Positions 1-38,708 of a stretch of 38,708 nt of DNA are shown piece by piece; within the stretch, counting starts at the first letter, position 1; every line of letters begins with the position of its first letter. The position numbers were made by a program, and so were the translations under genes. Below the pieces are notes generated by a model that made no database searches, was not told the origin of the DNA, and saw only the letters and a list, made by a program, of their open reading frames with translations. This DNA is from an archaeon (lineage in GTDB: Archaea; Iainarchaeota; Iainarchaeia; Iainarchaeales; GW2011-AR10): contig JAUSEO010000005.1 of NCBI GenBank assembly GCA_030651515.1, forward strand, positions 1 to 38,708, written 5' to 3'.

Positions 1-3
1 GCA

Positions 4-195
4 ATGTACTCGATTTTCTTCCTGGGAAACGTCGTGCTCCTCGAAAGCTTCGGGGTTGAAGTCCCGCAATGGCTTTCACCACTCATAACCTTCGCAGTAA
101 TAGGGTACTTTTTCTGGAAATCAAAAAAAGAAATAGCCAAAGAAGTTATTTTGCAAAAAAAACCAGGTACGCAAAAACCAGGTAAAGAAGAATAA
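4..195 (+). CDS. hypothetical small membrane protein, possibly the C-terminal end of a gene starting before the window
   Basis: Frame is open from the window edge. One hydrophobic helix (LSPLITFAVIGYFFW) is followed by a Lys-rich tail. The last 50 nt overlap the convergent 146..856 gene. Confidence 0.3.
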   Translation: MYSIFFLGNVVLLESFGVEVPQWLSPLITFAVIGYFFWKSKKEIAKEVILQKKPGTQKPGKEE

Positions 196-856
196 GCAGA
201 AAACCAATCTTTGCACCCAGTGTCGAGAACTTGTTTTTTCCCGCGATTTTTACAAACCAGTAAAGCTCCCCTGCAAGCACCAGGAACGTGACTGCAAGCA
301 GGAGGTACCCTGCAAGGTTTAACAACGCTGACTGGTTGATTGCCAAAAAGTGAAAAACCGCTGCAAAGTACCCAAAATACACAAGCCGGTGAATTGTCTT
401 CCACCGTGCTGGCCCAATCTTTTCCATAGCCCAGTCAGTGGAAGTGAGTGCAAGCACCAAAAATACAAGGTAACCCACAACCCCGAAAATCATTGGGTTT
501 TCAATGGGGTTTAGCGAGAAAAAAACCTGGGAAACATCCCCGCCAAACAAAAGGTTTACCACGCTCAACGAATGCCCTGCAATGAAAACAAGCCCTGCGA
601 CCCCAAGGCTTCTTCGCACATGCCAATACTTTGCATAAACTGGGCGGAACTTGAAAAAAACGCTTGAAAGCAAAGCAAGCCCGATAAAAGTTGCTCCAGA
701 AAAAGCAAATGCTCTAATCAAAGCAAACGAAAACTGCCCAGGAATAACAACGTAGAACTGGTAAACAAATTGTAAAAGCCAAAAAACAACTGAAAAAACC
801 AGGAACTCCAAGACAAACTTCCAGTTTTTCATCGCGCCTTCAAAAAGCCTTGCCAT
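146..856 (-). CDS. ferric-reductase-like / MsrQ(YedZ)-like heme-b transmembrane protein
   Basis: 236 aa, about 6 TM helices. Motifs VRRSLGVAGLVFIAGHSL and WKTIHRLVYFGYFAAVFHFL match the His-bearing helices of the MsrQ/ferric reductase TM family. Paralog of 26335..27045. Confidence 0.6.
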   Translation of the reverse strand: MARLFEGAMKNWKFVLEFLVFSVVFWLLQFVYQFYVVIPGQFSFALIRAFAFSGATFIGLALLSSVFFKFRPVYAKYWHVRRSLGVAGLVFIAGHSLSVVNLLFGGDVSQVFFSLNPIENPMIFGVVGYLVFLVLALTSTDWAMEKIGPARWKTIHRLVYFGYFAAVFHFLAINQSALLNLAGYLLLAVTFLVLAGELYWFVKIAGKNKFSTLGAKIGFLLILLYLVFAYLVFFAK

Positions 857-902
857 GAAGAAAAATTAACCACTTTGGGGTTAAAATAGGTTTCTGTCTT
901 TC

Positions 903-1295
903 GTGTTTTTTATGGCCAACGATTTTTCCCGCGAAACGGTTTTCCTGCTTTTACTGGCTTTAGCGGGGGAAATAATCGGGAACGTTTACGGTTTTTACAG
1001 GATATTCCCTGCATTTGACCTTGTCACACACTTTGTTGGAGGTGCCCTCGTTTCCTCAATTGCGATAAAGTTTCTCTACAACAAGCTGCAGCGCCATTCA
1101 TTCTTTGTCAATGTTGTTTTCACGATGGGGATTGGGGCTTTTTGGGAAATAATAGAGTTCACGGCAGACCTGTTGTTTCACCTTGGCATGCAGGGCAGCT
1201 TAAATGATACAATGGTTGACTTGGTAATGGTGGCCTCTGCTGCAATAATAATAAACTTCATTTACTATTCAAAAAAACAGGAACCATGGATTTGA
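903..1295 (+). CDS. integral membrane protein, unknown function
   Basis: 130-aa ORF with 4 predicted hydrophobic helices. GTG start at 903; an ATG at 912 is an alternative start. Confidence 0.5.
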   Translation: MFFMANDFSRETVFLLLLALAGEIIGNVYGFYRIFPAFDLVTHFVGGALVSSIAIKFLYNKLQRHSFFVNVVFTMGIGAFWEIIEFTADLLFHLGMQGSLNDTMVDLVMVASAAIIINFIYYSKKQEPWI

Positions 1296-1306
1296 AAAAC
1301 GGGTAA

Positions 1307-1567
1307 TCACTTTGTGTTAACTTCACTGCCGTTAACCAGCAATTCTTTGGCACTCCTGCCAAAAGACTTTATTTCAAGTTCGCGCCTCATCGCACTTTTC
1401 CTTGATTTCTTTTTCTCAAAATAAACGAGCTTCACCGGCAAATGGGACCGTGTGTACCTTCCACCACGCCCGCTGTTGTGTGTTTTGATTCTCTCATCAA
1501 TGTCTTTTGTGTGCCCGCAGTAAAAGCTGCCATCGCGGCACTCAACCAAGTAAACGAAAAAAACCAT
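1307..1567 (-). CDS. GIY-YIG nuclease family protein (UPF0213-like)
   Basis: 86 aa. FVYLVECRDGSFYCGHTKDIDERIKTHNSG...R...ELEIK matches the GIY..YIG..R..E pattern. Confidence 0.85.
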   Translation of the reverse strand: MVFFVYLVECRDGSFYCGHTKDIDERIKTHNSGRGGRYTRSHLPVKLVYFEKKKSRKSAMRRELEIKSFGRSAKELLVNGSEVNTK

Positions 1568-1629
1568 GGTTAAAAGAGAAAGAATCCAGGACTTTATTAG
1601 GGTTTCTTTTGCAAGTTTTACATTTTACA

Positions 1630-1824
1630 TTATTGTTTAATCTTTCTAAATTTTTTTACTATTTCTTCTTTTGAAGGCATCTTTACTCTCTTGAAAAGCA
1701 AAGTGTCTCCGCTTCCAGTGACTGCAAAAGCTTCTCCTTCTTCTAATTTCATTTTTTTTCTTACTTCCTGGGGTATTACTATTTGCCCTCTTGAACTCAT
1801 CTTAATTAATTCAACTTCACCCAC
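1630..1824 (-). CDS. AbrB/SpoVT-type DNA-binding protein (antitoxin-like), orphan
   Basis: 64 aa. SSRGQIVIPQEVRKKMKLEEGEAF is the typical swapped-hairpin AbrB/MazE motif. No adjacent toxin gene was seen. Confidence 0.8.
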   Translation of the reverse strand: MGEVELIKMSSRGQIVIPQEVRKKMKLEEGEAFAVTGSGDTLLFKRVKMPSKEEIVKKFRKIKQ

Positions 1825-2176
1825 TTAAATCACCTGTATAAACCGATAGTCCGAACTCATTAATATATGGGCATATTACTATGTTTTCATTAATATATTT
1901 TTCTTAAAATAAGAAAGTAAGGAATCCCACTTTACAGAACACTTGAAAAAGTGTAAATCTGGATTTAACTTAAGTTCGTATTTTCTGTTTCTAAAAAATA
2001 ATTACTTGTAATTTTGTTACAGCTCATTAATAGGAAGGTTGGTATTATTCATTTTAGGCAGCATTTGAAATTCTACAGTTTTTCTCTTTGAAAAACCATT
2101 TTGAAAATTTTCTTGTTCTGTTTTATCTGCTGAAACAAAAATTTACTTAAACTAATTTGCCCTGGGGTGGTAATCA

Positions 2177-2662
2177 ATGCAAGAAATTAGACAAATCAAT
2201 AAGATAACTGATTCCGGCATTAAAGTTCACGGTTTGAAAGGAAAGAAAGTCATGGCTTTAAATGGAAAAGAAGTCGGAAAGATTACAGAAATAAGATTAG
2301 ACCCCAAATCGCTTAATTTGGATGGAATTGAAATGGACAGAGGCTTCTTTGGACTTGATACCTTCATCGGAAGGAACTATATAGCGTCCTTGAGTATAGA
2401 AGGTGCAGTCCTTAACATGACTCCTGTAACAGACTACAAAGGGTTACAGGTATTTGATTCAAATGGAAAAGAAGTGGGGAAAGTAAAAGAAATCCGGACA
2501 GACGGTAATACAAACAACATTGCCGCCATTGTGGTAGGCACAGGCCTGCTCAGTAACGACGTGATTTTCTCAAAATCAGACGTCAAAAGCGTGGGTGAAA
2601 GCATCATGCTAAACAGCGCCTTTGATGAGAAGGCAGTGAAAGTTGGCGGTCGCTCAGAATAA
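2177..2662 (+). CDS. PRC-barrel domain protein (two repeats)
   Basis: 161 aa with an internal duplication: LKGKKVMALNGKEVGKITEIRLDP and YKGLQVFDSNGKEVGKVKEIRTD. This is the typical PRC-barrel signature. Confidence 0.7.
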   Translation: MQEIRQINKITDSGIKVHGLKGKKVMALNGKEVGKITEIRLDPKSLNLDGIEMDRGFFGLDTFIGRNYIASLSIEGAVLNMTPVTDYKGLQVFDSNGKEVGKVKEIRTDGNTNNIAAIVVGTGLLSNDVIFSKSDVKSVGESIMLNSAFDEKAVKVGGRSE

Positions 2663-2778
2663 AAATAAGTGCAACCGGTATGACGCCATTTAATTTTAAC
2701 CAAGAGTGCACTTGTGTGGGTGGGGTGGTGTCATTCCATTTCAGGTAAACTAAATTAAAACAATGTGGTGATAAGACA

Positions 2779-2940
2779 ATGGATGTGATATTGACAATAG
2801 TAGTGGTTTTAGTAATCCTGTGGGCGCTTGGGCTTATCGGTTCAATTGGCGGCAGTTTAATCCACTTGCTTTTGGTGATTGCTTTGATAATAATAGTCTA
2901 CAGGCTAAGCCAGGGAAGAAACATTGCTACAGGCAAATAA
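2779..2940 (+). CDS. lmo0937-family small membrane protein (53 aa, absent from the supplied ORF track)
   Basis: Hand translation gives MDVILTIVVVLVILWALGLIGSIGGSLIHLLLVIALIIIVYRLSQGRNIATGK. The LWxLGxxGxxGGxLIHLLLVIA pattern matches this small-protein family. Confidence 0.6.
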   Translation: MDVILTIVVVLVILWALGLIGSIGGSLIHLLLVIALIIIVYRLSQGRNIATGK

Positions 2941-3022
2941 GATTCCTCCATTTAAACTAAAAAAAAGTTTTTATTAAAAGCAAGAAAAAATAAATTCAAA
3001 CAATTTTGGATAACTTGGAAAT

Positions 3023-4699
3023 GTGTTAAACATGGGTGTTTTTAAGAAAGAAAAAATTAGTGCCAACCGAATTGCACTTATTGTACAAACCCTTGTTAAA
3101 TATGGTTTTAGATCAGCGGCTCAAAAAATCGGATTAAAGAGGGGGATTTCTTTCATTCCAAAAATTAGGAATAATATGGCGACCCGGTATGATTCGCACC
3201 AGAGAACTAAACTGCTTCTTGAAGATCTTGGCCCGACTTTTGTAAAACTTGGCCAAATTCTTAGTACAAGGCCAGATCTTATTGGGGAAGAACTTTCTAC
3301 TGAGCTGGCAAAACTACAGGATTCAGTCGAACCATTTAGTTATCAGGAAGTTGAAAAAGTATTTAAGGAAGAATTTGGAAAGCCGATTAATTCCGTTTTC
3401 AAATCATTTGAAGAGGTTCCAGTGGCTTCTGCTTCTCTTGCCCAGGTGCATAAAGCGGTTACTAAAGAAGGGAAATTAGTTGCGGTAAAAGTGCAAAGGC
3501 CTAATATTGAGGAAATAATTCATCAAGATATTCAAATAATGCATTATATTGCAAAACTTGCTGAAAGCCGTAATTCTAATCTTAAAAAATTCAAGTCCCC
3601 CGAAATAGTTGAGGAATTTCAGAGGAGTTTGCAAAAAGAACTTAATTTCAAGTATGAAGGACAAAATATTTTACGCTTTAAAGAAATATTCAAAGATGAC
3701 CCAAATATTGTAATCCCTGAGTATTTTGAAGAATTATCCTCAAGTAAAATACTCACAATGGGCTTTGTTTCGGGGACCCCTCTTAGTGAAATAATTGCCG
3801 GAAAAACAATTGAAGGGATAGATAAGCCCCTGATTGCAAAAATTTGCGTTCACGCTTACTTCAAACAATTGCTTGAGCACGGATTTTTTCATGCCGATCT
3901 TCACCCTGGAAACATTTTTGTAGAAAAAAATAAAGTTGGTTTTGTAGACTTTGGAATGATTGGCTGGTTAGAACAAACGCAAATAGATGAACTTTCAAGG
4001 CTATTCCTAAATCTCATTGAATGTGATGTCAGCAATATCATAATTCAATTGAATGACATGGACCTGCTAACTGATGGTATTGATGTTGCCAGCTTAAGGG
4101 AAGATATTTCTGATTTAATGGAAACTTATTATGGACTTGACATGAAATCAGTAAATTTAGGTAAATCGGCAACAGAGTTAATGCTTCTTTTAACAAAACA
4201 CAAAATAAGGATTCCAAAAGAATACACTATGCTTAGCCGATCCCTTCTATTGGTTGAAAGTTCCGCTAAAGCATTGGATCCAAATTTTAGTGCGGTAGAT
4301 ATATTCAAGCCAGACCTGATCAGTCTTGCTGCAAAAAAATTTTCCCCAAAAGAAATTATTAAAAAAATAAAAAAGCAGGTATTTGACATTGATTCCTTGT
4401 CGCGGACATTCCCTAAATCTATCCGGAATATTTTAAGGGTTATTGAGAGGGGAAAAATAAAGCTTGAGTTTGAGCACAAAAACCTTGATATTTTTGCTGA
4501 AAAGCTTGATCAAATAATGAACCGGCTTGTCGTGGCAATAATACTTGCAGCAATAATAGTGGGCTCTTCAATTGCAATGGTTGCAAGCAATAATTTGCAG
4601 ATTTACGGGCTGCCAACCCTTTCAGTGTTGGGTTTTTTTGCGGCATTTGTGCTTGGATTTATACTTGTAGTATTATCATTGAGAAAAATCGTGAGGTGA
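3023..4699 (+). CDS. ABC1/UbiB-family atypical protein kinase with C-terminal TM helices
   Basis: 558 aa. Motifs: LGPTFVKLGQILSTRPDL, ASLAQVHKA, VAVKVQRP, HADLHPGNIF, VDFGMIG. The start may be the ATG at 3032. Confidence 0.9.
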   Translation: MLNMGVFKKEKISANRIALIVQTLVKYGFRSAAQKIGLKRGISFIPKIRNNMATRYDSHQRTKLLLEDLGPTFVKLGQILSTRPDLIGEELSTELAKLQDSVEPFSYQEVEKVFKEEFGKPINSVFKSFEEVPVASASLAQVHKAVTKEGKLVAVKVQRPNIEEIIHQDIQIMHYIAKLAESRNSNLKKFKSPEIVEEFQRSLQKELNFKYEGQNILRFKEIFKDDPNIVIPEYFEELSSSKILTMGFVSGTPLSEIIAGKTIEGIDKPLIAKICVHAYFKQLLEHGFFHADLHPGNIFVEKNKVGFVDFGMIGWLEQTQIDELSRLFLNLIECDVSNIIIQLNDMDLLTDGIDVASLREDISDLMETYYGLDMKSVNLGKSATELMLLLTKHKIRIPKEYTMLSRSLLLVESSAKALDPNFSAVDIFKPDLISLAAKKFSPKEIIKKIKKQVFDIDSLSRTFPKSIRNILRVIERGKIKLEFEHKNLDIFAEKLDQIMNRLVVAIILAAIIVGSSIAMVASNNLQIYGLPTLSVLGFFAAFVLGFILVVLSLRKIVR

Positions 4700-4705
4700 A
4701 AGAGT

Positions 4706-5056
4706 ATGATAAAGAAAAACGAATCAGATTTTGGTCAAAAAGACATTGAAGGCATGGTTGAGCAAGCAACCCGGCTTGGAATAGGCTTTGTGATCGTAAG
4801 CAAAGAGGCACTGGAAGACGTTATTAAAAAAACAACCAAAGATAACGGGGTTTCAGAGAAACAAGCAAAGCAGGCAGTAACTGACCTGGTTAATGAATCA
4901 AAGCGAAGGGAAAAACAACTAAGGGAAAAGGTTAAAGCAGTAATAAAAACTGCCAAAGCAAACAGCCCTGTTGTCCCAAGGGCAGAAGTGTTAAAAATGA
5001 AAACCGAAATTGCGAAGCTAAAACAACAATTGAAAAAGAAAAAAACAAGAAATTAA
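4706..5056 (+). CDS. phasin-like (COG3937-like) coiled-coil protein
   Basis: 116 aa, starts 7 nt after the UbiB-family gene. The GIGFVIVSKEALEDVIKKTTKDNGVSEKQAKQ pattern resembles phasin-family helices. Lys-rich tail. Confidence 0.4.
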   Translation: MIKKNESDFGQKDIEGMVEQATRLGIGFVIVSKEALEDVIKKTTKDNGVSEKQAKQAVTDLVNESKRREKQLREKVKAVIKTAKANSPVVPRAEVLKMKTEIAKLKQQLKKKKTRN

Positions 5057-5168
5057 TTTAATAGTCAAGCATCGCGGAAGCTCTACGAGCCAAGAGGCTC
5101 GTCTTCCAAAATTTCAAAGCAAGTTTGAGTTACTGTAATTTTGGCTTAGATTGTATTTCCAAAAACTG

Positions 5169-5429
5169 CTAGAACGCAATTCCAAAATAGCTGAGTAAAA
5201 TAACCAGTGCGATTCCAGGAATTCCGCCCAACGCCACAATTAGAATGCTCCAAACGTTGATTTGTATGTTAACGAAAGGCAGAAAGTTAAGCAAAATCAG
5301 AATAACCATTCCAACCACGCTATTTATTAACAGCCAAACAATTCCTTTTCCAAGTTTCCATGCCAAGATAACCAGTAGGACTATGAAAAGAAAAGTCAAA
5401 ATGGGTCCAAGAAATGATATTACTGCCAT
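5169..5429 (-). CDS. BofA-like small membrane protein
   Basis: 86 aa, 3 hydrophobic helices. The KLGKGIVWLLINSVVGMVILILLNF...GGIPGIALV pattern resembles the pro-sigmaK processing inhibitor BofA family. Confidence 0.55.
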   Translation of the reverse strand: MAVISFLGPILTFLFIVLLVILAWKLGKGIVWLLINSVVGMVILILLNFLPFVNIQINVWSILIVALGGIPGIALVILLSYFGIAF

Positions 5430-5602
5430 AGTACTTTCACCAAAGATATTGTATGCAGGCCAGTGTAATAACCTGTGATATTTGGATTTACCTAAACTGC
5501 TTTTAGAATATGTCCCTATATTTCCCGCGTTAAGTCACGTGCAACAATTTCAAACAACTATGGTTAAACTCTTCCAACCTATGATTCATTGGAAGTGATT
5601 TT

Positions 5603-5785
5603 ATGGGTATAATGGATGTTCTTTTTGGGAAACGAAACACTACAAAAAAAGAAGGGACTGAAAGCTGGACAAAGTTTGATGATGGCGTATTAAAGGTTAC
5701 AAGAAAAGAAACCACAACTGAAAGGAACTCGTCTGGAAATATGATCTCAAAAAAAACAACCACTCAAGAAACAGAAAACCAATAA
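5603..5785 (+). CDS. hypothetical small hydrophilic protein
   Basis: 60-aa ORF, Thr/Lys-rich, no recognisable motif. Confidence 0.25.
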   Translation: MGIMDVLFGKRNTTKKEGTESWTKFDDGVLKVTRKETTTERNSSGNMISKKTTTQETENQ

Positions 5786-5796
5786 TTCTGAAAATT

Positions 5797-6375
5797 TTAA
5801 AGCTTTGTCAAATCCACCAAATTGTCCGCAAACTGGCTTATCATGGGGGCAAGTTGTTCGTAGTGCTTGTCATTAATCGTGAGAAAAACCCCATCCAACT
5901 CAAAGATTTTTATTTTATTTACCAAGTAATGTGTGAACCTTTCCACATCTATTACCTGGTTGTACAATAACAATGTTGAAAGCGAATCAATGAACAAGTA
6001 GTTTGTCTTTCTTTTTGCCAAACACCCGCTTAAAACATCAGACAGTGCAGCAAGTGAATCAGGCTTTTCTAAAAAAACGCAATTCTCCATGTTTGATTCA
6101 ATTCCGTCCTTCATGCTGATTATGTCTATAAAGCTTAACAAATTTGTATCAACCTTGTCTTTTTTCAATCTTTTAGCGAACAATTGGCTTGGCTCATTTA
6201 CATTTATTATTAACCCGCTTTTTTTCAGTTCATTGCATAAATACTGGACAAGGTACACATTTGTGGCAATAAAGTCTTGCATGGGGGTTATAAAAAGATA
6301 AATTTTGAAATCGCCAAAATTTTTGAATTCCTGCTTAAACACGTTTGTTAACTGGTCTTTATCCATGTTGTTCAC
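5797..6375 (-). CDS. RecA/KaiC-fold-like protein lacking a Walker A motif
   Basis: 192 aa. A Walker-B-like strand (NYLFIDSLSTLL) and overall KaiC-like layout are present, but no GxxxxGK[ST] occurs anywhere. Overlaps the upstream nitroreductase stop by 17 nt. Confidence 0.4.
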   Translation of the reverse strand: MNNMDKDQLTNVFKQEFKNFGDFKIYLFITPMQDFIATNVYLVQYLCNELKKSGLIINVNEPSQLFAKRLKKDKVDTNLLSFIDIISMKDGIESNMENCVFLEKPDSLAALSDVLSGCLAKRKTNYLFIDSLSTLLLYNQVIDVERFTHYLVNKIKIFELDGVFLTINDKHYEQLAPMISQFADNLVDLTKL

Positions 6376-6940
6376 GCACCTTGCATCCGTATAAGTTATA
6401 ATACACTATGTCTTCAAAATTTTTCCTTGTTTTTTCATGGCTAAAAGAGCTTTTTTTTCCAAAACCAAGCCCTACAAGAAGTATTGCTTCCTTTTTCCCT
6501 GAAATGCCAAGCAGTTTATTTGCCTGCTCAACTACTGGTGACAGTATGCATGAATCAATCCCAAGATAAGTAGCTTGATTGACAATGTTTGATGCGGCAA
6601 ACCCTATGTTCAGATAGCGGTGCGATTCGGTGAACTTGGCCAAGCTTTCCTTCAGTAAACCCGGCTGGTTCTCGTATATCGGCTCAAGAACGATTGCAAT
6701 GAGCGCTGGTGGGTTTGTGTGAAAATTTCCATAAACGCATGTTTTCATTAATTTGTCAATAAGCGCGTCATCAGTTACTATTATGAAACTCCACGGTTGG
6801 CTGTTGTGGGAGCTTGGGGATAAGCGACCAGCTTCAAGGATTTTTTGTATAGATTCTGAGTTCACTTTTTGAGCCGTAAACTCGTATGCTGTCTTTCGTT
6901 GCCTTACCAATACCAAAAAATTGGGGGGGGGCGCCAACAT
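6359..6940 (-). CDS. nitroreductase family protein
   Basis: 193 aa. RLSPSSHNSQPWSFIIV is the typical nitroreductase FMN-binding motif. Codons 4-6 are a C9 homopolymer on the coding strand. Confidence 0.85.
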   Translation of the reverse strand: MLAPPPNFLVLVRQRKTAYEFTAQKVNSESIQKILEAGRLSPSSHNSQPWSFIIVTDDALIDKLMKTCVYGNFHTNPPALIAIVLEPIYENQPGLLKESLAKFTESHRYLNIGFAASNIVNQATYLGIDSCILSPVVEQANKLLGISGKKEAILLVGLGFGKKSSFSHEKTRKNFEDIVYYNLYGCKVREQHG

Positions 6941-7297
6941 TTTCCATGTTATATTCTATTAAGTGAATATTTTTAATACTCTCTATCCAAGAAATTGAAG
7001 CAACTGCCACTAAGTAGTGCTACCGTGCTTAGTGCTGTAATCACTGCGTTGAACCTATTAATTCTGAAAATAAGAAAGCAAAAAATCCCGCCTCCCAGAT
7101 TTGCACTGGGGATCTTCCTGTACCTGCTTTTTCTGAACAGGCAATGCCTTTTTTTTTGGCACACTCTTCCGCACAGGAAGAACACAAAAAAACTACAGCC
7201 GGACGCATTAGCTACTATGCTAAGGCGGGAACTGAATACACCAGCAACAAACTGGCAAAAGAAACATCTGCCTTATTGTTCACCTGCCCGTTTGTTG

Positions 7298-7357
7298 GTT
7301 CACAGCGCAGTATGTGGCCTTTCTGCCCTTACAGGGCAAGCGAAAGGCCGGTGATAC
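7298..7357. repeat. GC-rich hairpin element, copy A (related to 27212..27255)
   Basis: GTTCACAGCGCAGTATGTG then GGCCTTTC-TGCCC-ttaca-GGGCA-agc-GAAAGGCC then GGTGATAC. Outer 8-bp and inner 5-bp stems span 7316..7349. Lies 33 nt downstream of the PAP2 stop. Confidence 0.6.
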
Positions 7358-7382
7358 AATCGTTTTACACTATGAACCTGTA

Positions 7383-8249
7383 TTAATTGGCGTTAAGTAT
7401 ATTTTTGACCGTTTTGTTCTTTAAAGCTTTTTCATAGGCAACCGGGAACAGGAAAGAAAGCCAAAAGCCTGCAAAAAAAAGCAGGAAACCGCCCCAGAAA
7501 ACGGGCAAAAAGCCAAAGGCAATCGGGGACAAAACCGCCAAGATCCCCAAAAACCCTGCAATGGCCTTTTTAGCCCAGGGTTTTCCGCCGACAGGGCGGT
7601 TGTCATGGCCCGTGAACTTGAACAAAAACACGCCTAGGTAATACCCGATTATGATTGCTGAGGTTGACAATTCTTCAAACAGGAAAAGCACTGCAACAAG
7701 CAAAAAGCTCGTCAAAACAAGCCCCAGTTCTTCCTGCACAAAAAGTTTTTTTGCACGCGCGTTCCACTTGTCAAAAAAAGCCCACACAAGCCTTCCAACG
7801 ACAAGCCCAAGCAGGATGCCTGCAACAACGTCGACTGGATAATGCCTTTCCAGAAAAATCCGCGAATAACCCACGCCAAGAATAAGTGCCAAGAAAAAAA
7901 ACTCTGCGGGTTTTGAAAGTTTTTCACGGAAAAAACCGTAAACTGCAGCAATTGTTGCCGCGTGCCCGGATGGAAAAGAATACTTGTCAAACGAAAAAGA
8001 AAAACTGTTCTCCAGTTTTCCAAGCAAGCTGCTGCTTCCAAGAACTGCTGGGCGTGGAATCATGAAAAAGTTTTTGAAAACCGCGACAAAAACACCTGTA
8101 AGGACAATTGTGTTCAGGAGGAAAAATGATTCTTTTTCCCTTCCTTTCCAATACAGGGCTGTTGACGCCAAAAGCCAGAAAAACGGGTGCCCAAGCGCGC
8201 TTAGGAAAACAAAAAAAATTTCTAAAAACCAGGAAAGCGCAAAATCCAT
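7383..8249 (-). CDS. PAP2-family phosphatase (membrane)
   Basis: 288 aa. The three PAP2 motifs are KNFFMIPRP, SFPSGHA and SRIFLERHYPVDV. Multiple TM helices. Confidence 0.85.
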   Translation of the reverse strand: MDFALSWFLEIFFVFLSALGHPFFWLLASTALYWKGREKESFFLLNTIVLTGVFVAVFKNFFMIPRPAVLGSSSLLGKLENSFSFSFDKYSFPSGHAATIAAVYGFFREKLSKPAEFFFLALILGVGYSRIFLERHYPVDVVAGILLGLVVGRLVWAFFDKWNARAKKLFVQEELGLVLTSFLLVAVLFLFEELSTSAIIIGYYLGVFLFKFTGHDNRPVGGKPWAKKAIAGFLGILAVLSPIAFGFLPVFWGGFLLFFAGFWLSFLFPVAYEKALKNKTVKNILNAN

Positions 8250-8255
8250 GGGTGC

Positions 8256-8705
8256 TTATCCCTTTGATTTTTTCAGTCTCTTCAAGGCAGGAATCTCGAC
8301 ACCGGAGTAATCCACGTTCAGGCCGCAGGCTTTGAGTGCCCTGCGCGTTGCATATGCTTTGCAGAACCCCTGGAGCTCTTTTTGCACATTTTTTTGGAAC
8401 TTTTCAAGGACTGTAACCTCGTTGATTACTGCAGAAATTTTCCGCGTGTTTATTTCCTCAAGCGCGCGTGCAACGTCACCCTTCCCAAAACCAAGCCCGC
8501 TGATTGCAGCGTCGAGTTTTTTCAGGTCAACGGTTTTCCCGAGGTTCTGCTCGATTTTCAGGTCAACTGAAACAGTAAGCCCCGCGAGGAACTCTGCAAC
8601 CACCAATGGGTCGGTCACATCGGTTATTTTCAGTTTCTTGACCGCGACCCAGTCCTCGTAATTCGCTACAAACTGCAGGTATTTTTCATCACTCAAAAGT
8701 CCCAC
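8256..8705 (-). CDS. hypothetical protein at the tail of the ATP synthase operon
   Basis: 149-aa ORF, same strand, 65 nt after atpD and 6 nt before the PAP2 gene. No recognisable motif. Confidence 0.5.
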   Translation of the reverse strand: MGLLSDEKYLQFVANYEDWVAVKKLKITDVTDPLVVAEFLAGLTVSVDLKIEQNLGKTVDLKKLDAAISGLGFGKGDVARALEEINTRKISAVINEVTVLEKFQKNVQKELQGFCKAYATRRALKACGLNVDYSGVEIPALKRLKKSKG

Positions 8706-8770
8706 CCTTTTTTTCCACTTAATGGTTTTTACTTTTTTTTAACCTTATCCTTTGTTGTTTTTTGTTTTTT

Positions 8771-9403
8771 TTAAGCGTTTGCCTCAAGCTTTGCCTTGAT
8801 TGTCTTTAGGGCCATGAATTGTTCGCGCTCCATTTCCTCAAGCCGCATTGAAATGTACCTTGCAGTTGCCCGAAGCTTTGGGATAAGCACATAATCAAGT
8901 GCATTAACCCTTCTTTTGGTTTTCTCAATTTCTTTTATTAAGCGCTTTAAGGCGTTCTCGCTTTCAGCAAGTTTGATTACAAGGTCGAGTGTTTTTTCAA
9001 AATTCTCTGCCGCCTCGTCAATGCGCGCACTTGAAGCAACGACAGGGTAACCGCGCTGTTCAAGGGTTTTTGAAACCGATTCCCCCTTTATTTCCGGGAT
9101 GTTTACCCCCATCACGTTTTTGCTTTTCACTTCAACGCCGGGGGCAGACTTGACGGACATGGCAGTTGATTCAACTTCAAGGACTCCGTCAAAAGCCTGT
9201 GCCAGTGCAAGCGACCTAAACGAGGAAGCAATCTGTTTGTTCAGGTCAGAGCGCAGGTCCTTTGCCTTTTGGAGAATCTTGAAGAACTCAAGAATCAAGA
9301 CGTCCCTTTTCTGTTTGAGCAGCTTGTGCCCGTTTTCCGCCAAGCGGATGCTCTTGCGCGTCTCGATGAGTTCTAGGCGCGTTGTTTTGTTTTCTTCAGC
9401 CAC
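8771..9403 (-). CDS. atpD: A/V-type ATP synthase subunit D
   Basis: 210 aa. The RLELIETRKSIRLAENGHKLLKQKRDVL N-terminus is typical of subunit D. Position is after atpB. Confidence 0.9.
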   Translation of the reverse strand: MAEENKTTRLELIETRKSIRLAENGHKLLKQKRDVLILEFFKILQKAKDLRSDLNKQIASSFRSLALAQAFDGVLEVESTAMSVKSAPGVEVKSKNVMGVNIPEIKGESVSKTLEQRGYPVVASSARIDEAAENFEKTLDLVIKLAESENALKRLIKEIEKTKRRVNALDYVLIPKLRATARYISMRLEEMEREQFMALKTIKAKLEANA

Positions 9404-9421
9404 TCAAAATCACTTTCTTTT

Positions 9422-10810
9422 TTACTTCCTGAATTTTTTTCCGTACTTTTCAATGTACTCTGTCTTTACCCTCTTGAGTTCTGATTCCGGGATTCCTGAC
9501 AACAGTTCCCAGCCAAGGTCGAGAGTTTGTTCAATTGTCCTGTTCTCGTTTTTCCCCTGCCTTATGAACCTGTTTTCAAACTCCTGTGCAAATTTCAAAA
9601 ATTTTTTGTCAATTTCGGAGAGCGCTTCTTCCCCCACAACAGCACTTAGGCTCCTTAAATCCCTGCCTTCTGCATAGGAAGCGTAAATCTGGTCAGCCAC
9701 TCCGCGGTGGTCCTCGCGTGTCTTTCCTTTCCCGATTCCAAGGTTCATGAGCCTTGAAAGGCAAGGCAAAACGTCAATTGGCGGGTAGATTCCTTTTCTG
9801 TGCAGGTCGCGGCCTACAACAATCTGCCCCTCTGTTATGTAGCCAGTGAGGTCTGGGATTGGGTGTGTGATGTCATCAGATGGCATTGAAAGGATTCCAA
9901 GCTGTGTCACGGAACCCTTTTTGCCTTTTATTACTCCTGCTCTCTCATAAATGGATGCAAGGTCAGTGTACATATAACCCGGGTATCCTCTTCTGCCTGG
10001 TACTTCCTTTCTTGCACCTGCAATTTCCCTTAGAGCTTCGCAATAATTCGTCATGTCTGTGAGAATGACAAGCACGTGCATGCCTTTCTCAAACGCGAGG
10101 TACTCTGCGGTCGTCAGAGCCATTCTTGGCGTGATGAGCCTTTCAACCGACGGGTCATCAGCAAGGTTCAAAAACAAAACGCTTTTTTCAAGTGCCCCGG
10201 TGCGCTCAAAGTCCTTGATGAAAAAGTTTGCTTCCTCGTGCGTGATTCCTATTGCGCCAAACACGACTGCAAAACTCTCAGACTCGTTCAAGACTTTTGC
10301 CTGCCGTGCAATCTGGACTGCCAGGTCATTGTGCGGCAAGCCGGCTCCGGAAAAAATCGGGAGTTTCTGCCCCCTTACAAGCGTGTTGAGCCCGTCAATC
10401 GTGCTTATCCCTGTTTGTATGAATTCTTCGGGCTTTGCCCTTGAAACCGGGTTGATTGCCGCGCCGATTATGTCAACCCTTTCTTTTGCAATTATTGCCG
10501 GGCCATTGTCACGCGGTTCCCCCAAACCATTGAATACGCGTCCAAGCATTTCCTCTGAAACGCTTAGCTTTATTGTCTCTCCAAGAAACCTTACCTTTGT
10601 TGCATGGGTGTCAAGGCCTGTGGTTGTTCCAAACACCTGCACGACCGCAAGCCCCTTGGATGTTTCAAGCACCTGGCCTTTCTTTTTTTCGCCGTTTGGG
10701 AGAACAACTTCAACTAGCTCGTTGTAAGCTGCTTTTTCAACTTTGTCCACAAAGACAAGCGGGCCTTCAACGCTTCTGACTGTCTGGTATTCTTTCAGCA
10801 TTTTTTTCAC
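9422..10810 (-). CDS. atpB: A/V-type ATP synthase subunit B
   Basis: 462 aa. Conserved [42 protein letters not shown] and [14 protein letters not shown]. 4-nt overlap with atpA. Confidence 0.97.
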
Positions 10811-12567
10811 CTTTCCGCACTCTTTGCCAAAGAATCAAACTCTGATTCAATCTCGTTTGAAATCTCTTTTGCCTTTTTGTCAACGTCGCTTTCCGGGATT
10901 TCCTTGAACCTGGAAATTTTTTCCTTTGCTTTGAGGCCCCTTAGTGACTTTAACTGCACTCCGGCGTCAATTGCATGCTCTGCTTTTTCGTGGAACTTCA
11001 TAATCAATCCAAGGAGCATGTATTGCTTGTGGAGTGAAGAATAAGTGTCCACCTCATGATATGCTGACTGCTGCAGGAAATCCTCCCGAATCATTTTTGC
11101 AGCGCTTAAAACCTCCTGTTCTTTTTCCGGCAAAGCGTCAGGGCCAACAAGCTGTACTATTTCCTGTAACTCTGACTCTTTTTGCAGTATTGCCATGGCA
11201 TTTGTCCTCATTGCAACAAAATCGCTTGAAACATTGTTTGCGTAAAACTCTCCAAGCGTGTCCAAATAAAGTGAATAGCTTTTGAGCCAGTTGATTGCAG
11301 GAAAGTGCCTTCTTTGCGCAAGCTTTGCGTCAAGTGCCCAAAAAACCTTTGTGACACGCAGTGTATTTTGGGAGACTGGTTCGCTTATGTCCCCGCCCGG
11401 AGGCGACACTGCCCCAATTGTGCTCACGCTTCCCTCGCGGCTGTCTTGCCCAATGCATACAACTCTTCCGGACCTTTCATAAAATTCTGCAAGCCTTCTT
11501 GCAAGGTATGCCGGGTATCCTTCCTCTCCTGGCATTTCTTCAAGGCGGCCGGAAATTTCCCTCATTGCCTCTGCCCACCTTGAAGTAGAGTCAGCCATTA
11601 ATGCAACGTCGTAGCCCATGTCCCTGTAATACTCTGCAATCGTTATTCCAGTGTACACGGAGGCTTCCCTTGCCGCAACAGGCATGTTTGAAGTGTTTGC
11701 AATAAGCACTGTCCTCTCCATGAGTGGTTTTCCACTCTTTGGGTCAACGAGTTCGGGGAACTCTGTCAACACTTCTGTCATTTCGTTTCCCCGCTCTCCG
11801 CAACCCACGTAGACTATGACGTTTGCGTCGCTCCACTTTGCAAGCTGCTGCTGTGCAACAGTTTTTCCTGAACCAAAAGGGCCTGGGATTGCTGCTGCAC
11901 CGCCTTTTGCTATCGGGAAAAAAGTGTCAAGAATCCGCTGGCCGGTAATAAGCGGGATTGTTGGGGCAAATTTTCTCGCGTATGGGCGCGGGGTCTTGAC
12001 GTTCCATTTGTGCATGAGTGAAAGCTTGTGGGTTGTTTTCCCGTCCTTGAGCACGCACACTGTTTCTTCTACAGTGAATTTTCCCGAACTAATTGATTCA
12101 ACTGTCCCCTTCATTCCGGGCGGCACCATTATTTTGTGTTCAATGATGTTTGTTTCCTGCACGGTTCCGATTACGTCGCCGGCTCCGAGTGCCGCTCCTT
12201 TTTTTGCTTTCGGTGAAAACTCCCACTTTTTTTTCCTGTCCAGGGCATTTGCAACGACTCCCCTTTTGATGAAGTCGCCTGACTCTGCCTTGATTGCTTC
12301 AAGTGGCCGCTGGATTCCGTCATAAATTGACTTCAACAGGCCCGGCCCAAGCTCAACGCTTAAAGGAAGGCCGGTGTTTTCAATCTTTTCACCAGGCCTT
12401 AAACCTGACGTGTCCTCGTAAACCTGTATCGTGGCCTTGTCATCGTTTAGCCTGATTATTTCCCCCAAGAGCCTTTCCTCCCCGACTCTCACGAGGTCAT
12501 GGATTTTTGCACCCTGCATTTTTTCCGCAACAACAACTGGCCCTGAAATCTTGAACAGTTCTCCCAT
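10807..12567 (-). CDS. atpA: A/V-type ATP synthase catalytic subunit A
   Basis: 586 aa. Walker [10 protein letters not shown], plus [15 protein letters not shown] and [22 protein letters not shown]. No intein. Confidence 0.97.
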
Positions 12568-12585
12568 TTTCCAAACCCCTCTTTC

Positions 12586-12912
12586 TCATTTTATAAGCTC
12601 AAATCCAAGCGCGCGCGCAATGAGTGCCTTAAGTGACTCTGCTTCACTGCTTGGGCCTCTTTTATCCGGAACCGCAATGACTACCGGCTTTGCAATCCTT
12701 TCAATGCTTTTTCCCAGCCTAAAGTCAAGTTCCTGCACAAGCCGTTCATTGATTATGACAATTCCTGCTTTCTGTTCCCCGATTATTTCAGAGAGCTTTT
12801 TTTCTGCTTCCCGCCCTTCCAGTGGATAAGCTTCCCGTACTCCGGCAAGCCGAAAGCCGGTGCAGGTCTCCGCATCCCCGATTACAACAATGTTTTGTTT
12901 TTCAGCCGTCAA
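12586..12912 (-). CDS. atpF: A/V-type ATP synthase subunit F
   Basis: 108 aa. The VVIGDAETCTGFRLAGV motif and operon position fit subunit F. 4-nt overlap with atpC. Confidence 0.85.
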   Translation of the reverse strand: MTAEKQNIVVIGDAETCTGFRLAGVREAYPLEGREAEKKLSEIIGEQKAGIVIINERLVQELDFRLGKSIERIAKPVVIAVPDKRGPSSEAESLKALIARALGFELIK

Positions 12913-14036
12913 GTGACCACCACTATTTTCCTGATTTCTTCAGGCGAAAAGCCAAACTCTTTGGTGCGCACGATTTTTCTCACGTCGCTTATTTCTTTTT
13001 CTTTGAGGAACAAAAAGCCAACGATTGCCGAAAGGGACAAAATGCTCCTGCGAAGTTCAGCCAGGCCCTTTGCGGAAATGCTTTGTTCAAGTGCATTCTC
13101 AAAATGCGTAAGGGAAGGGCTTTTTTTGTAGTCTTCAAGGGCGCCTGACAAGTCAAAGGCTTTCTGCAATTTTACAGCTTCTTCAACAAAGTTTGCAGAA
13201 CCAATTTTTTCAAGTTCACTCCTTGATAATTTCCCGCCCTCTATAAGCATTCCGCTTATTTTTTTGGCGTCAAAGCCCTCTTTTTTTCCGCGCAAAATAG
13301 TCATGATGTTTTTTGCATCGGTTTCAGCGTCAAGCATTGACTTCACTGTTTTTCCAATGTCAGCGGAAACCCTGTTTGCCTCTGCTGCCTTTTTGTGATA
13401 GCGCGATTCAAGGGCAGAAACAAGATTTTCTATTTCCTGGTTTTTTTCGTACTCTGAAACCTTTTGGGCGAGAACTGAATAATAATCACTGTTTTTGAGT
13501 TTTTCCACGAGCTCTTTCACGCCTGGTGACTCTGCAAGAGAGTTAAGGCTTGCCCTGCTGAAGCCCGGTGACTCGATAAGCAGGAGCTTTATTTTTTCTT
13601 TTGGCTCGCGAAGATGAATCCCCAAAAGAAGGTTTTTGATGTTGAGGACATCATACCTTTCAAAAACCCTGCTTATTTTTTCGGAATCGCTTTTTGGCGC
13701 GATTTTCACGAGCTTTTTCAGTGTCCGCGAAAAGTTTTTTGTCAAAGATAGTTCCACCAGGTCAGCGCGTGAAAAAGAAACAGCTTCTTCCATAATGTCG
13801 TGAGAATAAGCAGTTTTTGAAAGCAAGCCCACTATTTCCTGGATGTTTTTTGCCTCGATGAGTGACTCAATCTCTTTTTTTGTCAAAAGCGTTGCACGCA
13901 TTGCCTTTGTCCTGGAATTGGCATACCCATACCTGACTGACCTGTATGCAAGCGTTTTCCTAAAAATTGCCGACAGATTGGAAACAGTTTTTGCTGCTGT
14001 TTTTGGCAAATAACCTGTGTGTGTTTGTATGGTCAT
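12909..14036 (-). CDS. atpC: A/V-type ATP synthase subunit C (d-like)
   Basis: 375 aa, helical. YGYANSRTKAMRATLL is the typical N-terminus. Operon position fits; 4-nt overlap with atpE. Confidence 0.85.
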   Translation of the reverse strand: MTIQTHTGYLPKTAAKTVSNLSAIFRKTLAYRSVRYGYANSRTKAMRATLLTKKEIESLIEAKNIQEIVGLLSKTAYSHDIMEEAVSFSRADLVELSLTKNFSRTLKKLVKIAPKSDSEKISRVFERYDVLNIKNLLLGIHLREPKEKIKLLLIESPGFSRASLNSLAESPGVKELVEKLKNSDYYSVLAQKVSEYEKNQEIENLVSALESRYHKKAAEANRVSADIGKTVKSMLDAETDAKNIMTILRGKKEGFDAKKISGMLIEGGKLSRSELEKIGSANFVEEAVKLQKAFDLSGALEDYKKSPSLTHFENALEQSISAKGLAELRRSILSLSAIVGFLFLKEKEISDVRKIVRTKEFGFSPEEIRKIVVVT

Positions 14037-14611
14037 TTTTTCCCCTTTTCCGTGAACAATTCCAAAAAAACATCTCTTTTGAGCGCGTCCTTGTTTTGTT
14101 CAAAGATGGCTTCAAAAGAGTTGTCCACCCTTATCCTGCCATCCCTGGTTGAGACAATTGCCCCCCCGCTGATTGGCGCGCTTTCCTTTGACACGGATGC
14201 AAAAAGTTTTTTTGCAGCCGCATGGTCTTTTTCATTCACGATTATGATGCTGTCTTTTCCCAGTTCTTTTTGCCCTTCTTCGGCAAGTTTTTTGAGGAGC
14301 TTTTCGTACTGCCTGGAGTTTCCTGCCAAGCACATTTCCCCAAAAACAACTACAAGTGCTTTTTCCACTGCCGCGTTTTTTTCCCCGTCAATTATTTGCT
14401 TTGCGCGGATTGAAGCTGCACTGATTATTTCCATTTTTTGCCTCTCGGACAACTCTTGTGCTTTTTTGCGTGCCTGCGCCAAAACCTGTTTTTTTTCCTC
14501 TTCGGCTTCAGAAAGGATTCTTTCTTTTTCTTTTTCTGCACGCAAAATGACTGCATTTGCCTCTTTTTTTGCGTCCGACAACAATTGCCTGCTTAGCTGT
14601 TCAAGGCTCAT
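14033..14611 (-). CDS. atpE: A/V-type ATP synthase subunit E
   Basis: 192 aa with a charged coiled-coil N-terminus and a globular C-terminus. Operon position fits. Confidence 0.8.
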   Translation of the reverse strand: MSLEQLSRQLLSDAKKEANAVILRAEKEKERILSEAEEEKKQVLAQARKKAQELSERQKMEIISAASIRAKQIIDGEKNAAVEKALVVVFGEMCLAGNSRQYEKLLKKLAEEGQKELGKDSIIIVNEKDHAAAKKLFASVSKESAPISGGAIVSTRDGRIRVDNSFEAIFEQNKDALKRDVFLELFTEKGKK

Positions 14612-14638
14612 TCAACGAACTCCATTCTTTTTCCAAAG

Positions 14639-14666
14639 AAAAAAATTTTTTTTTTGGGGGGGGGGG
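14639..14666. repeat. compound homopolymer A7-T10-G11 in the atpK-atpE spacer
   Basis: Read directly: aaaaaaa tttttttttt ggggggggggg. On the coding (minus) sense this is C11-A10-T7. Confidence 0.9.
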
Positions 14667-14685
14667 GCACTGCCTTTTTCCATGC

Positions 14686-14922
14686 TCAGGCTGCTGCAAC
14701 CTGGAACGTCAAAAGCAGTGCTATTACGAAACCCAAAATAACGATTGTTTCTGGTATTGCAAGCCAGATTATGAGCTTTGTTGCCTGGTCCGGCCTTTCT
14801 GCTATTGTACCCATGGCGCTTGAACCGATTGCTGACTGCGCCCAAGCTGTTGCAAGGGCAGCTCCAGCCATTGCAAGCCCTGCACCAATGGCTATTCCTG
14901 CTGGTCCTTCTAATAATACCAT
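14686..14922 (-). CDS. atpK: A/V-type ATP synthase proteolipid subunit K (c)
   Basis: 78 aa, two TM helices, Gly/Ala-rich helix 1, ion-binding Glu in LAIPETIVILG. Confidence 0.9.
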   Translation of the reverse strand: MVLLEGPAGIAIGAGLAMAGAALATAWAQSAIGSSAMGTIAERPDQATKLIIWLAIPETIVILGFVIALLLTFQVAAA

Positions 14923-14926
14923 GTTT

Positions 14927-16837
14927 TTACCTCCCTTTTGAAAACTTTCTTTTCACCCTAAAAGGCGAGAATTCACGCCCGCCCCCGGAATAAAACTTTG
15001 AAAAGAATTCAACGTAATTAAGCCTTGCCCCCTGTATAAGCCCCTCAAACATCCCCAAAAAAGTATTGAACGCATGGCCAAATAAAAATATCGGCAAAGA
15101 AATCAGGAAAAACACGACCCCGTTTTCAAGAGAAGGAAAAACCAGGTCATTGATTGTGGCAGCCACTACCACGCTTGCAAGGCCAACTGCAAGAATCCTT
15201 GCAAAAGACAAAATGTTTCCGGCAACACTTGGAATCTCAATCAAGGCAACCATTCCCTCTGCCTTGACAATCACTGCCAAAGAAGCCAAAAAACCAACGA
15301 TTGCAGCAGTTCCAACCAAACCGTCAGTGCCAAGCGCAACAGATGCAAGCAAAGCAGTCCCAGAAACCAGGAGCGTTATCCATGCAAGCTTTCCAATTGC
15401 ATGGCTCTTGTTGCCTTCCCGCAACGAGCGGACAAAACCGAGGAAAAAACCAAGCGAAATTATGACAAAGCCAAGCCCAATTGTAAGCATGAGGACTTCC
15501 TGAATATTATGCAGCCGCTCCAAGCCATGGTAAATTGGCTCAATGTGCAGGCCAAATTTTTCCGCCAAGTGGACGTGCGAAAAGCCAAAGTACTCGTCAA
15601 AAAAAACCCCGAAAAAAATGCTTGGAACTGCAGCAACAGCCCAAATGGCTGCAATCGGCCGCAACAGGCCGTCTGGTGCAGAAACTCTCATCAAAAGAAA
15701 CGCAAACAAAATCGAAAGCAAGCCATACCCAACGTCCCCAAGCATCATCCCATAAACAATTGGGAAAACAAACGCAAAAACAATTGTGGGGTCAATGTCA
15801 GAACTCTTTGGAAGGGAGACAAACCTCGTCATGAACTCAAACGCCCCAAGCTGTGGCGGGTTCTCAAGCAAAGTCGGAACATCATCACTTTCCCCGTGCA
15901 TTTCATGCTTTGAGGCCTTTTCGACAAAAACCCGCTCCCCAAATTTTCCAGAGAGAACCACGAAGAGTTTTTCAAAGTCTTTTTCCGGAACAAATGCTTC
16001 AAGCACAAACAAGTCCTCTGTCCGTCCAAACCTTGAAGAAACCAGGGCCTCTTCACTCTCAATTTCCAGCACTTCTGCAAGAAAACACACGTCTGCATAG
16101 TGCTCTTTTGAAACAGCCAAAAGCTGTTTTTCAAGCCCAAGAAGTTTTTCCTCAATTTCATGTATTTCTTCGCGTACCCCCGCAAGCACTATCGCGGGTT
16201 TTCCTGAAATCCGCGGCAGGGCTTCCAGGGCTCCGCCGTTTTTTTCAAGCAGTGACCTGACTTGTGCTTCCTTGCTTTTTTCAAAGGCAATTATTGCAAG
16301 CACGTTTTCTTTGTCAACCTCTTTTTCAGTTGATTCAAAACCCACTTTGTGGCCTTCAAGCTCTTTTGTGAAAACGTGGTAATTGTTTTTCTGAAAACGC
16401 GCAGCAACAAGGCCAACAATGCCTGACTCTGGAAGCCCTGAAAAATCCAGGCTGAATTTTGAAAAAGTGGCCACGTTTTTTTCCGTGTCCAAAAGCCCCT
16501 GTTTTTTTGACAAGAGCAATTCTTTTTGTTCCCTGATTTTTGCAATTTTTTCAGCCACTCCGAGCTTTCTTGCCCCGTTTAACGCCTGTGCAACACCCAC
16601 TGCAGGCCGTGTTTTTTCAACCCTTGTTTCGGGAAGCGCTTTTTTGATTGCAGAAAGCTTCACGAGTTCTTCTGAAACTTCTGCAAAGAGCTCAAGTGAC
16701 GTTTCTTTCCGAAAGTTTTCAAGGGAAATTTCCTTCACTTCAGCAAGCCCCGCCTCGTGCAGGGTTTTCACAAAATCAGGCAACTGTTTTCTTATCCCAA
16801 CAATGCGCGCCTTTGACATTTTTGCCGGAAAAAACAT
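14927..16837 (-). CDS. atpI: A/V-type ATP synthase subunit I (a)
   Basis: 636 aa with a soluble N-terminal half and a polytopic C-terminal half. Conserved SFARILAVGLAS (essential Arg region). Confidence 0.9.
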   Translation of the reverse strand: MFFPAKMSKARIVGIRKQLPDFVKTLHEAGLAEVKEISLENFRKETSLELFAEVSEELVKLSAIKKALPETRVEKTRPAVGVAQALNGARKLGVAEKIAKIREQKELLLSKKQGLLDTEKNVATFSKFSLDFSGLPESGIVGLVAARFQKNNYHVFTKELEGHKVGFESTEKEVDKENVLAIIAFEKSKEAQVRSLLEKNGGALEALPRISGKPAIVLAGVREEIHEIEEKLLGLEKQLLAVSKEHYADVCFLAEVLEIESEEALVSSRFGRTEDLFVLEAFVPEKDFEKLFVVLSGKFGERVFVEKASKHEMHGESDDVPTLLENPPQLGAFEFMTRFVSLPKSSDIDPTIVFAFVFPIVYGMMLGDVGYGLLSILFAFLLMRVSAPDGLLRPIAAIWAVAAVPSIFFGVFFDEYFGFSHVHLAEKFGLHIEPIYHGLERLHNIQEVLMLTIGLGFVIISLGFFLGFVRSLREGNKSHAIGKLAWITLLVSGTALLASVALGTDGLVGTAAIVGFLASLAVIVKAEGMVALIEIPSVAGNILSFARILAVGLASVVVAATINDLVFPSLENGVVFFLISLPIFLFGHAFNTFLGMFEGLIQGARLNYVEFFSKFYSGGGREFSPFRVKRKFSKGR

Positions 16838-16844
16838 TTTTCAA

Positions 16845-17162
16845 TCACTCCAAAAACTTTTGAGCCAGTTTTTTTGCAGTTTCCACTGAAATAACCCTGC
16901 CCCTGATTTTTTCTGCTTCAGTTTGCGCCTTTTTGAGGATTTTTTTTTCTTCCAAAAGCGCTTCCTCACGTGCCCGTGCAAGCTCGTCATTCTGCAGTTT
17001 TACCGTGTCGTCCCATGATTTTTCAGCGATTTTTTGGGCCTTCAAATGAGCTTCCTTGAGGATTTCCCCCGCACGGTTTTGTGCTTCAAGCAGGGCTTTT
17101 TGCTTTTCCTTTTCCACCTTGCTTAAATCAGACAATTTCTCAAAAAAAGCGCTTTCGTGCAT
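16845..17162 (-). CDS. atpH: A/V-type ATP synthase subunit H (G-like stalk)
   Basis: 105-aa charged coiled coil, first gene of the atpHIKECFABD order. TTTAAAAAT box at 17210..17218, about 50 nt upstream. Confidence 0.65.
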   Translation of the reverse strand: MHESAFFEKLSDLSKVEKEKQKALLEAQNRAGEILKEAHLKAQKIAEKSWDDTVKLQNDELARAREEALLEEKKILKKAQTEAEKIRGRVISVETAKKLAQKFLE

Positions 17163-17267
17163 AAAAAAACCGTTTTCAGGCTCACCAATAGACTTCGAGC
17201 AAAAATAGGTTTAAAAATAATTTGGAGGGTTTTTTCGCTATTTGCCCAAAAAAAGCCTTTTTTTCAT

Positions 17268-17501
17268 TCATTTCTTTGCCGGGGTGAAAAAAGCTTTCCT
17301 TGCCTTGGCCCTCAAAACCAAAAACGCAGCCAAAATCACGAGCATTAAAGCCGCAAAAACACCCGGGACCTGCCCCCCCGAAAGCCACTCAAACTTATAG
17401 CTAACCGCAAGCAAAAAAACCACGAAAAGAGCTATAGGCAGCAAAACCAGGGCTGCAAAGGCCGAGGCAAAAAAACCAGTGGATTTATCTTGTTCATTCA
17501 T
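17268..17501 (-). CDS. hypothetical two-TM membrane protein
   Basis: 77-aa ORF with two long hydrophobic segments, upstream of atpH. Confidence 0.45.
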   Translation of the reverse strand: MNEQDKSTGFFASAFAALVLLPIALFVVFLLAVSYKFEWLSGGQVPGVFAALMLVILAAFLVLRAKARKAFFTPAKK

Positions 17502-17537
17502 ACAAAAAAGAGGTAATAATAGTTTTTCTTAAAATAA

Positions 17538-17629
17538 CATATAGCAAACCGCTTATATTTTTGGACTTTTTATTGCGGTTTGTTATATGCAAAAAGCAAT
17601 TCAAATGTTCAAATGCATCTGCTTTTTGC
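17538..17629. other. two tandem long hairpins / inverted repeats
   Basis: CATATAGCAAACCGC (17538..17552) pairs with GCGGTTTGTTATATG (17575..17589): 15 bp with one G-T. GCAAAAAGCA (17589..17598) pairs with TGCTTTTTGC (17620..17629): 10 bp. Confidence 0.7.
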
Positions 17630-17686
17630 TATAGTTGGTAACCCTATGTGCCGAAAAAGGGATTCACTCCACCACTTTCAAACCTC

Positions 17687-17812
17687 TTAAAAACCGAATA
17701 TTGTCCATCCTGGATGCATTGCTTTCTGCATTGCAATGTAAGCGCCAACAAAGACAAGTATCCAGAATCCGTTCTTTGCCAGGGGTTTGTATTTTTTCCA
17801 GTCTAGTGGCAT
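17687..17812 (-). CDS. hypothetical 41-aa membrane peptide
   Basis: MPLDWKKYKPLAKNGFWILVFVGAYIAMQKAMHPGWTIFGF. Its ATG overlaps the stop of the upstream 83-aa gene by 10 nt. The longer track ORF (to 17995) is judged a shadow of the overlapping gene. Confidence 0.35.
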   Translation of the reverse strand: MPLDWKKYKPLAKNGFWILVFVGAYIAMQKAMHPGWTIFGF

Positions 17813-18054
17813 GATTTTCCCTCTTTTGAGCCAAAGTAAGCCATTACTATGTGCGAGCCAACGCATGCAGCCAAAGCCAGGCCATAAACCCACCAGCCAG
17901 TAAAACCAAACAATTGCAGCACTATTATTAGAATTACTGGCAGCATGCAACAGATTGCCATTTGGGCGAAATGATTTGACTTTATGTCGTTCCAAATTTT
18001 TCCAAGCATTGGGTATTTCCTCCTTTTACTGTTCTGGCAGTGCTGTTTCAACAA
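17803..18054 (-). CDS. DUF2933-like small membrane protein
   Basis: QMAICCMLPVILIIVLQLFG resembles the CC-containing helix of DUF2933 proteins. C-terminal SCH. An internal ATG (MLGKIW) may be the true start. Confidence 0.45.
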   Translation of the reverse strand: MLKQHCQNSKRRKYPMLGKIWNDIKSNHFAQMAICCMLPVILIIVLQLFGFTGWWVYGLALAACVGSHIVMAYFGSKEGKSCH

Positions 18055-18099
18055 CTTTGTTTTTGCTCAAGTCCAAGTATTTGAGCCCCTTTAACACAT

Positions 18100-18131
18100 C
18101 AATCAATGAACAAAACAATCAATGAACAAAA
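18100..18131. repeat. perfect tandem duplication 2 x 16 nt (CAATCAATGAACAAAA)
   Basis: Read directly: 18100..18115 is identical to 18116..18131. Confidence 0.9.
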
Positions 18132-18245
18132 TAGCTTTCTTTTTTGGCATAAAGCGTAAGCCCGGGTTTGCCGAAGCAACCCCGGGGATGCAATAAAAGG
18201 TATTTGTGAAGGGGTGTTTTTAAGGGTTGCTTTTTTCCTTAAAAA

Positions 18246-18358
18246 AGCCTCCGGTGGGACTCGAACCCACAGCCTGCGGTTAGTTTGCCACTGGAAAAAC
18301 ACGAGAATTGCCGAATAATAGTTACAAAACCGCTGCTCTGCCATTGAGCCACGGAGGC
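18246..18358 (-). tRNA. tRNA-Thr(TGT) with 41-nt intron after position 37
   Basis: Hand fold: acceptor GCCTCCG/CGGAGGC, D arm GCTC-AATGGCA-GAGC, anticodon stem GCGGT/ACCGC, loop TTTGTA|intron|A, T arm GTGGG-TTCGAGT-CCCAC, discriminator T. The splice sites lie in 3-nt bulges around a TTTG/CAAA helix (BHB). Confidence 0.85.
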
Positions 18359-18434
18359 GTGAATTTTTCACCCTCTATTTTTTTGGGCAAAGAAATGTTT
18401 TTTAACCCCGTTTTCCACCATTATTTTTGCGGGC

Positions 18435-19169
18435 ATGAAAGAAACACTTTTTATGGCGCTGGTCTTGACAGCGCTTTTTGGGTGCACCCAGAACAACCTG
18501 CAAGAGGCAAGCGAAATGGCGTCTGAAATGCAGAAAGTAACCTTTGTGGCAAAAGACAATGTAACGATTTACGCCAATTACTGGAAAGCCGAATCCAGCC
18601 GTGCCGTAATCCTCGTCCACCAGTTCAACAGCTCCAAAGAAGCATACACAGGCTTAGCCAAGCTCCTCAATGAAGATGATTATGGCGTGCTTGCACTTGA
18701 CCTGCGCGGGCACGGGGAAAGCCGTGCACAGGGTTCGCTTGCAAACCCGGCTTACCTCTCCGACAAAGACTTCCAGGACATGCACCTTGACCTGAGTGGT
18801 GCGCAAAAATTTCTCTCAGAAAAAGCCTACACTGGTTTTTTCATTGTCGGCTCATCCATTGGGGCAAACCTTGCGGTAACTTACCCGTTTGAAAACAGTG
18901 GCTTCAAAGCCGCAGTAGCACTTTCTCCAGGCGAAGACTTCAAGGGCCTAAAGCCCCTTTCAGCGGCCCGCGAAACAAATGTTCCGACAATGATTGTCGC
19001 AAGCAAAGACGATGCTTATTCTTTTGAATCAGCAGAAAAAATCCATGCCGCGATGACTGGCGAAAAAAAACTCGTCGAACTTGAAAACGCGGGGCACGGC
19101 ACATTCATGCTCCAAAACAATCCAAATCTTTCAAGCCAAATACTTGAATGGTTCAAAGAGCACGCATGA
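18435..19169 (+). CDS. alpha/beta hydrolase lipoprotein
   Basis: 244 aa. Lipobox LTALFGC, nucleophile elbow GSSIG, Asp in SKDDAY, His in NAGHGTF. Confidence 0.85.
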   Translation: MKETLFMALVLTALFGCTQNNLQEASEMASEMQKVTFVAKDNVTIYANYWKAESSRAVILVHQFNSSKEAYTGLAKLLNEDDYGVLALDLRGHGESRAQGSLANPAYLSDKDFQDMHLDLSGAQKFLSEKAYTGFFIVGSSIGANLAVTYPFENSGFKAAVALSPGEDFKGLKPLSAARETNVPTMIVASKDDAYSFESAEKIHAAMTGEKKLVELENAGHGTFMLQNNPNLSSQILEWFKEHA

Positions 19170-20000
19170 CTATTTTTTTTCCTTTGCCTTAGTGAATGCC
19201 TTAACTGCATCCATTAACTCCATTGGAATTGCAATGACAACCGTGTTTGAAGCAGTGGGTCCAAGCCCGTCAATTGTCTGAAGCGTCCTTAACTGCATTG
19301 CACCCGTGGACTTTGCCATTATTTCTGCTGCCTTTGAAAGGTTTTCAGCAGCCATCCTGTCACCCTCAGCCTTGATAATCGTGGCCCTTTTTTCCCTTTC
19401 CGAGGATGCCTGTCTTGACATGAGCCTCTTCAAATCCTCTGGCATGTCAATGTCCTGCATTTTTATGTTCGTGACTTTTATCCCCCACGCACCGCTTTCC
19501 CTGTCCACGATTTTTTCTATCTGTTCCCCGACCTGCTGCCTCTCGGCAAGAACCTCGTCAAGAGTCATCTGCCCAATGACGTCCCTCAACGCTGTTTGCG
19601 CGTACTGTGAAACCGCGTACTCGTAATCCTGCACGTTGATGATTGCCTTTGAAGCATCCTCCACCTTGAAGTAAAGCACCCCGTTGATTGTCACGGGGAC
19701 ATTGTCCTTGGTTATCGCCTGCTGGCTTGGAATGTCAATTGTAAGCACGCGCATGTCAATTATTTTCACTGCTTCAACGATTGGAAAAATAAAGTTCAAC
19801 CCCGGCTGGAGTGTTTTGTCCAGTTTCCCAAGCGAAAAAACAACGCCTGTCTGGTACTGCTGGATAATCCTTATAGAAAGGAAAACCAAAAAAACCAGGT
19901 AAACCAGCAAAACAACCGGCCCCATGACCGGCACGAAAAACACTGCAACTGCAACAAGCAAAAAAACAAACCCGACAATCCCCTTCACGGCCCCATTCAT
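19170..20000 (-). CDS. SPFH/band-7 (stomatin/slipin) family protein
   Basis: 276 aa with an N-terminal TM region. Conserved QQAITKDNVPVTINGVLYFKV, ALRDVIGQMTLDEVL and an Ala/Glu-rich coiled coil. Its stop abuts the hydrolase stop with no spacer. Confidence 0.9.
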   Translation of the reverse strand: MNGAVKGIVGFVFLLVAVAVFFVPVMGPVVLLVYLVFLVFLSIRIIQQYQTGVVFSLGKLDKTLQPGLNFIFPIVEAVKIIDMRVLTIDIPSQQAITKDNVPVTINGVLYFKVEDASKAIINVQDYEYAVSQYAQTALRDVIGQMTLDEVLAERQQVGEQIEKIVDRESGAWGIKVTNIKMQDIDMPEDLKRLMSRQASSEREKRATIIKAEGDRMAAENLSKAAEIMAKSTGAMQLRTLQTIDGLGPTASNTVVIAIPMELMDAVKAFTKAKEKK

Positions 20001-20161
20001 GAAAAAATAAAGGGATTTAACTTCTTAAAAAACAATCTATCCAGCCTTCAGCTTGGTTTAAGCATATTTTTATTTTTTGCCAGCTAGTGAAGGCAGTTTC
20101 AGTTGTAAACAAAATGTTAACAACTGGTTTTACTTTCCTTTTAGAACCCGCTATTTATGGG

Positions 20162-20599
20162 TTATTTTAAAGAAATCTGATTTAATTTTATTTTAGTTCC
20201 TTTTTTCCATAAGTCTTTTCTCATAGCAATAGCACTTTCCATAAAATTGTATTCTGATGGTTCAATCATAAATTGCTTGAATTTTCTTAACACCCCATCA
20301 GAAGCATACAGGATAGAGTTGTAGTAAAATTCTGTTAATTTTTCCATGGCATATTTTTTAATCTCTTCTTTCTTCTTCAAACTTTGCATGTGTGGGTCGT
20401 GAATATTGAATTGATTCATATTTTCTGGTTTTAGAACACATCTCATGAATACCAAAGTAGACCTGTATTTGTCTTCGTTGAGACTCTGAATTCTCAATTC
20501 GGTTTCCTTTCTTTGATTCAAAAGATGTTGAATGTACCCGCCAATAATCCCCCCAAGCCCTAATAAACTTAAAATAGAAATTATTGTTTGCAAATCCAT
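20162..20599 (-). CDS. hypothetical protein with N-terminal TM helix (island cargo)
   Basis: 145-aa ORF in an AT-rich region. No known motif. Preceded by repeat copy C1. Confidence 0.5.
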   Translation of the reverse strand: MDLQTIISILSLLGLGGIIGGYIQHLLNQRKETELRIQSLNEDKYRSTLVFMRCVLKPENMNQFNIHDPHMQSLKKKEEIKKYAMEKLTEFYYNSILYASDGVLRKFKQFMIEPSEYNFMESAIAMRKDLWKKGTKIKLNQISLK

Positions 20600-20633
20600 A
20601 TTTTCACACTTGTTTTATTGACTTATTTAATAA

Positions 20634-20693
20634 GGAATGCCCCTATTGGGCTCATCACGACACAGTTAAAGTCAGGGATAATTGTTGCCCTAA
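20634..20693. repeat. conserved intergenic element, copy C1 (partial)
   Basis: GGAATGCCCCTATTGGGCTCATCACGACACAGTTAAAGTCAGGGATAATTGTTGCCCTAA aligns with the corresponding halves of C2 and C3. Confidence 0.8.
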
Positions 20694-20749
20694 TATGTGT
20701 TCTACTTGATCAAGTGTGGCCAGAAATACTTTTAACCTTAATGAATTCG

Positions 20750-21595
20750 TCAGCCCTTTAGTCTTTTTCTTTTGTTTGATTCCGGCTCACCCAGATAGTT
20801 TTCCTGTGTGCTGATTTTTTCACCAGATTCAACTTCAAGTCTTTTTCTGGCGTCCCCAGCAATTTGTCCACCCAGCTTGGCGGCTTTTTTGTTTTGAATA
20901 AAGCCTTGCGCGTCCTTGCTTTTCGCGATTTTGGTGGTGGAGGCTTCGCCAAGCATGGTGAAAATGAGTTCCAAATCATTCATGTGGTCACGCAGGTTTT
21001 CTTTTGAAAGTTTTTTGAATTTCTTGTATTCCTCAACGGTTTTGCCAAAAGTTGCCTGGCTTATTTCGTTGGTCAAAATCGCGTATTCTTTGCCCTCTTG
21101 GACGCTTCGCTTTTTCCATTCATCCGTCAATTCCTGCCGGACCGCTATTCCACGAACCCTTTTTTCAATCCACTCGTCCGAATAGCCTTTTGCCTTGTAA
21201 AGTTCTTTCATGCGCGCTTGTGACAATTCCGGGTTTTCGATTTCCTGGACGCGCTCGTAACCGACTTGGGCGAGCCAGCGCTTGAAGGGTTCGGCTTTTG
21301 GCGAGGGAATTGACTGGATTATCCTGAACATTGATTTGGTATTAGTGCAGTCTGTTTCTCTTAATTTCCCATCCTCTGCAGACAATTTCAACTGTACGAT
21401 TTTATCGTACGGTTCAAAACCTTCTTCTGAAAGCTTGATTTTTAAGTCAGACCAATATCTCTTTGGAATTGTACTGGCTTCCAATGCAGTTACAACATCT
21501 ATTACAGAAAAATACCATTCATTCTCATGCCATGCCCGCCTGATTTTTTTGTCCTGAAAAACAACCAACGCATTTTGGTTTTCCACTTCAATCAC
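20750..21595 (-). CDS. Bro-N domain / antirepressor-like DNA-binding protein
   Basis: 281 aa. N-terminal IRRAWHENEWYFSVIDVVTAL is Bro-N-like. The central SPKAEPFKRWLAQVGYERVQEIENPEL...GYSDEWIEKRVRGIAVRQELTDEWKKR is typical of this phage-associated family. Confidence 0.75.
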   Translation of the reverse strand: MIEVENQNALVVFQDKKIRRAWHENEWYFSVIDVVTALEASTIPKRYWSDLKIKLSEEGFEPYDKIVQLKLSAEDGKLRETDCTNTKSMFRIIQSIPSPKAEPFKRWLAQVGYERVQEIENPELSQARMKELYKAKGYSDEWIEKRVRGIAVRQELTDEWKKRSVQEGKEYAILTNEISQATFGKTVEEYKKFKKLSKENLRDHMNDLELIFTMLGEASTTKIAKSKDAQGFIQNKKAAKLGGQIAGDARKRLEVESGEKISTQENYLGEPESNKRKRLKG

Positions 21596-21642
21596 CGTGC
21601 CTTTTAGTTATGAAATAGCCTTTGGCCCGCCCACATAAGATA

Positions 21643-21750
21643 TTTGTATTCTTGTTTAAAAGCAGTTTCAGGCCTCGTTGCCGGTGTGAATCTTGAAGTG
21701 CCCATTGGGCTTATACAACAGTTAAAGTCATGGGATAAAACAGTGGCCCG
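21643..21750. repeat. conserved intergenic element, copy C2
   Basis: 84 of 94 aligned positions are identical to C3, plus one 1-nt indel (hand count over 21643..21737). Starts 5 nt from the stop of the 92-aa ORF and ends 48 nt before the Bro-N start. Confidence 0.85.
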
Positions 21751-21754
21751 GGTT

Positions 21755-22033
21755 TCACTTTCTCACATTTGCTATTGCAAGTCGGGTTGCTTCTCTTATA
21801 ATTGCCCTTACGGTTATGGTGCTGCTTTTCATGCGCCTTCCCCAACCGAAATTCTGCAAGGCCTTTTCAATTGTCGCGTCTGACAGCAGTTCCTTTTCCA
21901 ACGTCAAAATGCCTGCCTGCTTGCCCGAGTCTTCTGCGAGGCGGTAAAGGCGGATGATTGCCTCTGGCTGTTTCATCCCGGAGAAGCTGTTCCACAATTG
22001 CATTACTTCCTCATCAGTTGCCATATTTTCCAA
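21755..22033 (-). CDS. hypothetical protein (island cargo)
   Basis: 92-aa ORF, no recognisable motif. Confidence 0.4.
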   Translation of the reverse strand: MENMATDEEVMQLWNSFSGMKQPEAIIRLYRLAEDSGKQAGILTLEKELLSDATIEKALQNFGWGRRMKSSTITVRAIIREATRLAIANVRK

Positions 22034-22124
22034 GCCTCCTTTGCCGGGCTTTGCTTGCCGCGCATGTCATCATAATAACCCGAATTAGCAGTTGAAGACA
22101 AGGGATTTCCGTTTTTGGCCTTGT

Positions 22125-22136
22125 TTTTCTAACTGT
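22125..22136. repeat. direct repeat TTTTCTAACTGT, left copy
   Basis: Exact 12-mer also at 24399..24410. The match is 15 of 17 when extended to 22120..22136 versus 24394..24410. Confidence 0.8.
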
Positions 22137-22173
22137 GGCGTTATATGCCTCAAGCGAAGTTTGAACCAATTTT

Positions 22174-22392
22174 TCATGATGTTAGCGTTGCTGTTTGTAT
22201 TACTTTTTTTGTTTCGCCTGAAAAAATCTTTTTTGCATTAGCGATTTCCATTGCAAGTATTTTGCCATCTTTTGAAATGTCCAGTACTATCCCATTTGAC
22301 AGTTCAATGCTTTTCCAATAGTCACCTTCAAATAATTGTATTCCAAGAATATCCTCTTCCTTGTCGTACCATTTTTGTTTTTTCATTTCCAC
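22174..22392 (-). CDS. DUF2283-family protein (antitoxin-like partner)
   Basis: 72 aa. YDKEEDILGIQLFEG...GIVLDISKDGKILAMEI matches the DUF2283 pattern. Starts 4 nt after the upstream gene's stop. Confidence 0.7.
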   Translation of the reverse strand: MEMKKQKWYDKEEDILGIQLFEGDYWKSIELSNGIVLDISKDGKILAMEIANAKKIFSGETKKVIQTATLTS

Positions 22393-22395
22393 TCA

Positions 22396-22632
22396 CTAAT
22401 CCAAATAGTATGCTGTAATCAATTTAATTGTTTGGCTTCCGATTTTTCTGAAAACAACTTTTAACCGCTTTCCGTTTTGTGGAATAACCATAATCACATT
22501 CAAGGCATTGTCCTGGGTTTTGTCTTTTTCAAAATCCTTTGGATTGCTTAATGCGTATTCAATCATGTATTGTTCGATATTTCTGCGGAATTTTTTCTTT
22601 TTCTTCCAATGAAAAGATTCAATTATTTCCAA
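22396..22632 (-). CDS. DUF4258-family protein (toxin-like), proposed TTG start
   Basis: 78 aa from a TTG at 22632, preceded by AAAGGGGAA: LEIIESFHWKKKKKFRRNIEQYMIEYAL... fits the DUF4258 N-terminus. The track ORF extension to 22845 runs through repeat C3 and the IS target duplication. Confidence 0.6.
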   Translation of the reverse strand: MEIIESFHWKKKKKFRRNIEQYMIEYALSNPKDFEKDKTQDNALNVIMVIPQNGKRLKVVFRKIGSQTIKLITAYYLD

Positions 22633-22671
22633 TTGAGTTCCCCTTTTTCCGCATTCGTTTGTAATAATTTG

Positions 22672-22779
22672 TTTGTGTTCTTGTTTAAAAGCGGTTTCAG
22701 GCCACAGTGCCGGTGCGAATCTTGAAATGCTCATTGGGCTTATGCGACAGTTAAAGTCAGGGATATTTTGTTGCCCTAA
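22672..22779. repeat. conserved intergenic element, copy C3
   Basis: See C2. Ends about 40 nt upstream of the proposed DUF4258 start. Confidence 0.85.
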
Positions 22780-22847
22780 AAGACATCTATTGTGAACCTT
22801 GTTTGAAAACAATTTTAAGTATATTGAAGATTCGTGATTTTCCAAAC

Positions 22848-23834
22848 GGCTCTGTAGAAATCCTTTTTAAATAGGGATAAATAGAGGGTTTTCCCTCTAT
22901 CTATTGTGATTCCCTATGAATGTTTTGTACCCTGTAAAATTTAATAGTTTCTATCAACTAGTCCAAAGCGTTTTGAACGAAATCAAGTTCCCGTACAGGT
23001 TCTCCGTGTTCTCCAAGAGAATGTATGGGAACTTTGTACACGTTTTTCTTCTCGTCTACAAAGAGAGATTGAACGTCTCGTATAGGCGTTTTGTACAAAT
23101 AGCCAGCGAAGTAAACCTTGAAAGAACATTGGGAATTAAACGAATTCCCCATTTTACTACCATCCAAAAATTCTTACAGCGCATACCAAAGAAACTTTTC
23201 GAGTCAATGGTCAAAGCCTGCCGCAGACTACTTAACCTCAAAAAAGTTACCGGAATCATCGACGGAACAGGTTTTTCAAACACCAATCCTTCACATTATT
23301 ACCAGCAAAGAGTTGATGGTGTAAAAGTCAAAAACTACACTAAAACCGTGTTATTAACGGATAAAAAAACAAAACTCGTGTTGAACATAAAAACTCACAG
23401 TGACAATGCTAGTGAGACTCTGGACTTTATACCTCTTGTACAAGACCTCAATGATACGTTGTCACAGGTTTTGGGTGATAAGGGCTATGACTCCATGAAA
23501 AATAGGGAATACTGTTGGAACAATGGAATCTCCGTACAAATTCCATTGAGAAACTTTAAACAAGCGGGATACAAGTACGGTCTACAACCCTATTTGAAAA
23601 AGAAACGACGCATAGCTTCACAATTATTTGACCAAAACGAGTATAGGTACAGGGTATTAGTTGAATCCGTGAACTCTGCCATTAAACGGACTCTGGGTTC
23701 CTGGGTAAACTCCCGTAACCCTGGTTCCCAACAAAAACAAGTAATTTTGAAAATCCTAGCTTACAACATAGAAGTAATCAACCGAACAATAAAACTCACC
23801 ATATTTATAACCTAAACAGGAATTCTACACCGCC
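22848..23834 (+). mobile_element. IS4/IS5-superfamily insertion sequence (IS903-like architecture), apparently intact
   Basis: 987 bp. Left inverted repeat GGCTCTGTAGAAATCCTTTTTA versus the reverse complement of the right end GGCGGTGTAGAATTCCTGTTTA, 18/22 matches. Flanked by the 9-bp direct repeat TTTCCAAAC at 22839..22847 and 23835..23843. Single transposase ORF. Confidence 0.8.
22916..23815 (+). CDS. DDE transposase (IS4/IS5 superfamily)
   Basis: 299 aa. Candidate DDE residues lie in IDGTGFS, VLGDKGYDS and the Y-2-R-3-E-6-K signature YRYRVLVESVNSAIK. Confidence 0.85.
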   Translation: MNVLYPVKFNSFYQLVQSVLNEIKFPYRFSVFSKRMYGNFVHVFLLVYKERLNVSYRRFVQIASEVNLERTLGIKRIPHFTTIQKFLQRIPKKLFESMVKACRRLLNLKKVTGIIDGTGFSNTNPSHYYQQRVDGVKVKNYTKTVLLTDKKTKLVLNIKTHSDNASETLDFIPLVQDLNDTLSQVLGDKGYDSMKNREYCWNNGISVQIPLRNFKQAGYKYGLQPYLKKKRRIASQLFDQNEYRYRVLVESVNSAIKRTLGSWVNSRNPGSQQKQVILKILAYNIEVINRTIKLTIFIT

Positions 23835-23885
23835 TTTCCAAACGAAATGTTTTAATCTGTGTTAAGCTTATTTGTGTAGGGAATT

Positions 23886-24362
23886 ATGAGTAAGCCTATT
23901 CGAAGACCTGTTTCTGAAGGCCGACAAGGAGCTTCAAAGCCGATTGCATTTGTTAAGAATCCAGTAACTGGTGTAGACATTCCAGTTTTCTATCGCAACC
24001 TTGAGAACAGAATTACAAGTGATACACGGGGCGCTCCTGCTGCAAGGAATCCAAATGATAGGCGGATTCGGCAAGTGGGTGATTTTTTCAGTCAAGCACG
24101 TGTGAGCAAGGTGCATCATCAGCCACGTGTTAGAATGCTTCTTGAAAAATTTCAAAAGCAACGCTTGGCATCAGGTGACACCAGACCAATTACCTGGTAT
24201 CCCAAGATTGTTGTAATGACTGAAGAAGAATTTAACCAATTGGACCCTAAGGGGAAAAAAAATTTTGTTGTAGTCAAAGAGGCAGGCTTTGTTTACTTTT
24301 TTAATCGTCGGGCGCCTGGCGGCGGTGGGAAAGTAATCACAAAAAAATACAAAAAACCTTAA
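23886..24362 (+). CDS. hypothetical basic protein (island cargo)
   Basis: 158-aa Arg/Lys-rich ORF, no recognisable motif. Only plus-strand cargo gene besides the transposase. Confidence 0.5.
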   Translation: MSKPIRRPVSEGRQGASKPIAFVKNPVTGVDIPVFYRNLENRITSDTRGAPAARNPNDRRIRQVGDFFSQARVSKVHHQPRVRMLLEKFQKQRLASGDTRPITWYPKIVVMTEEEFNQLDPKGKKNFVVVKEAGFVYFFNRRAPGGGGKVITKKYKKP

Positions 24363-24398
24363 AACAGACAAGAACAACTGGATTAAATCTGCGCTTTG

Positions 24399-24410
24399 TT
24401 TTCTAACTGT
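24399..24410. repeat. direct repeat TTTTCTAACTGT, right copy
   Basis: Lies 9 nt from the 3' end of tRNA-Glu. Partner at 22125..22136. Confidence 0.8.
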
Positions 24411-24419
24411 AATGTGAAG

Positions 24420-24494
24420 TGCCCCGAGCGGGATTTGAACCCGCGTCGATGCCGTGAGAGGGCATAGTCCTTGACCGGGCTAGACTATCGGGGC
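24420..24494 (-). tRNA. tRNA-Glu(CTC)
   Basis: Hand fold: GCCCCGA-TA-GTCT-AGCCCGGTCAA-GGAC-T-ATGCC-CTCTCAC-GGCAT-CGAC-GCGGG-TTCAAAT-CCCGC-TCGGGGC-A. 75 nt, no encoded CCA. Confidence 0.9.
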
Positions 24495-24547
24495 GGCCAC
24501 ACGATTTTCTCTAGAAAAAGGTTTATTAAAACAAAGTTGTGTGTTCC

Positions 24548-24946
24548 TCAAAATTCACGTATTTCCTCAAGCACAAACCGCAAGTTTGCGTCCTTGTCAA
24601 GCACTATCTGGTCAATTCCTTTTTCAGCGTAAACGTTATCCACATAGATTGCCCAGTAGTGGCTCTGTCCAGCCTCCACGCCTGCGATGGATTCAACGAA
24701 AAAACCAAACTCGTACTGTTTGCCTTTAACCTCTGTTGCCTCTCTGAGTGCGTCAAGTGCAATTGTCCCCTTTTCCACTTCCACTGTTTTTTCAAGGATG
24801 TTGTTTTCGCCGTCGTTGACGGCAAAAGAAACTTTCACTTGGGAAATAGTTTCCTGGCTGCCAGCTTGAGGTGCTTGCTGCTGGATTTGCTGTGTGCACC
24901 CTGCAAGCAAAAAAATTACGAAAAGAAAAAATAATGCATTCTTCAT
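24548..24946 (-). CDS. DUF4430-like secreted lipoprotein
   Basis: 132 aa. Lipobox LLAGC. GTIALDALREATEVKGKQYEFGFFVESIAGVEAGQSHYWAIYVDN fits the DUF4430 pattern. Confidence 0.65.
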   Translation of the reverse strand: MKNALFFLFVIFLLAGCTQQIQQQAPQAGSQETISQVKVSFAVNDGENNILEKTVEVEKGTIALDALREATEVKGKQYEFGFFVESIAGVEAGQSHYWAIYVDNVYAEKGIDQIVLDKDANLRFVLEEIREF

Positions 24947-25016
24947 GTAGGAAAACAGGTTTGGTTAGGTATTTTAATTTTCTTTTTTATGGTCACAACC
25001 GGTATCCGCGGGGGCA

Positions 25017-26246
25017 TTATCCGATTGTGACATTCATTGTGGCTTTGAGTATGCTTGAGTTTGGCCAAAAAGACCTTACCTTGAATGAACTTTCTGGCGC
25101 CGTGAATTCAATAGTCTTATTCTCGCCAGGTTTTACAACCCCCGTGTTGAAGTGGTCGCTTCTGATGTCTTCCCCGCCCCACGAAACCCCGCTTGTCGGA
25201 ACGTTGAAAGTTATTCTCACAAGGTCCCCTGGAGAAACAGTTATCTCATTCGGGTCGAACTTTGAATCGTTTGCAAGAATCGTGAATTCTTTTGTTTCCG
25301 GCTCCTGTTGTGCATCCCCTGTTGCAGGCATTATTGTTATTGATTTTTCTTCAGAGTAAGCGTGCTTCCCTTCAACCATTGCGTGCACGCGGAAAAAAAG
25401 CGTTGTTTCTTCCAAAACTTCCGGCAAGGCAAAACCCACTCCAAACTGGCCATCAGTTGTTCTGCCGGTCAGGACATCGCTTGCGTTTGCGTATTCCTCA
25501 AAGTTCTCGCCATGCCCGCCAACCAAGTCCCAGTGCACTGCAGTGTGTTCAACTAATTTGTCTTCACTGCTTGCAACGGTCCATGCTAAAAAGAAATTTT
25601 CATCAGAAACACCTGCTGGCTCGAAAATGACCTGTTCAATCCTTGGCTTTGCAAGCTCGTCTTCAACTTCTCTCCCTTCTTCCCTCATTTTTTCCATGAA
25701 TTCTCCAAATTGTTTTTCGCCAAACAGCTTCACCATGTTTGGTGCAAAAACGTATTTTCCATCCTGCATGGCAATTGAGTAAAGGTCAAAGTAAAGCACC
25801 ATGTTGGTTTCAGAATCCTTTGTGATTCCAAAATTGTTTTCAACCAAAAATTCTTTTTGAGGCAGTTCCACCTGTATGGTTTCACCATCTGCAAGCAAAA
25901 CCTCTATTTTTGAAACAGTGGCTTTCAGGCCGGTAAATGCTTCCGATTCAAGTTCAGTTGACCCAAGCCCCCCTTTTTCACCTTCAAGCGAAAGGACATC
26001 ATAAATCTTTTTGTTGACAGTAAGGCCAAGTTCGTGCCCATCAGCACCGATTGCCTTGATGTTTTCAAAACCAACCATTATTTGTGAAACACCAGAGTTC
26101 TCGTTGTAGGATTCCTGGCTGGAAATGGAAAGAGAAAGCGTTCCTTTTTCTTTGGCTTGCGGTGGTTCCTGTGTCCCTGGTTGCTGCGTTGCACAGCCTG
26201 CAAAAAAAAGACCCAAAACCAAAAAAAGCGCCAAGAAACTCTTCAT
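25017..26246 (-). CDS. secreted lipoprotein with DUF4382-like N-domain and Cys-free cupredoxin-like C-domain
   Basis: 409 aa. Lipobox FFAGC. The C-terminal KEFTILANDSKFDPNEITVSPGDLVRITFNV...KPGENKTIEFTAPE has a cupredoxin-type strand pattern, but the only Cys in the protein is the lipobox Cys. Confidence 0.55.
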   Translation of the reverse strand: MKSFLALFLVLGLFFAGCATQQPGTQEPPQAKEKGTLSLSISSQESYNENSGVSQIMVGFENIKAIGADGHELGLTVNKKIYDVLSLEGEKGGLGSTELESEAFTGLKATVSKIEVLLADGETIQVELPQKEFLVENNFGITKDSETNMVLYFDLYSIAMQDGKYVFAPNMVKLFGEKQFGEFMEKMREEGREVEDELAKPRIEQVIFEPAGVSDENFFLAWTVASSEDKLVEHTAVHWDLVGGHGENFEEYANASDVLTGRTTDGQFGVGFALPEVLEETTLFFRVHAMVEGKHAYSEEKSITIMPATGDAQQEPETKEFTILANDSKFDPNEITVSPGDLVRITFNVPTSGVSWGGEDIRSDHFNTGVVKPGENKTIEFTAPESSFKVRSFWPNSSILKATMNVTIG

Positions 26247-26334
26247 TCAAAAACCACCTAATTGTTGGGTAAAAAAAGCATTTTAAGCTTAATTTAGGCC
26301 TACTCAACGCTTTGGAAAAACTCTTTTTGTTTTT

Positions 26335-27045
26335 TCAAGAATCTTTTTCTGGAGTTTGGCCTATGTGCTCTTCAAAAGCCGTTCGCGGGGGTGTTTTCAG
26401 GGCTCTAAAGCCCAATCTGACAATCAATGCCGTGATTGCCAATGCCAAAAAAACCAGGCCATAAGGCCGCACGTCAAGCCCCTTGCCTGGTTTTATTTCA
26501 AGGACAAGGAAATGCACTATTGCAAAAAACAATGCCACATAGCCGGTTGTCTGGAGAAGTTTCCATTTTATGTAACCCATTTTTTTCACGGCCTCAGCCG
26601 TCGAGGTGATGGCCATGAGGAAAAAAATTCCAAATGCCAAAACCGCGGCAACAAAACCAATCCACTTGGGGTTTGCAAAAAGCATTTTGTTTGGGTCAAG
26701 GCCATAAATCACGAAAAGCGAATACGCTGAATGCAAAATTGCAAACAGGAATCCTGCAATCCCGGCATCCTTTCTGTACAGCAAGAATTTTCCAAAAGTT
26801 TTCGGAAACATTTTTGACAACGGGCCGACAACAAGCGCGCATGAAATCAAGCCGATTGCAGCCAGTGCCGCAACTTTGTTCAGCTCCGACCACGATTTCG
26901 CCGCGTCAGAAAAAAAAATTACAGCCAAAAGCTTTTGCGGGACAAGCGTTTTTGTCTCCTTGTCATATGCTGTGTAAAAAAACAAGAGTGACAAAAAAAC
27001 AGCGGCGACAAAAACAAACGAGCCAGCCCTGGCAGACAGAGTCAT
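26335..27045 (-). CDS. ferric-reductase-like / MsrQ(YedZ)-like heme-b transmembrane protein
   Basis: 236 aa. YRKDAGIAGFLFAILHSAYSL and WKLLQTTGYVALFFAIVHFL. Same length and motif layout as 146..856. Confidence 0.6.
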   Translation of the reverse strand: MTLSARAGSFVFVAAVFLSLLFFYTAYDKETKTLVPQKLLAVIFFSDAAKSWSELNKVAALAAIGLISCALVVGPLSKMFPKTFGKFLLYRKDAGIAGFLFAILHSAYSLFVIYGLDPNKMLFANPKWIGFVAAVLAFGIFFLMAITSTAEAVKKMGYIKWKLLQTTGYVALFFAIVHFLVLEIKPGKGLDVRPYGLVFLALAITALIVRLGFRALKTPPRTAFEEHIGQTPEKDS

Positions 27046-27080
27046 TGCAGAGAAACAAATCCAAACTGATTTTTAAATAA

Positions 27081-27153
27081 TGCCGGTGGGCAGATTTGAA
27101 CTGCCGGTCCCCACATTATGAGTGTGGTGCTTTGACCGCTAAGCTACACCGGC
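27081..27153 (-). tRNA. tRNA with CAT anticodon (elongator Met or Ile2)
   Basis: Hand fold: GCCGGTG-TA-GCTT-AGCGGTCA-AAGC-A-CCACA-CTCATAA-TGTGG-GGACC-GGCAG-TTCAAAT-CTGCC-CACCGGC-A. It has G1-C72 rather than the initiator A1-U72 I recall for archaea. Confidence 0.9.
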
Positions 27154-27211
27154 AACTGATACGGCAGTTGGCACCGCGGGCGTTTCGCTTCGCTCAACAG
27201 TCCGTGCATCC

Positions 27212-27255
27212 GTTCACACCGCGTATGTGCCCTTTCTGCGAAAGGGCAGTAATAC
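27212..27255. repeat. GC-rich hairpin element, copy B (related to 7298..7357)
   Basis: GTTCACACCGCGTATG then TGCCCTTTC-tgc-GAAAGGGCA then GTAATAC. The 9-bp stem spans 27228..27248. It shares flanks with copy A. Confidence 0.6.
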
Positions 27256-27337
27256 TGCTGAATTTCACAGTTACAGTTATTCGCGCTTCCAAAAAGGGTT
27301 ACTTATTTTGGCTCTAAAAAGTTTAAAAAGCTGTTAA

Positions 27338-28009
27338 TCAGGCGTTGCGGCTCAAAACACGAACCCTGCCATTATGTAGCACTATGCGGTCGGCGTAGCC
27401 TAAAAACAAGCCTGTTTCAAGCACTCCTGGCACTTCTTTTGCCCTGTATTCAAGGTCCTCAAGTGAAAAAACCTTGTCACAATCCACGTCCACGATGTAG
27501 TGGCCGGTTTCCGTCTTCAGCTTGCGCCCTTTATCCTCTCTTATTCGTGCATGCCCAAAGGATTCAAGTTGGTTCACTGTTCTTTTCCACCCGAAAAAAG
27601 CTATTTCAAAGGGAATCCTGCCCCTGATTTTTTTCACAAAATTCTTTTCCTCTGCAACCACCAACAGGTTTTCAGCGCTTTGCGCAATCATTTTGTCCCG
27701 CACAAGCGAAGAAGAATCCCTTTTCACGAAATTAAAGTCCCTGTCAACCTGGTCAACAAATTCGACTGCAAAATCAATCTCATGCTCGTTAATCGTGGTT
27801 ATGGGGATTTCAAGCTGGCGCGCAATAACAGCCAGCCTGTTTGAAGTGGGCACAAACTGTATGGAGTTTATCGGGAGGTGGTCAAGCTCCAGCACAAGTG
27901 CCAGTTTTTTGAGGAATACCTCGCCCGCTTTTGAAGTGCCTATGGAAACAACGTCCCCGTCCTTTATGTACTTGAGGATAAACTTTTCAATGATGGCTTC
28001 AGACAGCAT
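27338..28009 (-). CDS. rpiA: ribose-5-phosphate isomerase A-like protein (divergent motifs)
   Basis: 223 aa with overall RpiA layout. C-terminal TETGHYIVDVD...EVPGVLETGLF matches TDNGN.ILD...GVVE.GLF. The DGADE and KGGGG motifs read VEFVDQ and KRDSSS. Confidence 0.6.
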   Translation of the reverse strand: MLSEAIIEKFILKYIKDGDVVSIGTSKAGEVFLKKLALVLELDHLPINSIQFVPTSNRLAVIARQLEIPITTINEHEIDFAVEFVDQVDRDFNFVKRDSSSLVRDKMIAQSAENLLVVAEEKNFVKKIRGRIPFEIAFFGWKRTVNQLESFGHARIREDKGRKLKTETGHYIVDVDCDKVFSLEDLEYRAKEVPGVLETGLFLGYADRIVLHNGRVRVLSRNA

Positions 28010-28066
28010 GGCAAACCAACAAAATACGGCGTTGCAGATATTTAATCGTTGCTTTCTTTTGCCAGC

Positions 28067-28939
28067 CTAACCTGCCTTTGACGCGCCATCTTTGGCCACG
28101 AGCAAGAGCACGCCTAAAGTTATGAGTATCCCGCCAATCATCGTGGCAAATGGGATTCCTTCAGAATAAAACAAAAAACCAACCAGTATAGTCATGGGTA
28201 TTTCAAGGACCAGGATAATGCTTGCGGCAATGACACTCACGGCCTTCATGCCATAAATGACGAACAGGGCTTCAATGACGCTGTAAGCCCCGCCTGTGGA
28301 CAAACCAAAAAAAATGCCTGAAATCTCTTTCTGCGAGCCAAAAAAAACGAACAACGGGAGATAAAAAAGAGCGCACAAGAGCACGGAGTAAAAAGAAACC
28401 TTTTTCGAGTCGGACTCCTTTAAGCTCCTTGAAGCAAGAATCATCCCGCCATACCCAAATGATGATGCAAGCGCTGCAATGTTTCCAACAAAAAATTTTT
28501 CCGACAGTGAAACAGAGGGCAAAAAAATCACGCCAATTCCAATCACGCATAGTGCAGCAGCGATTGCTTTCCACTTCGTTACTTTTTCCCTAAACAAAAC
28601 AATTGCAGCCAAAGAGCCCCACAAAAGCCCAGTGTAATGAAGCAGAATCGTGTTTGCAAAGGTCGACAAAGTGAACGCGTAAAAAAGAAACAGGTTGGTG
28701 CTTGAAAGGCTCACTGCATAAAACAACAATTTTTTTGCCTCGGTTTTGGCTGGAAAGCCAAGTTTTGCTTTTTGGGCTTTGAAAATCAAAAGCAGCAAAA
28801 CCGCGCCAAGGGAAAAACCAAGAAAATTCACGTCAAAAACGTTCAGGCCAATGCTTTCCAAAAACCGCAACAATGGGCCGTAAAAAGCCCACAAAAACGC
28901 AAGAGAAAGAACCGGCAGGTAGTTGAAAAAACGCGCCAT
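28067..28939 (-). CDS. EamA/DMT-family transporter
   Basis: 290 aa, about 10 TM helices in two repeated halves typical of EamA. Confidence 0.8.
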   Translation of the reverse strand: MARFFNYLPVLSLAFLWAFYGPLLRFLESIGLNVFDVNFLGFSLGAVLLLLIFKAQKAKLGFPAKTEAKKLLFYAVSLSSTNLFLFYAFTLSTFANTILLHYTGLLWGSLAAIVLFREKVTKWKAIAAALCVIGIGVIFLPSVSLSEKFFVGNIAALASSFGYGGMILASRSLKESDSKKVSFYSVLLCALFYLPLFVFFGSQKEISGIFFGLSTGGAYSVIEALFVIYGMKAVSVIAASIILVLEIPMTILVGFLFYSEGIPFATMIGGILITLGVLLLVAKDGASKAG

Positions 28940-28963
28940 GAAAACACCTTGGCTTTTTTTTTT

Positions 28964-30181
28964 TCACGCAGTTGCATTTGGCATTGAGTAAAAGGGGTTT
29001 TTTTTGTCCAGGTATTTCTGGATAAAATGCTTGAACAGGATTGGGGGCAGGATTGAACTTATCAGTGCAATCACGACTACTGCGGAAAAAATCTCGTTTG
29101 AAATGAACCCTGCTTTGAGTGCAATCAGGCCAACAGCAAGTTCTACGTCCCCCTTTGTGCTCATGGCCAGCGCCACAAGAAGCCCTTCAAGGTGTGAACC
29201 CTTGTTGAGCCGGACCCCAAGCCAGGTTCCAAAAATCCCGAAAAAAAAGCTGATTAAGAAAAGCAAGACAATGAGAAACGGGTTTGAAAGTGTAACCCCG
29301 AGGTCTGTGTTGTAGCCAACCCAGACAAAAAAAAGCGGGATGAAAAAACCAAAGCCAATTAAGTGAATGTCGTTTGAGATTTTGTGCTCTTCCCAGGGTT
29401 TTCTCTGCTCAATGCTCAAAAGGTTCCTGACAATTATCCCGGAAATGACTGCCCCTATAACCACTCCAAGCCCAAGCATGTTTGAAAGGACTCCCATGAG
29501 CAAGGCAACAGCAAGGGACGCGCCAAACAATGACTCGGGTGATTTTTTCGTCGAAAAAACGGAAAAAAACGAGGGCACTATCCAGAGCTTTGCAGAGACA
29601 ACGAGGGCAACAAAAATAACGAGGTTGAACAAAAACTGGAATGGTGCTGTGCTGGAAGAAAAGCCGATTAATCCAAGGGTGAGAGTCAAAAGCAATAGTT
29701 CAACTATGTCGTCAACCGAACCCGCATTGACTATTAACTGCCCAAGCCTGTCTTTGAGCAGCCCCAGTTCGTCAAGAACGTCAACTATTACAGCCTGCGC
29801 GGAAACAGACATGATGAGCCCAATCACCACGGCTGCAGTGAAGCTAAAACCCATCCATGTCGTGAACCAAAAAACAATGATGAATGGAAGCGCCGTGTTG
29901 AGTGCTGAAATGAACAGGGATTCCCTGAGGTTTCTTTTGAATGCAGGAATGCTTACTTCAAGGCCTGAAAAAAAGAAAAGCAAAAGGAGCCCAAAGTTTG
30001 CAATCGACTCAAACGACTCTTTTACCGCGGTGTCAAAGAGGCTTAGAGAAAAAAACGGGTGCGTCAAAAGAAGCCCTGCAGCAATGTAACCAACCACCCG
30101 CGCAAGCCCGAAACTGTGGGCTACTTTTCCGAAAACGAAAGCCAAAACAAACGCAATCAATAGCGTGAGGAAAAAATCCAT
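28964..30181 (-). CDS. cation:proton antiporter (CPA2/Kef-NapA type)
   Basis: 405 aa, polytopic. GLARVVGYIAAGLLL N-terminus, FFFSGLEV, and the Sodium/hydrogen exchanger family pattern. Confidence 0.8.
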   Translation of the reverse strand: MDFFLTLLIAFVLAFVFGKVAHSFGLARVVGYIAAGLLLTHPFFSLSLFDTAVKESFESIANFGLLLLFFFSGLEVSIPAFKRNLRESLFISALNTALPFIIVFWFTTWMGFSFTAAVVIGLIMSVSAQAVIVDVLDELGLLKDRLGQLIVNAGSVDDIVELLLLTLTLGLIGFSSSTAPFQFLFNLVIFVALVVSAKLWIVPSFFSVFSTKKSPESLFGASLAVALLMGVLSNMLGLGVVIGAVISGIIVRNLLSIEQRKPWEEHKISNDIHLIGFGFFIPLFFVWVGYNTDLGVTLSNPFLIVLLFLISFFFGIFGTWLGVRLNKGSHLEGLLVALAMSTKGDVELAVGLIALKAGFISNEIFSAVVVIALISSILPPILFKHFIQKYLDKKNPFYSMPNATA

Positions 30182-30226
30182 ACACCAAATACTGCAAACC
30201 AGTATAAAGAATTTTGTCCTGGAAAT

Positions 30227-30247
30227 GCCTCAGGGGAGAATTGAACT
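30227..30247. repeat. 21-nt direct repeat GCCTCAGGGGAGAATTGAACT (copy A)
   Basis: 20/21 identical to 30747..30767. Lies 17 nt downstream of the relE stop codon. Confidence 0.85.
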
Positions 30248-30264
30248 GAATTAATCGTTTTTTT

Positions 30265-30513
30265 TTAATCCTGATATACACGGGGCCTTTTGTCAATTTT
30301 TGTGATTAAGACAATCTGCTCTTTGTGCTTCACTTTGTACAGGGCGCGATAACCCCCAATTCTGTAACGGTAAATAGGCTCCCCATTGTCTCTTCCAATA
30401 AACTTTGAATCAGATGGAACAGGTTCATTCGACAGGCGCTTTAACCGCTCTTTAATCCTTTCACTAATGTGCCGGTCCAACTTGTCCAAAAACTTTTGGG
30501 CGTGCTGTGACAA
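30265..30513 (-). CDS. relE: RelE/ParE-family type II toxin
   Basis: 82 aa. PIYRYRIGGYRALYKVKHKEQIVLITKIDKRPRVY is the typical RelE/StbE C-terminal signature. Confidence 0.85.
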   Translation of the reverse strand: MSQHAQKFLDKLDRHISERIKERLKRLSNEPVPSDSKFIGRDNGEPIYRYRIGGYRALYKVKHKEQIVLITKIDKRPRVYQD

Positions 30514-30529
30514 GTGGACAGCATAGATA

Positions 30530-30718
30530 TCAGATCAGCCTCTTGGTTTTGCCAGCCTTTAAATCTTTTTCCGCTTTCTGAATGGATTCAACATCATCAT
30601 CCGTCAGCAATACATCTGAATCAGCCAGATGGCCTTTGATGTATTCGATATCCACCCGGATGTCTTTCAACTCTTTCAAAATCTGTTTCGATTCTGCTTC
30701 CATAAAATTTACTTGCAC
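30530..30718 (-). CDS. putative cognate antitoxin
   Basis: Small acidic ORF 16 nt upstream of relE. The likely true start is the ATG at 30703 (MEAESKQ...). Confidence 0.5.
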   Translation of the reverse strand: MQVNFMEAESKQILKELKDIRVDIEYIKGHLADSDVLLTDDDVESIQKAEKDLKAGKTKRLI

Positions 30719-30746
30719 TCAAAGACTTAAAAAACGTAATGTAAAA

Positions 30747-30767
30747 GCCTCAGGGGAGAATTGCACT
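30747..30767. repeat. 21-nt direct repeat GCCTCAGGGGAGAATTGCACT (copy B)
   Basis: Lies 17 nt downstream of the stop of the 191-aa lipoprotein gene, exactly 520 bp from copy A. Confidence 0.85.
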
Positions 30768-30784
30768 CTCGACCTGCCCGTTGG

Positions 30785-31360
30785 CTACTTGGTTATTTCA
30801 TATTTTATGTACTGGGGCTGCCTGTTAATGAAAGGATTTGAATATTCAAAGAAAACGTCCAATTTTTCCAGGCTTTCAGGGACTTCAAACGCCACCCACC
30901 CACTGGTTTTTTGGCCGACGTTAAGCTGCTCAATAAAACTTAATGTTTTGGAGTAGTCATCCTCCAGGCCGACTGCAAATGTTCTGCTGATTTTTTCCCG
31001 TTCTTCATCTTCAGAATATATGTCTGGAGAAAAGAAATCCGTGTCTTCCCCGATATTTTTTATTTCAAAAAAAGCCACCACATAATGTTTGTAAAAATAT
31101 TCATTGTTGCTGCTGGCAAACTTTGCTTCTTTCAGAACTACTTCATATTCCGTGTTCAGGTACTTTATTTTGTAAGGCGTTCCTATAACCGCGTTTTCTA
31201 TGTTTTTGTTCGGATTTTCCTGTGCTTTACTTTCTGGAGGCTCTGTTTTTTCATCCGCTGTGTCTGTTTTTTCTTCAACGCTTCCGGTCTGTTTTGAAGT
31301 GCAACCAAAAAGCAGCACAAGAACTGCCAAAGAAACCAAGAGTATTTTTGATATGTTCAT
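30785..31360 (-). CDS. DUF4352-like secreted lipoprotein
   Basis: 191 aa. Lipobox LLFGC, then an acidic linker, then a beta-rich domain (YVVAFFEIKNIGEDTDFF...GWVAFEVPE) like DUF4352. Confidence 0.6.
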   Translation of the reverse strand: MNISKILLVSLAVLVLLFGCTSKQTGSVEEKTDTADEKTEPPESKAQENPNKNIENAVIGTPYKIKYLNTEYEVVLKEAKFASSNNEYFYKHYVVAFFEIKNIGEDTDFFSPDIYSEDEEREKISRTFAVGLEDDYSKTLSFIEQLNVGQKTSGWVAFEVPESLEKLDVFFEYSNPFINRQPQYIKYEITK

Positions 31361-31362
31361 TT

Positions 31363-31725
31363 TTATGCCTCATTATTTTTTTTAAGAACGCCCATCAAGC
31401 CCCCTATTAACAGGAGAATGAATGAGAGTGAGTAAAACCAGCTGATTGAAATTAATCCGCCAATGGCGGAAACCAGCATAAGGGCTCCGCCAAGTCTTGG
31501 TTTGTTTCTTACAAGAACGGAACCAACTATTCCGACAATTGAAAATATTATTGCAGCAAAACCAAGCACTACTATAAACGAGCTGGAATCCACTACTTCC
31601 TTTGATTCAACTGCTTCTCCGATTGCTCCAGCCAACCCGCCCAAAAGCAGGGCAGCCAAAGCCCCAAAAAAACCAAGAATTCCGCCAATTAAACCTAAAA
31701 CAAACTCAACTGTTCTTGACCCCAT
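31363..31725 (-). CDS. DUF4064-like membrane protein
   Basis: 120 aa from the internal ATG (MGSRTVEFVLGLIGGILGFFGA...). The longer track ORF would overlap the divergent regulator gene. Confidence 0.5.
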   Translation of the reverse strand: MGSRTVEFVLGLIGGILGFFGALAALLLGGLAGAIGEAVESKEVVDSSSFIVVLGFAAIIFSIVGIVGSVLVRNKPRLGGALMLVSAIGGLISISWFYSLSFILLLIGGLMGVLKKNNEA

Positions 31726-31816
31726 TTTACTCTTTGAAATAATGCTACGAAACTCATATAAATATGTTATGAGGCGGTTATGAGCTGATTTTAATAGGGC
31801 AAGCGTCCTAAATAAT

Positions 31817-32071
31817 ATGTTTGAAGAAATAGTTGCCCTTAAAAGAAGTAAAACCAAAACACAAATTTTGAAGGCACTTTTTCAAGCAAAGACTCCAACC
31901 GAAGTTGCCAAACAGCTAAATTTGCACCAGTCAAGTGTCTCAAGAAGCATTTTGCAAATGGAGCAGGCTGGGTTGTTAAAATGCGTTACTCCAAAAGAAA
32001 GAAACTTTAGGCATTATCTGATAACCGAGAAAGGTAAAAAATTGCTGAAAATAGTGCAAGCAAAAACTTGA
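31817..32071 (+). CDS. winged-helix (ArsR/MarR-like) transcriptional regulator
   Basis: 84 aa. The helix-turn-helix is PTEVAKQLNLHQSSVSRSILQMEQAGLL. A small hairpin AAAGGC-tgaa-GCCTTT at 32123..32138 follows. Confidence 0.7.
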   Translation: MFEEIVALKRSKTKTQILKALFQAKTPTEVAKQLNLHQSSVSRSILQMEQAGLLKCVTPKERNFRHYLITEKGKKLLKIVQAKT

Positions 32072-32149
32072 GTTTTTTTTTCACTTTTAAACTATTTTTT
32101 CGCACCGGTAACGAGGCTCCAAAAAGGCTGAAGCCTTTATTGGAAAATA

Positions 32150-32242
32150 AGCTCTTGGCGGGAATTGAACCCGCGATCCCGTCCTAATCAGCCTTCCTTA
32201 TGTAGATACCAAGGACGTGCGATACCACTTCGCTACAAGAGC
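32150..32242 (-). tRNA. tRNA-Thr(GGT) with 21-nt intron after position 37
   Basis: Hand fold: GCTCTTG-TA-GCGA-AGTGGTA-TCGC-A-CGTCC-TTGGTA|21 nt|A-GGACG-GGATC-GCGGG-TTCAATT-CCCGC-CAAGAGC-T. Discriminator T, as in the other tRNA-Thr. Confidence 0.85.
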
Positions 32243-32282
32243 CTAATAACCCTAATACTTGCCTTAAAAAATCCTTAAATTA

Positions 32283-32382
32283 TGTCAAACCACGAAAGTT
32301 TTTAGGCTTATTGGCGTGGTTTGACAGATAACACCTCGCAAAGTGAAGCTTTGCGAGGCATCGCAAATGCAAAAACATTTGC
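32283..32382. other. three consecutive perfect hairpins between hisS and tRNA-Thr
   Basis: Three stems: TGTCAAACCACG-N20-CGTGGTTTGACA (32283..32326), CCTCGCAAAG-tgaag-CTTTGCGAGG (32334..32358) and GCAAATG-caaaaa-CATTTGC (32363..32382). Confidence 0.75.
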
Positions 32383-32423
32383 AATGAACCATGGAAAATT
32401 TTCCGAATTATTTTCTTGGTTTG

Positions 32424-33647
32424 TTATAGTTTCTTCAGTTTTTCAAGCTCGTTAAAACGGATTTTTTCCTGCTTTCCGGTCGCCATGTTTTTGAGGTTGA
32501 ATGCCTTTTCTTTTTCCTCGTTTTCACCAAAAACAATGGCAAATGGAATCTTTTTTCCAGAGGCAAATTCAAGGCTTTTTGAAACGTTCCTGTTCATCAA
32601 GTCGATTTCCGTGCTTATGCCAAGTGCCCTGATTTTTTGGCAAAGCAAAAGCGCAGGCTCGAAAAAATCTTTGGAAAAAGGCGCAATGAAAACTTTTGTC
32701 CCATTCGGGTTTTTTTCTTTTACAAGCTCCATTACACGCTCAACCCCAAAGCTAATCCCGACAGCCGGGACTTTTGCCCCGCCCATGTCTGAAATAAGGT
32801 TGTCATAGCGCCCGCCGCCCCCGATGCTTGGGCCATCGCTTTTCACTTCAAACACATTCCCCGTATAGTACTCGAGGCCGCGTGCAAGCGAAAGGTCAAA
32901 CTCCAAAAATTCTTCAACCCCTGTTTTTTTCGCCAAGCTAAACAATTCATTTATCTCCTTCAAGCCTTCTGATGAGGGGATAATTTTTTGGAGTTCCTTA
33001 ATCGAGCAGGAAAGTTTGGCAACGATTTCTGTTTTGATTTTCTTTTCCTTCAGTTCTTTTTCAACTTCTTTTGTCCCAATCTTGTCAAGTTTGTCCATGC
33101 AGCGGAAGCACTCTTTTGCCTGGTCTTTTTTAACTCCGCATGCAACCGCAAAGTCCTCCAGGAGCTTTCTGTTGTTGACTTTTATTTTCCCTTTCACTCC
33201 AAGCTTTTTGAGGACGTCAACTGCAATCAGCACGCATTCAAAGTCAGCAGAAACCAATGGCGAGCCAATGATGTCCGCGTCAGCCTGTGTGAACTCGCGC
33301 CACCTTTTTGCCTGTGGCCTGTCATAGCGCCACACTTGTGCAATCTGGTAGCGCTTGAAAGGCTTTTTGAGTGCAGGGTTTGATGCTACAACCCGTGCAA
33401 GTGGGACTGTGAGGTCAAACCGAAGGCCGATTTCGCGTCCGCCCTTGTCATTGAAAAAATAAATCTCATCCTTAATCGCTGTTCCGGCAGTGTCTTTTTT
33501 TGTAAGCGTTTCAAGCTCTTCAAGTGCAGGCGTCTGCAGTGGTTCAAAGCCGTAGGACTCAAAAACCTGCCTGCATGTGTCCTCGACAAACTGTTTTTTC
33601 CTTGCATTTTCTCCGACAAAGTCCTGCATTCCACGCACTGTTTTCAT
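32424..33647 (-). CDS. hisS: histidine--tRNA ligase
   Basis: 407 aa. RGMQDF, YQIAQVWRYDRPQAKRWREFTQADADIIG and GGGGRYDNLI are class II HisRS motifs. Confidence 0.95.
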   Translation of the reverse strand: MKTVRGMQDFVGENARKKQFVEDTCRQVFESYGFEPLQTPALEELETLTKKDTAGTAIKDEIYFFNDKGGREIGLRFDLTVPLARVVASNPALKKPFKRYQIAQVWRYDRPQAKRWREFTQADADIIGSPLVSADFECVLIAVDVLKKLGVKGKIKVNNRKLLEDFAVACGVKKDQAKECFRCMDKLDKIGTKEVEKELKEKKIKTEIVAKLSCSIKELQKIIPSSEGLKEINELFSLAKKTGVEEFLEFDLSLARGLEYYTGNVFEVKSDGPSIGGGGRYDNLISDMGGAKVPAVGISFGVERVMELVKEKNPNGTKVFIAPFSKDFFEPALLLCQKIRALGISTEIDLMNRNVSKSLEFASGKKIPFAIVFGENEEKEKAFNLKNMATGKQEKIRFNELEKLKKL

Positions 33648-33666
33648 TCATTCCACCTTCAATATA

Positions 33667-33740
33667 GGGCCGCGATCGGGATTTGAACCCGAGTCGGAGG
33701 ATCCACAGTCCTCCATGCTAGACCACTGCACCATCGCAGC
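33667..33740 (-). tRNA. tRNA-His(GTG) with genome-encoded G-1
   Basis: Hand fold: G(-1)-GCTGCGA-TG-GTGC-AGTGGTCTA-GCAT-G-GAGGA-CTGTGGA-TCCTC-CGAC-TCGGG-TTCAAAT-CCCGA-TCGCGGC-C73. Contains a U3-G70 wobble. Confidence 0.9.
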
Positions 33741-34025
33741 CAGTTTCAAGTTTTCCCGAGTCCAAAAGCTATTTTGCATTAAACCCAGAGAGAACAAGGA
33801 AAACAAAAAATTTAAGCTAGTTGCAGGCCTAAAAAAAACAGTTAAATCAGTTATGAAGACACTCACTTTTAATTGCCTGCATAATCTATATTTCCAGCCA
33901 CTTGTTTAAATAACTTTTCCAGGCTGTTTTTTTGCCTTTTGACTTGCCCCCTGGAAACCTTTAAATCCTTGCCTTGAAACAATTTATTTTGGGCTTTTAA
34001 ACGCACGGGTAGCGAAGCGGCCAAA

Positions 34026-34108
34026 TGCAGGAGGCAGGACTCGAACCTGCGAAGCCACTAAGGCATCAGGCCCTGAACCTGATCGAATTGCCACTATCGG
34101 ACTCCTGC
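34026..34108 (-). tRNA. tRNA-Leu(CAG), long variable arm
   Basis: Hand fold: GCAGGAG-TC-CGA-TAGTGGCAAT-TCG-A-TCAGG-TTCAGGG-CCTGA-TGCCTTAGTGGCTTC-GCAGG-TTCGAGT-CCTGC-CTCCTGC-A. 83 nt. Confidence 0.9.
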
Positions 34109-34179
34109 AGTTGAAAATATGTTGAATAAACTATTTTCTCTTTGGGCAAAGACTATTTTTGGTTAAAAACATATTTTAA

Positions 34180-34416
34180 TTATCTTTTGTGGTATTTTTG
34201 AAAGAATTCTTCCTTGGTTATACTGCATTGTTTCAGAATTCCGTTTAACGTTCCAATATCCAGTTTTTTGTGGAGTGGAACTATGCTTACAATTGTCTCT
34301 TTTTCTGTTTTCTTTTTTATTCTCACATGGCTTCCTTTTTGCCGGATTGGTTCAAAACCAAATGTGTAAAGAATTTTTAGCAGTTCTTTTCCTGAAATAA
34401 TCGGGAGTTTTTCCAG
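34180..34416 (-). CDS. hicA: HicA-family toxin-like ORF without a canonical start codon (absent from the ORF track)
   Basis: Hand translation gives LEKLPIISGKELLKILYTFGFEPIRQKGSHVRIKKK...HKKLDIGTLNGILKQCSITKEEF: 78 codons plus stop. The SGKE..K.L...GF...RQKGSH motif is HicA. The frame opens with CTG directly after an in-frame TAA. Confidence 0.6.
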   Translation of the reverse strand: MEKLPIISGKELLKILYTFGFEPIRQKGSHVRIKKKTEKETIVSIVPLHKKLDIGTLNGILKQCSITKEEFFQKYHKR

Positions 34417-34430
34417 TTAAATCGCCTTTT

Positions 34431-34652
34431 TCAAGCATTCAAAAAAATAGTTGCGACTTTTGCCCTTTTAAAAGGCCTGGCTTTAAGCATTTTTTGGACG
34501 TCTTCATCCTCCAAATAAAGCTCCAAGGCCTCCTTTAAATTCTTTAAAGCTGCTTTTTCTGTTTTTCCTTGCGTAGTTACCCCAAGTTCTGGGCAAAAAG
34601 CTACAAAAGCGGTTTCCCCTTTGGTAATCACAGCAGAATACTCTTTTTCCAT
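34431..34652 (-). CDS. hicB: HicB-family antitoxin (UPF0150 fold)
   Basis: 73 aa from the ATG at 34652. MEKEYSAVITKGETAFVAFCPELGVTTQGKTEKAALKNLKEALELYLED matches the HicB N-domain. The longer track start is judged an extension. Confidence 0.75.
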   Translation of the reverse strand: MEKEYSAVITKGETAFVAFCPELGVTTQGKTEKAALKNLKEALELYLEDEDVQKMLKARPFKRAKVATIFLNA

Positions 34653-34746
34653 GATAAATATATCAGTCGTTGTTAATAAAAAAATTCCCTTTTTCAAGGT
34701 TTTTTTTCACCAATGCTTTTTATCCACTTTCTTCTTTTTTTTCTTC

Positions 34747-35736
34747 ATGCTTTTTGAGGTTCTTTTTGTTGCGCTGGGGGCTTACCTCATGCTCAAGGGC
34801 GCCGAGTGGGTGACGGATTCCTCCATCGGGGTTGCAAAGCGCCTTGGAACAACCCGCCTTGCAGTCGGTTTAATCCTTATCTCTGTCATGCTCAGTTTGC
34901 CGGAACTCCTTGTTGCTTTGTCTGCTTTTTTCAAGGGCCACGAAGACCTGAGCGTTGGAGTAAGCATTGGCTCAGTCATAGTCAACCTTGGGCTGATTCT
35001 TGGAATTACTGCACTGATTCGGCCGATAAAAGTCCCGCGCCACGTGGTTACGCGAGACGGGGTATTCATGCTGATTGCAACCATTGTTGTCGCCCTCATT
35101 GCACTGGAGGACTTGAAGCTTACACAGCGCGATGGGCTGATTTTTCTCTTGCTGTTCATCCCTTATGTCGTGAACGTGTACGAGCAGGAAAGGCAGCTTG
35201 CAAAGCACGAGCAGGAAAAAGAAGTGCAGGACATTTCCAAAACGCTTTTGCTGTTTGGAAAACTTGGAAACCCCCTTGTGATTAAAAGCGGTTACCTGAT
35301 TTTTTTTGTCGGCTTTGGCCTGCTTTTGGCGGGGTCAGAGCTGTTCACACAGGGCCTTTTGGGGGTCTCAAAGTTTTTTTCAGTCTCGGACGTTTTGGTT
35401 GGAGTAACTGTCGGAGCGCTTGGGCCAAGCCTCCCAAACCTCGTTGTGGCAATCCAGGCCTCCCGCAAAGGCTTTGACGACATAGTCGTTTCACAGTCGA
35501 TTGGTTCAAATATTTTCACTTTGTTTGTCACGCTTGGGATTCTGGCAACCGCACGGACAATAGTGCTCCAGCCGGAGTTTTCCGTCGTGACATTGCCTGC
35601 GCTTTTGGTTGTCACGGTTGTATCCTTTGTTTTTCTCGTGAAAGGAAAAATCGGGAGGCTGGAAGGTGCAGTCCTTGTGCTGCTTTACCTGGCAGCGCTT
35701 TTGGCTGAAATTGCATCAAACACTGCTTTTTTCTGA
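34747..35736 (+). CDS. Ca2+/cation antiporter (CaCA, YrbG-like)
   Basis: 329 aa from the ATG at 34747. Two alpha-repeats are present (SLPELLVAL and GPSLPNLVVAIQA). The track start at 34621 overlaps hicB and is unlikely. Confidence 0.85.
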   Translation: MLFEVLFVALGAYLMLKGAEWVTDSSIGVAKRLGTTRLAVGLILISVMLSLPELLVALSAFFKGHEDLSVGVSIGSVIVNLGLILGITALIRPIKVPRHVVTRDGVFMLIATIVVALIALEDLKLTQRDGLIFLLLFIPYVVNVYEQERQLAKHEQEKEVQDISKTLLLFGKLGNPLVIKSGYLIFFVGFGLLLAGSELFTQGLLGVSKFFSVSDVLVGVTVGALGPSLPNLVVAIQASRKGFDDIVVSQSIGSNIFTLFVTLGILATARTIVLQPEFSVVTLPALLVVTVVSFVFLVKGKIGRLEGAVLVLLYLAALLAEIASNTAFF

Positions 35737-35784
35737 ATCTGCAGGTTTTTATACCCGTTTAGCTTTTTGTTTTAAAGAAACACA

Positions 35785-37254
35785 ATGGCTTTGCGCTTTA
35801 CTTTAACCGACCTCAAAATAGTGCTTGGGGATCTTGGGCAGGTTTTTTACTTGAGTGCCCCAAGCTTTCTTGCCCCAATGCCATTTTCATTATTGTATGG
35901 TGAGCCTCTTCACTTTGTGTTTTCTTATTTCATCGCTGCTGCACTGGTTTTTTTGATTGGGCTTGCACTCAAAAAATTTTTCTCCACAAGTGCGGAAACC
36001 GAGACAAAGCACGCGTTTTTGACTGCAAGCCTATTGTGGCTCTTGTTCACGGCGTTTGCCGCAATGCCGTTTGTTTTAGTCCAAGGCACCAGTTTTGTTG
36101 ACGGTTTTTTTGAATCAATGTCTGCAATAACCACAACTGGCCTGAGCGTGCTTGACAGTGAACTTGACTCTGTCCCAAAAAGCCTGGTTTTTTGGAGGAG
36201 TTTTCTTGGATGGTTTGGGGGAATGGGGATAATAGTCCTTGCACTAATCGGGATAGTTTCAGCTTATTCCACTACGTCAAAACTTTTTTTTGCAGAGGGG
36301 CGCGATGACAGGATAAAACCAAACCTGAAGCACACGGTAAAAGAACTCTGGAAAATCTACCTTGCAATAACCGTGCTTGGAATTGCCGCCCTGCTGGTTG
36401 CAGGCATGGGTTTTTTTGACGCTCTCAATTATGCAATGTCTGCTGTTTCAACGTCTGGTGTAAACACTTCTCCCGACAGGCTTGCAGTGCAGCCAAACCT
36501 GTTGGTGGAAATAATCCTCACCTTGCTTTTGGTGATTGGCTCCACGAACTTTGCACTCCACTATGTTTTCATAAAAAAGAAAAACCCAAAAGTTTACCTG
36601 CAGAGTGCTGAGTTCAAAGCCATGCTTGCGTTTTCCATTATTGGTGGCTTGTTGGTGCTTCCAAAAATTGCATTGTTTGCCCCGGCTTTTTCCGAGGCAA
36701 TACGCATTTCTTTTTTCCACTCTTTTTCTGCACAGCTTGGCGGCTTCATGGCAGTCACGGTTTCTTACCTTGCCGCGTCAGACGATTTTGTCAAACTTGT
36801 TCTTGCAAGCCTCATGGTGGTTGGCGGAAGCAGTGGCAGCACTTCAGGCGGCCTGAAAGTAAGCCGCGTGCTTTTGGTGCTGAAGCAATTTTTGTGGAAA
36901 ATAAAGGAAACCACGCTTGACCGCGGAGCGGTTTTTACAAAAAAATTTGAAGGAACCGAAGTCGAGCCACAGCGCTTGTCTGACGTCAACCACTTTGTCC
37001 TAGTTTACCTGGCAGTCCTTTTGGTTGGGACAATGTTTTTGACAATCCATGGAAACTCTTTGGCTGATTCTTTTCTTGAAGCCTCGTCTGCCCAGGCAAA
37101 CGCGGGCATAAGCTCCGGAATAACGCACAAAGGAATGCCGGTTTCATCCGAAATTTCACTGGTTTTGCTCATGTGGCTTGGCCGCCTTGACATTATTCCC
37201 CTATTTGTAGGGCTTGGACTAGTGTTTTCGGGCCGCAAAGCCAAAGATTTTTAA
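35785..37254 (+). CDS. trkH: Trk/Ktr-type potassium uptake membrane subunit
   Basis: 489 aa, polytopic. Selectivity-filter-like repeats (TTTGLS, STSGVN, GSSGSTSGGLK, ANAGISSG) are typical of TrkH/KtrB. Confidence 0.9.
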   Translation: MALRFTLTDLKIVLGDLGQVFYLSAPSFLAPMPFSLLYGEPLHFVFSYFIAAALVFLIGLALKKFFSTSAETETKHAFLTASLLWLLFTAFAAMPFVLVQGTSFVDGFFESMSAITTTGLSVLDSELDSVPKSLVFWRSFLGWFGGMGIIVLALIGIVSAYSTTSKLFFAEGRDDRIKPNLKHTVKELWKIYLAITVLGIAALLVAGMGFFDALNYAMSAVSTSGVNTSPDRLAVQPNLLVEIILTLLLVIGSTNFALHYVFIKKKNPKVYLQSAEFKAMLAFSIIGGLLVLPKIALFAPAFSEAIRISFFHSFSAQLGGFMAVTVSYLAASDDFVKLVLASLMVVGGSSGSTSGGLKVSRVLLVLKQFLWKIKETTLDRGAVFTKKFEGTEVEPQRLSDVNHFVLVYLAVLLVGTMFLTIHGNSLADSFLEASSAQANAGISSGITHKGMPVSSEISLVLLMWLGRLDIIPLFVGLGLVFSGRKAKDF

Positions 37255-37400
37255 CCAAAAAAAGCCTAACTATAGCAAACGGCAAAAATAATTCGGACAA
37301 ACAAAAGCCGTTTGATATCCTGTCAAACCACGTTAAAATACCGGGAAACTTTCCTGGTTTGGCATAGTTAAAACCAGTAAAAAAAAGAGTTGATTTTTGG

Positions 37401-38054
37401 GTGTTCATAATCGTTATCGGTGCTGGGGACATTGGGTATTACCTGGCCCAGCTGTTGCTTGAAGAAGACCACGACGTTGTCGTCATAGACCGGGATGACG
37501 CCGTGTGCAAAAAAGTCTCCGAAGAACTCGACATAGTCGTCAACAAAGGGGACGCGACAGACCCCAAGGTCCTTGAAAAGGCAAACGTGAAGGAAGCAGA
37601 TGCAGTGGTTTCCCTTACAGGCATTGATGAGACAAACATGATTGTAAGCCTCTTGGCAAAAGAATTGGGGGCAAAAAGCGTTGCCACGCGCATTGGCCGC
37701 GTGGAATACGACGAAGGCGTTTTAAAAAAACTTGGAATAGACATCGTGATTCACCCGGAAGCAGCTGCAGCAGGATACATTGCAGAATTAATCACCAAGC
37801 CGGAAGTTTTGGACCTTGCTTTTATTTCGCGCGGCCAGGCAGAAATACTTGAACTCGAAGTCCTGCCGACCAGCAAAGCAGTTGGAAAAAAAATCAGGGA
37901 AATCGAGCACCCGGTCGGCTCTGCAATCGTTGCATTGTTTGAAGGTGACAACATCATTATTCCCGACCCGGAAAAAACCATCGAAGCCGGGATGAAAGTC
38001 CTAGTGCTTACAAAGAACGAGTCAATTGAAAAAGTCAGGAAAATGTTTGCGTGA
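37401..38054 (+). CDS. trkA: Trk system NAD-binding (RCK) subunit
   Basis: 217 aa. Rossmann motif IIVIGAGDIGYYLAQLL..E.HDVVVID, plus an RCK_C-like C-terminal half. GTG start. Confidence 0.9.
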   Translation: MFIIVIGAGDIGYYLAQLLLEEDHDVVVIDRDDAVCKKVSEELDIVVNKGDATDPKVLEKANVKEADAVVSLTGIDETNMIVSLLAKELGAKSVATRIGRVEYDEGVLKKLGIDIVIHPEAAAAGYIAELITKPEVLDLAFISRGQAEILELEVLPTSKAVGKKIREIEHPVGSAIVALFEGDNIIIPDPEKTIEAGMKVLVLTKNESIEKVRKMFA

Positions 38055-38210
38055 AAAAAAAATTATTCGCGCTCTTCGTGTTCATGGGGTGGCTGCTCCC
38101 CGGGGCGCAACTTTTTCTTCAAACCAAGCATTTCCAGAATTGTGCGAAAATTACTTCCAAATGACCTGGTTTTTGGCTGTCTTCCATAAGGCATTTTTTT
38201 TCACTTTCCT

Positions 38211-38513
38211 TTAAGCAGCTTTTTTCTTGGGTGCTTCATTTTGTGCAACTGGTTTTTGTGCAAGCATCCTGTGGCCTTCTGAACCAAAATACTGCCTTTT
38301 CAACGTTGGTTTTTTTGGTCTTGACAGGATTCTGATTCCTTTTCCTGCTGCGTGCGCTCCAAGTGTTCTGTGCCGTGCCCTTGCATGGCCCGCGGTTTTT
38401 TTCCGCTGGCCAGTTAAAAGAGCTCTTCTTGCATCCTCTGCAGCTCTTTGCTCAGGCGTAGTTGTAAGCCTTCTTACAAACTTTGTTCTCCACAATCTTC
38501 CAAGTGGCATCAA
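38211..38513 (-). CDS. very basic 100-aa protein (possible ribosomal or RNA-binding protein, family not recognised)
   Basis: Arg/Lys/His-rich (GQRKKTAGHARARHRTLGAH, SRPKKPTLKR). Coding-like GC content. I could not place it in a family. Confidence 0.4.
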   Translation of the reverse strand: MMPLGRLWRTKFVRRLTTTPEQRAAEDARRALLTGQRKKTAGHARARHRTLGAHAAGKGIRILSRPKKPTLKRQYFGSEGHRMLAQKPVAQNEAPKKKAA

Positions 38514-38708
38514 AAAAACCTCTTAAGTAAAAGAACATTTTTCGCGTATTTAAACTAAATGGTACGCCCGGCTCTGTTGAAAAAGTCTTATTTATGAGTT
38601 TGAACTACCACCCGTAGGTGGGGGATAAAACCAGTTGAGGTGGTTTAACCCAAAATGAAAGAAGTCAAACTAGTAATTAAAGTTAAGCGATTGTTGAAAA
38701 GAGGAAAA

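Follow-up and report, generated by a model that had tools for sequence, protein, structure and literature searches.

What is a piece of non-coding DNA that stands three times within a few kilobases of one archaeal genome, each time before a different gene? The block measures about 60–130 bases, its three copies share a single orientation, and each precedes a gene unrelated to the other two. The window, by which we mean the whole stretch of DNA analysed, comprises 38,708 nt of contig JAUSEO010000005.1 (GCA_030651515.1) from an uncultivated DPANN archaeon (Iainarchaeota/Diapherotrites-type). A first, sequence-only reading had left several explanations side by side, among them a shared promoter or operator, a small RNA, a cassette junction and the remnant of a mobile element. 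In our analysis the three copies are probably the reused promoter region of two separable modules, of the type termed a putative mobile promoter (PMP). The event is thereby best read as one of a known kind, and neither a new RNA nor a new recombination site is the best reading.

A repeated block within a genomic island

The three copies, C1 to C3, lie in the places and in the common orientation that the sequence-only reading had given them (Table 1), but the similarity between C2 and C3 begins about 8 nt further left than it had stated, at 21635 and 22664. By blastn these two copies are 86.4% identical over 103 nt (E 3.6e-30), and a repeat search of the window pairs 21635-21733 with 22664-22762 at 86%, ungapped; the repeat is real, and the earlier count by hand (84 of 94 positions, or about 90%) was slightly generous. 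As had also been recognised, C1 consists of the gene-distal ~60 nt of the block only, which both the alignment and blastn bear out (86% to C3 over 50 nt, E 3e-9 to 5e-9; 83% to C2 over 41 nt, E ~3e-4), and a loose similarity of C1 to C3 extends some 14 nt past the right end given before. Across the alignment, the runs ATTGGGCT, ACAGTTAAAGTCA and GGGATA are invariant. Measured from the start codons, the copies span about -32 to -176. The check for further copies by BLASTN and nhmmer was run within the 38.7-kb window and yielded no fourth one. The repeat holds no coding sequence, and the DNA similarity between the loci ends with it (alignment, blastn). That the degree of conservation should call for a special explanation was an overstatement: an identity of 77–86% corresponds to the intergenic divergence of this genome from its sister species. 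A recent duplication alone would suffice. With only three copies, selection and recent duplication are indistinguishable.

Table 1 Positions of the repeat copies, their modules and the neighbouring features in the window
Feature	Positions	Strand	Remarks
Genomic island	20036-24395	.	4.36 kb, between SPFH/slipin gene and tRNA-Glu; holds all three copies
145-aa cargo gene	20162-20599	-	One N-terminal hydrophobic segment; GC 0.31; ORF list
A/T box of 145-aa gene	20623-20633	-	TTATTAAATAA on the minus strand; sequence; host-like spacing
C1	20634-20693	-	Distal module D only; alignments and blastn
Bro-N / DinD-like gene	20750-21586	-	Pfam PF02498, E 2.4e-11
C2	21635-21762	-	Proximal module P and distal module D
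C2 module P	21635-21686	-	Box 21655-21661, BRE/TATA-type; contiguous with Bro-N leader; 88% to L019
C2 module D	21687-21750	-	Its end is 4 nt past the 92-aa ORF's stop codon
92-aa ORF	21755-22033	-	GC 0.48; ORF list
Relic tRNA-Glu 3' half with 26-nt flank	22118-22167	-	Direct repeat of 24393-24441
DUF4258 and DUF2283 pair	22396-22632 and 22174-22392	-	Pfam; GC 0.32-0.33
C3	22664-22790	-	P and D; D annotated to 22793
C3 module P	22664-22716	-	Box 22684-22690; before DUF4258 pair; 87% to L019, 53 nt
C3 module D	22717-22793	-	Last ~14 nt loosely like C1
IS5-family element	22848-23834	+	NCBIfam IS5, E 9e-45; 16-nt imperfect inverted ends
tRNA-Glu(CUC), island border	24419-24494	-	ARAGORN and Rfam

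The genes behind the copies are those described earlier (ORF list, Pfam). C1 ends 34 nt before the ATG at 20599 of the 145-aa cargo gene, whose product has no match in Pfam, NCBIfam, PHROGs or PADLOC. C2 ends 47–56 nt before the Bro-N gene, depending on whether the GTG at 21595 or at 21586 is taken as its start; over its full length this gene matches PDC-S13, a candidate defence gene of PADLOC (E 8e-120), and it has more than 8000 homologues at 72–87% identity across DPANN phyla. C3 ends 39 nt before the TTG at 22632 of the DUF4258 gene (PF14076, E 2.3e-5, which is right at the curated cut-off), which is followed by a DUF2283 gene. Two further island proteins gave little: for the 92-aa ORF no family was found in Pfam, NCBIfam, PHROGs or PADLOC, the sole line for a 158-aa ORF was a far-sub-threshold NCBIfam NrdD (E 0.003), and sequence searches of the PDB with both returned nothing.

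All of this lies in a genomic island. Synteny with three relatives, L020, L022 and L023 (the latter two being assemblies SRR12113383/4), ends at 20035 and restarts at 24396 by blastn; the slot is occupied in relatives by a 99-aa gene and TauE, and the island is missing from all three. Its GC content is 0.39 against 0.44 in the flanks, and its cargo includes an IS5 element, the toxin-like pair and the candidate defence gene. A relic of the tRNA-Glu end is found inside it, 73% identical over 48 nt, with an alignment score of 45 against 15.5 +/- 2.6 in 2000 shuffles, and the 26-nt flank of the tRNA-Glu gene is conserved in L020. The relic marks an old attachment site that divides the island in two. 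The IS5 element is bounded by a 9-bp target duplication, TTTCCAAAC (22839-22847 and 23835-23843), and is unrelated to the repeat.

Two modules that break separately

The gene-proximal ~52 nt of the block, module P, read on the minus strand as GGCCTGAAAC-N-GCTTTTAAACAAGAA and are 83% identical between C3 and C2. The TTTAAAA boxes noticed earlier at 21655-21661 and 22684-22690 are present in both, and on the minus strand they read TTTTAAAC, preceded by GAAAC-N-GC in a BRE/TATA arrangement with a purine-rich stretch 5' of the box. In host genes of the window, leaderless ATGs are preceded at 21–23 nt by TTTTAA(A/C), and the box of P has the same sequence and spacing. In a sister Iainarchaeum MAG (L019), homology to the C2 locus (21507-21686) extends without interruption from the coding part of Bro-N across the leader into P, 88% identical over 182 nt, and halts at the border between P and D; in a second assembly (L018, SRR27458547), whose contig starts inside P, the same block stands 21 nt before the Bro-N ATG. 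In both, P lies upstream of Bro-N and contiguous with the gene, at 84–88% identity. Outside these loci P is rare: the pattern GCCTGAAANNNCTTTTAAACA-N(0,1)-GAA has one true match among GTDB representative genomes, which is L019, and none in IMG/VR, and among the flanks of Bro-N homologues at 10 archaeal loci (L009-L018) and 80 IMG/VR loci P occurs in L018 only. As judged by this orthologous conservation, P has its native place upstream of the Bro-N gene, and the sequence and spacing of its box suggest that it acts as a promoter. Among the candidates named at the outset, the shared promoter/operator is thus the one that gains, by the host-like box and by the native place of P before Bro-N in two other assemblies.

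Module D comprises the distal ~60 nt and adjoins the TATA box on its upstream side; counted from the predicted start, it covers about -40 to -105. The two modules break separately, D being found without P in C1 and P without D in L019, where no counterpart of D stands upstream of P. The GC content of D and P (0.40–0.47) resembles that of Bro-N and the host (0.43–0.44) and differs from that of the cargo behind C1 and C3 (0.31–0.33), and the upstream block is therefore foreign to these cargo genes. Scans for ACAGTTAAAGTCA-N(0,1)-GGGATA across IMG/VR, 185,579 GTDB species representatives and JGI metagenomes, and for GACTTTAACTGT-N(3-9)-AGCCCAAT in IMG/VR, produced only chance matches that lacked the rest of the element, or nothing; D is likewise absent from the flanks of Bro-N homologues at the 10 archaeal loci (L018 being the contig that starts inside P) and the 80 IMG/VR loci, and phage and plasmid records, searched with C3 by blastn, contained nothing relevant. 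The core promoter needs no D. We infer that D is either neutral DNA duplicated together with P or a putative regulator-binding site upstream of the TATA box; it may, as a regulator-binding or a cassette-junction site, have a role of its own. Behind C1, the 145-aa gene has a box of its own directly downstream of the copy, 23 nt before its ATG, and this spacing equals that of host promoters.

Taken as promoter reuse, the locus could have arisen and could work as follows. The TTTTAAAC box of P would recruit TBP and TFB, with a minus-strand start about 20–25 nt downstream. A copy of D and P, cut near the predicted transcription start, would now stand before the DUF4258/DUF2283 pair as C3; D would have been copied along with P in C3, while in C1 it stands alone before a gene that has a TATA box of its own. 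The spread of the copies most likely came about as related mobile DNA accumulated at the tRNA-Glu hotspot and its modules recombined with one another. The net effect would be that AT-rich, separately acquired cargo is expressed from, or beside, the same upstream region.

Alternative readings of the copies

Could the copies instead encode a small RNA? It might be transcribed from the plus strand, as a cis-antisense or divergent RNA beginning at the symmetric TTTAAAA, or from the minus strand, as a leader. The TATA-like box is indeed nearly symmetric, and the only stem substitution in C3 gives a G-U pair on the plus strand, which had led the sequence-only reading to a weak preference for a structured plus-strand transcript with two conserved hairpins. 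The 4-bp stems of these hairpins are present, but neither folding nor consensus supports a structure: z-scores for ten constructs on both strands lie between -0.65 and +1.7 against shuffles (RNA parameters), the consensus folds reach only -3.8 and -2.2 kcal/mol, and the covariation check found no compensatory pair, although with three sequences its power is almost nil, and these tests thus amount to absence of support and not to proof of absence. The proposed search of Rfam gave no family over the copies at E<=10, no oligo-T terminator common to the copies follows D, C1 lacks a box at the equivalent position, and the sequence upstream of the box is T-rich on the plus strand, the purine-rich BRE-like stretch being on the minus-strand side. 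One stop-free frame per strand runs across D, a weak point that is at chance level for such short sequences, and the stop-free frames of the three copies, concatenated, drew 0 matches at E<=10 from 5.8 billion proteins. The preference for a plus-strand transcript finds no support in these results, and we consider an RNA gene very unlikely. A coding reading was also rejected, since the changes between C2 and C3 are mostly non-synonymous in every open frame and the 1-nt indel breaks the plus-strand frame; readings as C/D-box sRNA, origin-recognition box or terminator were set aside by eye, their motifs not being kept in all copies. One could further speculate that D is a decayed, inverted 3' end of tRNA-Glu with its flank, that is, the remnant of an old attachment site. 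The plus strand of C1 does resemble the tRNA-Glu 3' end and flank (AATGCCCCTATTGGGCTCATCACGACACAGTTA vs AATCCCGCT-CGGGGCACTTCACATTACAGTTA, shuffle p ~0.01), and it resembles the relic copy (p ~0.005), but in the same test C2 and C3 give p from 0.016 to 0.74, nothing is secure after twelve comparisons, the letters in common shrink to GGGC and ACAGTTA, and D is oriented opposite to both the tRNA and the real relic. This makes for a very improbable origin. The chances are slimmest of all for MITE remnants or an IS end with an outward promoter. Promoter-bearing mobile MITEs such as Correia elements have precedent (PMC3575422), and the IS5-family element lies only 55 nt from C3; its ends, GGCTCTGTAGAAATCC and GGCGGTGTAGAATTCC, are however unlike D or P, no terminal inverted repeats or target duplications were found at the copy borders, phage and plasmid records hold nothing similar, and only three copies exist in the 38.7-kb window, all within one 2.2-kb stretch. 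The proximal border of C2 is moreover no element end, since the homology to L019 continues across it into the gene. On these grounds the earlier candidate of MITE remnants is largely refuted.

The reading of D as a recombination or junction site, unlikely in our estimate, deserves a fuller hearing. Cassettes of about 1 kb would be inserted or swapped here, either through a site-specific recombinase supplied in trans or through a Campbell-type homologous crossover, leaving one D per cassette border, in a logic like that of chromosomal integron repeats or tandem att sites. The copies of D form direct repeats at intervals of 1056 and 1029 nt, they fall exactly at the borders of segments with GC 0.31, 0.43–0.48 and 0.32, and the breakpoints of D (C1) and P (L019) are separate; the tRNA-Glu hotspot carries a relic att-like repeat, and the cargo, with its candidate defence gene and its toxin-like pair, is typical of cassette arrays. 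The copies also have the spacing of a CALIN (two or more sites within less than 4 kb of each other, in the same orientation, between short ORFs), a property that is necessary and not sufficient. Against it stands the lack of any integrase or recombinase gene other than the IS5 transposase in the Pfam and NCBIfam scans, with no tyrosine-recombinase domain found by Pfam in 20 of the larger window ORFs, which lie mostly beyond the first 17 kb. The RYYYAAC...GTTRRRY pair of attC core sites R''/R' is nowhere near the copies: a regular-expression search of 20000-24400 on both strands found no pair within 30–130 nt and no single motif inside a copy. Hairpin potential is not above that of shuffles on either strand (RNA folding parameters), and the dyad with its spacer is not conserved, GCCCATTGGGC in C2 becoming GCTCATTGGGC in C3 and GCCCCTATTGGGC in C1. 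Beyond the last cassette, that of the 145-aa gene, no further D follows, the sole recognisable integration border is marked by the relic tRNA fragment and not by D, and D occurs in no other genome or metagenome scanned. The cassette junction proposed earlier hence fails the attC tests in its integron form, while a looser junction role is still conceivable for D. That D joins the units of a non-integron DPANN cassette system, in which one- or two-gene units of ~1 kb stand head-to-tail by the tRNA-Glu, we regard as improbable; if true, units such as a candidate defence gene, a toxin-like pair and a membrane protein would be exchanged at a ~60-nt repeat devoid of attC features.

Comparison with known systems

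If promoter reuse is the correct reading, the locus offers a clean and datable case in an archaeon with a reduced genome, in which the core promoter of a widely transferred Bro-N / PDC-S13 gene was copied before a separately arrived, AT-rich toxin-like pair. It would illustrate one route by which DPANN genomes come to express foreign genes of deviating composition once these have been transferred. If anything new still resides in the locus, it would be in D alone, whether as a site for a regulator or as a junction between cassettes. In archaea, activators, for example of the Ptr2 or Lrp type, bind upstream of the BRE/TATA, and D would suit such a site by its position at -40 to -105 from the predicted start and by being common to neighbours that could form a small regulon; it differs in that its partial palindrome varies in both sequence and spacing and in that the Bro-N promoter of L019 does without it, and no cognate regulator was identified among the 92-aa, 145-aa and 158-aa island proteins by Pfam, NCBIfam, PHROGs or PADLOC.

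With attC arrays and archaeal CALINs, as in the repeats of Vibrio cholerae (PMC9668308), the locus shares repeats in one orientation, short unrelated ORFs, a spacing of ~1 kb and a toxin-like pair. Its repeat lacks, by contrast, the R''/R' sites and the hairpin of an imperfect palindrome, IntI is missing from the 20 ORFs scanned, half of the repeat is the putative promoter of one gene, the repeat lies 5' of the genes' promoters and not at the 3' cassette end, and the terminal gene has none. A further likeness may be sought in phage 'morons' and the mosaic boundaries of temperate phages described by Hendrix, Juhala and colleagues. Morons reportedly carry their own promoters and deviate in composition, and the short conserved intergenic stretches at mosaic boundaries are said to be possible points of homologous recombination between modules. 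Separately acquired genes, deviating base composition, mobile DNA and a putative promoter upstream of each gene are found here as well, but the island has no phage structural or replication genes, and downstream of its genes no partner terminator was recognised.

PMPs are defined as sequences of at least 50 nt and at least 80% identity upstream of non-paralogous genes (Matus-Garcia, Nijveen, van Passel 2012; PMC3575422), and in the survey of the complete genomes of 2011 most families were pairs or small groups (PMC3575422). C2 with C3 (86.4%, 103 nt) and C1 with C3 (86%, 50 nt) both fall within this definition; the genes behind them (Bro-N, DUF4258 and a protein of no family) are non-paralogous, the group of copies is small, and the block matches neither a known IS nor an Rfam family. 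What sets the present locus apart is its setting in a DPANN archaeon, with a promoter of the archaeal BRE/TATA type, the clustering of the copies in one 4.4-kb island, and the fact that orthologous loci reveal Bro-N as the donor gene of one module. It would thus add no new class of element, but an archaeal case to a phenomenon that has been catalogued mostly in bacteria.

Two modules of the repeat and the origin of P

We examined the repeat by reading positions 19800-23700, by repeat finding and MAFFT alignment, and by blastn and nhmmer searches with the copies against the whole window, in which no fourth copy was found. In the blastn alignment of C2 (21635-21762) with C3 (22664-22790), identity is 86.4% over 103 nt (E 3.6e-30), slightly below the conservation of about 90% claimed in the sequence-only reading of this DNA. 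C1 represents the gene-distal half of the repeat only, according to both MAFFT and blastn, and matches C3 at 86% over 50 nt (E about 5e-9) and C2 at 83% over 41 nt (E about 3e-4). The coordinates, boxes and gene calls of the sequence-only reading proved correct when compared with the re-read sequence, the ORF list and Pfam, and we can confirm that the genes behind the copies are mutually unrelated, comprising a family-less 145-aa ORF (C1), a Bro-N gene (C2), and a DUF4258 gene followed by a DUF2283 gene (C3). At all three copies, the similarity ends before the start codon.

Coordinates of the repeat modules and of two further features of the island
Feature	Position	Remarks
Module P (gene-proximal, with TTTAAAA box), C2	21635-21686	
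Module P, C3	22664-22716	
Module D (distal), C2	21687-21750	
Module D, C3	22717-22793	
Module D, C1	20634-20693	
tRNA-Glu 3'-half relic	22118-22167	between DUF2283 and the 92-aa ORF, inside the island
IS5-family insertion sequence	22848-23834	complete; 299-aa DDE transposase; 16-nt imperfect inverted ends

A scan of GTDB representative genomes recovered the box-containing half at a single locus, L019, which belongs to the same sister MAG (GCA_016198165.1) as contig L020. From the Bro-N coding sequence through a ~45-nt leader and the TTTTAAAC box, this locus matches window 21507-21686 in one unbroken stretch (182 nt, 88% identity), beyond which the homology ends; C3 aligns to the same stretch at 87% over 53 nt. 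L018, a second assembly with a Bro-N protein 87% identical to ours, starts inside the same block and has the box 21 nt ahead of the Bro-N ATG. P is therefore the upstream region native to this lineage of Bro-N genes, with which it is contiguous in both L019 and L018; Bro-N loci further removed have different upstream sequences. Since P occurs without D in L019, and D without P in C1, the two modules recombine separately, with breakpoints ~8 nt apart. Save for chance hits, the invariant 19-mer of D is absent from IMG/VR, from JGI metagenomes and from 185,579 species representatives, the sister MAG included; a second D pattern has no match in IMG/VR, and D does not occur in 0.65 Mb of loci around Bro-N and SPFH homologues.

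Position 1 of the L018 Logan contig, which carries the closest Bro-N homologue, falls exactly inside P, and since assemblers break contigs at repeats, P, and perhaps D as well, may be multi-copy in that genome. The Bro-N/DinD-like protein itself (20750-21586) has >8000 homologues at 72-87% identity in Woese-, Nano-, Aenigm-, Micr- and Diapherotrites-type archaea, always as lone genes in unrelated contexts (loci L009-L019 and L025-L104); genes on 80 IMG/VR contigs match it at 46-70% identity. Over its full length it also matches the PADLOC candidate defence gene PDC-S13 (E 8e-120).

Promoter-like features of P

Among the 32 window genes whose upstream 80 nt were inspected, many have a TTTTAA(A/C)-type box 21-23 nt before the ATG, as would be expected of leaderless archaeal mRNAs. 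P shares this host-type box and has, on the minus strand, a purine-rich GAAAC stretch ahead of it in BRE position; since the box is T-rich on its plus-strand side, its orientation suits minus-strand genes. Together with its origin as the Bro-N upstream region, this favours the shared promoter that was among the candidates originally listed. Transcription is predicted to start near 21632 and 22661, giving putative leaders of ~45 and ~30 nt, both of which carry a Shine-Dalgarno-like motif (GGTGA or GGGG). Behind C1, directly after D and 23 nt ahead of the ATG, the 145-aa gene has a box of its own, TTATTAAATAA, and D is therefore not itself a core promoter.

A 10-codon ORF (21604-21636, minus strand) lies between the predicted transcription start and the Bro-N start codon, and L019 has one of 12 codons (86-124), each opening with an ATG 17 nt downstream of the TATA box. 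In L018 it is the Bro-N ATG that stands 21 nt downstream of the box, which makes the ~45-nt leader look like an insertion by which an original leaderless start was displaced.

The island at tRNA-Glu and its surroundings

Positions 18231-20035 and 24396-27093 are collinear with L020, at 88% and 76% identity, and the 4.36 kb of 20036-24395 lack a counterpart in this sister contig, where a 99-aa gene and TauE take the slot. In the short contigs L022 and L023, too, TauE is found, immediately upstream of the SPFH gene; the SPFH/slipin protein adjoining the repeat region has relatives at 91-93% identity. The island adjoins tRNA-Glu (24419-24494) and 26 conserved flank bases, and contains a direct but decayed copy of this tRNA's T-loop, acceptor end and flank, matching 24393-24441 with a local alignment score of 45 (15.5 +/- 2.6 in 2000 shuffles). 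Judging from this relic, the island was assembled at a tRNA hotspot in two or more steps, and tRNA-Glu was probably the target of two or more successive integrations; yet no integrase gene is left. C3 lies in the tRNA-side part of the island, C2 and C1 in the older part. The GC content is a mosaic of 0.31 (145-aa gene), 0.43 (Bro-N), 0.48 (92-aa ORF) and 0.32-0.33 (DUF4258/DUF2283 pair), compared to 0.44 in the host flanks. The IS5-family element, bounded by its own 9-bp target duplication TTTCCAAAC in the divergent intergenic region between C3 and a 158-aa ORF, is a later insertion into the island and looks recent.

Elsewhere in the window, the V-type ATPase A subunit (10807-12567) is an intein-free protein of 586 aa, whereas that of the sister MAG (L020 12146-15424) has 1092 aa with intein-splicing and LAGLIDADG domains, and the intein is thus polymorphic for presence between close relatives. 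The tRNA genes at 18246-18358 (113 nt) and 32150-32242 (93 nt), detected by Rfam and missed by ARAGORN, presumably contain introns, which fits an archaeal origin. Together with the names carried by homologues, these two genes assign the window to a DPANN archaeon of the Iainarchaeota/Diapherotrites type. Two inverted-repeat pairs (53 nt at 77%, 33 nt at 82%; 32275-32431 / 37268-37372) flank ~5 kb encoding histidyl-tRNA synthetase, tRNA-His, tRNA-Leu, a Na/Ca exchanger and TrkH. Both arms have GTCAAACCACG-like words near gene starts. The repeats may represent regulatory sites used in common, or mark the two ends of a segment that was inverted.

Competing explanations for the repeat

Ten constructs folded on both strands gave z-scores of -0.65 to +1.7 against dinucleotide shuffles, none above chance, and the two hairpins previously described as conserved are 4-bp stems in which the sole change is one C-to-T. 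RNAalifold consensus folds (-3.8 and -2.2 kcal/mol) have 0 compensatory pairs, and Rfam gave no match over the copies at gathering thresholds or at E<=10, so that the structured RNA proposed from sequence alone finds no support. Coding function is rejected: both strands of the copies have open frames, but the C2/C3 differences are mostly non-synonymous, a 1-nt indel shifts the plus frame, and all open frames searched against 5.8 billion proteins returned 0. An integron-type junction fails as an attC site, since the RYYYAAC...GTTRRRY pair is missing, no hairpin forms, and the ORFs scanned contain no integrase domain. Nor do the copies look like MITE or IS remnants, as had been considered, because they show no inverted ends, target duplications or IS5-end likeness, and one border of C2 runs into orthologous sequence. 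C1 alone is similar, with its orientation reversed, to the 3' end and flank of tRNA-Glu (p about 0.01); since C2 and C3 lack this likeness, it is probably due to chance, and a tRNA-derived att for D is unlikely.

The main rival is that D serves as a cassette junction used for recombination, and while the single orientation of the copies, their ~1-kb spacing and their location at compositional borders agree with this, no recombinase appeared among the ORFs scanned, the site features are missing and the last cassette has no copy. We consider such a role unlikely, and a junction of a non-integron type slightly more so. As judged from the sequence, the repeat is probably a reused promoter region, in which P would be a core promoter that arrived with the Bro-N gene, and D+P, or D alone, would have been copied ahead of AT-rich cargo that had been acquired independently, as mobile-DNA modules stacked at tRNA-Glu recombined with one another. 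D itself may be no more than neutral passenger DNA, or it may be a site where a regulator acts upstream of the TATA box. The conservation had been thought to need a special explanation, but the identity between copies (73-86%) is not higher than that of intergenic DNA between this genome and its sister species (78-88%), so that recent duplication suffices and special constraint is unneeded. The repeat falls within what has been defined operationally as ‘putative mobile promoters’ (PMC3575422). A reused promoter region would be a new archaeal case of a type of event already known, one whose donor gene can be identified, and as such not surprising.
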